Shown here in pieces: positions 1 through 64,000 of a stretch of DNA of 64,000 nt (its first letter is position 1; each line of letters begins with the position of its first letter). Origin of the DNA: an uncultured Trueperaceae bacterium (GTDB lineage: Bacteria; Deinococcota; Deinococci; Deinococcales; Trueperaceae); the NCBI GenBank assembly GCA_963727505.1, contig CAVSGP010000004.1:384001-448000 (forward strand), given 5' to 3'. Position numbers and translations under genes: made by a program. The notes under the pieces are model-generated. The model was not told the origin of the DNA. It did no database searches and saw only the letters and a program-made list of their open reading frames with translations.

Positions 1-151
1 CCACGTCGAGCGCGGGCGCCCAGCGGCGCAGCAGCGCCGCGGTCGCGGCGCCCATGAGCCCACCGCCCAGGACGACAATGTCGTAGGCCGCCCGCGGCGG
101 CGGCCGATCCGGGGTGGCGCAGACCCGTCCCGGGCGGTTCCCGGTCGTCAT
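1..151 (-). CDS. FAD-dependent oxidoreductase, N-terminal part (truncated by window edge)
   Basis: Hand translation from ATG at 151: MTTGNRPG...YDIVVLGGGLMGAATAALL, a GxGxxG dinucleotide-binding motif; TAGACT -10 box 5 nt upstream. Confidence 0.75.
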   Translation of the reverse strand, partial: MTTGNRPGRVCATPDRPPPRAAYDIVVLGGGLMGAATAALLRRWAPALDV

Positions 152-242
152 ATCGGAGTCTACCGCCGGGCGCGCGGTGGGCCCATGAATGCCGTCTACA
201 GCGCCACGGAAGCGCCCGAAGACGCATGCTAGGCTGACCATC

Positions 243-1160
243 ATGGAGTCACCGATCGACCACGGACGGCTGGGGCTGGTGCTCTCGGGCGGTGGCGCAC
301 GAGGCTTCGCACACATCGGGGTGCTGCGGGTGCTCGAACGCGAGGGGGCCCGCTTCGACGTCATCGCCGGAACCTCGATGGGCGCCATCCTGGGCGCGTT
401 CTACGCCAGCGGCCACCGCGCCGACGACCTCTACCGCCTCGCCGACACCACAAGCTGGCGCGAGGTCGTGGACCTTTCGTTGCAGACCGGCCTGTTCAAG
501 GGCGACCGACTCGAGGCGTTCCTTGCCGACCACCTGCCCGCCACCTTCGACCGGCTCGACGTGCCGCTCGCCGTGACCACGACCGACATCGAGACCGGCG
601 AGGGAGTCGTTCACATGGAGGGCGATCTCGTGCGCGCGGTGCGTGCCTCGAGCAGCTTCCCCGGAGCCTTCGAGCCGATCCAGTTCCAGGGGCGCACGCT
701 GGCCGACGGCGGGATCGTCAACAACCTGCCGGTGGGGGCCGCCACCCTGCTCGGCGCCACGCGCTGCATCGCCTCGGACGTCACCGCCCCGCGCCGCTCC
801 GTCTACGCGTCGGCGCCCAATGACGGCAACTGGTGGGAGCGGATGGTCCAGACCGTGCGACTCGAGCGCCGCACGCCCATGGCGCAGATGCTGTTCCGCA
901 CGAGCGACATCACGCAGGCCATCCTGGTCGACATCCAGTACAGCCTTCATCCGGCCGATCTTCGCATCCGACTCGACATGCCCGAGGTGCGCATGGAGTC
1001 CTTCCGCGACTTCCGCAAGATCGTGAGTTACGGGGAGGAGACCGCGGAACGCGCGCTGGACGCAGTCGGCGGGCTGGACGCCCTGCTCGCGCCACCGCGC
1101 TCCGATACGCCCGAGCGCACGGTGACCAGGCCCCGCGACCCGAGCCCCCGCACCCGCTGA
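243..1160 (+). CDS. Patatin-like phospholipase
   Basis: GGGARG, GTSMG and DGG motifs; ATG 243 lies 7 nt after TAGGCT. Confidence 0.9.
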   Translation: MESPIDHGRLGLVLSGGGARGFAHIGVLRVLEREGARFDVIAGTSMGAILGAFYASGHRADDLYRLADTTSWREVVDLSLQTGLFKGDRLEAFLADHLPATFDRLDVPLAVTTTDIETGEGVVHMEGDLVRAVRASSSFPGAFEPIQFQGRTLADGGIVNNLPVGAATLLGATRCIASDVTAPRRSVYASAPNDGNWWERMVQTVRLERRTPMAQMLFRTSDITQAILVDIQYSLHPADLRIRLDMPEVRMESFRDFRKIVSYGEETAERALDAVGGLDALLAPPRSDTPERTVTRPRDPSPRTR

Positions 1161-1216
1161 CCCGAACCGTTCGCAGGCTGCAGACCGGGCTCCTGCACGG
1201 CGTTAGACTGCTCGCC

Positions 1217-1933
1217 GTGAGCCGAGTGAACGGGAAGCCCCCGAACGACGGCGTCCCGTCCGGAGCGGTCGTGACGGCCGGCGGCCGCGCAGCGCGCCCA
1301 GCCGCCGTGCGTTGGCTGACCCTGGGCCTGGCGTCGGTCCTGGTCGGTCTGCTGTTCAGCCTGTTCGTCGCCGGCGTGGTCGTGGTGCACGGTCACTCCA
1401 TGGAGCCCACGCTCCACAACAACGAGCGCGTGCTGGTGCTGCGCACCGGGTCCTGGCTGCACAGGCTGGGATGGGACGCCTTCGAACCCGGCGACATCGT
1501 GTTCTTCCCCGACCCCACGCGCAAGGCGCCAGCGTTCGCCCGCCTGCTGAGCCCGCACCTGCTCATCAAGCGCATCGTGGCCGGGCCGGGCCAACGCGTC
1601 GGCATACGGGCGGGTGTGCTGTACGTCGACGGGCGGGCACGGCCGGAGCGCTACCTCGCCGGCGCGTTCCGAGGCCTCGGCAGCGTGCCGGCGACGCGCG
1701 TCCCGGCAGGTCACGTCTACGTCATGGGGGACAACCGCCGTCCGACGGCATCGTTCGACTCACGCAGGTTCGGGGCCGTGCCGACCGGCTCCATCGAGGG
1801 GCGGGCGATCCTGGTGGTGTGGCCGCTGCTCAGGCGCTCCACCGACGGCTGGAGCTGGAATGTCCGCCTCCTGAACGCACGGCGCGACAGCGCTGCCCCG
1901 CCGGCGACCCGCCGTGCCGCTGCCGCCCGCTGA
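1217..1933 (+). CDS. lepB: Signal peptidase I
   Basis: TM helix, GHSMEPTL (catalytic Ser), LIKRIVA (Lys), GDNR..SFDSRRFG; GTG 1217 lies 7 nt after TAGACT. Confidence 0.88.
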   Translation: MSRVNGKPPNDGVPSGAVVTAGGRAARPAAVRWLTLGLASVLVGLLFSLFVAGVVVVHGHSMEPTLHNNERVLVLRTGSWLHRLGWDAFEPGDIVFFPDPTRKAPAFARLLSPHLLIKRIVAGPGQRVGIRAGVLYVDGRARPERYLAGAFRGLGSVPATRVPAGHVYVMGDNRRPTASFDSRRFGAVPTGSIEGRAILVVWPLLRRSTDGWSWNVRLLNARRDSAAPPATRRAAAAR

Positions 1934-1959
1934 CACCCGATCGACACCCGATCGACACC
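1932..1959. repeat. Short tandem repeat, 11-bp unit GACACCCGATC, about 2.5 copies
   Basis: Units at 1932-1942, 1943-1953 and partial 1954-1959, between convergent genes. Confidence 0.8.
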
Positions 1960-1986
1960 GAGGACGGCCGGCGGTCGGGCGCCGCG

Positions 1987-2580
1987 CTAGCCCGCCTCGG
2001 ACAGCCGCCCGTCAAGACCGAGCGCGTCGGCGCGCTCCTGCATGGCGGCCAGCACGAAGCCCACGTGATCCCACAACTCGACGCCGAGCTCCGATGCGCC
2101 GACACGTACGTCCTCACGGTTGACGCCGCGCGCGAAGGCCTTGTCCTTGAACTTCTTCTTGAGGCTCTTGACCGTCTGGTTGGCGATGTCGCGGTCCGGG
2201 CGCACCAGCACCGCCGCCGTGATGAGCCCGGTGATCTCGTCGCAGGCGAAGAGGGTGCGGGCGAGCGGCGTGCGGCGCGGCACGCCGGTGTAGTCGGCAT
2301 GGCCGAGGATGGCGTCCGTCACCACCTCGGGGTAACCGAGCTCCTTCAGCTTCGCGACCCCCACCCAGGGATGACCGCTCGCGTCCCGGTCGGGATTGGG
2401 ATAGCGCTCGTAGTCGAAATCGTGGAGGATCGCAGCGACCGACCACAGCGTCTCGTCCTCGCCCTGGGCGCGAGCGTAGGCGGCCACCGCCGCCTCCACC
2501 GCCAGCATGTGCTTGCGGAGGCTGTCCGACTCCGTCCAGGACTCCATCAACGCAAGGGCATCGTCACGTGTCGGCGTCAT
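1987..2580 (-). CDS. HD-domain (HDIG-like) phosphohydrolase
   Basis: MTPTRDDALAL..RKHMLAVE..ILHDFDYE..ILGH..ACDE; TACACT 5 nt upstream of ATG. Confidence 0.85.
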   Translation of the reverse strand: MTPTRDDALALMESWTESDSLRKHMLAVEAAVAAYARAQGEDETLWSVAAILHDFDYERYPNPDRDASGHPWVGVAKLKELGYPEVVTDAILGHADYTGVPRRTPLARTLFACDEITGLITAAVLVRPDRDIANQTVKSLKKKFKDKAFARGVNREDVRVGASELGVELWDHVGFVLAAMQERADALGLDGRLSEAG

Positions 2581-2627
2581 GCGCCAGTGTAACCGAGCCC
2601 TCCGCCGAGCCCCCGTATACTCGCGCC

Positions 2628-3320
<693 letters not shown>

Positions 3321-3361
3321 CCTCGCGCCGCGGACGAGCCGGCCGTGGCGCGCCCGCCGCG

Positions 3362-5902
3362 TCAGGCCCAGCGCACCGCGTGCGCGTCCACCGGCGTGGC
3401 CAGGAGCGGGTGCACCGCGTAGGCGCGCACGCCGTACGCCAGCCGCCCGCTCGCGTCGGGCCGGAACCGCACCTGGTAGTGCGTCCCGCCGTCCGAAAAA
3501 GCGTCGACCTTGCTCATGGGCACCACGTGAAGGTTGCGCTGGAGGGCATCCTCCTCGGGGCTGTAGACCACCTCGACCCGGATCTCGTCGTCCGACAGAC
3601 CCCGCGGGTTGAGAACAGCACTCACCTCGAGCTCCTCACCGATGCGGCGGAGCTGGCCCTCGACCGGCTCGGCGCTGAAGTACACCTCGGGCCACTGATC
3701 GGCCACGTGCTTCTTCCACGCGGCCAGCTCGGTCGCCTTGCGGTAGCCGTTCGCCGCCATCGCCTCACCGCGTCGCGCTGCCGGCGCGTAGTACGTGGAC
3801 ACGTAGTCCTTCACCATGCGCTGCGCGTTGAAACGCGGCGCCACCGTGGCGATCGCCTCCTTGACGCGCGTCAGCCAGTCGAGGGGAACGCCGTTGCCGT
3901 CACGGCGATAGTAGAGCGGGATCAGCTCACGCTCCAGGATGGCGTACAGCGCGTCGGCGTCCTCGGCGTCGGCCCGTTCGTCGTCCTCGAAGGTGCGCGC
4001 CCCGCCGATGGCCCAGCCGTTGGTGCCGTCGTAGCCCTCGGGCCACCAGCCATCGAGGATGGAGAGGTTCAGGATGCCGTTCATGGCTGCCTTCTGGCCG
4101 CTCGTGCCCGAGGCCTCCAGGGGCCGGCGTGGATTGTTGAGCCACACGTCCACGCCGCGCGTAAGGGCCCGCCCGATCGCCATGTCGTAGTCCTCCACGA
4201 AGAGGATGCGCCCGGCGAAGCGGGGGTCTTTCGAGAGGTTGTGGATGTGCGCGATGAGCGCCTGTCCCGCCTCGTCCGCCGGGTGCGCCTTGCCTGAGAA
4301 CACCAGCTGCACGGGCCGATCGGGATCGCCGAGGATGCGCTCGAGCCTGTCCAGGTCGCGAAAGATCAGGGTGGCACGCTTGTAGGTGGCGAAGCGCCGC
4401 GCGAACCCGATGGTGAGCGCTCCCGCGTCGAAGAGCTGGCCGGTGTCCTTGAGGGCGGTGGGGCTGGCCTCATGGCGGTCGAGCTGGCGCAGCACACGCC
4501 GGCGCAGGAACCGCACGCTCTGTGCCTTCAGGCTCTGCCGCACCTTCCACAGCGCGCCGTCGTCGAGTTCGCGCACGCCGTCCCACATAGCGAGGTCGTC
4601 GAAGCGCTCGGGCCAGTCCTCCGGCAGCACCGTCCCCAGCAGATCCTGCACCTCAGGCGCCATCCAGCTCGACAGATGCACGCCGTTGGTGACGTGGCGA
4701 ATCGGGATCTCGTCGACCGGCACGTCGGGCCACAGGTCGTTCCAGATGCGCCGGCTGGTCTCGCCGTGCAGTCGTGCGACGCCGTTGCGCCCGGACGAGA
4801 AACGCAGAGCCAGCGCCGGCATGCTGAACACCGCCCCCCAGCCGTGGTCGGCCTTGCCGAGCTCATGGAACTCCTGCTGCTTGAGGCCAAGGCTCCCCCA
4901 GAAGCCGCCGAAGCCCTGGTTCACGAGATCGAACGGGAAGGCGTCGTTGCCGGCAGCGACCGGGGTGTGCACCGTGAACAGGGTGTTGGCGGTGACCACT
5001 TCCCTCGCCTGCGCGAACGACAGGCCGTCGGCCACCAGCTCGCGGCAGCGCTCCAGCACCATGAAGGCGCTGTGCCCCTCGTTCATGTGCCAGGCGCTGG
5101 GGCTCACACCGAGGGCGCGCAGCATACGCACGCCGCCGACGCCAAGGATGATCTCCTGCGCCACGCGGGTGCGCTGATCGCCGCCGTAGAGCCGCCGCAA
5201 GATCTGCCGGTCGTCGGCGTGGTTGTCGCCGAAGTCGACGTCGAGCAGGTAGACCCGGGCGCGCCCCGCGCGGACCGTCCAGGCGCGCAACGCGACCTCG
5301 CGCCCGAACACTTCGACGCGCGCGGTCACCGGCTCCCCTTCGCCGTCAACGGCTAGCGTCAAGGGCAGGTCGGCGGGACTGTGCCGTACGTACACCGCCT
5401 CCTGCCGGCCGTCGCTGGCTACCCGTTGGTGGAAGTAACCCTCCGGGTAGAAGAGTCCCACCGCGACCAGGGGCACGCCGAGGTCGGAGGCGGCCTTGGT
5501 GTGATCGCCGGCGAGCACGCCGAGGCCCCCCGAGTACAAGGCGACAGCCTCGTGCCAGCCGTACTCCGCGCAGAAGTAGGCGTAGAGGTCGTCCGGTTGC
5601 CCGATGTGGTGCTGGAACCAGCTCGGCGCGGAGAGGTAGGCGTCGAAGCGCTCGACCACCCTCGCGTAGGCCTCCAGGTACTCCGGGTCGGCTGCGGCGG
5701 CGTCCAGGCGCTCCTGGCCGATGTCACGGATCAGCACGATGGGGTTGTGGTTCGACGCCTCCCAGAGCTCGCGATCGAGCTGCCGGAAGAGGCGGCGAGC
5801 GTCGGGCTCCCACGTCCAGTACAGGTTGTGCGCCAGGTCCTCGAGGCGTTGGATAGGCTCGGGTATGCGGGGAAGTACGGTGATGTGTCCAAGTATGTTC
5901 AT
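3362..5902 (-). CDS. glgP: Alpha-glucan (glycogen/maltodextrin) phosphorylase
   Basis: YSGGLGVLAGDH, HMNEGH, ARRFATYKR and PLP-lysine motif EASGTSGQKAAMNG. Confidence 0.95.
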   Translation of the reverse strand: MNILGHITVLPRIPEPIQRLEDLAHNLYWTWEPDARRLFRQLDRELWEASNHNPIVLIRDIGQERLDAAAADPEYLEAYARVVERFDAYLSAPSWFQHHIGQPDDLYAYFCAEYGWHEAVALYSGGLGVLAGDHTKAASDLGVPLVAVGLFYPEGYFHQRVASDGRQEAVYVRHSPADLPLTLAVDGEGEPVTARVEVFGREVALRAWTVRAGRARVYLLDVDFGDNHADDRQILRRLYGGDQRTRVAQEIILGVGGVRMLRALGVSPSAWHMNEGHSAFMVLERCRELVADGLSFAQAREVVTANTLFTVHTPVAAGNDAFPFDLVNQGFGGFWGSLGLKQQEFHELGKADHGWGAVFSMPALALRFSSGRNGVARLHGETSRRIWNDLWPDVPVDEIPIRHVTNGVHLSSWMAPEVQDLLGTVLPEDWPERFDDLAMWDGVRELDDGALWKVRQSLKAQSVRFLRRRVLRQLDRHEASPTALKDTGQLFDAGALTIGFARRFATYKRATLIFRDLDRLERILGDPDRPVQLVFSGKAHPADEAGQALIAHIHNLSKDPRFAGRILFVEDYDMAIGRALTRGVDVWLNNPRRPLEASGTSGQKAAMNGILNLSILDGWWPEGYDGTNGWAIGGARTFEDDERADAEDADALYAILERELIPLYYRRDGNGVPLDWLTRVKEAIATVAPRFNAQRMVKDYVSTYYAPAARRGEAMAANGYRKATELAAWKKHVADQWPEVYFSAEPVEGQLRRIGEELEVSAVLNPRGLSDDEIRVEVVYSPEEDALQRNLHVVPMSKVDAFSDGGTHYQVRFRPDASGRLAYGVRAYAVHPLLATPVDAHAVRWA

Positions 5903-6050
5903 GGGTAGGGGGGGACTTCCCGGAAGCGGGAATCGCCGATCAGTCTAGCACCCGGCCCCGGTCGCTCCGGAAGGGGCTGGCCTACACGCCGCCCGCCGTG
6001 GCGGGCCCGCCACTGGCCTCGGCGCCCGCTCAGGAGGCACACTGGAGTCC

Positions 6051-7022
6051 ATGGCACGCGCCCCCCGCTTCCTTCCTCGCCTCGCGTTCGCAGCCCTTCT
6101 CCTCGCGCTCGCCGTGCCCGCGGCGGCCCGCGCCCAGACGCTGCGCCTCGGCGTGGCCGTCGGCGACCCCGGCATCGCCCCGCGGGCGTCGCTACGCGTG
6201 GAGAACGCCCGCGTCGGAAGCAGCCGCGTGATGCTCGGCCTTGCCTACGACGGCGCCGCTCAGCTCGATCTGGGGATGCAGGCGAACGAGACCTTCGGCC
6301 CACTGGGCAACGTCGTCGGGGAGGCAACGATGGCGCTGCGGACCGACGGCGCTGTTCAGGGCGCGCTCGGCGTGCGCGGCGTGCTGGGCCCGGTGGCCTT
6401 GGGCGTTCGGCTGTCGGGCTTCACGGATCCACCCGAGCGCTTCGACCCGCGGATGGTGGCCGGCGCCACGCGCCCCACCTTCGCCGCCGGGGGCTGGGGC
6501 CTGGCGCTCGACGCCAGCGGCCGCCCCGCTCGATCGTGGATCGTGGAGGCGAGCCCGCAGCTCTACCTGCTCCCAACCGGCGCTGCCTGGCGCGCCGACG
6601 CCCGCCTGCGCCGGCTGCGCGCCATCGGCCCGCACGAGCTGTCGCTCCGCCTCCGGGGCTACTTGCCGCCGGGAGCCGGCGGCGACGCCGCCGTCGGGCT
6701 GGGGTTCACCTACCACCGGCGCCGTGCGCCCGACCTCGACGGAGCGCTCTACCTGGGGGTGGGAGCGAGCGGCTTCGCCCCCGGCGCCACGGCATCGCTG
6801 TCACAAGCGCTGGGTCCGGTGCAGGCCACCCTCGGGGTGGACGCCGAACCGTACCGGCGCGACGTGCCCCCCTACCGCGCACACCTCGACCTGTCCTTCG
6901 ATCTGGGAGCGGGGAACGCCACCGTGAGCGGGGCGGCCGCTTCGGGTCCGGGCGGGTCGTCGGCAGTGCTGGCCCTGAGCTACGCACTGGCCGTCGCGCT
7001 GCCGAGAGCGCCTGCACCGTAG
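6051..7022 (+). CDS. Hypothetical exported protein, possibly outer-membrane beta-strand rich
   Basis: Signal peptide ending AAARA; alternating hydrophobic pattern; no recognised family. Confidence 0.65.
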   Translation: MARAPRFLPRLAFAALLLALAVPAAARAQTLRLGVAVGDPGIAPRASLRVENARVGSSRVMLGLAYDGAAQLDLGMQANETFGPLGNVVGEATMALRTDGAVQGALGVRGVLGPVALGVRLSGFTDPPERFDPRMVAGATRPTFAAGGWGLALDASGRPARSWIVEASPQLYLLPTGAAWRADARLRRLRAIGPHELSLRLRGYLPPGAGGDAAVGLGFTYHRRRAPDLDGALYLGVGASGFAPGATASLSQALGPVQATLGVDAEPYRRDVPPYRAHLDLSFDLGAGNATVSGAAASGPGGSSAVLALSYALAVALPRAPAP

Positions 7023-7055
7023 GCAACGCGGCGAGGGCGCGACCCTGGGCCGCGA

Positions 7056-8162
7056 TCAGCGCGGAACGGCGATCAGCTCACCGCTGTTGAGATCGAGGCG
7101 GAACACGCCATGCTCCGGGACCGCCCGCAGCACCTTGGTGGAGCCGTCGGGGCCGCGCAGCTCGAAGGTGTGCAACCCCGGCTGCAGGCTCACGGCGAAG
7201 CCGCCGTTCTGAACGACACCGTCGATCGACACTACCTGCGCGCGGCTCTCCGACCAGAACACCAGCGGGTCGCTCACCGGTTTGAGCGTCACAGCGACGC
7301 GGGTGACGCGGTAGTTCCTCACCAGGACAGCGAAGCTCTCGGCGTCGAAACCCGAGCGCTCGAGCCTGACCGTGTGGTTGCCGGGCAGTGCGGGCAGCGT
7401 CAGCGGCGTCATCCCCTCGCGCGCGCCGTCGAGGAACACACGCGCCTCGGGCTTGGCCGAAAGCTGGATGCTGCCGCCCGAGATGGCGGTGAGGATGACG
7501 TGCACGAAGCTGGTGTCGTCAGCACGGATCTCGACCGAGCGCGTCTCGGGGAGGAAGCCCTCCTTGCGGACCTCGAGGTCGTGGCGTCCGGGCTCGAGCA
7601 TCAGCACGTCGAGCTTCGAGGTGCGCCCCACCGCCACCCCGTCGAGGAACACCTCGGCGTCCCCCGGCTCGCTGGAGATGAAGAGCCCGGCGCTGCCCTT
7701 CGGAAGGCTCACGGCCGCGCCCGTGAAGCCGGCGACGGCGGCGGCGAGCGCTTCGGCAGTGCCGTCGACGGCACTCGGCTGCAAAGGCCGGCTGATGAGG
7801 TCGGTGTTGCGCTTGCGCTGCGCGTCCACCACGATGAGGTTCACGGTGTAGGGCTCGCCGCCCTGCACCTGGCTCCGCGCGATCTCGCCGGACACCGCGT
7901 AGCGCGCGTTATCGAGCTCCGCGATGAGCATGGCGAACTCCGGCTCGAGGCTGCCCGCGATGCCGGGCGTGATGAGCTCTCCGGTCCTCACGCTCAAGCC
8001 GGTGGCCTGGGCGATCGCCTGCCTCAGGGCCGGCATGAAGCTGTCGACCACCTCCGCGGGTACGCCGCCCCGGGTGCCGAAGGTCGGCACCGAGATCTGT
8101 GCCGCGGCCGAGGACAGCAACGCCAGCAACGCCGCCAGCGCAAGCACCCGCAGGCTCCGCAC
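7056..8162 (-). CDS. Exported PEGA-domain protein
   Basis: Signal peptide (SAAA-Q); PEGA repeats SSEPGDAEVFLDG..GRT..PGRHDLEVRKEGF and PEARVFLDG..TPL; start codon approximate. Confidence 0.82.
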   Translation of the reverse strand: MRSLRVLALAALLALLSSAAAQISVPTFGTRGGVPAEVVDSFMPALRQAIAQATGLSVRTGELITPGIAGSLEPEFAMLIAELDNARYAVSGEIARSQVQGGEPYTVNLIVVDAQRKRNTDLISRPLQPSAVDGTAEALAAAVAGFTGAAVSLPKGSAGLFISSEPGDAEVFLDGVAVGRTSKLDVLMLEPGRHDLEVRKEGFLPETRSVEIRADDTSFVHVILTAISGGSIQLSAKPEARVFLDGAREGMTPLTLPALPGNHTVRLERSGFDAESFAVLVRNYRVTRVAVTLKPVSDPLVFWSESRAQVVSIDGVVQNGGFAVSLQPGLHTFELRGPDGSTKVLRAVPEHGVFRLDLNSGELIAVPR

Positions 8163-8338
8163 GCCGACCACGCCCGCTCCCGCGGCCGCTCGCGTACAGG
8201 GATGAAGCCAACAGGAACGACGTCGCTCGGCCAGAAGCCCGCGGCGCTGGGACGGGCTGTGCATCGCCTCAGTATAGCCCTGCGCGTCGTCCCTTCTCCT
8301 GTCGGAACGGGGACGGCGGAATGGTATCCTCAGCGCAC

Positions 8339-9097
8339 ATGCGGCATCTGGTCTTGAGCGACGTGCACGCCAACGCTCCCGCGCTCGAGGCGGTGTTGCG
8401 CCACGCCGACTACCGCGGCTACGACGACGTGCTGTTCCTGGGCGATGCCGTGGGCTACTATCCCGACGCCGAGAAGGTGGTCGCGCTTCTGCGCTCGTTG
8501 AAGCCCAGGGCGAGCATCCTGGGCAACCACGACGCCGCGTTGCTCGCCATGGCGGGCGGGCAGAACGCCGGCCACCGCGAGGAGGGTGTCGTCACCGAGG
8601 TGTTGGCCAAGCAGCTCCCCATGCTCTCCGACGACAGCCTGCAGTTCCTCCAGGAGCTCCAGGACCACGTCGTGGACGAAGGCTGGGAGGCGGCGCACGG
8701 GGCGCTGCGCAACCCCTGGGAGTACCTCGCCACCGTTCAGAGCGCGCAGGCCAACTTCCCTCTGCTCGAGCAGCAAGTGTGCCTGGTGGGCCACACCCAC
8801 GTCCCCAAGGTCTTCGCCGCCGTCGAGACGGAGGCCGGTCCCATGTGGCGCACGGTCCAGTTCCGGCAGGAGCGCACGCTCTACCGCATCCCCCCGCGCG
8901 CCCGCCTGTTCGTCAACCCGGGCTCCGTTGGACAACCACGTGACGGCATCCCCCTGGCCGCCTACGCCCTCTTCGACGACGCGGCGAGCACCTTCGAGCT
9001 GTTCCGGGTGGAGTTCGACATCCTCGCGGCGCAGCAGTCGGTCCGCTCGGCGGGCTATCCCGAAGTCCTGGCGGCGCGACTGGCGGTGGGCCGCTGA
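8339..9097 (+). CDS. Metallophosphoesterase (calcineurin-like)
   Basis: SDVHAN, GDAVGY, GNHD, GHTH, NPGSVGQPRDG. Confidence 0.9.
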   Translation: MRHLVLSDVHANAPALEAVLRHADYRGYDDVLFLGDAVGYYPDAEKVVALLRSLKPRASILGNHDAALLAMAGGQNAGHREEGVVTEVLAKQLPMLSDDSLQFLQELQDHVVDEGWEAAHGALRNPWEYLATVQSAQANFPLLEQQVCLVGHTHVPKVFAAVETEAGPMWRTVQFRQERTLYRIPPRARLFVNPGSVGQPRDGIPLAAYALFDDAASTFELFRVEFDILAAQQSVRSAGYPEVLAARLAVGR

Positions 9098-10026
9098 ACG
9101 CTGCCCAGGACATCCTCGGGCACCACTCGGCCCGCGAGTCCCTACGGAGCCTGTACCGCACCGAGGGTCCGCACACCCTGCTCCTGGCCGGTCCCGACGG
9201 GGTGGGGCGGCGTCCCGTGGCGCGCTGGCTTGCCGCAGCGCTCAACTGCGAGGCACCCGACGCCGCGGCCCGCCCCTGCGGGCACTGTTCGAGCTGCCGA
9301 GCGCAGGCGGCGGGCGAACACCCCGACGTGCGCGAGGTGACGCCCTCGCAGACCACACGCAGCGGGCGGCAGCGCCGCCAGCTCGAGATCACCATCGATC
9401 AGCTCGTGACCAGGCCCAACGCCGACCCGGACCCGCTGGGCCCGTGGCTGGAGCATCGCCCCCGCTTCGCGCGCCGTGTCGGGATCATCGACCACGCCGA
9501 AGCGCTCAACGCCAGTGCCGCCAACGCGTTCCTGAAGATGCTGGAGGAACCGCCTCCTTGGGCCGTGATCGTGCTGGTCGCCACCGGCCCCGACGCCCTG
9601 CTCCCCACCGTCGCCTCTCGCTGCGCCACCGTGCGACTGGGCGCGGTCGACGTCAGCTCCTTCGCCGATCTCGAACGGCATCCGGGGTTCCGGCTCGGCC
9701 TACCGGGCCCGCTCGTGCGGGCACGCGAAGAAGAAACCGACTACCGCGCGCTGCAAGACGACGTCGACCGGCTGATCGACGCGCTCGACGGCGAACTCCG
9801 GGAAGCTATCGACGCCGCCGAGGCGCTCGCCAAACGCCTGGACCGCAGCGAGGTCGTCGCACCGATGGCGCTGCTGCGCGAGGCGCTGCGCAAGGCTCCA
9901 CCGTCGGCCTACGCCGCGGCGCTCGACGCTGTGGAACGCTGCGAGAACGCGCTCGAGGCCTACGTCAGCCCGCCGCTCGCCCTCGTCGCACTGGCGCTCG
10001 ATCTGCGCGCCGCGCTCCGCAGGTAG
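9094..10026 (+). CDS. holB: DNA polymerase III delta-prime subunit (probable CTG start)
   Basis: ILGH..LLLAGPDGVGRR, C..CGHCSSC zinc motif, HPD, AANAFLKMLEEPP, LPTVASRC; frame is open upstream of the track start to CTG 9094. Confidence 0.85.
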   Translation: MNAAQDILGHHSARESLRSLYRTEGPHTLLLAGPDGVGRRPVARWLAAALNCEAPDAAARPCGHCSSCRAQAAGEHPDVREVTPSQTTRSGRQRRQLEITIDQLVTRPNADPDPLGPWLEHRPRFARRVGIIDHAEALNASAANAFLKMLEEPPPWAVIVLVATGPDALLPTVASRCATVRLGAVDVSSFADLERHPGFRLGLPGPLVRAREEETDYRALQDDVDRLIDALDGELREAIDAAEALAKRLDRSEVVAPMALLREALRKAPPSAYAAALDAVERCENALEAYVSPPLALVALALDLRAALRR

Positions 10027-10038
10027 GGCCCGACCGGG

Positions 10039-10833
10039 TCAGGCGCGCGTGCGGCTGACCTCGGACGCGGGGAACTCCTCCACCGCGCCCTCCTCGGTTC
10101 GAAGATCGACCGTGCCCTTGAGCGGATTCAGCTTGACGACCCGTCCGCAGGTGCCGCTCTCGTCGTGGCAGGCCCGCCCGCCTTTCTTGGGCATGCCCTT
10201 GAGAAGCTCGCGGTACATGTCGTGCTCGTACTGCAAGCAGCACATCAGGCGCCCGCACGGCCCGCTGATCTTCTCGGGGTTCAGCGGGAGCTGCTGGTCC
10301 CGCGCCATACGGATACTGACGGCGCTGAAGCTCTGCAACCAGGTCGAGCTGCACGAGGCGTCACCGCACGCCCCGAGGGTACCCAGGATGCGGGCCTGGT
10401 CTCGGGGTCCGACGTTGTTGAACTCGATGCGGGCCCGGGTGTGCTGGATGAGCTCCTGCGCCAGCACCCGGAGCGGCGGGTGTTCCTCAGCCGAGTAGCT
10501 CACCAGCATCAACTCCTCGTCGATGGTGAACTCGGCCGCCACGATCTTGACGTCCGCCCCGTTCTGGCGGGCTCTTGCCCGCAGGAGCCACTTGAGGTCG
10601 TCGGCCCGGCGCCTCAGCTCGTCGTAACGGTGCATGTCGTCCTCGAGAGCGTCGCGCACGTAGTGGCCGTGCGCCTTGGAGACGTCCCGCGGCTCCGTGC
10701 GCACGCGCCCCAGCTCCAGCCCGCGACGGGTGCTCACCACGCAGCGAGTGCCCACCTGCGGTGGGGTCGGCGGCGCCTCCATGTAGTGGATCTTCGGTCC
10801 GTTGTCGAACTTCACACCGATGCACTCGGGCAT
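10039..10833 (-). CDS. PSP1-domain protein (YaaT/RicT family)
   Basis: VGPRDQARILG..ACG...CS, IRMARDQQLPLNPEKISGPCGRLMCCLQYE; RBS GAGAGG before ATG. Confidence 0.9.
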   Translation of the reverse strand: MPECIGVKFDNGPKIHYMEAPPTPPQVGTRCVVSTRRGLELGRVRTEPRDVSKAHGHYVRDALEDDMHRYDELRRRADDLKWLLRARARQNGADVKIVAAEFTIDEELMLVSYSAEEHPPLRVLAQELIQHTRARIEFNNVGPRDQARILGTLGACGDASCSSTWLQSFSAVSIRMARDQQLPLNPEKISGPCGRLMCCLQYEHDMYRELLKGMPKKGGRACHDESGTCGRVVKLNPLKGTVDLRTEEGAVEEFPASEVSRTRA

Positions 10834-10949
10834 GGTCCTCTCTCCCTCGCTCCCCGTCGGTCCAGCCTGCTTCGCGACGACGCGCTCGATGCAACGTAGC
10901 CGCGGGAGCGCCGCGCGGGGGCGCCTCCCACCGAGGGGGACGCACCATT

Positions 10950-11600
10950 CTACGGCCCGAACAGGCGGGCCTGGGCAACCGGCGCGAACGTGCGGCGGTG
11001 CTCCGGGCAGGGCCCGAGCCGCGACAGCGCCGCGAGGTGCTCGGGGGAACCGTAGCCCTTGTGGGCCCCGAAGCCGTACGCCGGGTAACGACCGGCCAAG
11101 GCTCGCATCCGCTCGTCCCGGACCGTCTTGGCGAGGATGCTGGCGGCGGCCACCTGCAGGCTGCGGCCGTCGGCTCGGGGCACGGCGAGCTCCGCCAGCC
11201 CGGCGCCCAGTCTCAGGTAATCGGTCACCAGCGCACTCGGCACCACGGTGGCAGCCAGCCCTGCGACCGCCCGACGCGAGGCCAGGCGCGTGGCCTCCAG
11301 GATGTTGAGCCGGTCGATCTCCTCGGGACTGGCTTCCGCCACGCACCAGGCCAGCGCGCTGTCGCGCACCCGTAGCGCGAGCTCCTCACGCCGGCGGGGT
11401 GAGAGCACCTTCGAGTCGCGGAAGGGGTGCTCCCCCGGCGGCAGCACGACCGCGGCGGCCACCACCGGTCCGGCCAGCGCGCCACGGCCCGCCTCGTCGA
11501 CGCCGGCCACCGGCGTGTAGCCGCGCTGCCACAGCAGGGCCTCCAGGGACCACGAGGGGAGCGCGGCGGCGCGACGGTAGGCCGGCGGCGCCGTCGTCAC
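10950..11600 (-). CDS. rnhB: Ribonuclease HII
   Basis: [43 protein letters not shown] overlap with upstream kinase. Confidence 0.95.
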
Positions 11601-12772
11601 ACGCTGCCGACGGCCACGCCGTCGTCGGTGGACGCCGGTACGTTCGCGGGGATGGTGAAGAAGAAGGTGCTGCCGCGCCCGACCTTCGACTCCACCCAGA
11701 TGCGGCCGCCGTGCTTCTCGACGGCGAGCTTGCAGAAGGTGAGGCCCATGCCGGTGTCGTAGCGGTCGTGAACGGTGTGGCGCGACTGCTCGAAGGCGTT
11801 GAAAACACGCTTCTGGTCGGCCTCGGGGATGCCCTCGCCGTCGTCGCGCACGCTGAGCACGAAGTCGTCGTCCTGCTTCCAGGCCCGGAAGTCGATGTAG
11901 CCGCCGCGGCGGGTGTGCTTGATGGCGTTCGCCATGAGGTTGGCCAGCACGCGCCGGAGCAGTTTGGGGTCGGCCTGCAGGCTCTCCGCCTCGGGGCGCA
12001 CCAGGAAGCCGAAGTTGCGATCGCGCGGTCCGCCGCTGACGTCGCCCAGCGACTCCTTCGCGAGGTCGGTGAGGCTGGAAATGGCCTGCGGCTCGAAGGG
12101 CATGTGCCCTTCCTTCATGCGCCGCACGTCGAGGATGTTCGCCGCGAGGTTCAGCAAGTGTTGCGACTCGCTGCGTGCCAGCCCCAGCAACTCCTCGATG
12201 CCCGTCTCACCGGGATCGGCCTTGATCATCTCCAGGCTGTGGTCGAGCAGCCCCATGACGCTCGCGATGGGGCTCTTGAGGTCGTGGACCAGCATGTGGA
12301 TGAGGTCGTCCTTGACGCGCTCGCTCTCCTTGTAGGCCTGTTCGAAGCTGCGGGAGTGCTCCAGCGTCTCGCGGAGCGTCCTCTCCATCTGGTGCCGGTC
12401 GAGCAGCCGCTCCAGGTGCGCCTTCACCACCTCGGGTCGGGTAGGCAGCGCCAGGTAGGCGTCGGCACCGGAGTGCATGACACCCGCATGCACCTGGGGG
12501 TCGGGGGGCCCGAGGTAGATGAAGGGCACCTCGGCCAGGGCCTTGCGCCGCCGCAGCAGCGCCACCAGGTCGAGCTGGGGCACCTTGGCCGCCAACCCAT
12601 GCTCGAGCACCAGCGCGGTCGGGACCGACACGCGCGTGTGGTAGAGAAGCTCCTCCACGTCGCTGAACATGGTGGCCGCCAGGCCCATCTCCGTGACCAC
12701 GCCCCGGAGCCCCTCACCACGCTCCTCGGTGGTCATGGCGACGAGCACGTAGGGCTGCTGGGCCACGGTCAT
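11597..12772 (-). CDS. Sensor histidine kinase with N-terminal degenerate receiver-like domain
   Basis: H-box HDLKSP, N-box [10 protein letters not shown]1 DDGEGI, G2 GMGL; TATGAT 7 nt upstream of ATG. Confidence 0.88.
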
Positions 12773-12892
12773 CGTGCAGATCATACCAGGGCACCGGCAC
12801 GTCCCCAGGGCGAAAACTTCGCGTCTGGCGCGAGCGCGCTCGCGCAGTCGCCAGCGCCCCGGAGCCGGCTCGGGGGACTGCTAGCATGAGGC

Positions 12893-15340
12893 GTGCTCCC
12901 CGCGGGCCTTCACTTGGGATTTCCCTGGGCGCTGCTGGCGTTGCCGCTGCTCCTGCTCCTGCCGCGGCGGCCCTGGTGGTGGCTGAGGGCACTGGGACTG
13001 GCGCTGCTGGTGGTGGCCCTGGCCCAGCCTTCGCTGCCCAAGGCAGGCGGGAGCCTCGCCGTGCTGGTCGACGTCTCCGACAGCGTCGGCAACGGCGCCC
13101 TGCAGGCCGTTCGGGCGCTCGATCGCCGCGGTGCGGCCGCCCGTCCCGAGGTCTTCTATCTCGCCGGCGACGCCGCCCGCGTGCCGACCCTGAGCGCCGA
13201 AGTGCCTTCGGTCCTCACGACCGGATCGACCGACCTGGCGCGCGCCCTGCAGGTGGCGGCGGCCTCGGGAGCGCGCCGGGCGCTCCTGGTGAGCGACGGC
13301 GTCCAGTCGAGTGGGAACGCCCTGGACGCCCTTCCCGACATCCCCATCGATACGCTGACGGTGCCCCGCCGGCCCAATGCGCGCCTGTCGCAGCTCCTCG
13401 CTCCCGACCAGGCGGCGCCCGGCCAGAAGGTCCAGGTCGTCGCCGTCGTCGACAGCGATCGTGCCGGCACCGTGACCCTGCGGCCGAGCGTCGACGGGCG
13501 CGTCCTCGATCCCATCACGAAGGACGTCGCCAAGGGACGCACCGCCATCCCGTTCAGTTTCCAGGTGGGCACCGACGCCTCCTCCGTGGAGGTCGATGCC
13601 TCGCTCGCCGCCGACTTCGCGCAGCCGACGGCCGACGACGCCCAGCGCACCGAGATCACGGTGCGGGCGAAGCCCCCCGTCCTGATCATCGGCGACCCCG
13701 CCCTCGCCAGGCTGCTCGGCGCGCAGGGCATCGACGTGCGCAACGGAACGGTCGCCGACATCAAGGCGCCGCTCGACGCCGGTGCCGTGGTGCTGCGCGG
13801 GAGCGCGGCCCAGTTCACCCCGGGCCAGCTCGTGTTCCTCAAGCAGTACGTGGAGAGCGGCGGCGGCCTCTGGATGACCGGAGGGCCGCACAGCTTCGGG
13901 CTCGGCGGCTGGTACCGCACACCGGTCGAGGACGTGCTCCCCGTCACCACCGACGTTCGCACCGAGGTCACCCTCCCGCAGGTGGCGATGGTCATCATCC
14001 TGGACCACTCCCAGTCGATGAGCGCGGGCTCGCCTTCGAAGCTGGAGCTCGCCAAGCGGGGGGCCGTCAAAGTGGTCGAGCTCGCCTACCAGGAGGACCT
14101 GATCGGCCTGATCGCCTTCAGCGACCCGTCGAGCACCAGCTGGGTGTTCCAGCTGCGCAAGGCGACCGAGCGGGGCAAACGCGAGATGCTGCAGGGCATC
14201 CTCGGCATCGCCACGGCCGGCGGCACCGTCCTCGGCCCCGCCTATACCGACGCCCTGGACGCGCTGCGCAAGGCGCGCGCCTCGGTCAAGCACATCATCA
14301 TCCTGTCCGACGGCAAGCTCTACGACGGGCAGGGACCGTTCAACAGCGGCCCCGCGACCGACTTCGGCGCGCTGGCGTCGCGCGCCCGCGCCGACGGCAT
14401 CACCACCTCCACCATCGCCATCGGCGACGCCGCCGATTTCCAGCGACTCGCGGCCATCGCGCAAGCGGGCGGCGGCCGGTACTACCAGGCGTTGGACGCC
14501 AACACGCTCCCGTCCATCTTCACCAACGAGGCGCTCACCGCCACGCGCAAGCTTCTGGTAGAAGATCCGACCGTACCGCAAGCCCGCCCCAACGCGCTGC
14601 TGCAGTTCCCCAACGCACTACCGCAGGTCGACGCCTACGTCGCGACCAGCCTCCGGCCGGACGCCCAGGGGCTGCTCGAGGGCAAGCGTCAGGAACCGAT
14701 CCTGGCCATCCGGCACGTCGGCCTGGGGCGCACGGCGGCGCTCACCACCGACCTCAACCAGTGGGCCGGGCCGTTCGGCGCGTGGCCGGGCCTGCCCGGC
14801 GATCTCGCGACCCTCACGCGCTGGCTCCAGGCGAGCCCGCTCGTGTACCAGGCGCGCGCGAAGCGCGACGGCAACGGATTGCAGGTCGTGGTGGACGCCG
14901 TCAAGGGCGGCCAGTACGTCAACAACAAGTCGCTCACGGCGCGTTTCGCCGGCAACGCCGCGACCATGGAACAGGTCGCCCCGGGCCGCTACCAGGCCCG
15001 TCTCCCCTATGGTGCCGGGAGTCGCGGTGACGTGGTGGTCTCCGAAGGCTCCGAGGTGGTTGCCCGGGCCGGCGTCGGCGGCCCCGACCCGGAGTTCACC
15101 GACACCGATGGGACCGCTCTGCTGGCCGAGATCGCGCAGCGCACGGGCGGCAACGTGGTGACGCCCTCCGAGGTCTACGCGCCGTCGGTGGGCGGTGGCC
15201 GCTTGCCGCTGTGGCCTCCGTTGACCATGGCGGCGGCGCTGCTGTTCCTGCTGGAGCTGCTGGCTCGGCGGTTGGGACCGCGGGCCGAGCGCCGCGACGG
15301 CCGACGCAAACGCGGCGCGCAGGGCGCCGCGTCGGACTGA
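12893..15340 (+). CDS. Membrane-anchored VWA-domain protein with GATase-like domain
   Basis: MIDAS motifs DVSDS and DHSQS, LSDG, GGGLWMTGGPHSFGLGGW; N- and C-terminal TM segments. Confidence 0.85.
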   Translation: MLPAGLHLGFPWALLALPLLLLLPRRPWWWLRALGLALLVVALAQPSLPKAGGSLAVLVDVSDSVGNGALQAVRALDRRGAAARPEVFYLAGDAARVPTLSAEVPSVLTTGSTDLARALQVAAASGARRALLVSDGVQSSGNALDALPDIPIDTLTVPRRPNARLSQLLAPDQAAPGQKVQVVAVVDSDRAGTVTLRPSVDGRVLDPITKDVAKGRTAIPFSFQVGTDASSVEVDASLAADFAQPTADDAQRTEITVRAKPPVLIIGDPALARLLGAQGIDVRNGTVADIKAPLDAGAVVLRGSAAQFTPGQLVFLKQYVESGGGLWMTGGPHSFGLGGWYRTPVEDVLPVTTDVRTEVTLPQVAMVIILDHSQSMSAGSPSKLELAKRGAVKVVELAYQEDLIGLIAFSDPSSTSWVFQLRKATERGKREMLQGILGIATAGGTVLGPAYTDALDALRKARASVKHIIILSDGKLYDGQGPFNSGPATDFGALASRARADGITTSTIAIGDAADFQRLAAIAQAGGGRYYQALDANTLPSIFTNEALTATRKLLVEDPTVPQARPNALLQFPNALPQVDAYVATSLRPDAQGLLEGKRQEPILAIRHVGLGRTAALTTDLNQWAGPFGAWPGLPGDLATLTRWLQASPLVYQARAKRDGNGLQVVVDAVKGGQYVNNKSLTARFAGNAATMEQVAPGRYQARLPYGAGSRGDVVVSEGSEVVARAGVGGPDPEFTDTDGTALLAEIAQRTGGNVVTPSEVYAPSVGGGRLPLWPPLTMAAALLFLLELLARRLGPRAERRDGRRKRGAQGAASD

Positions 15341-15364
15341 CCTGCGCCGCGACCGGCCCTTCGC

Positions 15365-16510
15365 TCAGGCGTCTCGCTCGTCATCGTCCCCAGCTCCCTC
15401 ATCTTCCGCTCCCTCGTCCCCAGCGGCGCCGCCACCCGGTTCAACCGGGGCGTCCACGTCGACTTTCATCAGCTCACGCAGCACCACCGTGGCGTAACTC
15501 CCCTTGGGGAGCAGGAAGGCCACGGCGAGTGCGCCGTCGTCCTCCCGAACATCGACCTCTTCGAGCACCAACCGGCTCGGACGGCGGTCGCCCCGACGGG
15601 AGCCGAAGGCGCTCCAACGCAACCCGAAATGCTCCAGGATGCGGGCCTCCAGCGCGCCGGCCTCGTCCTCGGAGAGGCGGACACGGCGCCCGTAGAGCGG
15701 CAGCGTGGCGCTGATCTCCAGACGGGCCGCTCGCGCGGACTCCAGCGCCCCATCCTCGACCCGGAACACGCCGCCGGTATCGTGCTTGCGCGCCCAGTCT
15801 CCGGTGATCACGCTGCGGTACAGCCCGCCCTCGATGCGTTCGGCCAACATGGCATTGAACAGCAGCGATTGGAGCGCCGACACGAAGAACCGGCGCAGCC
15901 GATGCCCCCCGGGCACGCGCTCGCCGCGAAGCACCCGCAGCCCGTCGACGGCATTGTTGCCGAAGCGGCCGAAGCGTTGCGGCCCGAAGTAGTTGGGAGC
16001 GCCACGCTCGGCCAGCGCCTGCAATACGGCGCGCGCCCGCTCCGGCGCCACCGCGGCATCGTCGACGTCACGGATCGTCACGACGAAGCGGTTGCCCCGC
16101 AAGTGACCGATGCCGAGCTTGTTGCGATGGTAGGCGCGCTCCAGCACACGGACCCCCGGCAACGCCTCGAGGGCGGCCGCTGCCGCTTCGCCGCGCTTGG
16201 GGATGCTGATCCACTGCACGGTCACGGCACTCTTGTCCTTCAACCCGGCCACGCCGATCTCGTTCTCGCGCAAGCCGTGACGCATCAGCGCGGCGACCAG
16301 ATCGCGCGTGGTGAGGTTGCGCTTCTCGACCCTCAGGTAGAGGTGCGACCCGCTGCCCTGCGGCAGATAGGCGGGCACCTCCTCGACACGGAAGTCGTCG
16401 GGGCGTTGCCGGATGCGCCCCCCGGTGCCGGGCAAGTCCTCGGTCACGCTCGGAAGTTCGTGCCATCGGAAGCGCAAGCGAACGGGATCGACCGGCGGGA
16501 GCTCGCTCAC
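15365..16510 (-). CDS. truD: tRNA pseudouridine(13) synthase
   Basis: DFRVEE, GLKDKSAVTVQW, GNRF, NYFGPQRFG, LPKGSYAT; GTGA overlap with upstream gene. Confidence 0.93.
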   Translation of the reverse strand: MSELPPVDPVRLRFRWHELPSVTEDLPGTGGRIRQRPDDFRVEEVPAYLPQGSGSHLYLRVEKRNLTTRDLVAALMRHGLRENEIGVAGLKDKSAVTVQWISIPKRGEAAAAALEALPGVRVLERAYHRNKLGIGHLRGNRFVVTIRDVDDAAVAPERARAVLQALAERGAPNYFGPQRFGRFGNNAVDGLRVLRGERVPGGHRLRRFFVSALQSLLFNAMLAERIEGGLYRSVITGDWARKHDTGGVFRVEDGALESARAARLEISATLPLYGRRVRLSEDEAGALEARILEHFGLRWSAFGSRRGDRRPSRLVLEEVDVREDDGALAVAFLLPKGSYATVVLRELMKVDVDAPVEPGGGAAGDEGAEDEGAGDDDERDA

Positions 16511-17151
16511 GCTTCCCTGCCGGAGGCGGCGCTGAGCTGCTCGCCCATCATCTTGCGGGCGAGCTCGAAGCGCTCGCGCAGTGATTCCGCCTCGAGCAGC
16601 ACCTGGCGCGACGCCAGCGGTACACGCATGTTGGCGCACACGAACGATGCCTGGTAGAGCGGCTCCTCCGGAAGATTGGCCTCGACCTGTGCCACCGCGC
16701 CGTCGGCGAAGTACGCCGACGCGTACTCGCGGAAGGTGTCGAGCGCGTCCCAGGCCGCTACCTGCTCCTGGTTCGGGTCGTCGCGTCCGATCGGCGTCGG
16801 AACGTCGTCCAAGAAGAACAGCGGTCGGTGGCCGCCGTCCACCTCCTGCACGTCCTCGCGCCGCAGCACGTCGACCCGGCAGCGCTCCTGGCCATGCACC
16901 AGAAGATCGAAGGTGCCGTCTGCGTTCTCCTGCACGCTCAGGATGTCGACCAGCGCCCCCATGTCGGCGATCCCGACCGGCGTGTCACGGATCGGTGCGT
17001 TGTGCGTGACCAGCACCACCACGAAGCGCTTGTGCTCCTGCTCCAAGCAGAAGCGCACCAGACGCTTGTAGCGTTCCTCGAAGACGTGGATCGGCACGGT
17101 CATGCCGGGGAACACCACGGCCTCGAGCGGGAACAGCGGGACCTCGGCCAC
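16507..17151 (-). CDS. Stand-alone Lon protease N-terminal (substrate-binding) domain protein
   Basis: VPLFPLEAVVFPGMTVPIHVFEERYK; TACCGT 7 nt upstream of GTG. Confidence 0.85.
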   Translation of the reverse strand: MAEVPLFPLEAVVFPGMTVPIHVFEERYKRLVRFCLEQEHKRFVVVLVTHNAPIRDTPVGIADMGALVDILSVQENADGTFDLLVHGQERCRVDVLRREDVQEVDGGHRPLFFLDDVPTPIGRDDPNQEQVAAWDALDTFREYASAYFADGAVAQVEANLPEEPLYQASFVCANMRVPLASRQVLLEAESLRERFELARKMMGEQLSAASGREA

Positions 17152-17220
17152 GCCTGCTACGGTAACAGGTCCGCTCGGCAGCACCGTTCCCCGGCACCCG
17201 GTCGCGCGGGGGTCGCGGGT

Positions 17221-18093
17221 TCAGCCGTGCAGAGCCAGACCGCCGACGATGCCGAGCAGGATCAGGAGTCCCACCACGAGGTTGGCGTTGAACGACCGCA
17301 GCACTACCGCGGGATCGAGCCTGCGTACCGCCACCTGCTCGTAGATCAGCACCGCAGCGGTAGCCGCGAGCGCCAGGCCGTAAGGCCATCCCAGATCGAC
17401 CCACAGCAACACGGCGGCCAGCGCCAGGAAGCTCACCAGGTGCGCTCCGGCCGACACCGCGAGGGCTCGCCGCACGCCGAAGCGCGCCGGGATGCTGTGC
17501 AAGCCCGCGCTTCGGTCGAACGACAGGTCGAGCACGCCGTAGATGATGTCGAAGCCGGCGATCCAGGTGCCCACGGCCAGCCACAGGGCCACGGCGGTGT
17601 AGGAGAACGCACCCGTCACCGCGATCCACCCGCCGGCGGCCGCAGCGCCGATGGTGGCGCCGAGCCAGAAGTGGCACAGCCAGGTGAAGCGCTTGAGGTA
17701 GGGGTAGACGACCAGGAAGGCCACGGCGAGCGGCAACAGCGCCAACGTCAGAGGGTTGAGGAGCGCCCCCGCCACCGCCAGCAGCCCCAACCCCATCGCA
17801 GCCAGCACCAGCCCGTCGCGACGCGTGAGCCTGCCGGCCGGGATCTCACGGTCGCTCGTCCGGGGGTTCTTGGCATCGATGCGTGCGTCGATGACGCGGT
17901 TCAGGGCCATGGCGGCGCTGCGTGCACCGATCATCGCCAGACTCACCAGGACGAACACACGCCAACCGGGCCAGCCGTCTGCCGCCAGCAGCATGCCGCC
18001 GTAAGCGAACGGCAGGGCGAAGAGGGTGTGCTCGAACTTGACGAAGGCGAGGTAGCGGCCCAGGGACCGCGTGCCGGGAGTCTCGCGTGTCAC
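17221..18093 (-). CDS. mqnP: UbiA-family polyprenyltransferase of the futalosine menaquinone route
   Basis: KFEHTLFALPFAY, ARSAAMALNRVIDARIDAKNPRT..REIP, GFDIIY. Confidence 0.85.
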   Translation of the reverse strand: MTRETPGTRSLGRYLAFVKFEHTLFALPFAYGGMLLAADGWPGWRVFVLVSLAMIGARSAAMALNRVIDARIDAKNPRTSDREIPAGRLTRRDGLVLAAMGLGLLAVAGALLNPLTLALLPLAVAFLVVYPYLKRFTWLCHFWLGATIGAAAAGGWIAVTGAFSYTAVALWLAVGTWIAGFDIIYGVLDLSFDRSAGLHSIPARFGVRRALAVSAGAHLVSFLALAAVLLWVDLGWPYGLALAATAAVLIYEQVAVRRLDPAVVLRSFNANLVVGLLILLGIVGGLALHG

Positions 18094-18144
18094 GCCAAAG
18101 AGGCTACCACGCGTGCAACGCCGCGAGCGTCCCCGGGCAGCGCG

Positions 18145-19560
18145 TCAGTGCTGCTTGGACGCTTCCTTGACCGCGTGGGTGCTGAAGCCGAAGGACGGCA
18201 GGTCAGGCTGCGCCGAGCCCTGCAGCACCGCGCGCGCCAGCCGACCGAGGGTCGTACCGCCGGTGTGAACGGGCATGGCCAGGCGCTGCTGCACTTCCCC
18301 CAGCGTGGTGTCGTCGAGGAAGGACTCGGTGCCGTACTTGAGCATGTTGGGCGAGAGGAGCAGGAGGTCGGCCTCGCGCGGCTCCACGGCGGCAAGGAGA
18401 TCCCGGCCGGCCAGCAGACCCGCCACCGTAGTGACCTCACCGAAGGTGCGGTTGGTCACCGTGCGCACCTCGAGATCGAGCCCTGGGATGGCGGCCAGCG
18501 GCGCGACCGCCCTGCTGAGCACGGGCGCGAAGAGGCGCCCCGTCGCGAGCACCACACGCCGTGGCGGATCGACGCGGTCGGGAAGTGCCGGTAGGCCCTC
18601 GTCCAGGAAGTCGCGCACCATGCCGATGCCGTTCTCCAGCATGGGGAACCCCTCGTAGGCGTCGGTGTCGGGCAACGGGACGCCGGCGCGCAGGTAGAAC
18701 TCGTCGCTGGCGAACACGAAGCGGGTGCCGCGCTCCGCGAGCATGCGCTGCTGGAAGGCATGGACCCGGCGCAGCACGTCCGCCGCCTGCTCGGGCGTGT
18801 GCGGCTCGAGCCGCGGCAGATGGTCGCGGTGCGCGGTCAGGCCGACGGGCACGGCAGCCACCGCCTGCACGTTAGGCCTGCCGGCGAGGTACTCCAGGGT
18901 GGACTGGAGATCCTCCTCGTCGTTGCGCCCCGGCAGCACCACCATCTGGGTGTAGAGGTCGATGGGCGCCAGACGCTCCATCATGGCGCGGAGGTGCAGC
19001 GCACCGGGGTGCGGCACCTTGTGCGGCCACGGCTTCATGAGACCGTCGCGCATGGCCTCGTCGGCACTGTGCACCGAGACGTACAGGGGGCTCAAGTGCT
19101 CGTCGAGGATGCGCTGGACGTCGTGCTCGGTGAGATTGGTCAGCGTCACGAACGAGCCATAGAGGAAGCTCGTGCGGAAGTCGTCGTCCATGATGTAGAG
19201 GCTCTTGCGCATGCCCTTGGGCATCTGGTGGATGTAGCAGAAGTCGCACTTGTTCGCGCACAGCCGGATGCCGTCGAAGATGACCTCGTCGAACTCGAGG
19301 CCGGGGTCCTCCCAGGACACATCGAAGGTGCTCACCCGGCCGCTCGTCGGCTCGCGCACCTCGACCGCGACGTCACCGCGCTCCAGCTCACGCCGGTACG
19401 CAAGCACGTCGGGGATGGCGCAGCCGTTGACGCGCAGCAGCTCCCAACCCGAGCGCACGCCCGCACGTTCCGCTGGCGAGCCCGGCTCGACCCGGACGAT
19501 CGCGGCCGGCGTGACCTCGAGGGGGCGGGGGGACTTGCGGCTGAGCACGACCTTCGGCAT
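18145..19560 (-). CDS. PDZ + radical SAM + DUF512 Fe-S protein
   Basis: N-terminal GSPAERAG, CANKCDFC (CxxxCxxC), FVTLTN, ENGIG, TVAGLL. Confidence 0.88.
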   Translation of the reverse strand: MPKVVLSRKSPRPLEVTPAAIVRVEPGSPAERAGVRSGWELLRVNGCAIPDVLAYRRELERGDVAVEVREPTSGRVSTFDVSWEDPGLEFDEVIFDGIRLCANKCDFCYIHQMPKGMRKSLYIMDDDFRTSFLYGSFVTLTNLTEHDVQRILDEHLSPLYVSVHSADEAMRDGLMKPWPHKVPHPGALHLRAMMERLAPIDLYTQMVVLPGRNDEEDLQSTLEYLAGRPNVQAVAAVPVGLTAHRDHLPRLEPHTPEQAADVLRRVHAFQQRMLAERGTRFVFASDEFYLRAGVPLPDTDAYEGFPMLENGIGMVRDFLDEGLPALPDRVDPPRRVVLATGRLFAPVLSRAVAPLAAIPGLDLEVRTVTNRTFGEVTTVAGLLAGRDLLAAVEPREADLLLLSPNMLKYGTESFLDDTTLGEVQQRLAMPVHTGGTTLGRLARAVLQGSAQPDLPSFGFSTHAVKEASKQH

Positions 19561-19618
19561 GACCGGTCATTCTAGCAGACGGCCTCGCGGGCCGGCGTCG
19601 CTGGGAGCGCGCAGGCGC

Positions 19619-20095
19619 CTACATGGCCTCGTCGGCGCTCTCGCCCGCGTCAGGGCGGTGGGAACGCGACGTGTCCGGCACGATGAAGCCATGGACCGGC
19701 GGCATCCCCTCGAAGCGCACGAAGCGGCCCTCATCGAAACGCTCGCCGCCGTCGTCCATCGCCGCGATGACCAGGGGTACGCCGCAATCGACGACGGTAA
19801 GGCGCCCCTCCCCCCCGATCACGCGACCGGCGCCGCGCAGCTCACCGAGCCCTGTCACCTCCAGCTCCACGTCCTCTCCCTCGGCCTCGGCGAGCCGTTC
19901 GACCATGGGGTTGAGGATGACGCGGTACGTCCCCGGTCCGGCGAGGTAGGGGCCGGTGCGATCGAGGAGCTGAAGGATCACCCCGTCGGCCATGCACTCG
20001 AGCAACGGCGAACCCTCGGTCCGCGCGAACAGCTGGACCTCGGCGGCGAACGCACGCCAGCGTTGGATGAACGCCTCGGGGGAGTCTTCGATCAT
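19619..20095 (-). CDS. Hypothetical protein
   Basis: 158 aa acidic, protein-like ORF with TAGAAT upstream; no family recognised. Confidence 0.7.
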   Translation of the reverse strand: MIEDSPEAFIQRWRAFAAEVQLFARTEGSPLLECMADGVILQLLDRTGPYLAGPGTYRVILNPMVERLAEAEGEDVELEVTGLGELRGAGRVIGGEGRLTVVDCGVPLVIAAMDDGGERFDEGRFVRFEGMPPVHGFIVPDTSRSHRPDAGESADEAM

Positions 20096-20178
20096 GCCGT
20101 CGGCATTCTACCGCTGCAGCGGCGGTCCTTCGCTCCGCGGCGTCGCCACGCACGGCCGGTCGCGCTCGGCCGCCGCCG

Positions 20179-20187
20179 TGCTAAACT
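20179..20187 (+). promoter_or_regulatory. Extended -10 promoter element TGcTAAACT
   Basis: Matches TGnTAnnnT, the same pattern as at many leaderless starts in this window. Confidence 0.6.
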
Positions 20188-20194
20188 CGTTTCC

Positions 20195-20227
20195 GTGAAG
20201 CGACCGTTCACGAAGGCGCATTCATGA
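20195..20227 (+). CDS. Putative leaderless leader peptide MKRPFTKAHS
   Basis: GTG 7 nt after the -10 box; its TGA abuts the 5' arm of the terminator. Confidence 0.4.
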   Translation: MKRPFTKAHS

Positions 20228-20260
20228 ACTCCGTTCGGGTCCGGGTGAACGGAGTTTTTT
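20227..20260 (+). terminator. Intrinsic terminator/attenuator in the 5' leader of the zinc-ribbon gene
   Basis: AACTCCGTTC (20227-36) pairs with GAACGGAGTT (20247-56), followed by TTTTATTGT. Confidence 0.8.
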
Positions 20261-20276
20261 ATTGTCTGGAGGCGGC

Positions 20277-20981
20277 ATGTTGGAGAAGTTGAGCGAAGTC
20301 CAGGGGTTCGACCTGCAGCTCGACGCCCTCCGGGAAGAGCGGGCGCAGACGCCGCCCGAGCTCCTGGAGACGCGCGAGAAGCGGCGCGACCTGGTGCGCC
20401 GCCTGGAGCGGAAGCAGCAGGAGCGCGACGATCTGCGCAAGCGGGTCGCGAGCACCGAGCTCGAGCTCAAGACCCTGCAGCAGAGGCGCAAGGATGCCTC
20501 CGAATCTTCCCTTCGCGCCAGCAGCGCCAAGGAAGCGTCGCAGTACCAGAACCAGGAGCTGCAGTTCGCTACGCGCGTGCAGGAGCTGGAGGAGGACGCG
20601 CTCCCGTTGATGGAGAGCCTCGAGACCTTGGAGCAGGAGGTGGACGGGCTCCAGGCCGAACTCGACGAGCTCCAGCCCACGCTCGACGCCATGGTCGCCG
20701 ACGAGGATGCCCGCGTCGCGGCGGTCGACGAGAAGACCGCGGACCTCAAGACGCAGCGCGACGTGCTGGCGGGCACGCTCGATCGGAGCCTGTTGAAACA
20801 GTACGAGCAGGTGCGCCGGGCGCGCCGCGGGCTGGGCCTGGTGGAGATCGTGGACAACCAGCGCTGCGGGGGCTGCAGCGTGCGTCTGCCGATCCACGTC
20901 ATCCAGAAGGCCCGCCGCGGCCGGGGCGTGGTGCGCTGCCCGAGTTGCGGGCGCATCCTGTGGCCGAAGGCCGACGGCTAG
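20277..20981 (+). CDS. Coiled-coil protein with C-terminal C4 zinc ribbon (DUF164/COG1579-like)
   Basis: Long heptad coiled coil, then RCGGC..CPSCGRIL; GGAGG RBS at 20268-72. Confidence 0.88.
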   Translation: MLEKLSEVQGFDLQLDALREERAQTPPELLETREKRRDLVRRLERKQQERDDLRKRVASTELELKTLQQRRKDASESSLRASSAKEASQYQNQELQFATRVQELEEDALPLMESLETLEQEVDGLQAELDELQPTLDAMVADEDARVAAVDEKTADLKTQRDVLAGTLDRSLLKQYEQVRRARRGLGLVEIVDNQRCGGCSVRLPIHVIQKARRGRGVVRCPSCGRILWPKADG

Positions 20982-21017
20982 ACCGACCCCAACGAGCCTT
21001 CGAACGCCACCACGGTC

Positions 21018-21047
21018 ACGGCCGGCGCCCCGAGGGGCGCCGGCCGT
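21018..21047. terminator. 14-bp inverted repeat between convergent genes
   Basis: ACGGCCGGCGCCCC-GA-GGGGCGCCGGCCGT. Confidence 0.65.
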
Positions 21048-21120
21048 CGTCTTGCGTGCTCTCGGTTCCGCCAGGTCCTGGGCCCGTCCCGGCGCGGCCT
21101 GTCCTGGCGGGCCGGAACGG

Positions 21121-22116
21121 TCAGTGCAACAGGGTCATGGGGTCGACGGCACGACCGTGCACGTGCACCTCGAAGTGGACGTGCGGTCCGGTCGAGATGC
21201 CCGTCGACCCTTCGCGACCGATGATCGCGCCCTGGTCGACGTACTCGCCCACGCGCACCAGGATCTTGCTGAAGTGCCCGTACCACGTCTCGTCGCCGTC
21301 CGGATGCCGGATCCTCACCAGATTTCCGTACCCCTCGGTCGACCAGCCCGCGAACACCACCACGCCCGAACGTGAGGCGTGGACCGGCGTTCCCCACGGC
21401 GCCGCGATGTCGATACCGCGGTGGAAGTTGGAGGTACCCATGCCGAGGTGCCGGGGCCCGTAGGGGGAGGTGATGCGCCCCTGGATCGGCCAGATGAAGC
21501 GGTGCTCGGCCTCGCGCACCTTCTTGAGTCGGGCGAGCGCCTGGGTCGGCTGGACGCCCGGAAGGAACAGCATCATGCCCGGCTGAACGTCGAACGGCGA
21601 ACGCAGGTGGTTGGCCCGGGCAACGGTGGCGGGATCGACGTGGTACTCCGCCAGCACGTCAGCCAGCGACGTTCCGGCCTCGAGCGTGACCACCAGCCCC
21701 TCGCGCGGCGGGATGAGGAGGTCTACGCCGGCCGGCAGGCTGTCGAGTGACGAGATGGTGGGATTGGCGCCGACGAGCGCCTCCAGGCTGAGCCCGTATG
21801 CGGTCGCCACCGACGACAACGTCTCCCCCGGCCTCAGCGTGTGCCAGCTGAAGCCGGGCGGGGTGCGGGGGCCGGCTTCGACCGGTCCGCCGATCGCCTC
21901 GACGTAAGGGATCTTGAGGGCTTCGCCCGGTCGGATGACCGACCCGTTGAGGTCGTTGGCCGCCATCAGGGCGTCCACCGAGATGCGGTAGTCCGATGCG
22001 ATCGACCCCAGGGACTCGCCCGGTCGAACGGTGTGCAGCGCGTAACCGTCGGCAACGGCAACAGGCGCCAGCAGGAAGAGAGCCATAGTGGCCCATGCAA
22101 CGATTCGGTGCTGCAA
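21121..22116 (-). CDS. LysM-repeat M23 metallopeptidase (cell-wall hydrolase)
   Basis: Signal peptide, three LysM-like repeats, HRGID, YGH, STGPHVHFE; TTG start after GAGGGG. Confidence 0.9.
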   Translation of the reverse strand: MQHRIVAWATMALFLLAPVAVADGYALHTVRPGESLGSIASDYRISVDALMAANDLNGSVIRPGEALKIPYVEAIGGPVEAGPRTPPGFSWHTLRPGETLSSVATAYGLSLEALVGANPTISSLDSLPAGVDLLIPPREGLVVTLEAGTSLADVLAEYHVDPATVARANHLRSPFDVQPGMMLFLPGVQPTQALARLKKVREAEHRFIWPIQGRITSPYGPRHLGMGTSNFHRGIDIAAPWGTPVHASRSGVVVFAGWSTEGYGNLVRIRHPDGDETWYGHFSKILVRVGEYVDQGAIIGREGSTGISTGPHVHFEVHVHGRAVDPMTLLH

Positions 22117-22352
22117 CGGTCGTTCCCCTCGTTGGAACTCGCTGGAGATCCAGCTCTGAAGCAATGTACCAGCCTGGGGTTTAGAGAGTGATGAGATGCT
22201 TCATGTTCATGAACCATGCCCGCTGACCGCCCACGGCCAGGTAAGAACGTTCAGTACAACGCAAAGCCTCGGTCGGGGGCCGACGCGAGCGACCGCCGTC
22301 GCTGTGACGCCCGTCACGTTCCGGCCTTCCATCGGCTCGCCGGCCGCCCGGC

Positions 22353-22766
22353 TCACACCTCTGCCGCGCGCCGCTTGGGGACCTCCCGGCGCAGGTACTC
22401 GACCACGGCGTGCGTGTTGGCGCCGGGCGTGAAGATGGCGCCCACGCCCAGGGCTTCCAATGCGGCCCGGTCCTGGTCCGGCACGATGCCGCCGCCGAAC
22501 ACAAGGATGTCCTCGCCGCCGCGCGCGGTCAGGCCCTCCACGACCTCGTTGAAGTAGTGCATGTGGGCGCCGGACAGAACGCTCAGTCCAACTGCATCCA
22601 CATCCTCCTGGATGGCGGCGTTGACGATCATCGGGCCGGTCTGTCGCAACCCCGTGTAGATGACCTCCATGCCTGCGTCGCGCAGGGCGCGGGCGATGAC
22701 CTTGGCTCCGCGGTCGTGGCCGTCCAGGCCGGGTTTCGCGATCAGTACGCGGATGGGTCGTTCCAT
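22353..22766 (-). CDS. Cobalamin-binding small subunit of acyl-CoA mutase (IcmB-like)
   Basis: [10 protein letters not shown] (DxHxxG), SVLSGAH, GGGIVP. Confidence 0.93.
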
Positions 22767-22809
22767 GCACACTCCTCGGGCCTTCGCCCCACGGATCCGC
22801 CCAGGCGGA

Positions 22810-24456
<1,647 letters not shown>

Positions 24457-24523
24457 GCGGGCATTATAGGTCCGGGTGGACGTGCGGCCCTGTTTGTACG
24501 GCCCCGAGGGCGCCTCTGCACTC

Positions 24524-25570
24524 TCACGCCGACGCACTCTCGACCGGGTCGAGGCGGCCGCGCGCATCGCCCACGGCGATGGAGGCATCGGACGGCAGGT
24601 CGCGACGGAGCACGGCCAGACCCCACCAGCTTCCGTCCGGAGCGCGCGCCACGCTGCCGAGCCGGCCCACGTCGCGGTCGTCGACGCGCAGACCGCGGTC
24701 CTCGCGCTCGGCCAGCGAGGCCAGCACCGCGCCGGGACCCTCGAGCCGGAGGCGGGCGAGCCCCTTGCGCACGGCGCCGCGTCCCTCGATGCGCGCCATG
24801 ATCTCCTGCCCCAGGTAGCACCCCTTGTGGTACGAGAGCGCGTCCTCCAGGCCGATCTCCTGCGGGAGCGACCCGGAGCCCCCCTCTCGGATCACGCTCG
24901 GGACGCCCCCCAGCACGCGCCCAAGCGTCAGCGCGGGGACGCCTGCCAGGCGCGCGCCGGCCCCGCGCAGCGCGCCGACCACCTCGGGAAGCTGACGCGT
25001 TAGCAGGTGGACGTCGAACCCGCCGGCCCGCGAACGCTTCCGCGCCACGGCCAGCACCTCGGCGTCCCCAACGGCGTAGCGGGCGAACGTTCCAACATCC
25101 GGCGGCGTCCCGAGGGCGCGGGCGAGCACTTCGGCAGCGCCGTTTCCCTGCAGGGTGATCGCGGCGAGTTCAGCGCCGAGATCGTGGATGGTGACGTCGT
25201 CGAACACCACGTGCCCCTCGAGCGACGCGCGCACGGCCTCGCCGCGCCCGTCGTCGACGGCCAGGAAGAGATCGTTCTCGCGGACGCAGAGCACCCCTTC
25301 GCCGACCACCTGGCCGCGCACGTTGAGCTGCAGCGTATGGTTGCATGCACCCGGCGCCAAACCCTCGACGCGGTTGCTGAGCTGACCGTGGAGGAAACCT
25401 GCGCGATCGCCGCCCGTGATCTGCAGCGACGTTAGCGAGAGCAGCGGCACGAGAAGCGCACCGTCGCCCGTGGCGGCGGCAGCGGCCTCGTCCTGGGGAG
25501 CGCCGAAGTGCGCAACGTCCTCGCCTTCGAATGCGGCCCCGAGGTCGCGGTAGAACGCTAGCGGGTCCAT
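24524..25570 (-). CDS. ygfZ: Folate-binding YgfZ/GcvT-family protein
   Basis: KGCYLGQE signature; [11 protein letters not shown]. Confidence 0.88.
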
Positions 25571-25644
25571 GCCCGCGATTATGCCAGAGCGAAGCCGCTG
25601 CCCGCGCCGCGTGGCCGACGGCACCGCACGCCGGGGTCGCGCCC

Positions 25645-26283
25645 TCAGGGGGTCGCCGGAAGGTCGACCAGAGCGAAGTCGTAGGCGTTCACCACGCGCA
25701 CGCCCTCCTCGGTCACGTACTCGCGGGGCGCATTGGCGCCCGAAAGGTGGACGTGCCCGTGGACGTGCAGCCGCGGTCGCCAGGCCCGCTGGAAGCGGTT
25801 GAAGGCCCCCACGCCGCGGTGCGGGTAGTCCTCTCCCGCATGCGGACCCTTCGGCGGGGCGTGGGTGAGCAGCACGTCGACGGCCCTACCGGTGCGCCAG
25901 CGGTTGTACAGCAGCCGCGGCCCCAGGCGCGCCGTGAACAAGCGCATCTCGAGCTCGGAGTACTGCTGGGGTCCGGGCCGGTAGCGCAGGCAGCCCTCGA
26001 TGCCTGCGACCAGCAACCCTCCGACCTCCACCACGCGGCCGTGCGCGTTCAGGCATCCGCCCGGGAGGCGGGCCACACTCCCGTCGGCCGGGCGCACGTA
26101 GCCATTGCCGTGGTTGCCCAGCACGTAGATCGGCTGCACCCTCGTCTTCGTCGCCACGAACTCGAGCAAATAGCCAGGCAGGTCGCCGGCGGCGAGCACC
26201 GCGTCGAACGGCGGCAGGTTGTCAGGGAAGTTGCGCGAGTAGATGATGGGCGACACCACGTCCGACAGGACCAGGATCTTCAC
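25645..26283 (-). CDS. Metallophosphoesterase family protein
   Basis: LSD, AGDL, GNH, THAPP, HGHVH. Confidence 0.85.
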   Translation of the reverse strand: MKILVLSDVVSPIIYSRNFPDNLPPFDAVLAAGDLPGYLLEFVATKTRVQPIYVLGNHGNGYVRPADGSVARLPGGCLNAHGRVVEVGGLLVAGIEGCLRYRPGPQQYSELEMRLFTARLGPRLLYNRWRTGRAVDVLLTHAPPKGPHAGEDYPHRGVGAFNRFQRAWRPRLHVHGHVHLSGANAPREYVTEEGVRVVNAYDFALVDLPATP

Positions 26284-26382
26284 GCGCCCGTCGCCCCCGG
26301 CGCGGGAGCGCCTCGGCGTACGGCGCACGCGATCACGCACGCGCGGCGGGCAGCCCCGCGCACGGCGCGAGGCGCTCGGCGC

Positions 26383-27475
26383 TCAGCCCGTAGCACGGCT
26401 CTGAGCCGCCCACTCCAGACCGGACCAGATCAGGTCGTCGATGTCGCCGTCGAGCACGTGGTCGGGGTCGTGGCGCATGGCGGCCGAACGATGATCCTTG
26501 ACGTACTGCTTGTCCAGCACGTAGCTGCGGATCTGCGAGCCCCACTCGATCGCCTTCTGCTCGCCGCGCGCCTTCGTCTGCTCCTCGCGGCGACGGCGCT
26601 CCTCGCGCTCGAAGAGCCGGCTACGGAGGACCGTCATCGCCTTCTCGCGGTTCTTGATCTGCGACTTGCCGTCCTGGCAGGTCACCACGATCTCTTCGGG
26701 GGTGCCGCTGCGGTACACCACCCGCACCGCGGAATCGGTGGTGTTCACCGACTGCCCGCCGGGGCCGCTCGAGCGGTAGACGTCGACCCGCACGTCCTTG
26801 GGATCGATGTCGATCTGGATGGCCTCGTCGATCTCGGGCATCACCTCGACCGAAGCGAAGCTGGTGTGGCGACGGTTCTGGGCGTCGAACGGGCTGACGC
26901 GCACCAGCCGGTGCACGCCGCTCTCGACCGTGAGCAGCCCGAAGGCGCGTTCGCCGCGCACGATCATCTGCGCATAGTCGATGCCGCTGGGCGCGTCGCT
27001 GTTGCCGACCAGGTCGAGGAGCTCGACCTTGAAGCCGTGCCGCTCGGCGAAACGCCGGTACATGCGGAGCAGCATCCCCGCCCAGTCGGAGGACTCGGTG
27101 CCGCCGGCCCCGGGCTTGACCGTGACGATGGCCGCGGCATCGTCGTGATCCCCGACGAACAGCGCCTCGCGGTAGAGCGTCTCGAGATCCCGCTCGACAC
27201 GCACGCGCTCGCCCTCGAGCTCAGCGACATCCTCGTCGCTGGCGCCCTCCAGCAGCTCCGCCAACCCGTCGACGTCTCCTTCGAGAGATGCGAACGCGTC
27301 GACCACGCGCTTCAGGCGCGTCGCCTCCTGCGTGACCACGCGCGCGCGGTCCGGGTCGTTCCACAGATTGGGGTCGTTCAACTCGGGGTCGAGCTCGCTC
27401 AGCCGGGAGGCCTTCCCAGCCAAGTCAAAGATACCCCCGTAGGGCGTCGAGTCGGGTCTTCAGTTCGTTCATCAT
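26383..27475 (-). CDS. prfB: Peptide chain release factor 2 with programmed +1 frameshift
   Basis: MMNELKTRLDALRGYL, then CTT-TGA-C at 27430-27424, then DLAGK...; SPF and GGQ motifs. Confidence 0.96.
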
Positions 27476-27753
27476 CGCCTCCAGCCACGCAGTGTACCCC
27501 ACGCGCGCCCTCACCCCGCCGGCGCTCCACCCGACCGATCCGACGCCGGCCCCCCGTTCCGTCGCCGACGCGAGCCCATCGGTCACGTCAGGCACGGCGA
27601 ACGCACCCGTCTGTGGTATCGTCGCCGTAACGAACGGGTTTCCTGTGCACTCGCACGCGCGAGCGACCGGGTCACGCTCACCACACGCTTCCGCGGCGGC
27701 CGTCTTCGCCCGCGAAGGCCGCTAGCGTACCGAACGAGGGTGGAGGCTAGGGT

Positions 27754-28494
27754 TTGGCTGCACTTAGCGGCTTCCGCGTCCAGGACGTCGTAGACATCCT
27801 CATCATCGCGGTTCTGTTGTATCAGGCATATGTCCTGCTCATCGGTTCCCGCGCCTGGAACGTTCTGAGGGGCCTGCTGGCGTTGGGTGCGCTGTGGTTT
27901 CTGGCCGCACAACTCAAACTCGAGGCTACCAAGTGGCTGTTCGACCGCGTGGCCCCCGTCGGCTTCATCGCTATCGTGGTGGTCTTCCAGCCCGAGCTGC
28001 GGGCCGCGCTGGAACGAGTCGGGCGCGGTCGGCTGACGCGTACCAGCCACGGCGGTCCGGTCCAGGAGATCATGAGCGCCGTGCGTGAGCTCGCCACCCA
28101 GCGCCGCGGCGCCCTCATCGCGGTGGAGCGCCGGACTCCGCTGCGCGAGTACGGCGAATCCGGGACCTCCGTCGGCGCGCCGGTCAGCAGCGCACTGCTG
28201 CAGACCATCTTCGCGTCCAAGGGTCCGCTGCACGACGGCGGCGTGATCGTCCACGAGGACACGGTCACCCACGCCGGCGCCATCTTCCCCCTCTCCGACC
28301 GACACGAGGGCTGGTCCGTCAAGCACGGCACCCGGCACCGGGCGGCGCTCGGACTGTCCGAGGTCACCGACGCGCTGGTCGTCGTCGTCAGCGAGGAACG
28401 CGGAACCGTCAGCATCGCCCGCGGCGGTGAGCTGGTGAGCGACATCGCGCCCGCCGACGTCCTCAAGGCCCTGCGCGAGGTCTACGCGGAATGA
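27754..28494 (+). CDS. cdaA: Diadenylate cyclase
   Basis: Three TM helices, FQPELR, HDGG, GTRHRAA. Confidence 0.92.
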   Translation: MAALSGFRVQDVVDILIIAVLLYQAYVLLIGSRAWNVLRGLLALGALWFLAAQLKLEATKWLFDRVAPVGFIAIVVVFQPELRAALERVGRGRLTRTSHGGPVQEIMSAVRELATQRRGALIAVERRTPLREYGESGTSVGAPVSSALLQTIFASKGPLHDGGVIVHEDTVTHAGAIFPLSDRHEGWSVKHGTRHRAALGLSEVTDALVVVVSEERGTVSIARGGELVSDIAPADVLKALREVYAE

Positions 28495-29411
28495 TCGTCC
28501 TCAAGCGCATCTTCGGTCTGGCGACCCACAACTGGCCGCAGAAGCTGGGCGCCCTGCTGCTGGCCTTCGTGATGTGGCTGTTCGTCACCACGAGTTCCGT
28601 CACGACGACCCAGCGCAGCCTGCTGGTCCCGCTCACCGTCGAAGGCGTCAACCAGAGCCAGGTCGCGGTCGGGGTCCCGAAGGTCGTGGAGGTCAACGTG
28701 TCGGGCCCCAGCAGCCGCGTCGACCGCCTCAGCCCGGACAGCATCACGGTCACCCTGGACCTCAGCGGGCTCAGCGGCGAGTTCCAGCAACAGATCAACG
28801 CCCAGCCCCCGCGCGGCATCCAGCTGGTGAACGTCTCCCCCAGTGACGTCATCGGCTTCCTCGAGACCGTCGGCAACCGCGACATGGCGCTCACGGTGGC
28901 GCTCGGCGGCAGCCCCCCGGGCAACCAGCTGCTGTCGGTCGTCTCCGATCCCGCCACGGTGACCCTCACAGGGCAGGAACAGCTCCTTCAGAAGGTCGCC
29001 CGCGTCGAGGTCGTGGCGCCCGCCAAGGAAGGTAGCTTCCAGGAGCATCCGTTCGTCGTCGACGATGCCGGGGTGCCCATCAACAACGTGAAGATCGCGC
29101 CCTCGACGGTCACGATCCAGGTGAGCGCGCGCACCGCCATGGTCACCAAGAGCGTGCCCATCGATCTTGCCCAACCCAGTGCGCCCAACCTTCAAGAGGC
29201 GACGCTCAGCCAGCCCGACATCACGCTGACGGGGCCCCCCGACGTGCTCGCGGGCATCGATAGCGTCAAGGGGACGGTACAGCCGCCGACGGGAAACGTG
29301 GACGCCGGCCGGTATACTCTGCCTGTCCGGCTCGAGCTTCCGGCGGGTGTGGCGGCGTTGTCGACCCCCACCGCGGTGTTGAGGTATGCGCCCCCGCCCA
29401 GTAGCCCCTAG
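28491..29411 (+). CDS. cdaR: CdaR/YbbR-repeat regulator of diadenylate cyclase
   Basis: NW..K...L..A..MW TM anchor and YbbR-like repeats; ATGA overlap with cdaA. Confidence 0.85.
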   Translation: MIVLKRIFGLATHNWPQKLGALLLAFVMWLFVTTSSVTTTQRSLLVPLTVEGVNQSQVAVGVPKVVEVNVSGPSSRVDRLSPDSITVTLDLSGLSGEFQQQINAQPPRGIQLVNVSPSDVIGFLETVGNRDMALTVALGGSPPGNQLLSVVSDPATVTLTGQEQLLQKVARVEVVAPAKEGSFQEHPFVVDDAGVPINNVKIAPSTVTIQVSARTAMVTKSVPIDLAQPSAPNLQEATLSQPDITLTGPPDVLAGIDSVKGTVQPPTGNVDAGRYTLPVRLELPAGVAALSTPTAVLRYAPPPSSP

Positions 29412-29438
29412 CTCGAACCCCCTGGAGGACCTGCAGAC

Positions 29439-30104
29439 GTGATCCACCCGATCCGCTACTTCGGCGACCCCGTGTTGCGCCGCCGCGCGCTCCCCGTGAC
29501 GCGCTTCGACGAGGCGCTGGCACGGCTCGCCGACGACATGATCGAAACCATGTACGACGCCGCCGGCGTCGGCCTTGCGGCCCCGCAGATCGGGGTCCCC
29601 AAGCGCCTGTTCGTGGCGCTGGAGCTCGAGCCCGAGGCCGAGGAGGACGAGGTCGGCCAGGAGCTCGTCAGCGCCGACGACGAGGCGCCCATCCCCGAGG
29701 ACGAAACACCCGAGCAGATGCGCCGCCGCCTCGGCGTGGTCGCCGAGCACGTCATGGTCAATCCCTCCTTCCTCGTGCGCGAGGACGTGCAGTACGGCCA
29801 GGACGGCTGCCTCAGCGTGCCCGGCGTGTACGTCGATGCGCTGAAGCGCGACCTGCGGGTGCGTGTGCGTTACCAGGACGTCCGCGGCGCCTGGCATGAG
29901 ACCGACGCCCAGGGACACTTCGGGCACGTCCTCCAGCACGAGTACGACCACCTCGAAGGGGTGCTGTTCTTCGACCGGCTCCCTGACGGCGAGCGCCAGA
30001 CCTTCCTGGAGGAGCACCGCGGCGCGCTCGCCGACATCCAGCGCCAGGCCAAGGCGCTGCTCAAGGAGTTGCGCGCGTCCCCGATCCCGGTGTCGGTACA
30101 GTGA
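29439..30104 (+). CDS. def: Peptide deformylase
   Basis: GVGLAAPQIG, DGCLS, QHEYDHLEG. Confidence 0.93.
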   Translation: MIHPIRYFGDPVLRRRALPVTRFDEALARLADDMIETMYDAAGVGLAAPQIGVPKRLFVALELEPEAEEDEVGQELVSADDEAPIPEDETPEQMRRRLGVVAEHVMVNPSFLVREDVQYGQDGCLSVPGVYVDALKRDLRVRVRYQDVRGAWHETDAQGHFGHVLQHEYDHLEGVLFFDRLPDGERQTFLEEHRGALADIQRQAKALLKELRASPIPVSVQ

Positions 30105-31066
30105 AGGGCAGCCCCTCCTCGCCCGGGCTCCGCGTCGCGCTGTTCGGGTCGCCCGCCTTCGCGCTGCCGTCGCTCGATGCGCTCGCCGAACGCCATCAGC
30201 TCGCTCTCGTGGTGGCGCAGCCGGACAAGCGCGCCGGCCGAGGGATGCGCCGCTCGTCCCCGCCGACGGTGGAGCGCGCCCGCGCGCTGGGCGTGCCCGT
30301 GCTGCAGCCGGCGCGCCTCAAGGGCAACGAAGAGGTGGCCGAGCGCCTGCGCGGGCTCGATGTCGCAGTCACCGCCGCCTACGGCAAGATCCTGCCGGCC
30401 GGCCTGCTAAGCATCCCCCGCCACGGCTTCCTGAACGTGCACGCCAGCCTGCTCCCCGCCTACCGCGGCGCCGCTCCGGTGCAATGGGCACTCATCCGCG
30501 GCGAGGGCGAGACCGGCATCACCATCATGCAGACCGAGGCCGGCCTCGACACGGGCCCGATCCGCCTGCAGCGACGCCAGCCCATCGCGGCCGACGCGAC
30601 CGCCCCGGAGCTGCTCGCGGCGCTGGCCGACCTCGGGGCACAGGCCCTGCTCGAGGCGCTCGAGCTGCTGGCGGACGGTCGGCTGCCGTGCGAGGCACAG
30701 GACGACGCACAGGCCAGCTACGCCCCGATGCTGACGAAGGAGGACGGACGGATCCGCTGGGACGATCCTTCGGACGCCGTCTACGCCCGTCACCGGGGCG
30801 TGGCCGGCTGGCCGGGGAGTACCTTCGTGCTGGACGGTGAAGCGGTGAAGGTGCCGGCCCTGCGGCCCGCAGCGCGAGGCACGCTCGATGCCCCCGGCTC
30901 TACGCCTCCCGGCACGGTGCTGGCGATCGAGGAGGGCGTGGTGCGCGTCGCCTGCGGTGCCGGAGCGATCGAGCTCGAGCAGGCGCAGAGCGCCGGCCGA
31001 CGGGCCCTGCCGGCACGCGACTGGGCCAACGGCCGCAGGGTGCGGCCGGGGGTGTGCCTTGGCTAG
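30101..31066 (+). CDS. fmt: Methionyl-tRNA formyltransferase
   Basis: QPDK..GRG, AYGKIL, NVHASLLP..RGAAP, LDTGP. Confidence 0.95.
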   Translation: MKGSPSSPGLRVALFGSPAFALPSLDALAERHQLALVVAQPDKRAGRGMRRSSPPTVERARALGVPVLQPARLKGNEEVAERLRGLDVAVTAAYGKILPAGLLSIPRHGFLNVHASLLPAYRGAAPVQWALIRGEGETGITIMQTEAGLDTGPIRLQRRQPIAADATAPELLAALADLGAQALLEALELLADGRLPCEAQDDAQASYAPMLTKEDGRIRWDDPSDAVYARHRGVAGWPGSTFVLDGEAVKVPALRPAARGTLDAPGSTPPGTVLAIEEGVVRVACGAGAIELEQAQSAGRRALPARDWANGRRVRPGVCLG

Positions 31067-32378
31067 CGTCGCCATCGTTGGCCGCCCCAACGTAGGCAAG
31101 TCGAGCCTGTTCAACCGGCTGGTGGGCCGGCGCGAGGCGATCGTCGCCGATCAGCCCGGTGTCACCCGCGACGTCAAGGAAGCCGACGTCGTCACCGACG
31201 AGGGTCGCGTCTTCCGGCTGCTCGACACCGGCGGCCTGTGGTCGGGCGACGTGTGGGAACAGCCGGTGAAGCGCCGCATCGAGGCCGCTATCGCCGGCAC
31301 CGACCTGGTGCTCCTGTGTGTCGACGGCCGCTTCGGCGTCAGCAACGCCGACCACGAGGTGGCCTCCTGGCTGCGTTCGCTGGGCAAGCCGGTGTTGCTG
31401 GTGGCCACCAAGATCGACGATCCGCGCCACGAGGAGGCGGCCGAGCTGTTCGAGCTCTACGCGCTCGGCTTCGGGACTCCGCTGGCGGTCTCGGCGCTGC
31501 ACGACCGCGGCACCTACGAACTCCTCGACGCCGTCCTCGAGCATCTTCCGAGCGAGGCCGAGGAGGCCGAGGAGGAGGCGGTGCGCGTCGCCATCATCGG
31601 TCGCCCGAACGTCGGCAAGTCGAGCCTGCTGAACGCCCTGATCGGCAGCGAGCGGGTGATCGTGGCCGACGAGCCCGGAACCACGCGCGACAGCGTCGAC
31701 GTGCGCTTCGCCTTCGCGGGTCGGCCGTTCGTGCTGGTCGACACCGCCGGCATCCGCCGCAAGGCCGAGGTCGACGTCGAGTATTACGCCCGACTGCGCT
31801 CCGAGAGTGCGCTGCGGCGCTCCGACGTCGCCATCCTGGTGGTCGACCCGTTCGAGTTCGGCGACCACGAGATGCGCCTGGCGAACCTCGCTTTGAGCTG
31901 GGGCAAGCCGGTGGTGCTGGCGATCAACAAATGGGACCTGGTCACCGATGAGGAGCTGGAGCCCCTGCGTCGCGACATCGACCAGGCGCTGAGTCACCTG
32001 GATTTCGCGCCGCGCGTCTACACCAGCGCGGTGACCGACTTCGGGTTGCACGAGTTGCTCGCCACCGCCATCCGGTTGTACGACACGGCGCGCCGGCGAG
32101 TGCAGACCAGTGCCATGAACGCCTTCCTGGAGGTGTGGACGCAGCGCCAAACACCACCCAACTTCAAGGGTCGCTCCCTGAAGCTGCTGTACGCCAGCCA
32201 GGTCACGGTGGCGCCGCCCACGTTCGTGTTCTCGGTCAACAGCGAGCGCCTGCTGACGCGCGCCTACGAGCACTACCTGCGAAACCGCATCCGCGAGGAC
32301 CTGGGTTTCGGCGAGGTGCCCTTCCGCATGGTCTTCAAGGCCCGCAACAGCGGGGGCGGCAAGAAGGTGCGGGTGTGA
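31059..32378 (+). CDS. der: Ribosome biogenesis GTPase Der (EngA)
   Basis: Two GRPNVGKSS G-domains, DTGG/DTAG, NKWD, C-terminal PPTF..RN.IRE; TTG start. Confidence 0.95.
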   Translation: MASVAIVGRPNVGKSSLFNRLVGRREAIVADQPGVTRDVKEADVVTDEGRVFRLLDTGGLWSGDVWEQPVKRRIEAAIAGTDLVLLCVDGRFGVSNADHEVASWLRSLGKPVLLVATKIDDPRHEEAAELFELYALGFGTPLAVSALHDRGTYELLDAVLEHLPSEAEEAEEEAVRVAIIGRPNVGKSSLLNALIGSERVIVADEPGTTRDSVDVRFAFAGRPFVLVDTAGIRRKAEVDVEYYARLRSESALRRSDVAILVVDPFEFGDHEMRLANLALSWGKPVVLAINKWDLVTDEELEPLRRDIDQALSHLDFAPRVYTSAVTDFGLHELLATAIRLYDTARRRVQTSAMNAFLEVWTQRQTPPNFKGRSLKLLYASQVTVAPPTFVFSVNSERLLTRAYEHYLRNRIREDLGFGEVPFRMVFKARNSGGGKKVRV

Positions 32379-32388
32379 GCATGCGTGT

Positions 32389-33111
32389 TCAGGTGCGCTC
32401 GGCGTGCAACGTCACCCGGAGGTTGCCGCGCCGCGTCTGCCCCTCGACCCGCACGATCCGGAAGCGCCCCAGCCCCTCGGCGTAGACCTCGTCGCCCGGC
32501 CCGGCGGTGGCCCCCTTGTCGGCGCGCTTGCCGTTGAGCCGCACGCGGCCGGCAGCGACCCCCTTGGCGAAGTAGCTGCGCGAGACCCGGAAGGCCTTGC
32601 CGCCGAGCACGTCCACACGCAGCGACGGCACCACCACCTCGAGCTCGCGCTCGCTGCCGCCGGCCACGCGCTCGATCGGCACCACGAGCGGGGTGACCTG
32701 CCGACCGGCGATCCGCTCGAGCGCAAGCAGCAGCTCGGGCGGTGGCGCCAGCGTGATCAGAGAACTGCCGTCCTGGTGGCGCACGGCGTCGCCCAGAGCG
32801 GCCGCTTCGACACCGGCCGCGCGTGCCGCCACTCGCAGCGCGTCGGGGTCCTCGACGCCCTCGAAGTACACGGCCGCCATCGCCACCGTCGCCTCCGGTA
32901 CGTGTTCGGGGTAGGCCACGACGACCCGCCGGCGCGCGGCGCTGACGCCGCCGTCGACGGTGACCGAGACCCCCGCACCGTGGAGCGCTGCGACCAGGGC
33001 GTCGGCGTCGGGAGGCTCGAGGAAGCCCGTGTGCGCGACGCGGCCGCCGCGCGCGGCGCTGGCGAGCGCCTCGGCATCGGCAGGCGCCGGGGAGCCCCGT
33101 CCCTTCGCCAC
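32389..33111 (-). CDS. S4-domain RNA-binding protein (YlmH-like)
   Basis: TGFL.P at N-terminus; SLRVD..SRS..V.LNG..GLGRF..TRRG. Confidence 0.8.
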   Translation of the reverse strand: MAKGRGSPAPADAEALASAARGGRVAHTGFLEPPDADALVAALHGAGVSVTVDGGVSAARRRVVVAYPEHVPEATVAMAAVYFEGVEDPDALRVAARAAGVEAAALGDAVRHQDGSSLITLAPPPELLLALERIAGRQVTPLVVPIERVAGGSERELEVVVPSLRVDVLGGKAFRVSRSYFAKGVAAGRVRLNGKRADKGATAGPGDEVYAEGLGRFRIVRVEGQTRRGNLRVTLHAERT

Positions 33112-33118
33112 GCCGCCG

Positions 33119-33748
33119 CTAGCGGACGTCGACGATGTCGATGGAGGCAGCCTTCAAGCGATCGGGGAAGCCGTCGGCGTCCTCGCCGGTCACGCGGATC
33201 ACCAGCCGGCGCCGGTGCCCGGTCTGCACGCCGGTCGTCACGGCCGCGATGATGTTGGACGGAGGCGCCGCCTCCGCCACCCGCGCCAGCACGCCGGGTT
33301 CGTCGGGAAGGTCGACGGTCACCCGGATGCCGCCCTCGCGCATGCCCAGGAAGGACACGAACGCCCGCATCAGGTCGGTGATGGTGACGATCCCGGTGAG
33401 GTCGTTCCCCGACAGGACCGGCAACCCCGAAACCCGGTGCTCCTCCATCAGCAGCGCGGCATGCTCGATGGGGTCGTCGCCCCGCACCGTGATGACGGGC
33501 GCCTTCATGACGTCCTTGACGAGGAGCTTGCTGAGCAGGTAGTTGAGCTCGTAGACCGACAGGGTGGTCGCCTTCGAAGGCGTGGCCTCCTTGAGGTCGC
33601 GGTCGGTGACGATCCCGATGAGCTTGCCGTCGCGGGTGACGGGGAGACGCCGGAAGCCGCCCTCGCGCAGACGCTGCATGGCTTCCATCACGGGCGTGTC
33701 GGCGGTGACAGTCTTGGGGTTCGGGGTCATCCACTCACGAACAAGCAT
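33119..33748 (-). CDS. CBS-pair + ACT-domain protein (AcuB-like)
   Basis: VREWMT, RRLPV..GIVTDRDL, LPDEPGVLA; GGAGG RBS. Confidence 0.88.
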   Translation of the reverse strand: MLVREWMTPNPKTVTADTPVMEAMQRLREGGFRRLPVTRDGKLIGIVTDRDLKEATPSKATTLSVYELNYLLSKLLVKDVMKAPVITVRGDDPIEHAALLMEEHRVSGLPVLSGNDLTGIVTITDLMRAFVSFLGMREGGIRVTVDLPDEPGVLARVAEAAPPSNIIAAVTTGVQTGHRRRLVIRVTGEDADGFPDRLKAASIDIVDVR

Positions 33749-33834
33749 GCCTTCCTCCTTGCGGACCTTTCCAAGGATAGCACCCTCAAGCGCAGGAACG
33801 CCGGGCCTGACGGGACGCATGCCAGAATGGGCAC

Positions 33835-34986
33835 ATGCACCCCAGCGAAGCGGGCGCCGCGAAACGCATCGTCGTGCTCGGCTCCACCGGATCGATCGGT
33901 CTTCAGACCCTGGACGTCGCGCGCTGGCAAGGATACCGGCCGGTGGCGCTAGCGGCGCGGCGCAATGCCGAGGCGCTCGTGGCGCAGGCCGCCGAGTTCC
34001 GACCCGAGCTGGTGGTGTGCGATGCCGATGTGGCCGCGCAGGTGGCGCCGCACCTGCCGGGCGGCACCCGCCTCGCGACCGGCGTCGAGGGCCGGGTCGA
34101 GGCCGCCGTGCTGGAAGCCGACGCCGTCGTGGCGGCCATCCCAGGCTTCGACGGGCTCGAGCCCACCGCCGCCGCCCTGCGCGCCGGACGCCACGTGGCG
34201 CTGGCCAACAAGGAGGCGATGGTCATCGCGGGCCCGCTGATGTGGGAGCTGGCTAGAGCTAGCGGCGCGCGCATCACACCCGTCGACTCCGAGCACTCGG
34301 CGCTGTTCCAGGTGCTCGTGGGCGAGCCCCGGAGTGCGGTGCGCACGCTGGTGCTGACGGCGTCGGGAGGGCCTTTCCGCGAGGGGCCCGCCGACCTCTC
34401 GCAGGTCACGCCGGAGCAAGCTCTGCGCCATCCCACCTGGTCGATGGGACGCAAGGTGACGATCGACTCGGCGACGCTGTTCAACAAGGGGTTGGAGGTG
34501 CTGGAGGCGCACTTCCTCTTCGACCTGCCTCTGGACGCCATCGAGGTCGTCGTGCACCCGCAGTCGCTGGTGCACGGCCTGATCCGGTTCACCGACGGCA
34601 GCATCAAGGCACAGCTCGGCCCGCACGACATGCGCCTCCCGATCCAGTATGCGCTCACAGCCCCCGACCGGCCGCCGACCCCGCTCCCTCCCCTGCCCCT
34701 GGTCGGCAGCTGGGAGTTCGCGCCCCCCGACCTGGAACGCTTCCCCAGCCTGCGCATCGCCTACCGCGCCGGCGAGCTCGGCGGCCTCGCGCCCGCCTAC
34801 CTCAACGCGGCCGACGAGGTGGCGGTGACCCGCTTCCTCGCCGGCGCGCTGCGCTTCACCGACATCCCGCGCCTGCTCGAGGCCGTCCTGGAGGAAGCGC
34901 CGGCCGGGGCGCTCGGCTGGGGCGCGCTCGCCCAAGCCGATGCCACGGCGCGCTCGCTGGCCGAGGCCTGGCACCCGCACGCCTGA
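33835..34986 (+). CDS. dxr: 1-deoxy-D-xylulose-5-phosphate reductoisomerase
   Basis: [40 protein letters not shown]. Confidence 0.96.
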
Positions 34987-35015
34987 AGCGCACGCCCGAG
35001 GCGCACGCCTGAAGC
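34977..35015. repeat. Tandem repeat, 13-bp unit GCACGCCYGARGC, three copies
   Basis: Units at 34977, 34990 and 35003, spanning the dxr stop codon. Confidence 0.8.
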
Positions 35016-35062
35016 GCGCCGGAGCCGCAGACCGCGCCCTTCCCCATGCCCTATCGTGGAGC

Positions 35063-36274
35063 ATGTTCCGGCACGCGCTTCGCCTGCCGTTCAGGCTGCT
35101 GGGCATCCCCGTCAGCCTGGACACCTCGTTCCTGCTGGTGCTGCCGCTGTTCGCCTACCTGATCGGCTCGCAGATCGCCGGCTACGTGGCGCTGTTCCAG
35201 CGCGTCGGCGTCGCCATCGACGGCGCAGCGCTGCAGCACGGCGCCACCCCCTACCTGCTGGGACTCGTCGGCGCCCTGGGCCTGTTTCTGAGCGTGCTCG
35301 TCCACGAGCTGGGTCACGCCGTCGTTGCGCGCGCCTACGGCGTCGAGGTGAAAGAGATCACGTTGTGGTTCCTCGGAGGCGTCGCCCAGTTCACCGCCAT
35401 GCCCCGCCAGCGCGGCGCCGAGGCGGTGGTGGCGATCGTCGGTCCCATCACGAGCGCGCTGTTGGCGCTGCTCGCGGGGCTCTCCTGGCAGCTCGCGGGC
35501 GGCCACGACGCGACGCTCTTCGTCCTCACCTACCTGAGCGTCACCAACGCCGGGCTGGCGCTGTTCAACCTGCTGCCGGCCCTGCCGCTCGACGGCGGGA
35601 GGGTGCTTCGCTCCCTGCTGGCGCTCGCCATGCCGCACCTCCGGGCCACGCGCGTGGCGGGCTCGGTCAGCATCGTCATCGCCGTCCTCCTCGGCATCTA
35701 CGGCTTCTTCTCGCTCAACCTCTTCCTCATCGTGATCGCCTTCTTCGTGTACAACGCCGGCCGCGCCGAGACGCGGGCCGCCATCGTCAACGACGCCTTC
35801 GAGGGCTTCCGCGTGCGCGACCTGATGACCCCGGACCCTGTCACGGTGGGGCCGGATATGGCGCTTGCGCAGTTCGCTCAGCTCATGTTCTACCGCCGCC
35901 ACACCGGCTACCCGGTGGTGGACGACGCCGGTCGGTTGCTCGGCTTCGCCCGACTCCAAGACGCACGCGGGGGCGACGCGGCCCGGGGCGACGCGGCCGT
36001 GGGCAAAGCGACCGGGACGGTCGCCGCCGGGGCCGTTTCAGCCGGGATCGTGGCGGACGTGATGGTGCGGGCAGAGACGATCGCACCGGAAGCCGAGGCC
36101 AACGACGCCCTGCGCCGCATCGGAGAGGGGGAGATCGGGCGCCTGGCCGTCGTGGACGCGACCGGCACCCTGCTTGGGGTGCTCAGCAAGACCGATCTGA
36201 TCCGGCGCCTGCGCGAGCACGGCGAGTCCGGAGACGCCGCGGGTTGGGGCGGGACAGCCGGCCGTCGAGGCTGA
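35063..36274 (+). CDS. Site-2 protease (M50, SpoIVFB-like) with CBS domains
   Basis: HELGH, FNLLPALPLDGGR, C-terminal CBS pair; TATCGT 5 nt upstream. Confidence 0.9.
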   Translation: MFRHALRLPFRLLGIPVSLDTSFLLVLPLFAYLIGSQIAGYVALFQRVGVAIDGAALQHGATPYLLGLVGALGLFLSVLVHELGHAVVARAYGVEVKEITLWFLGGVAQFTAMPRQRGAEAVVAIVGPITSALLALLAGLSWQLAGGHDATLFVLTYLSVTNAGLALFNLLPALPLDGGRVLRSLLALAMPHLRATRVAGSVSIVIAVLLGIYGFFSLNLFLIVIAFFVYNAGRAETRAAIVNDAFEGFRVRDLMTPDPVTVGPDMALAQFAQLMFYRRHTGYPVVDDAGRLLGFARLQDARGGDAARGDAAVGKATGTVAAGAVSAGIVADVMVRAETIAPEAEANDALRRIGEGEIGRLAVVDATGTLLGVLSKTDLIRRLREHGESGDAAGWGGTAGRRG

Positions 36275-36358
36275 AGGGCTGCATCGGTACGGCAGTCCAC
36301 CGTGCGGCGGGCCGACCTCTGCCATACTGACCTCAGGGCGAGACGCCCGGAGTCCTCC

Positions 36359-37450
36359 ATGCTCACAGCCATCACCTTCATCCTCATCCTGTTCACCGCG
36401 GTCCTGGTGCACGAAGGGGCGCACTTCGTAAACGCCCGGAGCGTCGGCGTGCCGGTGCGCGCGTTCAGCATCGGGATGGGGCCGGTCGTGTGGCGCCGAC
36501 GCTGGCGCGGCACCGAGTGGCGCATCGGGATCTTCCCCCTCGGCGGCTACGTGGATCTCCCGGGCATGGCGCCCAAGGTCGACGAGAACGGCAACCTGCA
36601 GCACCCGGACGAGGGCATCGCCAAGAAGAAGCTGGGGCCGAAGCTGTGGGTCCTGGTGGGCGGCATCCTCGCCAACTTCGTACTGGGAGTGGCCCTGCTC
36701 ACCACGGCCGTGATGCTCCAGCCCGGTTACCGGAGCTTCACCACCGGCGCCGACGTCGGTCGCGGGAGTTCCGTGCTGAGCGTCGTGGATGGGTCTCCCG
36801 CGGCTCAGCTCGGCCTCCGGGCAGGCGACCAGATCGTCGGGATCAACGGCATCAACGACCCCACGCCGCAACAGGTCGTGCAGACGATCCACGGCGCCAG
36901 CGAGCTCACCCTCACACTCGTCAACGACGGCAAGCGCCGCACCGTGACCACGCCCTGGCCCCCCACCGGGCCCAACGCGCTGACCGACGCCAACGGCCAG
37001 GCGCTGCTCGGCGTGAACGTGGCTCCCATCTTCGAGGGGGTCTCCGCGCCGCAAGCGCTCGTCGAGTCGACCTGGTTCGGCGTGCGCGTGATCCCCGAGA
37101 TGGTTCGAGGCTTCGCGCAGGGCTTCGCCGCCGCCATCACCGGCAAGCAGAACAACGAGGTGGCAGGACCCGTCGGCATCGTGGGGATGGTCAACCAGGC
37201 CACGCACGTTGGCATCGCGTCGGTGCTGTTCCTGGCCGCCATCATCAACTTCTCGCTGGCAGTGTTCAACGTGCTCCCGATCCCCGGCCTCGACGGCGGA
37301 CGCATGCTCCTGGCGGGCGTTGTCGCCCTCCGGGGCCGACCCTTCAAGCCCGGCCAGGAGGAACAGCTCCACTTCATCGGCATCATGGCCGTCCTGGCGT
37401 TGATCGTCCTCGTCACCGTCCATGAGATCAGCGGCCTCCTCCGCGGCTGA
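36359..37450 (+). CDS. rseP: RIP metalloprotease RseP (M50 + PDZ)
   Basis: HEGAH, FSIGMG, PLGGYV, GSPA PDZ, NVLPIPGLDGG. Confidence 0.88.
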   Translation: MLTAITFILILFTAVLVHEGAHFVNARSVGVPVRAFSIGMGPVVWRRRWRGTEWRIGIFPLGGYVDLPGMAPKVDENGNLQHPDEGIAKKKLGPKLWVLVGGILANFVLGVALLTTAVMLQPGYRSFTTGADVGRGSSVLSVVDGSPAAQLGLRAGDQIVGINGINDPTPQQVVQTIHGASELTLTLVNDGKRRTVTTPWPPTGPNALTDANGQALLGVNVAPIFEGVSAPQALVESTWFGVRVIPEMVRGFAQGFAAAITGKQNNEVAGPVGIVGMVNQATHVGIASVLFLAAIINFSLAVFNVLPIPGLDGGRMLLAGVVALRGRPFKPGQEEQLHFIGIMAVLALIVLVTVHEISGLLRG

Positions 37451-37463
37451 GACGGCTGCTGAG

Positions 37464-38144
37464 GTGGCGGCGGCCCCTGACACCGGGCCACATGCCGTCA
37501 GCTCGCGCTGCGCCGTGGTCGTTCCCGCGTTCAACGAGGCCGAGGGCGTCGCCAAGGTGGTGGCGGCCGCGCTCTCGAGCGAGGTCGGACCGGTCTGGGT
37601 CGTCGACGACGGCTCGACCGACGGCACCGCCGACATCGCCCGCGCCGCCGGGGCCCGCGTGCTCGAGCTCGGCAGGAACGTGGGCAAGGGAGGCGCGCTG
37701 CTCGCCGCCGCCCAGACGCTCGACGCGGACGTCCTGGTCCTGCTCGACGCCGATCTGGTCGGCCTGGAACCCTCCCACGTGCGCGCCCTGGCCGAACCGG
37801 TGCTCAGCGGCCACGCCGACATGACGCGCGGCGTCTTCCGCGGCGGCCGCTGGCGGACGACCGCGGCGCAGCTCCTCACCCCCCAGCTCAACGGACAACG
37901 GGCCCTCAGGCGCACGAGCTTCCTTGCCGTGCCCGGCATCGGCGCCAGCCGCTACGGCGTGGAGGTCGTCATCGGCGAGCACGCGCGTCGCGGCGGCTGG
38001 CGCTGCCGCGACGTTGCACTCGAGGGGGTGTCGCAGATCATGAAGGAGGAGAAGCGGGGCTGGCTGGCCGGTCTGTCGACACGCGCCAGCATGTACCGCG
38101 ACATCCTGCGCGCCCTGCTGCACGGCCGCGGTGACGGGACGTGA
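37464..38144 (+). CDS. Family 2 glycosyltransferase
   Basis: VPAFNE, VDDGSTD, GKG, DAD; start codon uncertain. Confidence 0.82.
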   Translation: MAAAPDTGPHAVSSRCAVVVPAFNEAEGVAKVVAAALSSEVGPVWVVDDGSTDGTADIARAAGARVLELGRNVGKGGALLAAAQTLDADVLVLLDADLVGLEPSHVRALAEPVLSGHADMTRGVFRGGRWRTTAAQLLTPQLNGQRALRRTSFLAVPGIGASRYGVEVVIGEHARRGGWRCRDVALEGVSQIMKEEKRGWLAGLSTRASMYRDILRALLHGRGDGT

Positions 38145-38767
38145 TCGTCGAGCGGCACCCGGTGGGGGCGCTCCAAGCGAACGCCTACGTCCTGGTGGAG
38201 GACGGCCACGCCGTGGTCATCGATCCCGGCGACGAGCCCGGGCGCCTGCTCGCCGCCCTCGACCGGCACGGCGCCACTCTCGACGCGGTGTGGCTCACCC
38301 ACGCGGACTTCGATCACGTCGGTGGGCTGGCGGGACTGCTGGAGGCGCGGCGTGTGCCCGTGTACCTCCACCCTGGCGAGGGTCCGCTGCTGGCCTCTGC
38401 GGCCGGCCAGGCGGCCAGCTGGGGCCTGTTCATCGCGCAGCCTCCCACCGACACCGAGCCGCTCGCGGACGACATGCAACTCTCGCTGGCTGGCATCGTC
38501 GCTCGCTGCCTGTTCACGCCGGGCCACAGTCCGGGGCACATCGCCTTCCATCTGCCGAGCGAGGATCTGGTGCTGACGGGGGACGCCCTCTTCCGCGGCT
38601 CGATCGGACGCACCGACCGGCCCTTCGGCAACACCGACGACCTGCTGAAGTCGATCCGCGAACGGCTGCTGGTCCTGCCCGACGAGACCCGTGCCCTGCC
38701 TGGGCACGGGCCCGAGACCACCATCGGGTTGGAGAAGCGCAGCAACCCCTTCCTGCTCGATCGTTGA
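38141..38767 (+). CDS. MBL-fold metallo-hydrolase (glyoxalase II-like)
   Basis: THADFDH, TPGHSPG, GDALF, PGHG. Confidence 0.88.
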   Translation: MIVERHPVGALQANAYVLVEDGHAVVIDPGDEPGRLLAALDRHGATLDAVWLTHADFDHVGGLAGLLEARRVPVYLHPGEGPLLASAAGQAASWGLFIAQPPTDTEPLADDMQLSLAGIVARCLFTPGHSPGHIAFHLPSEDLVLTGDALFRGSIGRTDRPFGNTDDLLKSIRERLLVLPDETRALPGHGPETTIGLEKRSNPFLLDR

Positions 38768-38816
38768 GCGCGCCGGCCCTTCCGCGGCGGCCCGTGCGCG
38801 GCGGTCTTCGTTCGCG

Positions 38817-40091
38817 CTACTCGCGCTCGAGCCGCGCCTCGATGGCGCGTGCGTGTGCCTCGAGCCCCTCGGCGCGGGCCATGCGCGCGGCGGCGGGACC
38901 CACCTCCGCCACCGTGGCGGGTCCCAGCGCCACCAACGGGATCACCTTCTGGAAATCGCGTACGTTCACGAAGCTGGCGTAGCGCGCGGTCCCCGAGGTC
39001 GGCATGACGTGGCTGGGGCCGGCGAGGTAGTCGCCGAGCGCCTCCATGCTGTACTCGCCAACGAACAGGCCCCCCGCGTTGACGACCTCCGGCACGAGCG
39101 CCCAGGGGTCGCGAACCAGCAGGCACAGGTGCTCCGGCGCGTAGGCGTTGGCGACGGCGATCCCATCCGAGAGGTCGTCCACGATCACGATCACTCCGCG
39201 CTCGTCGACGGACTCCTGTGCCGCCACGGCGGTGGGAAGCGATGCGATGGCGGCCGGCAGCGCCGCCTCCACCGCCCGCGCCAGCCGCCGGCTCGGCGTG
39301 ACGAGCACCGGCTGCGCGCCCAGGTGCTCGGACTGCGCCAGTAGATCCGCCACCACGTGGCGTTCGTCGGCCCCGTCGTCGGCCAGCACCAGGGTCTCGG
39401 TGGGCCCTGGAAGCGACTCCACACCCACCCGGCCGAACACCTCACGCTTGGCCGTGACCACGTACCGGTTGCCCGGCCCCACAACCTTGTCGACCGGCTC
39501 GATGCTGGCGGTGCCGTAGGCCAGTGCAGCGATGGCCTGCGCACCCCCCATCCGGTAGACCTCCTTCACGCCGAGGATCGACGCGGCGAACAGGATCTCG
39601 GGCGCGACGCTACCGTCGCGGCGCGGCGGAGTCGCCACCACGATGTCGCGCACGCCCGCCACCCGAGCCGGCACGGCGGTCATGAGCAGACTGCTGAACA
39701 GCGGCGCCGTGCCCCCAGGCACGTAGCAGCCGACACGCGCCAGCGGCCTCACGAGCTGCCCGAGCAGAGCGCCGGGCTGCTGCTCGAGGAAGCCGCTCGA
39801 CGGCTGCTGCTCGTAGTAGGCGCGCACGCGGGCCGCGGCCAGCCGGATCGCCTGTGCGAGCTCCGCGGGGATACGGTCCTCGGCGGCGTCGATGTCCTCG
39901 GCCGGGACCGCCAGGCCGGGGGGACGCACGCCGTCCAGGCGCTCCGTGATGGCGAGCACCGCGTCGTCGCCGCCGGCGCGCACCTCCTCGATGAGGGCGC
40001 GGACGCGGGCCGAGACCTCGCGGTCGACGGTCTCGACGGCGCGTCCTCGGAACGCGTCCAGCGCAGCTTCCAGGGATTCGATCCAGCGCAT
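38817..40091 (-). CDS. hisD: Histidinol dehydrogenase
   Basis: YVPGG, GPGNRYV..AK, GPTE, QSEH, PEHL, GDY.AGPSHVMPT; TATGAT 7 nt upstream. Confidence 0.95.
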   Translation of the reverse strand: MRWIESLEAALDAFRGRAVETVDREVSARVRALIEEVRAGGDDAVLAITERLDGVRPPGLAVPAEDIDAAEDRIPAELAQAIRLAAARVRAYYEQQPSSGFLEQQPGALLGQLVRPLARVGCYVPGGTAPLFSSLLMTAVPARVAGVRDIVVATPPRRDGSVAPEILFAASILGVKEVYRMGGAQAIAALAYGTASIEPVDKVVGPGNRYVVTAKREVFGRVGVESLPGPTETLVLADDGADERHVVADLLAQSEHLGAQPVLVTPSRRLARAVEAALPAAIASLPTAVAAQESVDERGVIVIVDDLSDGIAVANAYAPEHLCLLVRDPWALVPEVVNAGGLFVGEYSMEALGDYLAGPSHVMPTSGTARYASFVNVRDFQKVIPLVALGPATVAEVGPAAARMARAEGLEAHARAIEARLERE

Positions 40092-40221
40092 GCCGGCCAT
40101 CATACCGGTGCGCGGCGCCTCGCCGGGACCCTCCCCGACCCGGACGTCAAGCGCCTGCCCGGCGGGGCGCCGGCGGCCGACACTCCCTTCCGACGGGATG
40201 CGTGCCGGCCAGCCGCCGATG

Positions 40222-40887
40222 CTAGGCGGGCACGACCGTCGGCGGGGAGGGCGTGGCAATGCCTTCCAGCGTGAGGGTCAACGCCTTGCGCAGCTCTTCG
40301 CGAATCGAGCGGTCCTGTCGGTAGGCCGCCCATTGCATGGCGGTGATGAAGTAGACGTTCTCCAGCGTCCGGACCAGGCGCTCGCGCGAGTAGTCGTCGC
40401 GCACGGTGCCCGCTCTGCGCGCCCGCGTCAACACGTCGCGCAGCAGGTCACCCAGAGGCAGGGCCAGATAGGCTCGGCGCGAGCGTTCGGGGTCGGGGTT
40501 GAGCAGCTCGTAGCTGAGCGGCAGCACCAGCCCGCGGTGGGCCTCGACGAAGGCAGCGAGGGCGTCGAAGAGGAAGGTGAGCTCGGCCAGTGGCCCCGTC
40601 CCGGGCCCGCCACCTGCGTCGTCGACCGAACTCCCGGCGTTTGCGCGGCGGCGCGCCAGCGCCTCTCGCAGCGCCTCCAGGTGCCTCCCGAAGTACTCGA
40701 TCAGGATCGCTTCCTTGTAGGGGAAGTAGTTGAACACCGTGCCCCGCGACACTCCGGCCGCGAGCGCGATGTCGCTGAACGTCGTCGCCTGGAAACCGCG
40801 CTCCTCGAACAGGCGCATGGCGCTCTCGAAGATGCGCTGGCGACGGTCCGCCTTCTTGCGCTCTCGGAGGCTCGCTGGGGACGACAC
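40222..40887 (-). CDS. TetR/AcrR-family transcriptional regulator
   Basis: RERKK..R..I, IA.AAGVSRGTVFNYFPYKE helix-turn-helix; TAAAGT 6 nt upstream. Confidence 0.92.
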   Translation of the reverse strand: MSSPASLRERKKADRRQRIFESAMRLFEERGFQATTFSDIALAAGVSRGTVFNYFPYKEAILIEYFGRHLEALREALARRRANAGSSVDDAGGGPGTGPLAELTFLFDALAAFVEAHRGLVLPLSYELLNPDPERSRRAYLALPLGDLLRDVLTRARRAGTVRDDYSRERLVRTLENVYFITAMQWAAYRQDRSIREELRKALTLTLEGIATPSPPTVVPA

Positions 40888-40990
40888 CTCTGCACTTTAC
40901 CCCGACCCCGGACCGCCCAGGCCGCGGCCCGTCGCAAGACCCTCGCGCGCCGGCCGCACGGAGCCCAGGCCGAACGCGTGGAGCCCGGCA

Positions 40991-41036
40991 AGCGAACGGC
41001 TCGGTTCGCCCCTGGGGGCGAACCGAGCCGTTCGCT
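40991..41036. terminator. 22-bp perfect inverted repeat downstream of rplT
   Basis: AGCGAACGGCTCGGTTCGCCCC-TG-GGGGCGAACCGAGCCGTTCGCT. Confidence 0.75.
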
Positions 41037-41065
41037 CGTTCCGACGCTGGTGGTTCAGACCCTGC

Positions 41066-41419
41066 TCAAGCGGCCTCGCGTGCCTTGTCGACGAGGCCCT
41101 TGAAGGCTTCGGGCTCCTGGACCGCGAGGTCGGCGAGGACCTTGCGATCGACCTCGACGCCGGCAAGACGAAGGCCGTTGATGAAGCGGGAATAGCTCAT
41201 CCCTTCGGCCCGGGCGGCCGCGTTGATGCGCGCGATCCACAGGCGCCGAAATTCCGTCTTCTTGTCGCGGCGGTCGCGGTAGGCGTAGTCGGCGGCGTTG
41301 AGCAGCGTCTGCTGGGCGGTCCGCACGCTCTTCGAGCGCAGTCCCCAGAAACCCTTGGCACGTTTCAGGATCTTCTTGTGGCGCCGGCGGCGCACCACAC
41401 CGGTCTTGGCGCGTGGCAT
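41066..41419 (-). CDS. rplT: 50S ribosomal protein L20
   Basis: [31 protein letters not shown]. Confidence 0.98.
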
Positions 41420-41429
41420 GACCTACCTC

Positions 41430-41627
41430 CTACTCGTAGGGCAGGAGCGCCTTGATGCGCTCCGCCTCGGGCTTGGCGAGCAGTAGGCCGGTTCTGCCTC
41501 TCCGGATCCGGTCACCCGACTTCTTGAAGTTCAGGTGCCGCTTGCCGGAGCGCATCGCCTTGACCTTACCTCGCCCAGTGATCTTGACACGGGCTTTGGT
41601 GCCCTTATGGGTCTTGAGTTTCGGCAT
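41430..41627 (-). CDS. rpmI: 50S ribosomal protein L35
   Basis: MPKLKTHKG..LLPY. Confidence 0.97.
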   Translation of the reverse strand: MPKLKTHKGTKARVKITGRGKVKAMRSGKRHLNFKKSGDRIRRGRTGLLLAKPEAERIKALLPYE

Positions 41628-41742
41628 GATGTCTCTCCTCGGCCGCCGCTCGGGGCGACCCGACGCCGTGTCTGCGGCGCCGATCGAATCTCCCTGGACC
41701 GGAAGTTCCAGGTCGCAGAGCGAAGGGGTTCGAACAGGCCTC

Positions 41743-42255
41743 TTACATATCGTGGGGACGAAGGATCATGTTCATGTCCATGCCGGCGATGACGGGCGCG
41801 GAGTCCACCACCGCGAGCTCGGTGAGATCGCTCGCCACCCGGTTGAGGATCTCCTGCCCCAGCTCCGGATGGGTGCGTTCACGACCGCGGAACATGATCG
41901 TGACCTTGACCTTGTGACCGCCCTTGAGGAAGCGACGGATATGATTGACCTTGGTCTCGTAGTCGTGGTCGTCGATCTTCACGCGGAACTTGATCGACTT
42001 CATCTCCTGTTGACGAGAGCGCTTTCGGGCCTCCTTGGCCTGCTGCTGCATCTCGAAGCGGTAGCGGCCGTAGTCCATCAAGCGGGCAACCGGCGGCTCC
42101 GCACTTTCACCCACGAGCACGAGATCCATCTCCGCATCGCGGGCGCGCTGCATGGCGTCACGGGTATCGATGATTCCGATCTGTTCCCCGGACTCCGTGA
42201 TCAGGCGCACCTGGCGAGCACGGATCTGCTCGTTCACCTTCAACTCTCTCGCTAT
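41743..42255 (-). CDS. infC: Translation initiation factor IF-3 (probable ATA start)
   Basis: NEQIRARQVRLI, PPVARLMDYG, FRGRE; SD GGAGGTG 6 nt before ATA. Confidence 0.93.
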   Translation of the reverse strand: MARELKVNEQIRARQVRLITESGEQIGIIDTRDAMQRARDAEMDLVLVGESAEPPVARLMDYGRYRFEMQQQAKEARKRSRQQEMKSIKFRVKIDDHDYETKVNHIRRFLKGGHKVKVTIMFRGRERTHPELGQEILNRVASDLTELAVVDSAPVIAGMDMNMILRPHDM

Positions 42256-42407
42256 GGACTTCACCTCCAAGGGTCGTGCCGGTGCTAGGCCCGGCACAGA
42301 GCGTTTTAGTCTAGCAGATGGCTCCCGCCCCTTCAACGCGCGGTCGACAAGGCGACGAGGCTGCCGGGCGTACGAGGGGACGAGAGCCCCCGCGATACCC
42401 TTGAGCC

Positions 42408-42866
42408 ATGGACGAGCACGACGACGACTCGCTCGACGACATTCCACGCCAGCTCCTCTCGCGCGCACACCGCATCGCCGTGCTGGGCGCCAGCACCCGC
42501 CGGGATCGACCCGCCTTCGAGGTCCCTGCCTACCTGGCGCGCCACGGCTACGAGATCGTGCCGGTGAATCCCCGCTACGCCGGCGAAGAACTCCACGGGC
42601 GAACGGTGCTGGCTTCGCTCTCGGAGATCTCCGAGGGCGTCGACATCGTCGACGTCTTCCGCCGGGCGGAGGACGTCACCGGCCACGTGCAGGAGATCCT
42701 GGCGATGCGGCCGCTGCCGGGCGCGGTCTGGCTCCAGCTCGGTATCCGCAACGACGATGCCGCGCGCACCTTGCGCGAGCACGGGATCGTCGTCGTCCAG
42801 GATCGGTGTACCAAGATCGAGCACCGGCGAGGGACTGCCGAGACCACCGGAGCGACGCGCGCATGA
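42408..42866 (+). CDS. CoA-binding protein (YccU-like)
   Basis: IAVLGAS, PVNP, VDVFR, WLQLGI, DRC; TACCCT 6 nt upstream. Confidence 0.9.
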   Translation: MDEHDDDSLDDIPRQLLSRAHRIAVLGASTRRDRPAFEVPAYLARHGYEIVPVNPRYAGEELHGRTVLASLSEISEGVDIVDVFRRAEDVTGHVQEILAMRPLPGAVWLQLGIRNDDAARTLREHGIVVVQDRCTKIEHRRGTAETTGATRA

Positions 42867-43714
42867 GCGCCGCCGGGACGCGAACGCTTCGCCTCGGCTA
42901 CTCCCCGTGCCCCAACGACGCGTTCATCTTCTACGCGCTGGCGCACGGCCTCAGCGGCGATGGGCAGCAACCCGAGGTGCGCTTCGACATCGCCCTGGAC
43001 GACGTCGAAGCCCTGAATCGTGCCGCCGACCGCGGCGAACTCGACGTGGCCAAGGTCAGCTACCACGCCTACGGCTACCTGGCCGACCGCTACGTCATGC
43101 TGCGCGCGGGAGGCGCCCTCGGAAGCGGCGTGGGGCCACTGATCGTGACCCGCGAGCCGCTGGACGATCTCGCCGGCAAGTCGATCGCCATCCCAGGGGG
43201 CCGTACCACGGCCAACCTGCTCCTGCGCCTGTCGCAACCATCGGCCCGGCTACGCGAGATGCGCTACGACCGGATCATGCCGGCGGTGGCCGCAGGCGAG
43301 GTCGACGCGGGCCTCATCATCCACGAGAGCCGGTTCACCTATCCCGACCACGGCCTGCGTTGCTTCCTCGACCTGGGGACCTGGTGGGAGGAGACGACGG
43401 GCGAGTTGGTTCCGCTCGGCGGCATCGTGGCGCGGCGGGACCTCGGCTCCGAGTTGCTGCACCGCCTTCAGGCGATGCTGCGAGCGAGCCTTACGTACGC
43501 CTGGGAGAACCCCGGTGAGACCCGGGGCTACGTCGCCGAACACGCCCAGGAGATGGACGAGACCGTGAGGCAACGACACATCGACCTCTACGTCAACCAC
43601 TATTCCATGGATGTCGGGCCCGACGGTGCACGCGCCGCCGAGACGCTGCTGGGACGGGCCGTCGAGCAGGGGCTCTTCCCCCGGCCGAAGGGGCCGCTCT
43701 TCCTTTCCGATTGA
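42863..43714 (+). CDS. mqnD: 1,4-dihydroxy-6-naphthoate synthase
   Basis: GYSPCPND, DVEALN, IIHE, DLG.WW, PLG, HIDLYVN; ATGA overlap. Confidence 0.93.
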   Translation: MSAAGTRTLRLGYSPCPNDAFIFYALAHGLSGDGQQPEVRFDIALDDVEALNRAADRGELDVAKVSYHAYGYLADRYVMLRAGGALGSGVGPLIVTREPLDDLAGKSIAIPGGRTTANLLLRLSQPSARLREMRYDRIMPAVAAGEVDAGLIIHESRFTYPDHGLRCFLDLGTWWEETTGELVPLGGIVARRDLGSELLHRLQAMLRASLTYAWENPGETRGYVAEHAQEMDETVRQRHIDLYVNHYSMDVGPDGARAAETLLGRAVEQGLFPRPKGPLFLSD

Positions 43715-43810
43715 CTCCGCGAGTAGGGGCGGGCCGGCGGCGGCCAGGCCCCATCCTCAGGACGTCTGGCCCCTTCATCCTCCTCGCCGCCGAGCGGTAA
43801 GGTGGGCGTC

Positions 43811-44011
43811 ATGGCGAGCTTCACGGTCGGTGAGGAAGTCCTCTACGAAGGTCGACGCTACGTGATCAGCACCGCCCCGGCCCAGCCGCCGTACCGGTAC
43901 CGCCTGCTGGCGACGACGCCGGCGGGCGCCCGCATGGCGTGGGCCCGGGCCGAAGAGCTGCACAAGATCGACGCCTACACCCGGCCCCACGACGATACGC
44001 AGAACATCTGA
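43811..44011 (+). CDS. Small hypothetical protein (66 aa)
   Basis: MASFTVGEEVLYEGRRYVI...; TAAGGT 7 nt upstream; fills the gap between genes. Confidence 0.65.
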   Translation: MASFTVGEEVLYEGRRYVISTAPAQPPYRYRLLATTPAGARMAWARAEELHKIDAYTRPHDDTQNI

Positions 44012-44020
44012 GCTGGCCGT

Positions 44021-44770
44021 TCAGCGGCGCGTCCTCACGGCCACCAGGGCTCGCGCCAGCCGCACGCCGTCCACCGCCGCCTGCTCGAACGGCAGGTAGC
44101 CGCGCGCGCACAGCCCGGCGGCGTACAGCCCCGGCAGCTCAGGCAACCGGTAGCCATCGCCCGCCACCCCGGACGCTTCCAGCACCCGGCAGCGCACCTC
44201 GTAGGGCAGAGCCCCACCGGCGGGATCGGCCGACAACGCCACGTCACGGAACGTGACGCCGCGCTGCTCGAGGTCGAGGTAGAGCTCGTCGTAGGCCATC
44301 TCGCTGAGCCGCCCAGCCACCTCCGTCAGAGATCCCACCGTGAGACGCGCCCGCAGGAAGCTGCCCACGCACAGCGCGACCGGGCGTCCGAGTCGCGCCA
44401 CCCCCTCCCAGGTGTCCACCCCGTCGACGCGCCCACGTTCGTCCAAGCGCAGGGCGGTCACGTTGGACTGCAGCAGATGCAATCCGTCCTGGCGCTCCAG
44501 GGCGTACTTCGCCGCCCGGTGGAGCTCGGCGTTCCGCATGCGCCCGGCACCGTCGGCGTGCTCGGTCCACAGGCTCCGCATGAGCGTGCCCTCCGGGGGC
44601 GCCAGGGTGACCGTGTCTCCCACGGTGTTGTAGACGGTGTCGAGGCTGGTCGTCACCAGGAGCGTGTCGAGGCCCTCGCGGGCACAGGCGTACGCCGCTT
44701 CGCTGCCGGCGATGCCAGCGCCCACCACGATGACCTCGTAGCGGTGGCCGCGCGTCGGGTACGTCGGCAA
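44021..44770 (-). CDS. Short GidA/MnmG-related FAD-binding protein
   Basis: VIVVGAGIAGSEAA, GSFL, AGRLSEMAY; about 250 aa. Confidence 0.75.
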   Translation of the reverse strand: MPTYPTRGHRYEVIVVGAGIAGSEAAYACAREGLDTLLVTTSLDTVYNTVGDTVTLAPPEGTLMRSLWTEHADGAGRMRNAELHRAAKYALERQDGLHLLQSNVTALRLDERGRVDGVDTWEGVARLGRPVALCVGSFLRARLTVGSLTEVAGRLSEMAYDELYLDLEQRGVTFRDVALSADPAGGALPYEVRCRVLEASGVAGDGYRLPELPGLYAAGLCARGYLPFEQAAVDGVRLARALVAVRTRR

Positions 44771-44780
44771 GCGGCAGACC

Positions 44781-45380
44781 TCAGTCGGCGAGCTGGACGC
44801 CGGCCAGCAAGGGCTGGCGCCTCCCGGCAGCTCGGATGAGAACGTGCTCGCCGCGCCGCGTCCGCTGGTAGATCAGCACGCCGGCCGACGCGCCCACCAG
44901 GGGGCTCTCCTCGGGCGCGTCGACCAGCACGCGCAGGTGGAGCGGCAGGGACGTGCGCACATGTCCCAGCTCGTAGCGACGCTCGCCGGTGAGCCGGTAG
45001 CCGAAGAAGACGTCGGGCGGATCATCCCCGGAGTAGATGGTCGTGAGCGATTGCGCCTCGCCAGCACGGTAGTGCGCGACCGCCTCCCACACGGCGGCCT
45101 GGGCATCGGCCTCCTGCACTGTGACGACCTCCGGCGAGCGGGTGTCGCCGAAGAAGGCGGCCGGGAAGTTCCGCGCCTGCGCGTAGAAACCCTCGCGTCC
45201 GACGCGCAGCCGCATCACCTGGTTGTCGTAGGCGCGCCCCTTCACCAGGCTCTTGAAATGCGAGATGGCCAGCCCGAACCGCCGGTCGTGCGCCTCCGCG
45301 AAGTCCTCCCAGTCGGGGTTGACCAGGGAGGCGTCGGTGTTGAGCTCGAAGCCGCTCGTTGTGACGTCCGAGAGGTTCAT
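44781..45380 (-). CDS. Hypothetical protein
   Basis: 199 aa, ATGA-coupled to menG/ubiE, GGAGA RBS; no family recognised. Confidence 0.75.
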   Translation of the reverse strand: MNLSDVTTSGFELNTDASLVNPDWEDFAEAHDRRFGLAISHFKSLVKGRAYDNQVMRLRVGREGFYAQARNFPAAFFGDTRSPEVVTVQEADAQAAVWEAVAHYRAGEAQSLTTIYSGDDPPDVFFGYRLTGERRYELGHVRTSLPLHLRVLVDAPEESPLVGASAGVLIYQRTRRGEHVLIRAAGRRQPLLAGVQLAD

Positions 45381-46096
45381 ATGCGTTTCTCTCCTCGATG
45401 GATGGCTGAGACGCCGAAGGTCTGCAAGCGGAAGTGCACGTCCGCGAATCCGGCAGCGTGCATACGCTCGGCCAGCTCGCTGGGCGCGGGGAACGCCATC
45501 ACGGACGCCGGCAGATAGCGATAGGCGCTCTCGCGCCCCGAGATCAGACCCCCGACGGCGGGCAGCACCCGGGTGAAGTACCAGCGGTAGAGCCGCCCGA
45601 ACGCCCCACCGGGTGGCGGAGGGAACTCCAGCACGACCAGTCGCCCGCCCGGGCGCAGCACCCGCTGGAACTCCCGCAGTCCCGCATCCAGGTCGTCGAA
45701 GTTCCGCAGGCCGTAGGCGATGGTCACGGCGTCGAAGCTGTCGTCCGGGTAGGCGAGCCGGGTACCGTCGCCGACCTCGAACCGCAGGTGCCCATCCCGG
45801 CCACCCGCCTTGGCGCGCGCGAGCTCCAGCATGGGCTCGGCGAAGTCGACGCCCACGATCTCGGCGTCCGGCGCCAGCGAGGCCAGCGTGAATGCCAGGT
45901 CACCCGTGCCGGTCGCGACGTCGAGCACGTGACGCGCCCCGCCTTGGAGCGCCGCACGCGCCGCCTGAACGCGCCAGCGGCGATCGATGCCGAAGCTGAG
46001 GAGTCGGTTGAGGGCGTCGTAGCGCGGAGCGATGGTCGAGAACATCGCCCGCACCTCCGCCGCCTTGTCGCTGGGGACCTGTCCGGCCGACGCCAT
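45377..46096 (-). CDS. ubiE: Demethylmenaquinone methyltransferase (MenG/UbiE)
   Basis: MF..IAPRYD.LN.LLSFG.D..WR, DVATGTGD, YGLRN, AYRYL. Confidence 0.92.
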   Translation of the reverse strand: MASAGQVPSDKAAEVRAMFSTIAPRYDALNRLLSFGIDRRWRVQAARAALQGGARHVLDVATGTGDLAFTLASLAPDAEIVGVDFAEPMLELARAKAGGRDGHLRFEVGDGTRLAYPDDSFDAVTIAYGLRNFDDLDAGLREFQRVLRPGGRLVVLEFPPPPGGAFGRLYRWYFTRVLPAVGGLISGRESAYRYLPASVMAFPAPSELAERMHAAGFADVHFRLQTFGVSAIHRGEKRI

Positions 46097-46186
46097 CCTC
46101 ACGAGGCTACCATGCGCCGTCAGAGCGCAACCGACGCCGCGCGCAGCCCCGCGCGCGGTCCGCACGAAGCCACCCGTACGTTCCGG

Positions 46187-46453
46187 TCAAGCGCGGCGCA
46201 GGCCGTGCTGGTCCAGGAACGCGTCGAACTTCTCCCGCGTGAAGCCAGACAGACTGGTGGCGCGCCCTTCCACCACCAGGGTGGGGACGCTGCGCCGCCC
46301 ATCGTTGACGCGCTGAACGTATTCAGCCGCTTCGGGGTTCTGCTCGATGTCCACCTCGACGAAGGGGATCGCGAACTTCTGCAAGAACGTCTTGGTGCGC
46401 TGGCAATCGCCGCACCAACGGGTCGTGTACATGGTCAAGGGATCGGTCTGCAA
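46187..46453 (-). CDS. Glutaredoxin-like (NrdH/mycoredoxin-like) protein
   Basis: [14 protein letters not shown]. Confidence 0.85.
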
Positions 46454-46773
46454 CGCTGTCCTCCAGGCGATCGAGCGGCACCCGTCGGCACGGGTGGCTC
46501 ATGCACTGCACACGAACCTATCAGATGCCGGCTCACGCACCTGTCAACCAGGAAGCACGCTCGGAGCCGCGCGCCTCGGCGCCTCCGGCACCCGCTCTCC
46601 GGCACCCGGATTGTAGCGCCGGACGCGGTCCCTGCGTAGGATGTTCGTATACCCTTTGTTCAAGGTCGGAAAAGCCCCATACCCTGCGATCCCTCCCTGC
46701 ACCCCAACCTCTCTCCAAACCACCCCTGGAGCGACAGGCGACGGGACCGACCCCAAACGAGAAGGAGGAACTC

Positions 46774-47280
46774 ATGAGACACACCCTCAAGACCCTGTTC
46801 GCCGGAGCCGCGCTGGCCGCGCTCCTCACCTTCGGAACCGCCTCCGCCCAGACCATCGTCGACGTGGCGGCGTCGAACCCGGACTTCAGCACCCTCGTCA
46901 CGGCCCTGACCGAGGCCGGCCTGGTCGACACGTTGAACAGCGACGGTCCGTTCACGGTGTTCGCGCCCACCAACGAAGCCTTCGCCGCCCTGCCCGAGGG
47001 CCAGCTCCAGGCGCTGCTCGCCAACAAGGAGCAGCTCGTGGCAGTGCTCACCTACCACGTGGTCGCCGGCAAGGTGATGGCGGCCGACGTCGTCGGCCTC
47101 TCCTCGGCCGAAAGCGTGCAGGGTGAACCCATCGCCATCCGCGTCGGCGCCGGCGGCGTGATGGTCAACGACGCCAACGTCACCGCCACCGACATCCTGG
47201 CCTCCAACGGCGTCATCCATGTCATCGACAAGGTCATCCTGCCCCCGAGCATGACGATGGGCGCCGCCACCAGCAACTGA
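46774..47280 (+). CDS. Secreted fasciclin (FAS1) domain protein
   Basis: Signal peptide, [45 protein letters not shown]. Confidence 0.93.
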
Positions 47281-47306
47281 CCTGCCCCTCCATCCATCCG
47301 CGAGAG

Positions 47307-47341
47307 GGCGAAGGCGGGGCCAAGTCGGCCCCGCCTTCGCC
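47307..47341 (+). terminator. Probable intrinsic terminator after the fasciclin gene
   Basis: GGCGAAGGCGGGGCC-AAGTC-GGCCCCGCCTTCGCC, then GTTGT. Confidence 0.7.
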
Positions 47342-47476
47342 GTTGTGCGGACGCAGCATGTCTCCGCGCTGCACGCGGCGGCGGGTGCGTCCGCTATACT
47401 GTTTCGTTGAATCCTCGGCGACCACGCCGCTCAACGCCGATCGCCCCCAAGGGGCGCCCACACCCCCGGAGACCAA

Positions 47477-49282
<1,806 letters not shown>

Positions 49283-49331
49283 ACGTCCGCGTACGCCTGC
49301 ACCCGGCCGCGCCGGCCGGCGTCCCCATCGA

Positions 49332-50132
49332 TCAGTTGGGCTCGGGTACCGGTATCGCCGGGGGCGCGCTGGGCGCCGGCGATGCGAGCGGCCGCGCACG
49401 TTCCGTGTCCGAGCCGTCCGGTGGAGCATCGGCGCGCGGCCCCCGCTCCACCAGGATCGGCGCGTAGGGTGCCTCCTGCCGGGCACGGGCCCGACCCTGA
49501 CGCACCAGCTCCATCAGCGCCGCGAAGCTCACCGTGCGGGTCGACCAGTCCGTCGCGTCGGCCAGCTCGAAGAGGCGCCCCCGTCCCAGCCGGCGCAGGG
49601 CGGCCATCACGCGGCGCATGGCCCCGGCCAGCGTGAGACGCTCGAGCGCGAGTTCGAAGTAGTTACCGACACGGTAGCGGCCCGCGATCCTCGCGAGGTC
49701 GGTGGGGTGGGCGCGCAACGGCCGCTCAGGCCGTGGATACTCCGGCCGGGGCGCCCGTGCGGGCAGCACCAGCCGGCGCTCCTCGCGCCGCAGCCGCAGG
49801 AACTGCACCGCTTCCTCCAGCTCCTCCAACAGGGTGACCGCCGACAGGGTCTCCTCCAGCACCTCGCCGTCGTCGGGCTCCTCGCGCGGGGGACGCGGTA
49901 GCAGCAGCCGGACCTTCAGCTCGATGACCTGCGCCACGCGCGGCAACGCCTCGCTGGCGAGCTCGAGATCGTGCTCTGCCGCGGCGTCGAAGAACACCAG
50001 ATAGTCGCGGACCAGGCGGTAGAGGTCGAGGCGGCGCGGCGCCAGGTTGCCGCTTCGCAGCGCGTGCGCCAGCTCCCCGAGCGTCCCGCGGAAGTGCTCC
50101 TGCTCGACGGTGAACGCGTTCGCGTCGGCCAC
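49332..50132 (-). CDS. scpA: Segregation and condensation protein A (kleisin)
   Basis: F.G.L..L, ELKVRLLLP, FAALMELVR.G..Q..PY. Confidence 0.8.
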   Translation of the reverse strand: MADANAFTVEQEHFRGTLGELAHALRSGNLAPRRLDLYRLVRDYLVFFDAAAEHDLELASEALPRVAQVIELKVRLLLPRPPREEPDDGEVLEETLSAVTLLEELEEAVQFLRLRREERRLVLPARAPRPEYPRPERPLRAHPTDLARIAGRYRVGNYFELALERLTLAGAMRRVMAALRRLGRGRLFELADATDWSTRTVSFAALMELVRQGRARARQEAPYAPILVERGPRADAPPDGSDTERARPLASPAPSAPPAIPVPEPN

Positions 50133-50181
50133 GCCGCGAGTCTACCATCGGCCCGCCGCGGCTCCGAACGCCCCGGCGGCG

Positions 50182-50799
50182 TCAATCCAGGAAGGGGTCC
50201 ACGCCCTCCGCCGCGAGGTGACGGGTGTCGTTGACGCGCTCGACGATGGCATCGTCGCCGCGGAACAGCACCCGGCTGATACCGGTGTGGCGCAGGTAGA
50301 TGCGCTTGCGCCAGCGCGGCCGCTCGACGCCGAGCACATGGGCCAGCAGCATCTGGATGGTGCCCGAGTGACTCACCGCGACCACGTGGTCCGGGCCGTC
50401 CAGCTCAACCATCCATGCCACCACCCGCTCCCGAAGCTGGCGGTAGGACTCCCCGCCAGGCGCCGAACGCTCGTAGGGATCGGCGATCCACCACGCCCAC
50501 TCGGGACGGATCTCGTTCTGCTGCTGGGTCGCCCCCTCGAAGGCGCCGAAGTCGATCTCCGCGAGGCGAGCGTCGAGCCGGATCTCGCGTTCCGGGAAGG
50601 CGATCTCGGCCGTCTCGCGTGCCCGACCCAGCGGACTGGAGTAGACGACGGCGTCGGGCTCCAGGCCGCGCACGTGACGCGCCAGGCGGCGCGCCTGTTT
50701 CCTCCCCTGCTCGGAAAGCGCGATGTCGCTCTGCCCCTGGAACTGCCCGCTGACGTTCCAAGGGGTGAGTGCGTGACGGATCAGCGTGAGCCGGTGCAT
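50182..50799 (-). CDS. Histidine phosphatase (phosphoglycerate mutase family)
   Basis: RHALT.WN..QG..D, SSPL.RA.ETA, E..FG.FEG, SH.G. Confidence 0.88.
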   Translation of the reverse strand: MHRLTLIRHALTPWNVSGQFQGQSDIALSEQGRKQARRLARHVRGLEPDAVVYSSPLGRARETAEIAFPEREIRLDARLAEIDFGAFEGATQQQNEIRPEWAWWIADPYERSAPGGESYRQLRERVVAWMVELDGPDHVVAVSHSGTIQMLLAHVLGVERPRWRKRIYLRHTGISRVLFRGDDAIVERVNDTRHLAAEGVDPFLD

Positions 50800-50899
50800 C
50801 CGGCCCCGAGTCTACCAGCCCCCGACCCCGCGCGCCCGCCCGGGCGAACGTGTCGCCACCACGTGCAGAACGCTCTTTTGCCCATGCTAGGGTCGCCAT

Positions 50900-51616
50900 A
50901 TGGAGATCTCCGGCAAGACAGCCCTGGTCACCGGCGCGAGTCGCGGCATCGGCCGCGCCGTCGCCCAAGCCCTGGTCGAAGCGGGCATGAACGTCACCTT
51001 GACGTCGCGGCACGCCGACGACGTGGAGCGTACAGCCGAGGCACTGAGCGCCGCCGGCGGCGGTCGAGCACTGGGCGTGGCGTGCGACGTACGCGAATAC
51101 GAGGCGCTCGAGCGCGCCGTGGACGCCACGCTGGAGCGCTTCGGCAGCCTCGACGCGGTCGTCGCCAACGCCGGGATCGGCGCCTTCGCCCCCGTCGACA
51201 GCATGAGCCTCGACGCCTGGCGCTCCACCATCGACACCAACCTGAGCGGCGTGTTCTACACGGTGAAGGCGTCGGTGGAAGCGCTCAAGCGGAGCCAGGG
51301 CACCATCATCACCGTCGGCAGCCTGGCCGGCGCCAACTTCTTCGCGGGAGGCGCAGCCTACAACGCCAGCAAGTTCGGCCTCGCCGGTTTCAGCCAGGCC
51401 GTCATGCTCGACCTGCGCAAGCACGGGATCAAGGTCTCGACGATCATGCCGGGCTCGGTCGCCACCCACTTCTCCGGCAACGCCCCCGGCCCGGACGAGG
51501 CCTGGAAGATCCAGCCCGAGGACCTCGCCGAGATGGTGCTCTACCTGCTGCGCACACCGCAACGCACCCTGCCGAGCAAGATCGAGGTGCGCCCCAGCAG
51601 ACCGCCGGGCAGCTAG
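50900..51616 (+). CDS. SDR-family oxidoreductase
   Basis: TGASRGIG, NAG, YNASK. Confidence 0.92.
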   Translation: MEISGKTALVTGASRGIGRAVAQALVEAGMNVTLTSRHADDVERTAEALSAAGGGRALGVACDVREYEALERAVDATLERFGSLDAVVANAGIGAFAPVDSMSLDAWRSTIDTNLSGVFYTVKASVEALKRSQGTIITVGSLAGANFFAGGAAYNASKFGLAGFSQAVMLDLRKHGIKVSTIMPGSVATHFSGNAPGPDEAWKIQPEDLAEMVLYLLRTPQRTLPSKIEVRPSRPPGS

Positions 51617-51661
51617 CGGCACCGGGCGGCACCGGGCTCGGCCTGCCGGTACACTGTTCCC

Positions 51662-52774
51662 ATGTATCGAGCGCTGCGCCGCGCGCTCTTCCGACTCGAG
51701 CCGGAGCGCGCCCACGACGTCGTGATCGGCGGCCTCGCGTTGGCGGGCCGCAGCGTGCTGGCACGGCGCGCCCTGGAGCGCGCTTACGCCCTGCGCGACC
51801 CGCGCCTGGAGGTCGAGGTCTTCGGTCTGCGCTTCCCCTCCCCCATCGGGCTGGCTGCCGGCCTCGACAAGGACGGCGTGGCGGTGCGCTCCCTCGCCGC
51901 CCTCGGCTTCGGGCACCTCGAGCTCGGCAGCGTCACCGCGAGAGCCCAGCCCGGCAACCCGCGACCGCGCCTGTTCCGCCTCGTAGGTGACGAGGCCATC
52001 GTCAACCGCATGGGCTTCAACAACCGCGGCGCCGAGGCGATGGCGGAGAGACTGCGACGCCTGCGGGCAGCCGGCGGCGTCGACGTGCCGCTGGGGATCA
52101 ACGTGGGGAAGTCGCGGGCGGCCCCCCTGGAGGACGCCATCGACGACTACGAACGCGCGCTACGCAGCGTGTGGGCGGTCGCCGACTACCTGGCGCTCAA
52201 CGTCTCCTCGCCCAACACCCCGGGCCTGCGCCGGCTGCAGGAGCGCGGCCCGCTCGAAGCGCTGCTCGCGCTCGCAACACGCCTGCAGGACGAGCTCGGA
52301 CGCAAGCCCGTGCTGCTCAAGATCGCCCCTGACCTGACCCGCGAGCAGCTCCTCGAAGTGGCGGAGCTGGCCGAGCGCTCCGGGGCCGCCGGCCTCATCG
52401 CCACCAACACCACCGTCGCCCGCGACGGCGTACGCTCCCCGCTGGCGAGCGAGGCGGGCGGGCTGTCGGGGCGGCCTCTGGCGCCGGCGTCGCTGGCCGC
52501 GCTGCGCGTGCTACGTGGCGCCACCCGCTTGCCGCTGGTGTCGGTCGGAGGCGTGTTCGATGGAGCGGACGTGGTCGAACGGCTGGAGGCGGGCGCCACA
52601 CTGGTGCAGGTCTATACCGGCTTCATCTACCGCGGGCCGGAGATGCTGAGAAGCGCCCATCGCGACCTCCTGGCCACGCTCGATCGGCGCGGCCTGAAGC
52701 ACGTGGCAGAGCTCATGAACCGCGGCTCGTCCGCGGCCGCCACGGCACGTCCGGGCGGCCCGCGCGCGCATTGA
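51662..52774 (+). CDS. pyrD: Quinone-dependent dihydroorotate dehydrogenase
   Basis: GLAAGLDK, NRMGFNN, NVSSPNTPGLR, KIAPD, GGLSG. Confidence 0.95.
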   Translation: MYRALRRALFRLEPERAHDVVIGGLALAGRSVLARRALERAYALRDPRLEVEVFGLRFPSPIGLAAGLDKDGVAVRSLAALGFGHLELGSVTARAQPGNPRPRLFRLVGDEAIVNRMGFNNRGAEAMAERLRRLRAAGGVDVPLGINVGKSRAAPLEDAIDDYERALRSVWAVADYLALNVSSPNTPGLRRLQERGPLEALLALATRLQDELGRKPVLLKIAPDLTREQLLEVAELAERSGAAGLIATNTTVARDGVRSPLASEAGGLSGRPLAPASLAALRVLRGATRLPLVSVGGVFDGADVVERLEAGATLVQVYTGFIYRGPEMLRSAHRDLLATLDRRGLKHVAELMNRGSSAAATARPGGPRAH

Positions 52775-53291
52775 CCACGCGGGCCAGCGTGAACAGCAGG
52801 TCCGACAGGCGGTTCAGGTACCGCAGGGCGTGCGGGTTGATGGCCGCGGTCTGTGCCAGCGACACGGTATCGCGCTCGGCGCGGCGCACCACGGCCCGCG
52901 CCAGGTGGAGCGCGGCGGCCGCCTCCTCCCCACCGGGCAATACGAAGCTCGTGAGCGGCTCGAGCTCGGCGTCCAGAGCGTCGATGCGGCCCTCCAACGC
53001 GGTCACGTCCTCCTCGTCGATGGCCGTCACGACCCGACGCGCCCTGGCATCGAGCGGCGTGGCCAGATCCGCCCCCAGGTCGAACAGCGCGCTCTGCAAC
53101 GCAGCGAGCTCGCCATCGAGGGCTTCGTCGACGGTCGCCGCGCGCCGCAACGCTGCGCGCGCCACGCCCAGCACAGCGTTGGCCTCGTCGACCGTGCCGT
53201 AGGCGCGCACGCGGGCATCACTCTTGGAGACGCGATCGCCGCCGAACAGCCCGGTGTCGCCGTCGTCGCCGGTGCGGGTGTAGATCTTCAT
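52713..53291 (-). CDS. PduO-type cob(I)alamin adenosyltransferase
   Basis: MKIYTRTGDDG.T, YGTVDEAN, RRAER, YLNRLSDLLF; TATCCT 6 nt upstream. Confidence 0.92.
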   Translation of the reverse strand: MKIYTRTGDDGDTGLFGGDRVSKSDARVRAYGTVDEANAVLGVARAALRRAATVDEALDGELAALQSALFDLGADLATPLDARARRVVTAIDEEDVTALEGRIDALDAELEPLTSFVLPGGEEAAAALHLARAVVRRAERDTVSLAQTAAINPHALRYLNRLSDLLFTLARVVNARAGRPDVPWRPRTSRGS

Positions 53292-53349
53292 GGTCGCAGG
53301 ATAGCCCGCTGCGAACACTTCCGCGGCCTCGGGTAGACTGGCTGCAGCA

Positions 53350-54489
53350 ATGACCGTGATGTCGATTCTCCACACCTCCGTCCTGGGCAACGACCTCCTG
53401 CGCTGGCTCATCGGGCTGGCCGTTGCGGTAGGCAGCTACTTCACTCTGCGCACCGTCAGAGGCCTGGTGCGGCGACGCCTGGCCCGCCTCGCCGAGCGCA
53501 CCTCCTTCGCGTTCGACGACGTGGTGGTGAGCGTCCTGGGGGCCACGCACACGATCACGTTCCTGGCCGCCGCCGTCTATCTGGGCTCGCAGGCGCTCAT
53601 CGTCGGAGGCCGCGCCCACGAGATGATCGCGCGCGGCTTCGTGGTGGTCCTGCTGATCCAGTTCGCGCTGTGGGCCAACCGGGCGCTGCAAGCGCTGTTG
53701 GACCGCTATCACGCTGACGAATCGCTCGGCCCCGGAAGGCGCACGGGCCTGGCCGCCATCGGCTTCGTGGGGCGATTGGTGCTGTTCACGCTGGTGCTGC
53801 TGCTGGCACTGGAGAACCTCGGCATCCACGTGAACACACTCCTCGCGGGACTGGGCATCAGCTCGCTGGCGGTAGCGCTGGCGTTGCAGAACGTCCTCGG
53901 CGACCTCTTCGCCTCGCTGTCGATCGTGTTCGACAAACCCTTCGAGATCGGCGACTTCATCATCGTCGACCAGCACCTCGGGACCGTCGAGCACGTCGGG
54001 CTGCGCACCACGCGCATCCGCAGCCTGTCCGGCGAGCAGCTGGTGTTCTCCAACAACGACCTCATCAAGGCGCGCGTCCGCAACTTCAAGCGCATGGCCG
54101 AGCGCCGCGTGTTGTTCTCGGTGGGCGTCACCTACGACACGCCGCGCGAGAAGGTGGCGCGCATCGCGGGCACCATCCGAGGGATCGTCGAGGCCGAGGA
54201 GAAGGTGCGCTTCGACCGCAGCCACTTCAAGGAGTTCGGGGCCTTCTCGCTCAACTTCGAGACGGTGTACTGGGTGCTCGATCCCGACTACACGCTGTAC
54301 ATGGACATCCAGCAGCGCATCAACCTCGCCATCATGGACGCCTTCCAGAGCGAGGGCATCGAGTTCGCCTTCCCCACCCAGACGCTCTTCCTCGAGGGCG
54401 GCGAGAACCCGCCGGCGTTGGCGCCGGCGAGCCGCTCCGAGTGGGCGGCCGCGGCCGATGTCGGAGGCGAGGGAGCCGGCGCCCAGTGA
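53350..54489 (+). CDS. MscS-family mechanosensitive channel
   Basis: TM helices, LAGLGI..LAVALALQ, KPFEIGDFI, GLRTTRIR, GIEFAFP. Confidence 0.92.
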   Translation: MTVMSILHTSVLGNDLLRWLIGLAVAVGSYFTLRTVRGLVRRRLARLAERTSFAFDDVVVSVLGATHTITFLAAAVYLGSQALIVGGRAHEMIARGFVVVLLIQFALWANRALQALLDRYHADESLGPGRRTGLAAIGFVGRLVLFTLVLLLALENLGIHVNTLLAGLGISSLAVALALQNVLGDLFASLSIVFDKPFEIGDFIIVDQHLGTVEHVGLRTTRIRSLSGEQLVFSNNDLIKARVRNFKRMAERRVLFSVGVTYDTPREKVARIAGTIRGIVEAEEKVRFDRSHFKEFGAFSLNFETVYWVLDPDYTLYMDIQQRINLAIMDAFQSEGIEFAFPTQTLFLEGGENPPALAPASRSEWAAAADVGGEGAGAQ

Positions 54490-54496
54490 GTTCGTC

Positions 54497-56092
54497 CTAG
54501 TCAGTCGACCCGGGCGGTCTGGCGACCGAAGCCGGGCGCGTCGGCGGGCCGGCGCCCTCGGTCGCCGGCACCATGGCCAGGGCGGCGTTCGCCGCATTCC
54601 GACCCGACAGCAGCGCCAGCGGGATGCCCCCGCCAGGATGCACCGTGCCGCCAGCCAGGATCAGGTTCGTCACGCCGCGCACACGCGGGGCGGGCCGCAA
54701 CGCGCTCAGCAGTCCGGTCGGAGCGGGCCCGTAGATGCTTCCCCGGTGGCCCGTGGCGGAGAGCTGGCGAGGACCCACCAGGCGCCAGCCGCGCACGCGT
54801 TCCGGCCGGAGTCCGGCCCGCGCACACAGGGCGCCCAGCACGTGCGCCGCATAGGCGGTCTCGGCCGCAGTCGCCGGCCCGCCGTCGACGTCCCGGAGCG
54901 AAAGTAGCGCTCGGGGCGGCGTAGGATCGCTTCGAAGGCCGTCGGGCAGAGCGGCCGCCAGCGGATCCTGCGGGGGGTCCGAAGCGTCGGCCTCGGGCAG
55001 GGGCGGCACGTTCACCATCACGAACCAGTTCTCGTGCCCCGCGGGCGCGTCGTCGGCGTCACTGCGGGCGCTGACGCTCAGATAGAGGGTGGGATCGCCC
55101 GGGAGGCGGCCCGCGCGCAGCGCCGCGAACTCCGCCGGGTAGGCATGGGGGAAGAGCACCGTGTGGTGAGCGCCCTCCCGCTCCGCGCCCGCAACGCCGA
55201 GCAGCAGCACGAAGCCCGACGAGCTCGCGGCTGCGCGGGGACGCGGCACGTCCCTGCCGACGAGGCGATGGGAGACCACGCGGTCCGCGGCACTCACCAC
55301 GGCATCGACCTCGAGAACGCCGTCCGAGGTGCGGACGGCACGCACCCGGCCGCGTTCGACGACGAGCCCCTCGACCGCGACCCCCGTCTCGAGGCGCGCG
55401 CCCCGAGCCTGCGCCTCCGTTGCCAGCGCGCGCACCAGCGTCCCCACCCCGCCCCTCAGGTGGACCGTCCCGAGCCCCAGCTCGGCCCAGGCGATGTTCA
55501 GGAGCACCGCCGGCGCACGGTAGGGATCGGCACCAGCGTAGGTCGCGAAGCGCAGGAAGAACGCCTCCAGATCCGCGTCCGCCCCGCGACGACGGACGTG
55601 CTGCGCCATGGAGCGCAACGGGTAGGCGCGCCTGCCGTGGGCCAGCCCGTAGCGAAGGAGCGCCGCCAGCCCAGGCTCGGGACCGTACACGAAGGTGGGT
55701 GCAGCGTCCTCGAAGAGGTGCCGGGCGTCATCGAGCAGCTCGGCGTAGGCGCGCCTCTGCCCGGCGGGCAGCCCCGCCAGCGTCCGGTCGGCGTCCCGGT
55801 GCACGTCCCACGTCCGGCCCGATGGCAACCGGTAGCGCGTCAGCGGGTCGAGTGCCGCCATCGATGGTGGGGTCGCACCCACCTCGGTGAAGGTCCGGGC
55901 GAGGACGTCGGGCAGCGTCACCACGGTGGGACCGGTGTCGAAACGGTAGCCGTCCAGCCGGAGCTCGTGCGCCTTGCCTCCGAGATGGCGCGCTCGCTCG
56001 AACAGCACAACCTCCACGCCGCGCGACGCCAATCGGAGCGCCGCCGACAGGCCGGCCAGGCCGCCCCCGACGACGGCGACGCGCGAGCTCAC
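54497..56092 (-). CDS. Phytoene desaturase-family carotenoid desaturase (CrtD-like)
   Basis: [37 protein letters not shown] overlap; exact function inferred from context. Confidence 0.8.
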
Positions 56093-57207
56093 GGGTAGCG
56101 CCGCGCCTTCCAGACCACACCGCTGCGCGTCAGCGCCCGTCCGGCGATGAGGGCCAATGCCAGCGGCGCCAGCGCCTGCAGCGGCGTGTCCCACGGGTCG
56201 CGACCGGCCTTGCGCTCGCTCCCGTAGCGCAGCGCCAGCGATAGCGCGCCGACCACCAGCCAGCGCGCGTCGAGCAGCGCCAGCGGCCAGCACAGGCTGT
56301 GCGCCAACAGGTTGAGGCCCACCAGCGCCGCCAGCGCGGCGCGCCGTCCTCCGACCGCCGCCAGCACGTTCTTGCCGAACCCTTCCATCACGCCCTGCCA
56401 CGAGCGGTACATGCGGGTCTCGAGCAGCGGCGCGCCGAGCCGGAGCGACAACCGCAACCCCAGCCCCTTGGCGCGCCGAGCCAGCGCCATGTCCTCGAGC
56501 ACCTCGGTCCTCACAGAAGCGTGACCGCCGACGCGGGCGTAGGCCCCACGGCGCCAGGCCATCAGTTGCCCGTTCGCCGCCGCGAGCGAGGCCTGCGGCA
56601 ACGCCGCGGCCAGCGGCCAGGGCAGGGCGCCCAGCAACAGCAGGTCGAGCTGCGGCACGGCCACCCGCTCGCCCAGGCCGACCGTGCGCTGCCGTGGCCA
56701 GGCGGTCACCAGGTCGGCGCGCGCCTCGCGCAACACCGCCAGCACCGCGTCCAGCGAGCCGGGCCGCCAGTGCACGTCGGCGTCGGTGAAGACCAGGACC
56801 TCCCCGCGGGCGGCGGCCGCAAGTTGCGTACAGGCCCAGCTCTTGCCGATCCAGCCGGCCGGCAAGGGCAGGCCCGTCAACACCCGCAACTCCGGATGCC
56901 TGGCCGCGATCGCGGCCAGGATGGCGGCGGTGCCGTCGGTCGAGCCGTCGTCGAGCACCACCACCTCCCCCGCGCCCTGCGCCAGCAGCGCGGGCAGCGT
57001 CTCGGGCAGGTTGATGGCCTCGTCGCGCGCCGGCACCAACAGGGAGGTGCGGGCACGCAGTGCGCGGTCCGCGGGAGCGGGGCGCAGGTGGGGGAAGCTG
57101 ACGGCGTTCACCGCAAGAACGACGAGCTGCGCCCCCAGGAAGGCCAGCGCCAACACCCAGCCCACCGTCAAGACGAGCGTCGAGACGACCGGCCAGGCCA
57201 CTGTCAT
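56089..57207 (-). CDS. Carotenoid glycosyltransferase (GT2, CruC-like)
   Basis: VPARDE, DDGSTD, GW.GK..AC, FTDAD, ANGQ, LEDM, RMY; ATGA overlap. Confidence 0.85.
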
Positions 57208-59475
57208 CCCGCTTCCCGCCCCCACAGGCGCACGCCCCAGGCGAGCCTGCGATCGGTCGAGGCCCGACCGGACAGCCACCGGGTGTAGCCCGCAGGGGGC
57301 GCTTCCGGGTCGGCGGCCGCCAGATCGGCGTCCAGGCTCCGCACCAGCACGTCCAGCGCGTCGGCGAGCGCGCGCTCCAGGTCGGGCGCGTCGGGAGCGA
57401 GGGCGGCACCGAAGCGCAGGAACGCCTCCGGGCGCTGCTGTCCGCGCACGGATACCCGAACGGCGACGGGGACGAGCGGCCGCCTCGCGCGGTTGGCGAG
57501 GAACGCCGCGCCGGGCGCCAGCGCCGCCGGTGGGCCCGACGGCCGCAGCGCCGCCTCGGGGAACACCGCTACCAGGTGCCCCGCCGCCAGCCGTCTCAGA
57601 GCCTCGCGCAGCTCCTGCGCGCCGATGGCGCCCTGGCGCCGGAGGAAGGGGAAGCGCCCGAGCTGGGCCTCGTTCATCAAGACGGTGAAGGGTCGGCGCC
57701 GGCGCCGCGCCAGCAGATAGAGCAGGTAGCCGTCCCACCAGGAGTGGTGGTTCGCCGCCAGGACCACGCCATCTCCTGGCAGCGCTCCCTCGTCGCGCGC
57801 CCACACTCCGACGAGTCCGCGCCGGAGCGAGCGCGCCACGATCCCAGGGATCGTCCAGCCGATCCCGACCGTCAGCGCACGGGCCAGGACGGACCGCAGG
57901 CGCCGCCCCCCGAGGGTACCCGCGACCACGGCCGTCATCGCCGCGGCAGCGAGGAACCCGGCGATCGGGAGGCCGACCAGCGCCAGGCCCGCGCCGATGA
58001 AGGCGGCCTGCGACAGATAGACGGTGCGCGCCTCGGCCGGCCGGCCCGTGCCGAGCCCGGGAGCGATGCGAAGCAGCAGCGCCGCCAGCCCGGCCCCGGC
58101 CAGGGCCCAGCCCAAGAAGTTCTGCAGCGGGACGCCGAAGTAGGCGCCGGCGGGCTCGAAGCGCCATAGCCCCTGGCGCACCATCAGCGGATCGAGCCCG
58201 GCGTCCCACGCCACCAGCGCCCCTACCGCCCCCCACCAGCGGCGCCGGCCGGGGACGAGCTGCACCGCGAGGACCGTGAACGTGAACCAGCCGAGCGGCA
58301 CCAGCAGGGGGACGCCAAGCAGGGCGGGCCCCGCAGCGAGGTAGCGGTAGGGACCGAAGGGCAGGCCGGTGCGGCTGCCGAGCAGCTCGACCGCCCACCC
58401 GAAGGCCAGGGCCACGGCCGCCGCCGGGATCGCGCGCGGACCGGCCCGCTCGAGCGCCAGCCCGAACACGCCGGCGGCAAGCAGGCCGGTGCTCAGGTAG
58501 GCGAGCGGAACGAAGGCCGTGGCGCCCAGAAGTGGGACCGCGATCATGGCGAGCGCCCAGGCCATCAGCGCGACCCGCCACCAGCGCCGCGGCCGAGCCC
58601 CCCGAGTCCCGGGGACCCGTGCTCCCTTCGTGCGCGGTTCCGCGCCACCGACCCTGCTGGCGCCCAACGGACCGCGGCGACTCCGCCACAGCGCACGCAG
58701 GCGCGCCTGCTTCAGGCGCGCCTGAAGCGCTTGCCATCGGGCGGGAGAGCGCTCGTCGAGCACCAGCGTGAGCCCCAGGGTGATCATCAGGTTCGTCGCG
58801 AGGAAGAACACGCCCTCCTCCAGCGGCAGCCCGCCGAGGTGGACGCCGGTCGTCGCCGCCGGGGAGATGGACCAGATGCCGCGTGCCAGGGCGAAGCGAT
58901 CGGCCAGCGAGAGGTAGAGCGTGACGGGCAGCGCCACGGCGAGCAGCAGCCACCAGCGGCGCGCCAGCAGGTCGCCGCCGAAGCCCCATTGCAGCGCCAG
59001 AACGGGACCGGCCCACACCAGCACCAGGCCCAGGTAGAGCCCGTGCGGGAAGGCCAGCAGCAGCGCCCCCGCCGCCCCCACGGCACCGAACGCGACGGCG
59101 CCCGCCGTCCGTACAGCCCGGCCCCGGCCCGGGAAGTCCGCGCTGCCAGCGGTGTCGGGCGGGCGGCGACAGGGCGGGCCGCCACAGCGCAGCCAGCCAC
59201 AGCCCCGTCAGCAGCGTTTGCAGCACGAAGAAGAGGTACTCCTCGATGGGCACGTAGCCCAGCGCGAACCATACGCGCCCCGGCGGGTAGCTCCATACAC
59301 CGCGCGCCACCAGGAAGTTGTCCCAGGGCGTGGTGTAGACCAGGGCGATGGCCACCATCGCCGCCAGGGCGGGACCCAGCCTCCGGGGCGCGGACGCCCG
59401 CCGGGAGCGGTGGTATGCGAGCAGCGCGAGCAACGGGGGCACCACGAACAGCAGGTGGAAGGTCAGGTAGGTCAT
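57204..59475 (-). CDS. Fusion of CrtYcd-type lycopene cyclase, CruF-type 1,2-hydratase and acyltransferase, with a +1 frameshift near 59115-59200
   Basis: Cyclase repeat 1 ([18 protein letters not shown]) in one frame; repeat 2 (D..A...GIW..PLEE..FF), CruF ([28 protein letters not shown]) and acyltransferase (NHHSWWD, FPE) in the next frame. Confidence 0.75.
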
Positions 59476-59482
59476 CGGGGGA

Positions 59483-61039
<1,557 letters not shown>

Positions 61040-61094
61040 CGACCCGTCCCGCCCTCACCGGCGCCGACGCCGGGCTGCGGGCCGCGCCCGCGCC

Positions 61095-62072
61095 TCACGG
61101 CGCCTGCACCAGAGCGAGCAGCGCCCGCGGCAATGTCGCCAGCCGCTCCACGCCGCGCAGGTGCGCCCGGCGGCTCAGGTTGTCGTAGCCGTTCGCCCGC
61201 AGCTTGCCGAGGATGGCCTGGTAGTTGAGCGCCGCGAGCGCCACGGCCGCGGCCGAGAGCCCTCGCAGCCGGGGGATGCCCTCCCAGGCCTCGCGGTAGA
61301 GCTCGTCTGCGCGCGCGGCCAGCTCCTCGAGCAAGCCACGGTAGGCGGCATCCACCCGGCCGCGCTGCAGTGCCTGGACGGAGACCCCGTGACGTTGCAG
61401 CAGCGTGCGAGGAAGGTAGCAGCGCCCCAGGCGCAGGTCCTCGCCGACGTCGCGAAGGATGTTGGTGAGCTGCATCGCCTGGCCCAGCGCCACGGCCCGC
61501 GCGAGCGTGTCCTCCCCACCTCGGTAACCTGCGATCGGCGCCACCAGCAGACCCACCACCCCCGCGACGCGGTAGCAGTAGGCCATGAGCTCGTCGTCGT
61601 CGGCCAGGACGTGCACGCGGCCTTCAGCCGCCGTCTCCTCCCAGGAGAGGTCCTGCTCCAACCCGCGCCGGAGCTCCTCGAAGGCCTGCAGCGGCAGAGG
61701 GTAGCGCTCCAAGACCCAGCGCAGGCCCACTTCGACCGGCGCCGAGGGATCCGGCGTGCCCGCGTAGGCGCGGGCCACGCCCGCCCACCAGGTCTCGAGC
61801 CTTCGGCGCGCCTCGCCGGGCGAGGGCGCTGCGTCGACCGCGTCGTCGCCGGTGCGGCACACGGCGTAGACGACGGTCGCGGCCTCGCGGGCTCCGGGAG
61901 CGAACAGCCTGGAAGCCAGGAAGAAGGTGCTCGAGTGCCTGCGGGTGATGGCGCGGCAACCGGCGAACGCCGCGCGCAGCGCGGGGTCCGTGCCCCGCCG
62001 CCTCCGCCGAAGCGCTGAACGCCGTCCGCGAGCGGACGCTCCCCACCCGAATCCCAGTCCCGGTTCGACCAT
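61095..62072 (-). CDS. crtB: Phytoene synthase
   Basis: HSSTF, DDAVD, YCYRVAGVVG, AMQLTNILRDVGED, GRCYLP; TAGCTT 6 nt upstream. Confidence 0.92.
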   Translation of the reverse strand: MVEPGLGFGWGASARGRRSALRRRRRGTDPALRAAFAGCRAITRRHSSTFFLASRLFAPGAREAATVVYAVCRTGDDAVDAAPSPGEARRRLETWWAGVARAYAGTPDPSAPVEVGLRWVLERYPLPLQAFEELRRGLEQDLSWEETAAEGRVHVLADDDELMAYCYRVAGVVGLLVAPIAGYRGGEDTLARAVALGQAMQLTNILRDVGEDLRLGRCYLPRTLLQRHGVSVQALQRGRVDAAYRGLLEELAARADELYREAWEGIPRLRGLSAAAVALAALNYQAILGKLRANGYDNLSRRAHLRGVERLATLPRALLALVQAP

Positions 62073-62147
62073 GCGCCAAAGCTAGCGCGGGTCCGCGTCT
62101 GCCAATAGGAGCGGGAACCAAATCCCGCCGGAGGCTCGTCGGCGGGG

Positions 62148-63365
62148 TCAGGTCCGGGCGAAGCGCCGCTCGACGTACTCGTCGAGCATGCGGTTGAAGT
62201 CCTCCACGATGGTGTCGCCCTGCAGGGTGCCGACCAGCTTGCCGTCACGGTAGACCGGCGCCCGTGGGGTCTCGCCGGTGCCGGGCAGGCTGATCCCGAT
62301 ATCGGCGTGCTTCGACTCCCCCGGACCGTTCACGACGCACCCCATCACCGCCACCCGGAGCTCCTCGACCCCGGGGTAGCGCTCGCGCCACGACGGCATC
62401 TGGGCACGCAGGTAGGCCTGGATATCGCGCGCCATCTCCTGGAAAAGGGTGCTGGTGGTGCGGCCGCAACCGGGGCAGGCGGTCACCGTCGGCGCGAAGC
62501 TCCGCAGACCGAGCGCCTGCAGGATCTCCTGGGCGATCTCGACCTCCCGCTCGCGCGGCGCGCCGGGATCGGGCGTGAGCGACACCCGGATGGTGTCCCC
62601 GATGCCCTCGGCGAGGAGCGCGCTGAGCGCCGCGCTGCTCGACACCGCCCCCTTGACGCCCATGCCGGCCTCCGTGAGGCCGAGATGCAACGGGTAATCG
62701 CAACGCGCCGCCAGCTTGCGGTAGACGTCCCACAGGGCCCGAACACCCGATACCTTGGCGCTCAGGATGATGGCGTCGTGCGGCAGGCCCCGCTCCTCGG
62801 CGAGCTCGGCCGACAGCAGCGCCGACTGCAGCATCGCCTCCACCAGGACCTCGCTGGCGTCCCACGGGTCGTGGCGCCGGGCGTTCTCGTCCATCAGGCG
62901 GGTGAGCAGGTCCGAGTCGAGCGAGCCCCAGTTGACGCCGATGCGCACCGACTTGGCGTGCTCGCGAGCGACGTCGATGATGGCGAGGAAGTTGTCGTCG
63001 CGACGCTTCCCCACCCCGACGTTGCCCGGGTTGATGCGGTACTTGTCCAGCAGCTCCGCGGCCGCGGGGTGCGCCGTCAACAACTTGTGGCCGTTGTAGT
63101 GGAAGTCGCCCACCAGCGGCACCTCGACGCCCGCATCCTGCAGGCGCGCGCGGACCTCCGGGAGCGCCTCCGCAGCCGCGTCGTTGTTGACCGTCACGCG
63201 CACGATCTCGCTGCCGGCGCGGGCCAGCGTCGCCACCTGCTCGGCGGTAGCCGCCGCGTCGGCGGTGTCGGTGTTGGTCATGGACTGGACGACCACGGGG
63301 TGATCGCCGCCGACCGGGACGGACCCGACGCGGACCGTGGGAGTATGTCGGCGCGTGCTGCTCAT
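62148..63365 (-). CDS. ispG: HMBPP synthase
   Basis: [45 protein letters not shown]. Confidence 0.96.
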
Positions 63366-63440
63366 CGGTTCAGTCTACCGGCGTCCGGCGCGCGCCCTGT
63401 GGTCCGCACGCCACCATCGCGCGCCTCGGCACGTGGCCCT

Positions 63441-64000
63441 TCACGCCTCCCCCGACTCGTCCCGGATACGCTCCAACACCTCGGGCAGCAACGTTCGCGT
63501 GGTGCTGATGGCCTCGCCGCCATGGATGGTCTCGCGGCCCGACCAGTCTCCGAAGTAGCCGCCCGCCTCGGGCAGGATGATCCCGAAGGGGCCGCAATCC
63601 CAGGGGTTCATGACGGGATCGAGCATGAGCTCGAGCCGTCCGCTGGCCACCAGCGCGTGCCCGTAGGCATCGCCCCAGCCGACGGCCGCGTAGCTGGCGG
63701 CCTGCAGCCTCTGCCACGCGCCCTCCCGGCCGTGCCGCGCGAAGCTTCCGGGGTCGGTGCAGGAGACGAAGGCGCGCTCCAGCGACGGCGTGGCCGCCAC
63801 CCGGATGCGCCGCCCGTCGAGGAAGGCGCCGCGCCCGCGCGCCGCGAAGACCATCTCGTCGAGAGCCGGGAAGTACGCGGCGCCCACGTCGATGCGGCCC
63901 TCGACCTCGAGAGCGATGAGCACGGCGTAGAGCGGCACGCCTCGCAGGAAGCTCTTGGTCCCGTCGATCGGATCCACCCACCAGCTCCGTCCGCTACGGG
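63441..64000 (-). CDS. Inositol monophosphatase-family protein (possible histidinol-phosphatase), 5' end outside window
   Basis: WWVDPIDGTKSF, GD.YG..LVA.G, WD..P...I..EAGG. Confidence 0.85.
   Translation of the reverse strand, partial: RSGRSWWVDPIDGTKSFLRGVPLYAVLIALEVEGRIDVGAAYFPALDEMVFAARGRGAFLDGRRIRVAATPSLERAFVSCTDPGSFARHGREGAWQRLQAASYAAVGWGDAYGHALVASGRLELMLDPVMNPWDCGPFGIILPEAGGYFGDWSGRETIHGGEAISTTRTLLPEVLERIRDESGEA

Follow-up and report, generated by a model that had tools for sequence, protein, structure and literature searches.

In an uncultured Trueperaceae bacterium, the short leader of a coiled-coil zinc-ribbon gene is best read as an attenuator-type leader, because a conserved promoter, a GUG-initiated open reading frame (ORF) and an intrinsic terminator precede the gene, with no room for another promoter. 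Comparison with relatives shows that the promoter, the 5'-GUG, the hairpin with its T-rich tail and the spacing are conserved, and that the element is present in a single copy per genome. It also shows that selection keeps the GUG frame closed near the ATG of the gene. We consider it probable that the hairpin is a premature terminator acting in cis. We propose more tentatively, as something short of an even bet, that the leader is a gene-specific, cis-acting, ribosome-gated transcription attenuator. The initial annotation had proposed an attenuator toggled by three mutually exclusive stems; the attenuator has gained from the conservation of promoter, 5'-GUG and terminator before the gene, and the three-stem toggling is not supported by comparison.

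Results

The gene and its leader

We analysed a 64,000-nucleotide stretch of DNA, referred to here as the window. The features discussed below are as follows.

19619..20095, minus strand: divergent neighbour gene, 158 aa, no known family
20179..20187, plus strand: extended -10 element TGCTAAACT, read directly, without a conserved -35 element
20195..20227, plus strand: uORF1, GTG start (predicted transcription start site G20195), 10 codons, MKRPFTKAHS
20212..20216, plus strand: Shine-Dalgarno (SD)-like GAAGG, 7 nt 5' of the uORF2 ATG, putative function
20224..20292, plus strand: putative uORF2, 22 codons
20226..20260, plus strand: predicted intrinsic terminator, 12-bp stem (20226-37 with 20246-57), 8-nt loop, T6
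20268..20272, plus strand: SD of the main gene, GGAGG, read directly and conserved in alignments
20277..20981, plus strand: main gene, 234 aa, coiled coil and C4 zinc ribbon, monocistronic

The main gene belongs to the CT398/HP0958/MSMEG_4306 family (DUF164, COG1579), with both domains above the Pfam cut-offs: the coiled coil matches CT398_CC (PF24481; 1.3e-15, 58.2 bits, cut-off 27) and the C-terminal C4 zinc ribbon matches Zn_ribbon_9 (PF02591; 1.4e-10, 41.5 bits, cut-off 29.1). The protein also matches PDB entries 5y05 (2.9e-13), 3na7 (5.3e-10) and 4ilo (2.6e-9). We do not regard it as a CdsZ equivalog, because it reaches only 69.7 bits against the NCBIfam CdsZ cut-off of 275. An orthologue is present in 41 of 41 related genomes. 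The family is widespread, and we know of no function established for it outside Helicobacter and Chlamydia. In the article texts covered, literature on DR0291, Truepera radiovictrix and CT398/HP0958/COG1579 contained nothing on regulation of the main gene. The nearest upstream gene is divergent, as annotated, since 19619-20095 reads on the minus strand; its promoter lies within the same 181-nt intergenic region as the leader. The start of this neighbour (MIED...) is recognisable upstream of the main gene in relatives.

The extended -10 box annotated at 20179-87 is indeed there, as is the GTG (20195-20197) that opens MKRPFTKAHS 7 nt past it. This spacing had been described as that of leaderless genes, and 6-7 nt is the mode in this genome for long ORFs adjoining a -10 box; for ORFs of at least 100 codons behind an extended -10 element, 50 + 50 cases fall at 6-7 nt. 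The start context of the leader GTG matches that of the 477 leaderless-type genes in a TANNNT-based set from the same genome. C occupies position -1 in 71-73% of the leaderless-type genes and likewise in the leader, where C at -1 together with G at +1 fits the genome's leaderless pattern. This C is C20194; being at -1 relative to the GTG, it is probably absent from the RNA. A TATTGT at 20260-65 was considered as a promoter for the main gene and rejected, because TANNNT is lost in two lineages (TATTCC in L009, TACTTG in L011) and most other lineages have no such motif.

A metatranscriptome run contained 0.09 of the sampled words. Its contigs represent a relative's coding sequence and cover 20339-20789 (25 of 451 letters differ) and 20826-20981 (14 of 156 differ), with the leader outside coverage.

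Conservation of the leader in Trueperaceae

Of 88 distinct regions upstream of the orthologous gene in Trueperaceae, 76 carry the module of promoter, 5' start and hairpin, with TGnTAnnnT located 28-52 nt 5' of the hairpin. Metagenome-assembled genomes of Truepera sp. (L062, L068, L079 and L085) are among those with the module. A start codon follows the -10 box at 5-8 nt in 75 of the 76 regions, and in 65 it is a GTG at a spacing of 7. Promoter, 5'-GUG and hairpin all lie well beyond what chance would give. Between -10 box and GTG the discriminator varies freely across the family. GTG accounts for 38-43% of starts in ordinary leaderless genes of the genome; since the leader GTG is kept far more strictly, its retention hints at a constraint other than the need for any start codon. 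The 5' nucleotides GUGAnnCGA, third codon positions included, are conserved as RNA or DNA and not as peptide, and among the unpaired parts of the leader RNA the first 9-12 nt are conserved best, if only moderately.

Conservation of GUGAnnCGA at the nucleotide level, in an element that is gene-specific and single-copy as autoregulatory leaders are, would fit an attenuator controlled by a protein, most economically by the product of the gene, which would bind at the 5' nucleotides or at the hairpin and so set termination. However, the leader has no conserved structure and no CT398-family member is reported to bind its own mRNA in the literature that we found. We consider autoregulation of this kind improbable.

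GTG and hairpin are 25-37 nt apart in most regions, and hairpin and ATG are separated by anything between 16 and more than 140 nt. The latter gap is at most 21 nt in 53 of the 76 module-bearing regions and exceeds 40 nt in 12, in 7 of which the spacer lacks TANNNT. An RNA model of the leader (R1) gave one full-length match per genome, always adjoining the main gene and co-oriented with it. We rejected the idea of a repeated or mobile hairpin on the basis of these single matches, and of the arm motif recurring only at the leader locus and at unrelated sites. One clade (L084/L091) has an extended -10 motif, TGGTAG(T/G)GT, between terminator and gene, and still keeps the upstream unit.

These distances bear on whether the unit is an independent sRNA of ~66 nt, possibly dual-function, with the gene transcribed through a leaky terminator or, in certain lineages, from a promoter of its own. 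The unit does have its own promoter and terminator, its best-conserved unpaired part is at the extreme 5' end, as in 5'-seed sRNAs, and its GTG-hairpin distance is constant while the hairpin-ATG distance varies; its retention in L084/L091, despite the second -10 motif, points the same way. An independent RNA would nevertheless not be expected to adjoin the same gene, co-oriented and once per genome, in every case. The short gap in most regions, the absence of a -10 box from most longer spacers, and the closure of the GUG frame described below, which better fits a translated RNA, also argue against it. We regard an independent sRNA as unlikely, if less so than autoregulation.

The predicted terminator hairpin

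The hairpin at 20226-20257 has 12 pairs, two of them G-U, with a T6 run at 20255-20260 and a folded energy of -16.6 kcal/mol. It had been annotated as a stem with a U-tract, abutted by the uORF stop and about 16 nt from the zinc-ribbon ATG; we find the stop TGA at 20225-27, a stem of 12 bp, and the main ATG at 20277, 16 nt past the T-run. For the structure, which was named by hand (RNAalifold gave no pairs on MAFFT alignment A1, in which some rows are out of register), 93.6% of cells in relatives are paired, compared with 33-51% when the pairing is slid, and 7 of 12 pairs have changed on both sides. In a wider set the values are 84.1% and 37-54%, and two-sided changes affect 10 of 12 pairs. 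A T-rich tail follows the hairpin in 34 of 34 sequences, averaging 4.35 T per 8 nt, compared with a T content of 20% in the leader. With its G+C-rich stem-loop, U-tract and compensatory changes in relatives, the element has the predicted properties of an intrinsic terminator. T-tracts are interrupted in many relatives, which may terminate poorly.

Canonical terminators are very rare in this phylum, in which most mRNAs are leaderless. The host genome (3.26 Mb, 70% GC) contains just 71 runs of at least five T, and its perfect hairpin+T5 sites number only 9, the leader terminator among them. Strong T-tract hairpins in this genome occur mainly within regulatory leaders; leaders with a uORF and a T-tract terminator precede pheS, a gene for a TPP enzyme and a gene for a class II aminoacyl-tRNA synthetase.

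Upstream ORFs and frame closure

In the window, uORF1 ends at the hairpin foot and its stop overlaps the ATG of uORF2 (ATGA); uORF2 then continues across the hairpin and the SD of the main gene, ending 13 nt past the start of the main ATG. The overlapping restart is weak evidence, because any TGA without a preceding C yields one. Among 12 genus-level leaders, the uORF2 start is ATG in 11 and TTG in one, and the SD-like element has A20 in at least 90% and invariant G21 and G22 between variable flanks.

The 10-codon uORF that had been annotated is conserved in its start codon (75 of 76 regions) but not in its peptide. Across the family, uORF1 ranges from 6 to over 30 codons, even close relatives differing (10 versus 27 codons in L040/L041, 27 versus 6 in L054/L055). 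Comparison of the family leaders revealed no conservation of the variable peptide beyond the genus, no regulatory codons and no shared residue bias. In 39 of 65 cases uORF1 passes the hairpin, and all 39 of these uORFs have their stop within -13 to +17 relative to the main ATG; the exceptions are L055 and L072, where uORF1 stops 12-16 nt 5' of the hairpin foot. The length of uORF1 alone proves nothing, because a genome of 70% GC will have open frames by chance, and this base composition leaves a test for stop-codon depletion within the 30-nt leader without power.

In 40 of 40 sequence clusters the GUG frame has reached a stop by position +20 of the main ATG, whereas control frames are closed in 44 cases and open in 36. 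Among frames in phase with the main ORF, closure is seen in 7 of 7 GUG frames and in 9 of 33 controls (Fisher 6e-4); for the other off-frame, the counts are 13 of 13 and 16 of 27 (Fisher 7e-3), all with related sequences treated as independent, such that significance is overstated. Consistent closure of the GUG frame, with controls often open, suggests that the leader GUG is translated, and we lean towards this conclusion.

Frame closure also bears on whether the element could be constitutive, the hairpin being a partial terminator or 5' stabiliser that sets low expression, and the GUG a relic of a leaderless start held in place by its promoter and start-site context. Orthologues in sister families are themselves leaderless, their GTG or ATG coming straight after the -10 box: L029 starts GTGAGCGACC, and the window counterpart is GTGAAGCGACC. 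The lack of a conserved alternative structure and the imperfect T-tracts of many lineages are also as a constitutive element would have them. A relic would not, however, account for TG at +2/+3 being kept in 75 of 76 regions while the discriminator has been randomised, nor for a frame closed in every cluster, and the concentration of strong T-tract hairpins in regulatory leaders of this genome speaks for regulation. We therefore think a constitutive element rather unlikely.

Alternative structures

All three pairings named in the initial annotation are present in the window: an anti-antiterminator (CGTGAA 20194-99 with TTCACG 20207-12), an antiterminator (CCGTTCAC 20204-11 with GTGAACGG 20245-52) and the terminator. 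A switch between them by a ribosome, a protein or a ligand would be consistent with the strength of the antiterminator duplex between leader and 3' arm, which has an energy of -11.9 kcal/mol where shuffles give -5.4 (z -4.3), and with the antiterminator pairing being adopted, at -17.7 kcal/mol, when the window is folded with the 5' arm blocked. The duplex is also strong in L003 (z -2.75), and a 5' stem in the window exceeds shuffles (z = -2.1) but is unconserved in relatives. Strong antiterminator pairing is, however, confined to L001-L004, all of which have the same leader, and is lost in the congeners L007, L009, L010 and L039 (z +0.76, +0.20, +0.01 and +0.76, respectively); over 46 leaders, mean z is -0.11 with the 3' arm and +0.47 with the 5' arm. 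Family-wide covariation, clear for the terminator stem, is absent from both upstream stems: pairing of the anti-antiterminator extends to 54% of cells (36-44% when slid), a value reached by 60 of 500 shuffles, and that of the antiterminator to 55.9% (32-59% when slid). Moreover, the antiterminator pairs with the later-made 3' arm, and would therefore compete with the terminator only if the 5' arm were held. We conclude that a three-stem switch is very unlikely.

Leaders of the family fold no better than their shuffles (mean z -0.02 over 41 leaders), and this lack of a conserved fold argues against a ligand aptamer. An Rfam cmscan of 19500-21500 with E up to 10 gave no match in the leader, in agreement with the earlier failure to assign it to a riboswitch class. 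Rfam searches of six other terminator-bearing leaders gave nothing credible, the best match being anti-hemB at 19.3 bits against a gathering threshold of 49.5. The leader shares with Rfam riboswitches that have terminator platforms a 5' leader that closes with an intrinsic terminator ahead of the regulated gene; in contrast to them, it has only ~30 nt 5' of the terminator, without a conserved fold or an Rfam match. It is not a new riboswitch class.

Discussion

We propose the following model for ribosome-gated attenuation, in which the transcription start site, uORF translation, termination in vivo, the direction of the ribosome's effect and the physiological signal are all predictions from the DNA. 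Transcription would start at G20195 from the extended -10 promoter, and so the RNA would begin with GUG. A 5'-terminal AUG or GUG suffices for ribosome recruitment in this phylum. About 30 nt past the 5' end, RNA polymerase would encounter the terminator, with the SD-led zinc-ribbon gene 16 nt further on; having no promoter of its own, the gene would be expressed solely by read-through. With no ribosome behind the polymerase, the hairpin would form and a transcript of ~66 nt would end near 20258-20261. Ribosomes translating uORF1 and the SD-led uORF2 would occupy or melt the 5' arm of the hairpin, such that the terminator fails, and after read-through the uORF ribosomes would be passed on to the start of the main gene. 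What the leader senses is probably translation capacity and not an amino acid.

With leader-peptide attenuators of the trp/his/phe type, the leader appears to share a short ORF with a usable start and a terminator between that ORF and the gene. Regulatory codons and conserved, mutually exclusive antiterminator and terminator pairings are absent from the family leaders. Against ribosome gating we note that the peptide, its length and its stop position vary between close relatives, which have no regulatory codons, and that there is no conserved antiterminator or pause hairpin.

In the pyrBI leader of E. coli, the leader ORF, which has no regulatory codons, overlaps the terminator, and a close-following ribosome blocks the hairpin. 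The leader ORF here likewise reaches or crosses the terminator (39 of 65, with L055 and L072 excepted). However, pyrBI senses UTP through U-rich pause sites and its leader ORF is SD-led, whereas here the ORF starts at the 5' end and no such pause region, or U-rich tract in the leader, was seen by eye. In the same genome, the pheS, TPP-enzyme and class II synthetase leaders have the same order of -10, start, short ORF, hairpin with T5-T6, and SD. Their start codon lies 7-8 nt after the -10 box in two and, as read by eye, 10 nt in the third (class II, near-5'). Those leaders carry TTGACA-type -35 boxes and are of the classical amino-acid kind, unlike the leader studied here, which has no -35 element and whose uORF abuts or crosses the hairpin.

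De Groot et al. 2014 (PMC4007540) predict leaderless leader peptides in Deinococcus deserti and propose that they control transcription attenuation. Transcription there starts at the 5'-AUG or GUG of a short ORF, 10 residues long in one example, that leads an SD-led gene; 14 such peptides are in its Table S9. The phylum, the 5'-terminal start codon, the short ORF and the SD-led gene are thus shared with our leader; what differs here is a CT398-family gene, a variable peptide without residue bias and the lack of a conserved antiterminator. Mycobacteria have polycysteine leaderless short ORFs as first cistrons, which control the downstream gene through ribosome position, stalling at Cys codons opening a structure that hides the downstream ribosome-binding site (Canestrari et al. 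2020, 10.1101/834739). Compared with that translational control, the structure here is a terminator, the SD is uncovered and there is no codon tract. For M. tuberculosis, D'Halluin et al. 2023 (10.1101/2022.06.01.494293) describe premature termination in 5' leaders with translated uORFs, and propose that tight coupling by overlapping stop and start codons suppresses termination. Conditional terminators there are mostly Rho-dependent and intrinsic terminators rare, in contrast to the canonical hairpin and T-tract found here. In E. coli, 5'-uAUG mRNAs, which are SD-led, bind ribosomes through a 5'-terminal start codon that can affect the downstream cistron (PMC4965119); the abstract of that study reports no terminator and no family-wide conservation.

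The leader is most likely a variation on an established type of regulation and not a novel riboswitch. It is an unusually clean, Trueperaceae-wide conserved pairing of a 5'-terminal (leaderless) uORF with a canonical terminator. The contrast with the sister families provides a concrete example of a leaderless gene turning SD-led and attenuated. We can envisage, although we doubt it, that a cassette of terminator and SD was acquired in a Trueperaceae ancestor behind the first codons of a leaderless gene, stranding its 5'-GUG as a uORF start and yielding a gene-specific sensor of leaderless (70S) translation capacity. The CT398/DR0291-family protein would then be made only when ribosomes load at the 5' end and follow the polymerase. 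If true, this would link a widespread protein family to the monitoring of translation or of its coupling to transcription. The signal that opens the proposed attenuator, once known, would be a first clue to the conditions under which cells require the CT398-family protein.

A terminator leader upstream of the zinc-ribbon gene

Direct reading of the sequence recovered all of the elements that the initial annotation had listed at this locus, and the neighbouring upstream gene is divergent, as it had claimed:

20179-20187, plus strand: extended -10 box, TGCTAAACT
20195-20227, plus strand: uORF1, MKRPFTKAHS; GTG at 20195, 7 bases after the -10 box, stop TGA at 20225-20227
20226-20257: terminator hairpin, 12 pairs including two G-U, loop of 8; T6 at 20255-20260
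20268-20272, plus strand: Shine-Dalgarno (SD) sequence GGAGG
20277, plus strand: ATG of the main gene
19619-20095, minus strand: upstream neighbour gene

C20194 is probably position -1 and outside the transcript, and the stop codon of uORF1 shares bases with the foot of the hairpin stem. The 234-aa main-gene product matches Pfam CT398_CC (1.3e-15) and Zn_ribbon_9 (1.4e-10), both exceeding cut-offs, as well as the solved proteins MSMEG_4306, HP0958 and CT398; it scores far below the cut-off of NCBIfam CdsZ. According to two papers (PMC8469502, PMC3372290), the function of this DUF164/COG1579/'DR0291' family is not established outside Helicobacter and Chlamydia. The next downstream gene is convergent, so the main gene is monocistronic. 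Between it and the convergent LysM/M23 peptidase gene lies a G+C-rich hairpin with no T-tract (21012-21050), which was noticed only through a chance match to mir-1909 (17.4 bits; gathering score 80) and probably serves one or both genes as a 3' end structure. The divergent 158-aa gene (19619-20110, minus strand) matched no Pfam or NCBIfam family and is syntenic across the family, with a recognisable start, MIED. TAGAAT stands 9 nt before its ATG; thus, the 181-nt intergenic region carries two back-to-back -10-only promoters.

The leader is conserved across Trueperaceae

All 41 related genomes carry the orthologue. Scanning species-representative genomes (83 relatives, nearly all Trueperaceae MAGs; 80 loci kept) gave, once 15 duplicates were dropped, 94 distinct upstream regions: 88 from the family or unassigned near relatives and 6 from sister families. 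Anchoring the count on the hairpin, with no start codon required, we found TGnTAnnnT 28-52 nt 5' of a strong hairpin in 76 of the 88. The triplet 7 nt past the -10 box is GTG in 65 of these leaders and ATG in one; a further nine place a start codon at a spacing of 5, 6 or 8, and the remaining one (L056) was mis-anchored, the motif being seen there in a separate reading. The six or seven bases between box and GTG vary freely, whereas C at -1, the GTG itself and A at +4 are conserved. In most leaders the hairpin begins 25-37 nt past the GTG. The gap from hairpin to main ATG is at most 21 nt in 53 of the 76, 22-40 nt in 11 and longer in 12, and TANNNT is missing from the spacer in 7 of these 12. 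On this basis, the main gene would be transcribable only through the hairpin in most lineages.

An independent small RNA, which we consider unlikely, would fit the constancy of the promoter-to-hairpin unit, and also loci L084 and L091, where a second extended -10 motif (TGGTAGGGT / TGGTAGTGT) lies 3' of the terminator, ahead of the zinc-ribbon gene. The clade of L084, L087 and L091 keeps promoter, uORF and a T7-T8 terminator as a unit; QTPRA is common to the L087 and L091 uORFs, its codons differing only synonymously.

The hairpin is probably a terminator of a rare, canonical kind

The initial annotation had proposed covariation as a check on the stems, and for the terminator the relatives bear it out. 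Across 34 in-register sequences, 93.6% of hairpin cells are paired (33-51% with the partner slid) and 7 of 12 pairs have changed on both sides, and none of 500 shuffles reaches the covariation score; in a wider set of 53 sequences the values are 84.1%, 37-54% and 10 of 12. In all 34, 2-6 of the eight bases past the stem are T (mean 4.35), the leader being 20% T, and the T-tract is often interrupted outside the genus. From these comparisons of sequence we take the hairpin to be a genuine terminator, kept by selection.

Canonical terminators are extremely rare in the window's own genome (G000; 3.26 Mb, 70% G+C), which contains 71 T runs of five or more and nine perfect hairpin-plus-T5 sites. One is after a tRNA and one after the 16S rRNA 3' end, the latter suggesting an unlinked 16S gene. 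Five are in 5' leaders, including that of the zinc-ribbon gene; the other four precede pheS, a TPP-enzyme gene, a class II aminoacyl-tRNA synthetase gene and one gene with no assignment. Two of these leaders have a -10 box and, 7-8 nt on, the ATG of a short ORF; in the synthetase leader the ATG is 10 nt past TAGATT (read by eye).

Other terminator leaders in G000
C9:701200-701340 (L115, about 400-540): pheS leader; TTGACA, GGCTAGACT, 7 nt, ATG
C4:59830-60075 (L112): TPP-enzyme leader; TATACT, 8 nt, ATG of a 23-codon ORF, T-tract terminator
C9:217980-218200 (L116), minus strand: class II (D/K/N) synthetase leader; T-tract terminator

The pheS ORF (11 codons, MRNRAVSAFTR) has a single Phe codon and is followed by a 10-bp hairpin with T6, GGAGG and pheS (Pfam tRNA-synt_2d, 1.6e-89); with it, G000 has a second terminator leader of the leaderless-uORF kind. 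By our reading the TPP-enzyme gene, of which the N-terminal domain alone scored, is acetolactate-synthase-like, and the synthetase ORF contains Asp-Asp-Asn (read by eye). Rfam gave no match for L112 or L116.

Three further elements were observed. At C9:462990-463095 (L114), the promoter TTGACA-N17-TATGGT is followed after about 35-45 nt by a 7-bp hairpin and T6; the unit is a candidate leader or very short RNA and has no Rfam match. At C5:220900-221010 (L113), TGCTATAGT is followed by 8 nt, TTG and, about 30 nt on, a 7-bp hairpin with T5; an SD-led gene lies about 40 nt past this promoter-proximal terminator. At C4:921276, outside the window, TGCTAGAGT, 7 nt and ATGAAGCGA... open a 13-codon ORF (MKRAGRASRPGRR) that ends 6 nt 5' of the next gene's GGAGG and ATG, with no terminator; its first nine bases are those of the zinc-ribbon leader, except A for G.

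The proposed three-stem switch is not conserved

The initial annotation had also named three mutually exclusive pairings, each of which is present in the window sequence. Across relatives, the anti-antiterminator (GTGAA/TTCAC) has 54.2% of cells paired against 36-44% slid, a fraction reached by 60 of 500 shuffles, with no excess covariation; the antiterminator has 55.9% against 32-59%. For the leader/3'-arm duplex, the energy stands out in the window (z -4.3) and L003 (z -2.75) but not in other species of the genus, and mean z is -0.11 over 46 leaders; leader/5'-arm pairing is avoided if anything (mean z +0.47). The switch is thus confined to one shallow lineage.

By itself the leader is no more stably folded than its shuffles (mean z -0.02 over 41 leaders; -2.08 in the window), and an Rfam scan of it gave no match. 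This speaks against the ligand control that the initial annotation had suggested as one option; a ligand aptamer in the leader is unlikely. Protein-mediated attenuation, possibly autoregulation, would be another way of controlling this terminator, and we rate it as quite improbable.

The GUG frame closes as a translated frame would

Conservation of the uORF, which the initial annotation had also put forward for checking, holds for the start codon after the -10 box; peptide and length are not kept. Lengths run from 6 to more than 30 codons, and close relatives alternate between short and long versions. The first three codons keep their third positions, a constraint that does not act on the peptide. 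The GUG context (spacing 7, C at -1) is that of 477 leaderless-type genes in G000; oddly, the leader GTG is far stricter than in those genes, where GTG makes up 38-43%.

At 70% G+C, open frames are the chance expectation. Among 65 leaders with 78-100 nt from GTG to ATG, the GUG frame closes in all 65: 26 end ahead of the hairpin or within it, and the other 39 read past it to a stop at -13 to +17 of the main ATG. In clusters at 80% identity it is closed by +20 in 40 of 40, against 44 closed and 36 open for the two control frames. In phase with the main ORF, GUG frames are closed in 7/7 versus 9/33 (Fisher 6e-4), and in the other off-frame in 13/13 versus 16/27 (7e-3), p-values that treat clusters as independent and overstate significance, since related sequences are not. 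Selection on a translated frame would nonetheless produce this pattern; a constitutive element is, to our minds, just as improbable as protein-mediated attenuation.

In 12 leaders of the genus, G21 and G22 (20215-16) and T31, G32 and A33 (20225-27) are invariant with variable flanks, and A20, C29 and A30 are shared by at least 90%. Together they yield an SD-like GAAGG seven bases 5' of an ATG overlapping the uORF1 stop. Taken on its own, the ATGA overlap is weak evidence. The resulting uORF2 crosses hairpin and main SD and stops at +13 of the main gene. Its phase relative to the main gene is that of the long single uORF in neighbouring clades, where GTG and ATG are 83 nt apart versus 82 nt in the two-uORF form; we take the latter to be the long uORF with a frameshift.

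A possible mechanism and origin

We tentatively propose a premature terminator at which read-through would depend on ribosomes translating the 5'-terminal uORF(s), working like the pyrBI attenuator. In collided ribosome-polymerase complexes, the P site is roughly 35 nt from the polymerase active site. At this distance, a ribosome on the final codon of uORF1 would cover the 5' arm as polymerase reaches the T-tract. The predicted leaderless leader peptides of D. deserti are similar, but the Trueperaceae leader is without regulatory codons.

The leader is single-copy. A covariance model of its first 75 nt found one full-length match in G000 (74.6 bits; the next best, hairpin-only, 25 bits) and, among 41 genomes, 17 with a match at E up to 0.001, exactly one apiece. 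Sixteen sit 8-36 nt upstream of the orthologue; the seventeenth (29.6 bits) is elsewhere in a sister-family genome. Nine of 24 family genomes gave no match, several of which show the module by eye. Because the model was built partly from the genomes searched, detection is circular; uniqueness is unaffected. In each of the order's four other families, a -10 box directly precedes the orthologue's own start codon (GTG in three, ATG in one), and the 5' start reads GTGAGCGACC in L029 and GTGAAGCGACC in the window RNA. With low confidence, we infer that the 5' end in Trueperaceae goes back to the gene's ancestral start, behind which a hairpin, an SD and a new ATG would later have been placed.
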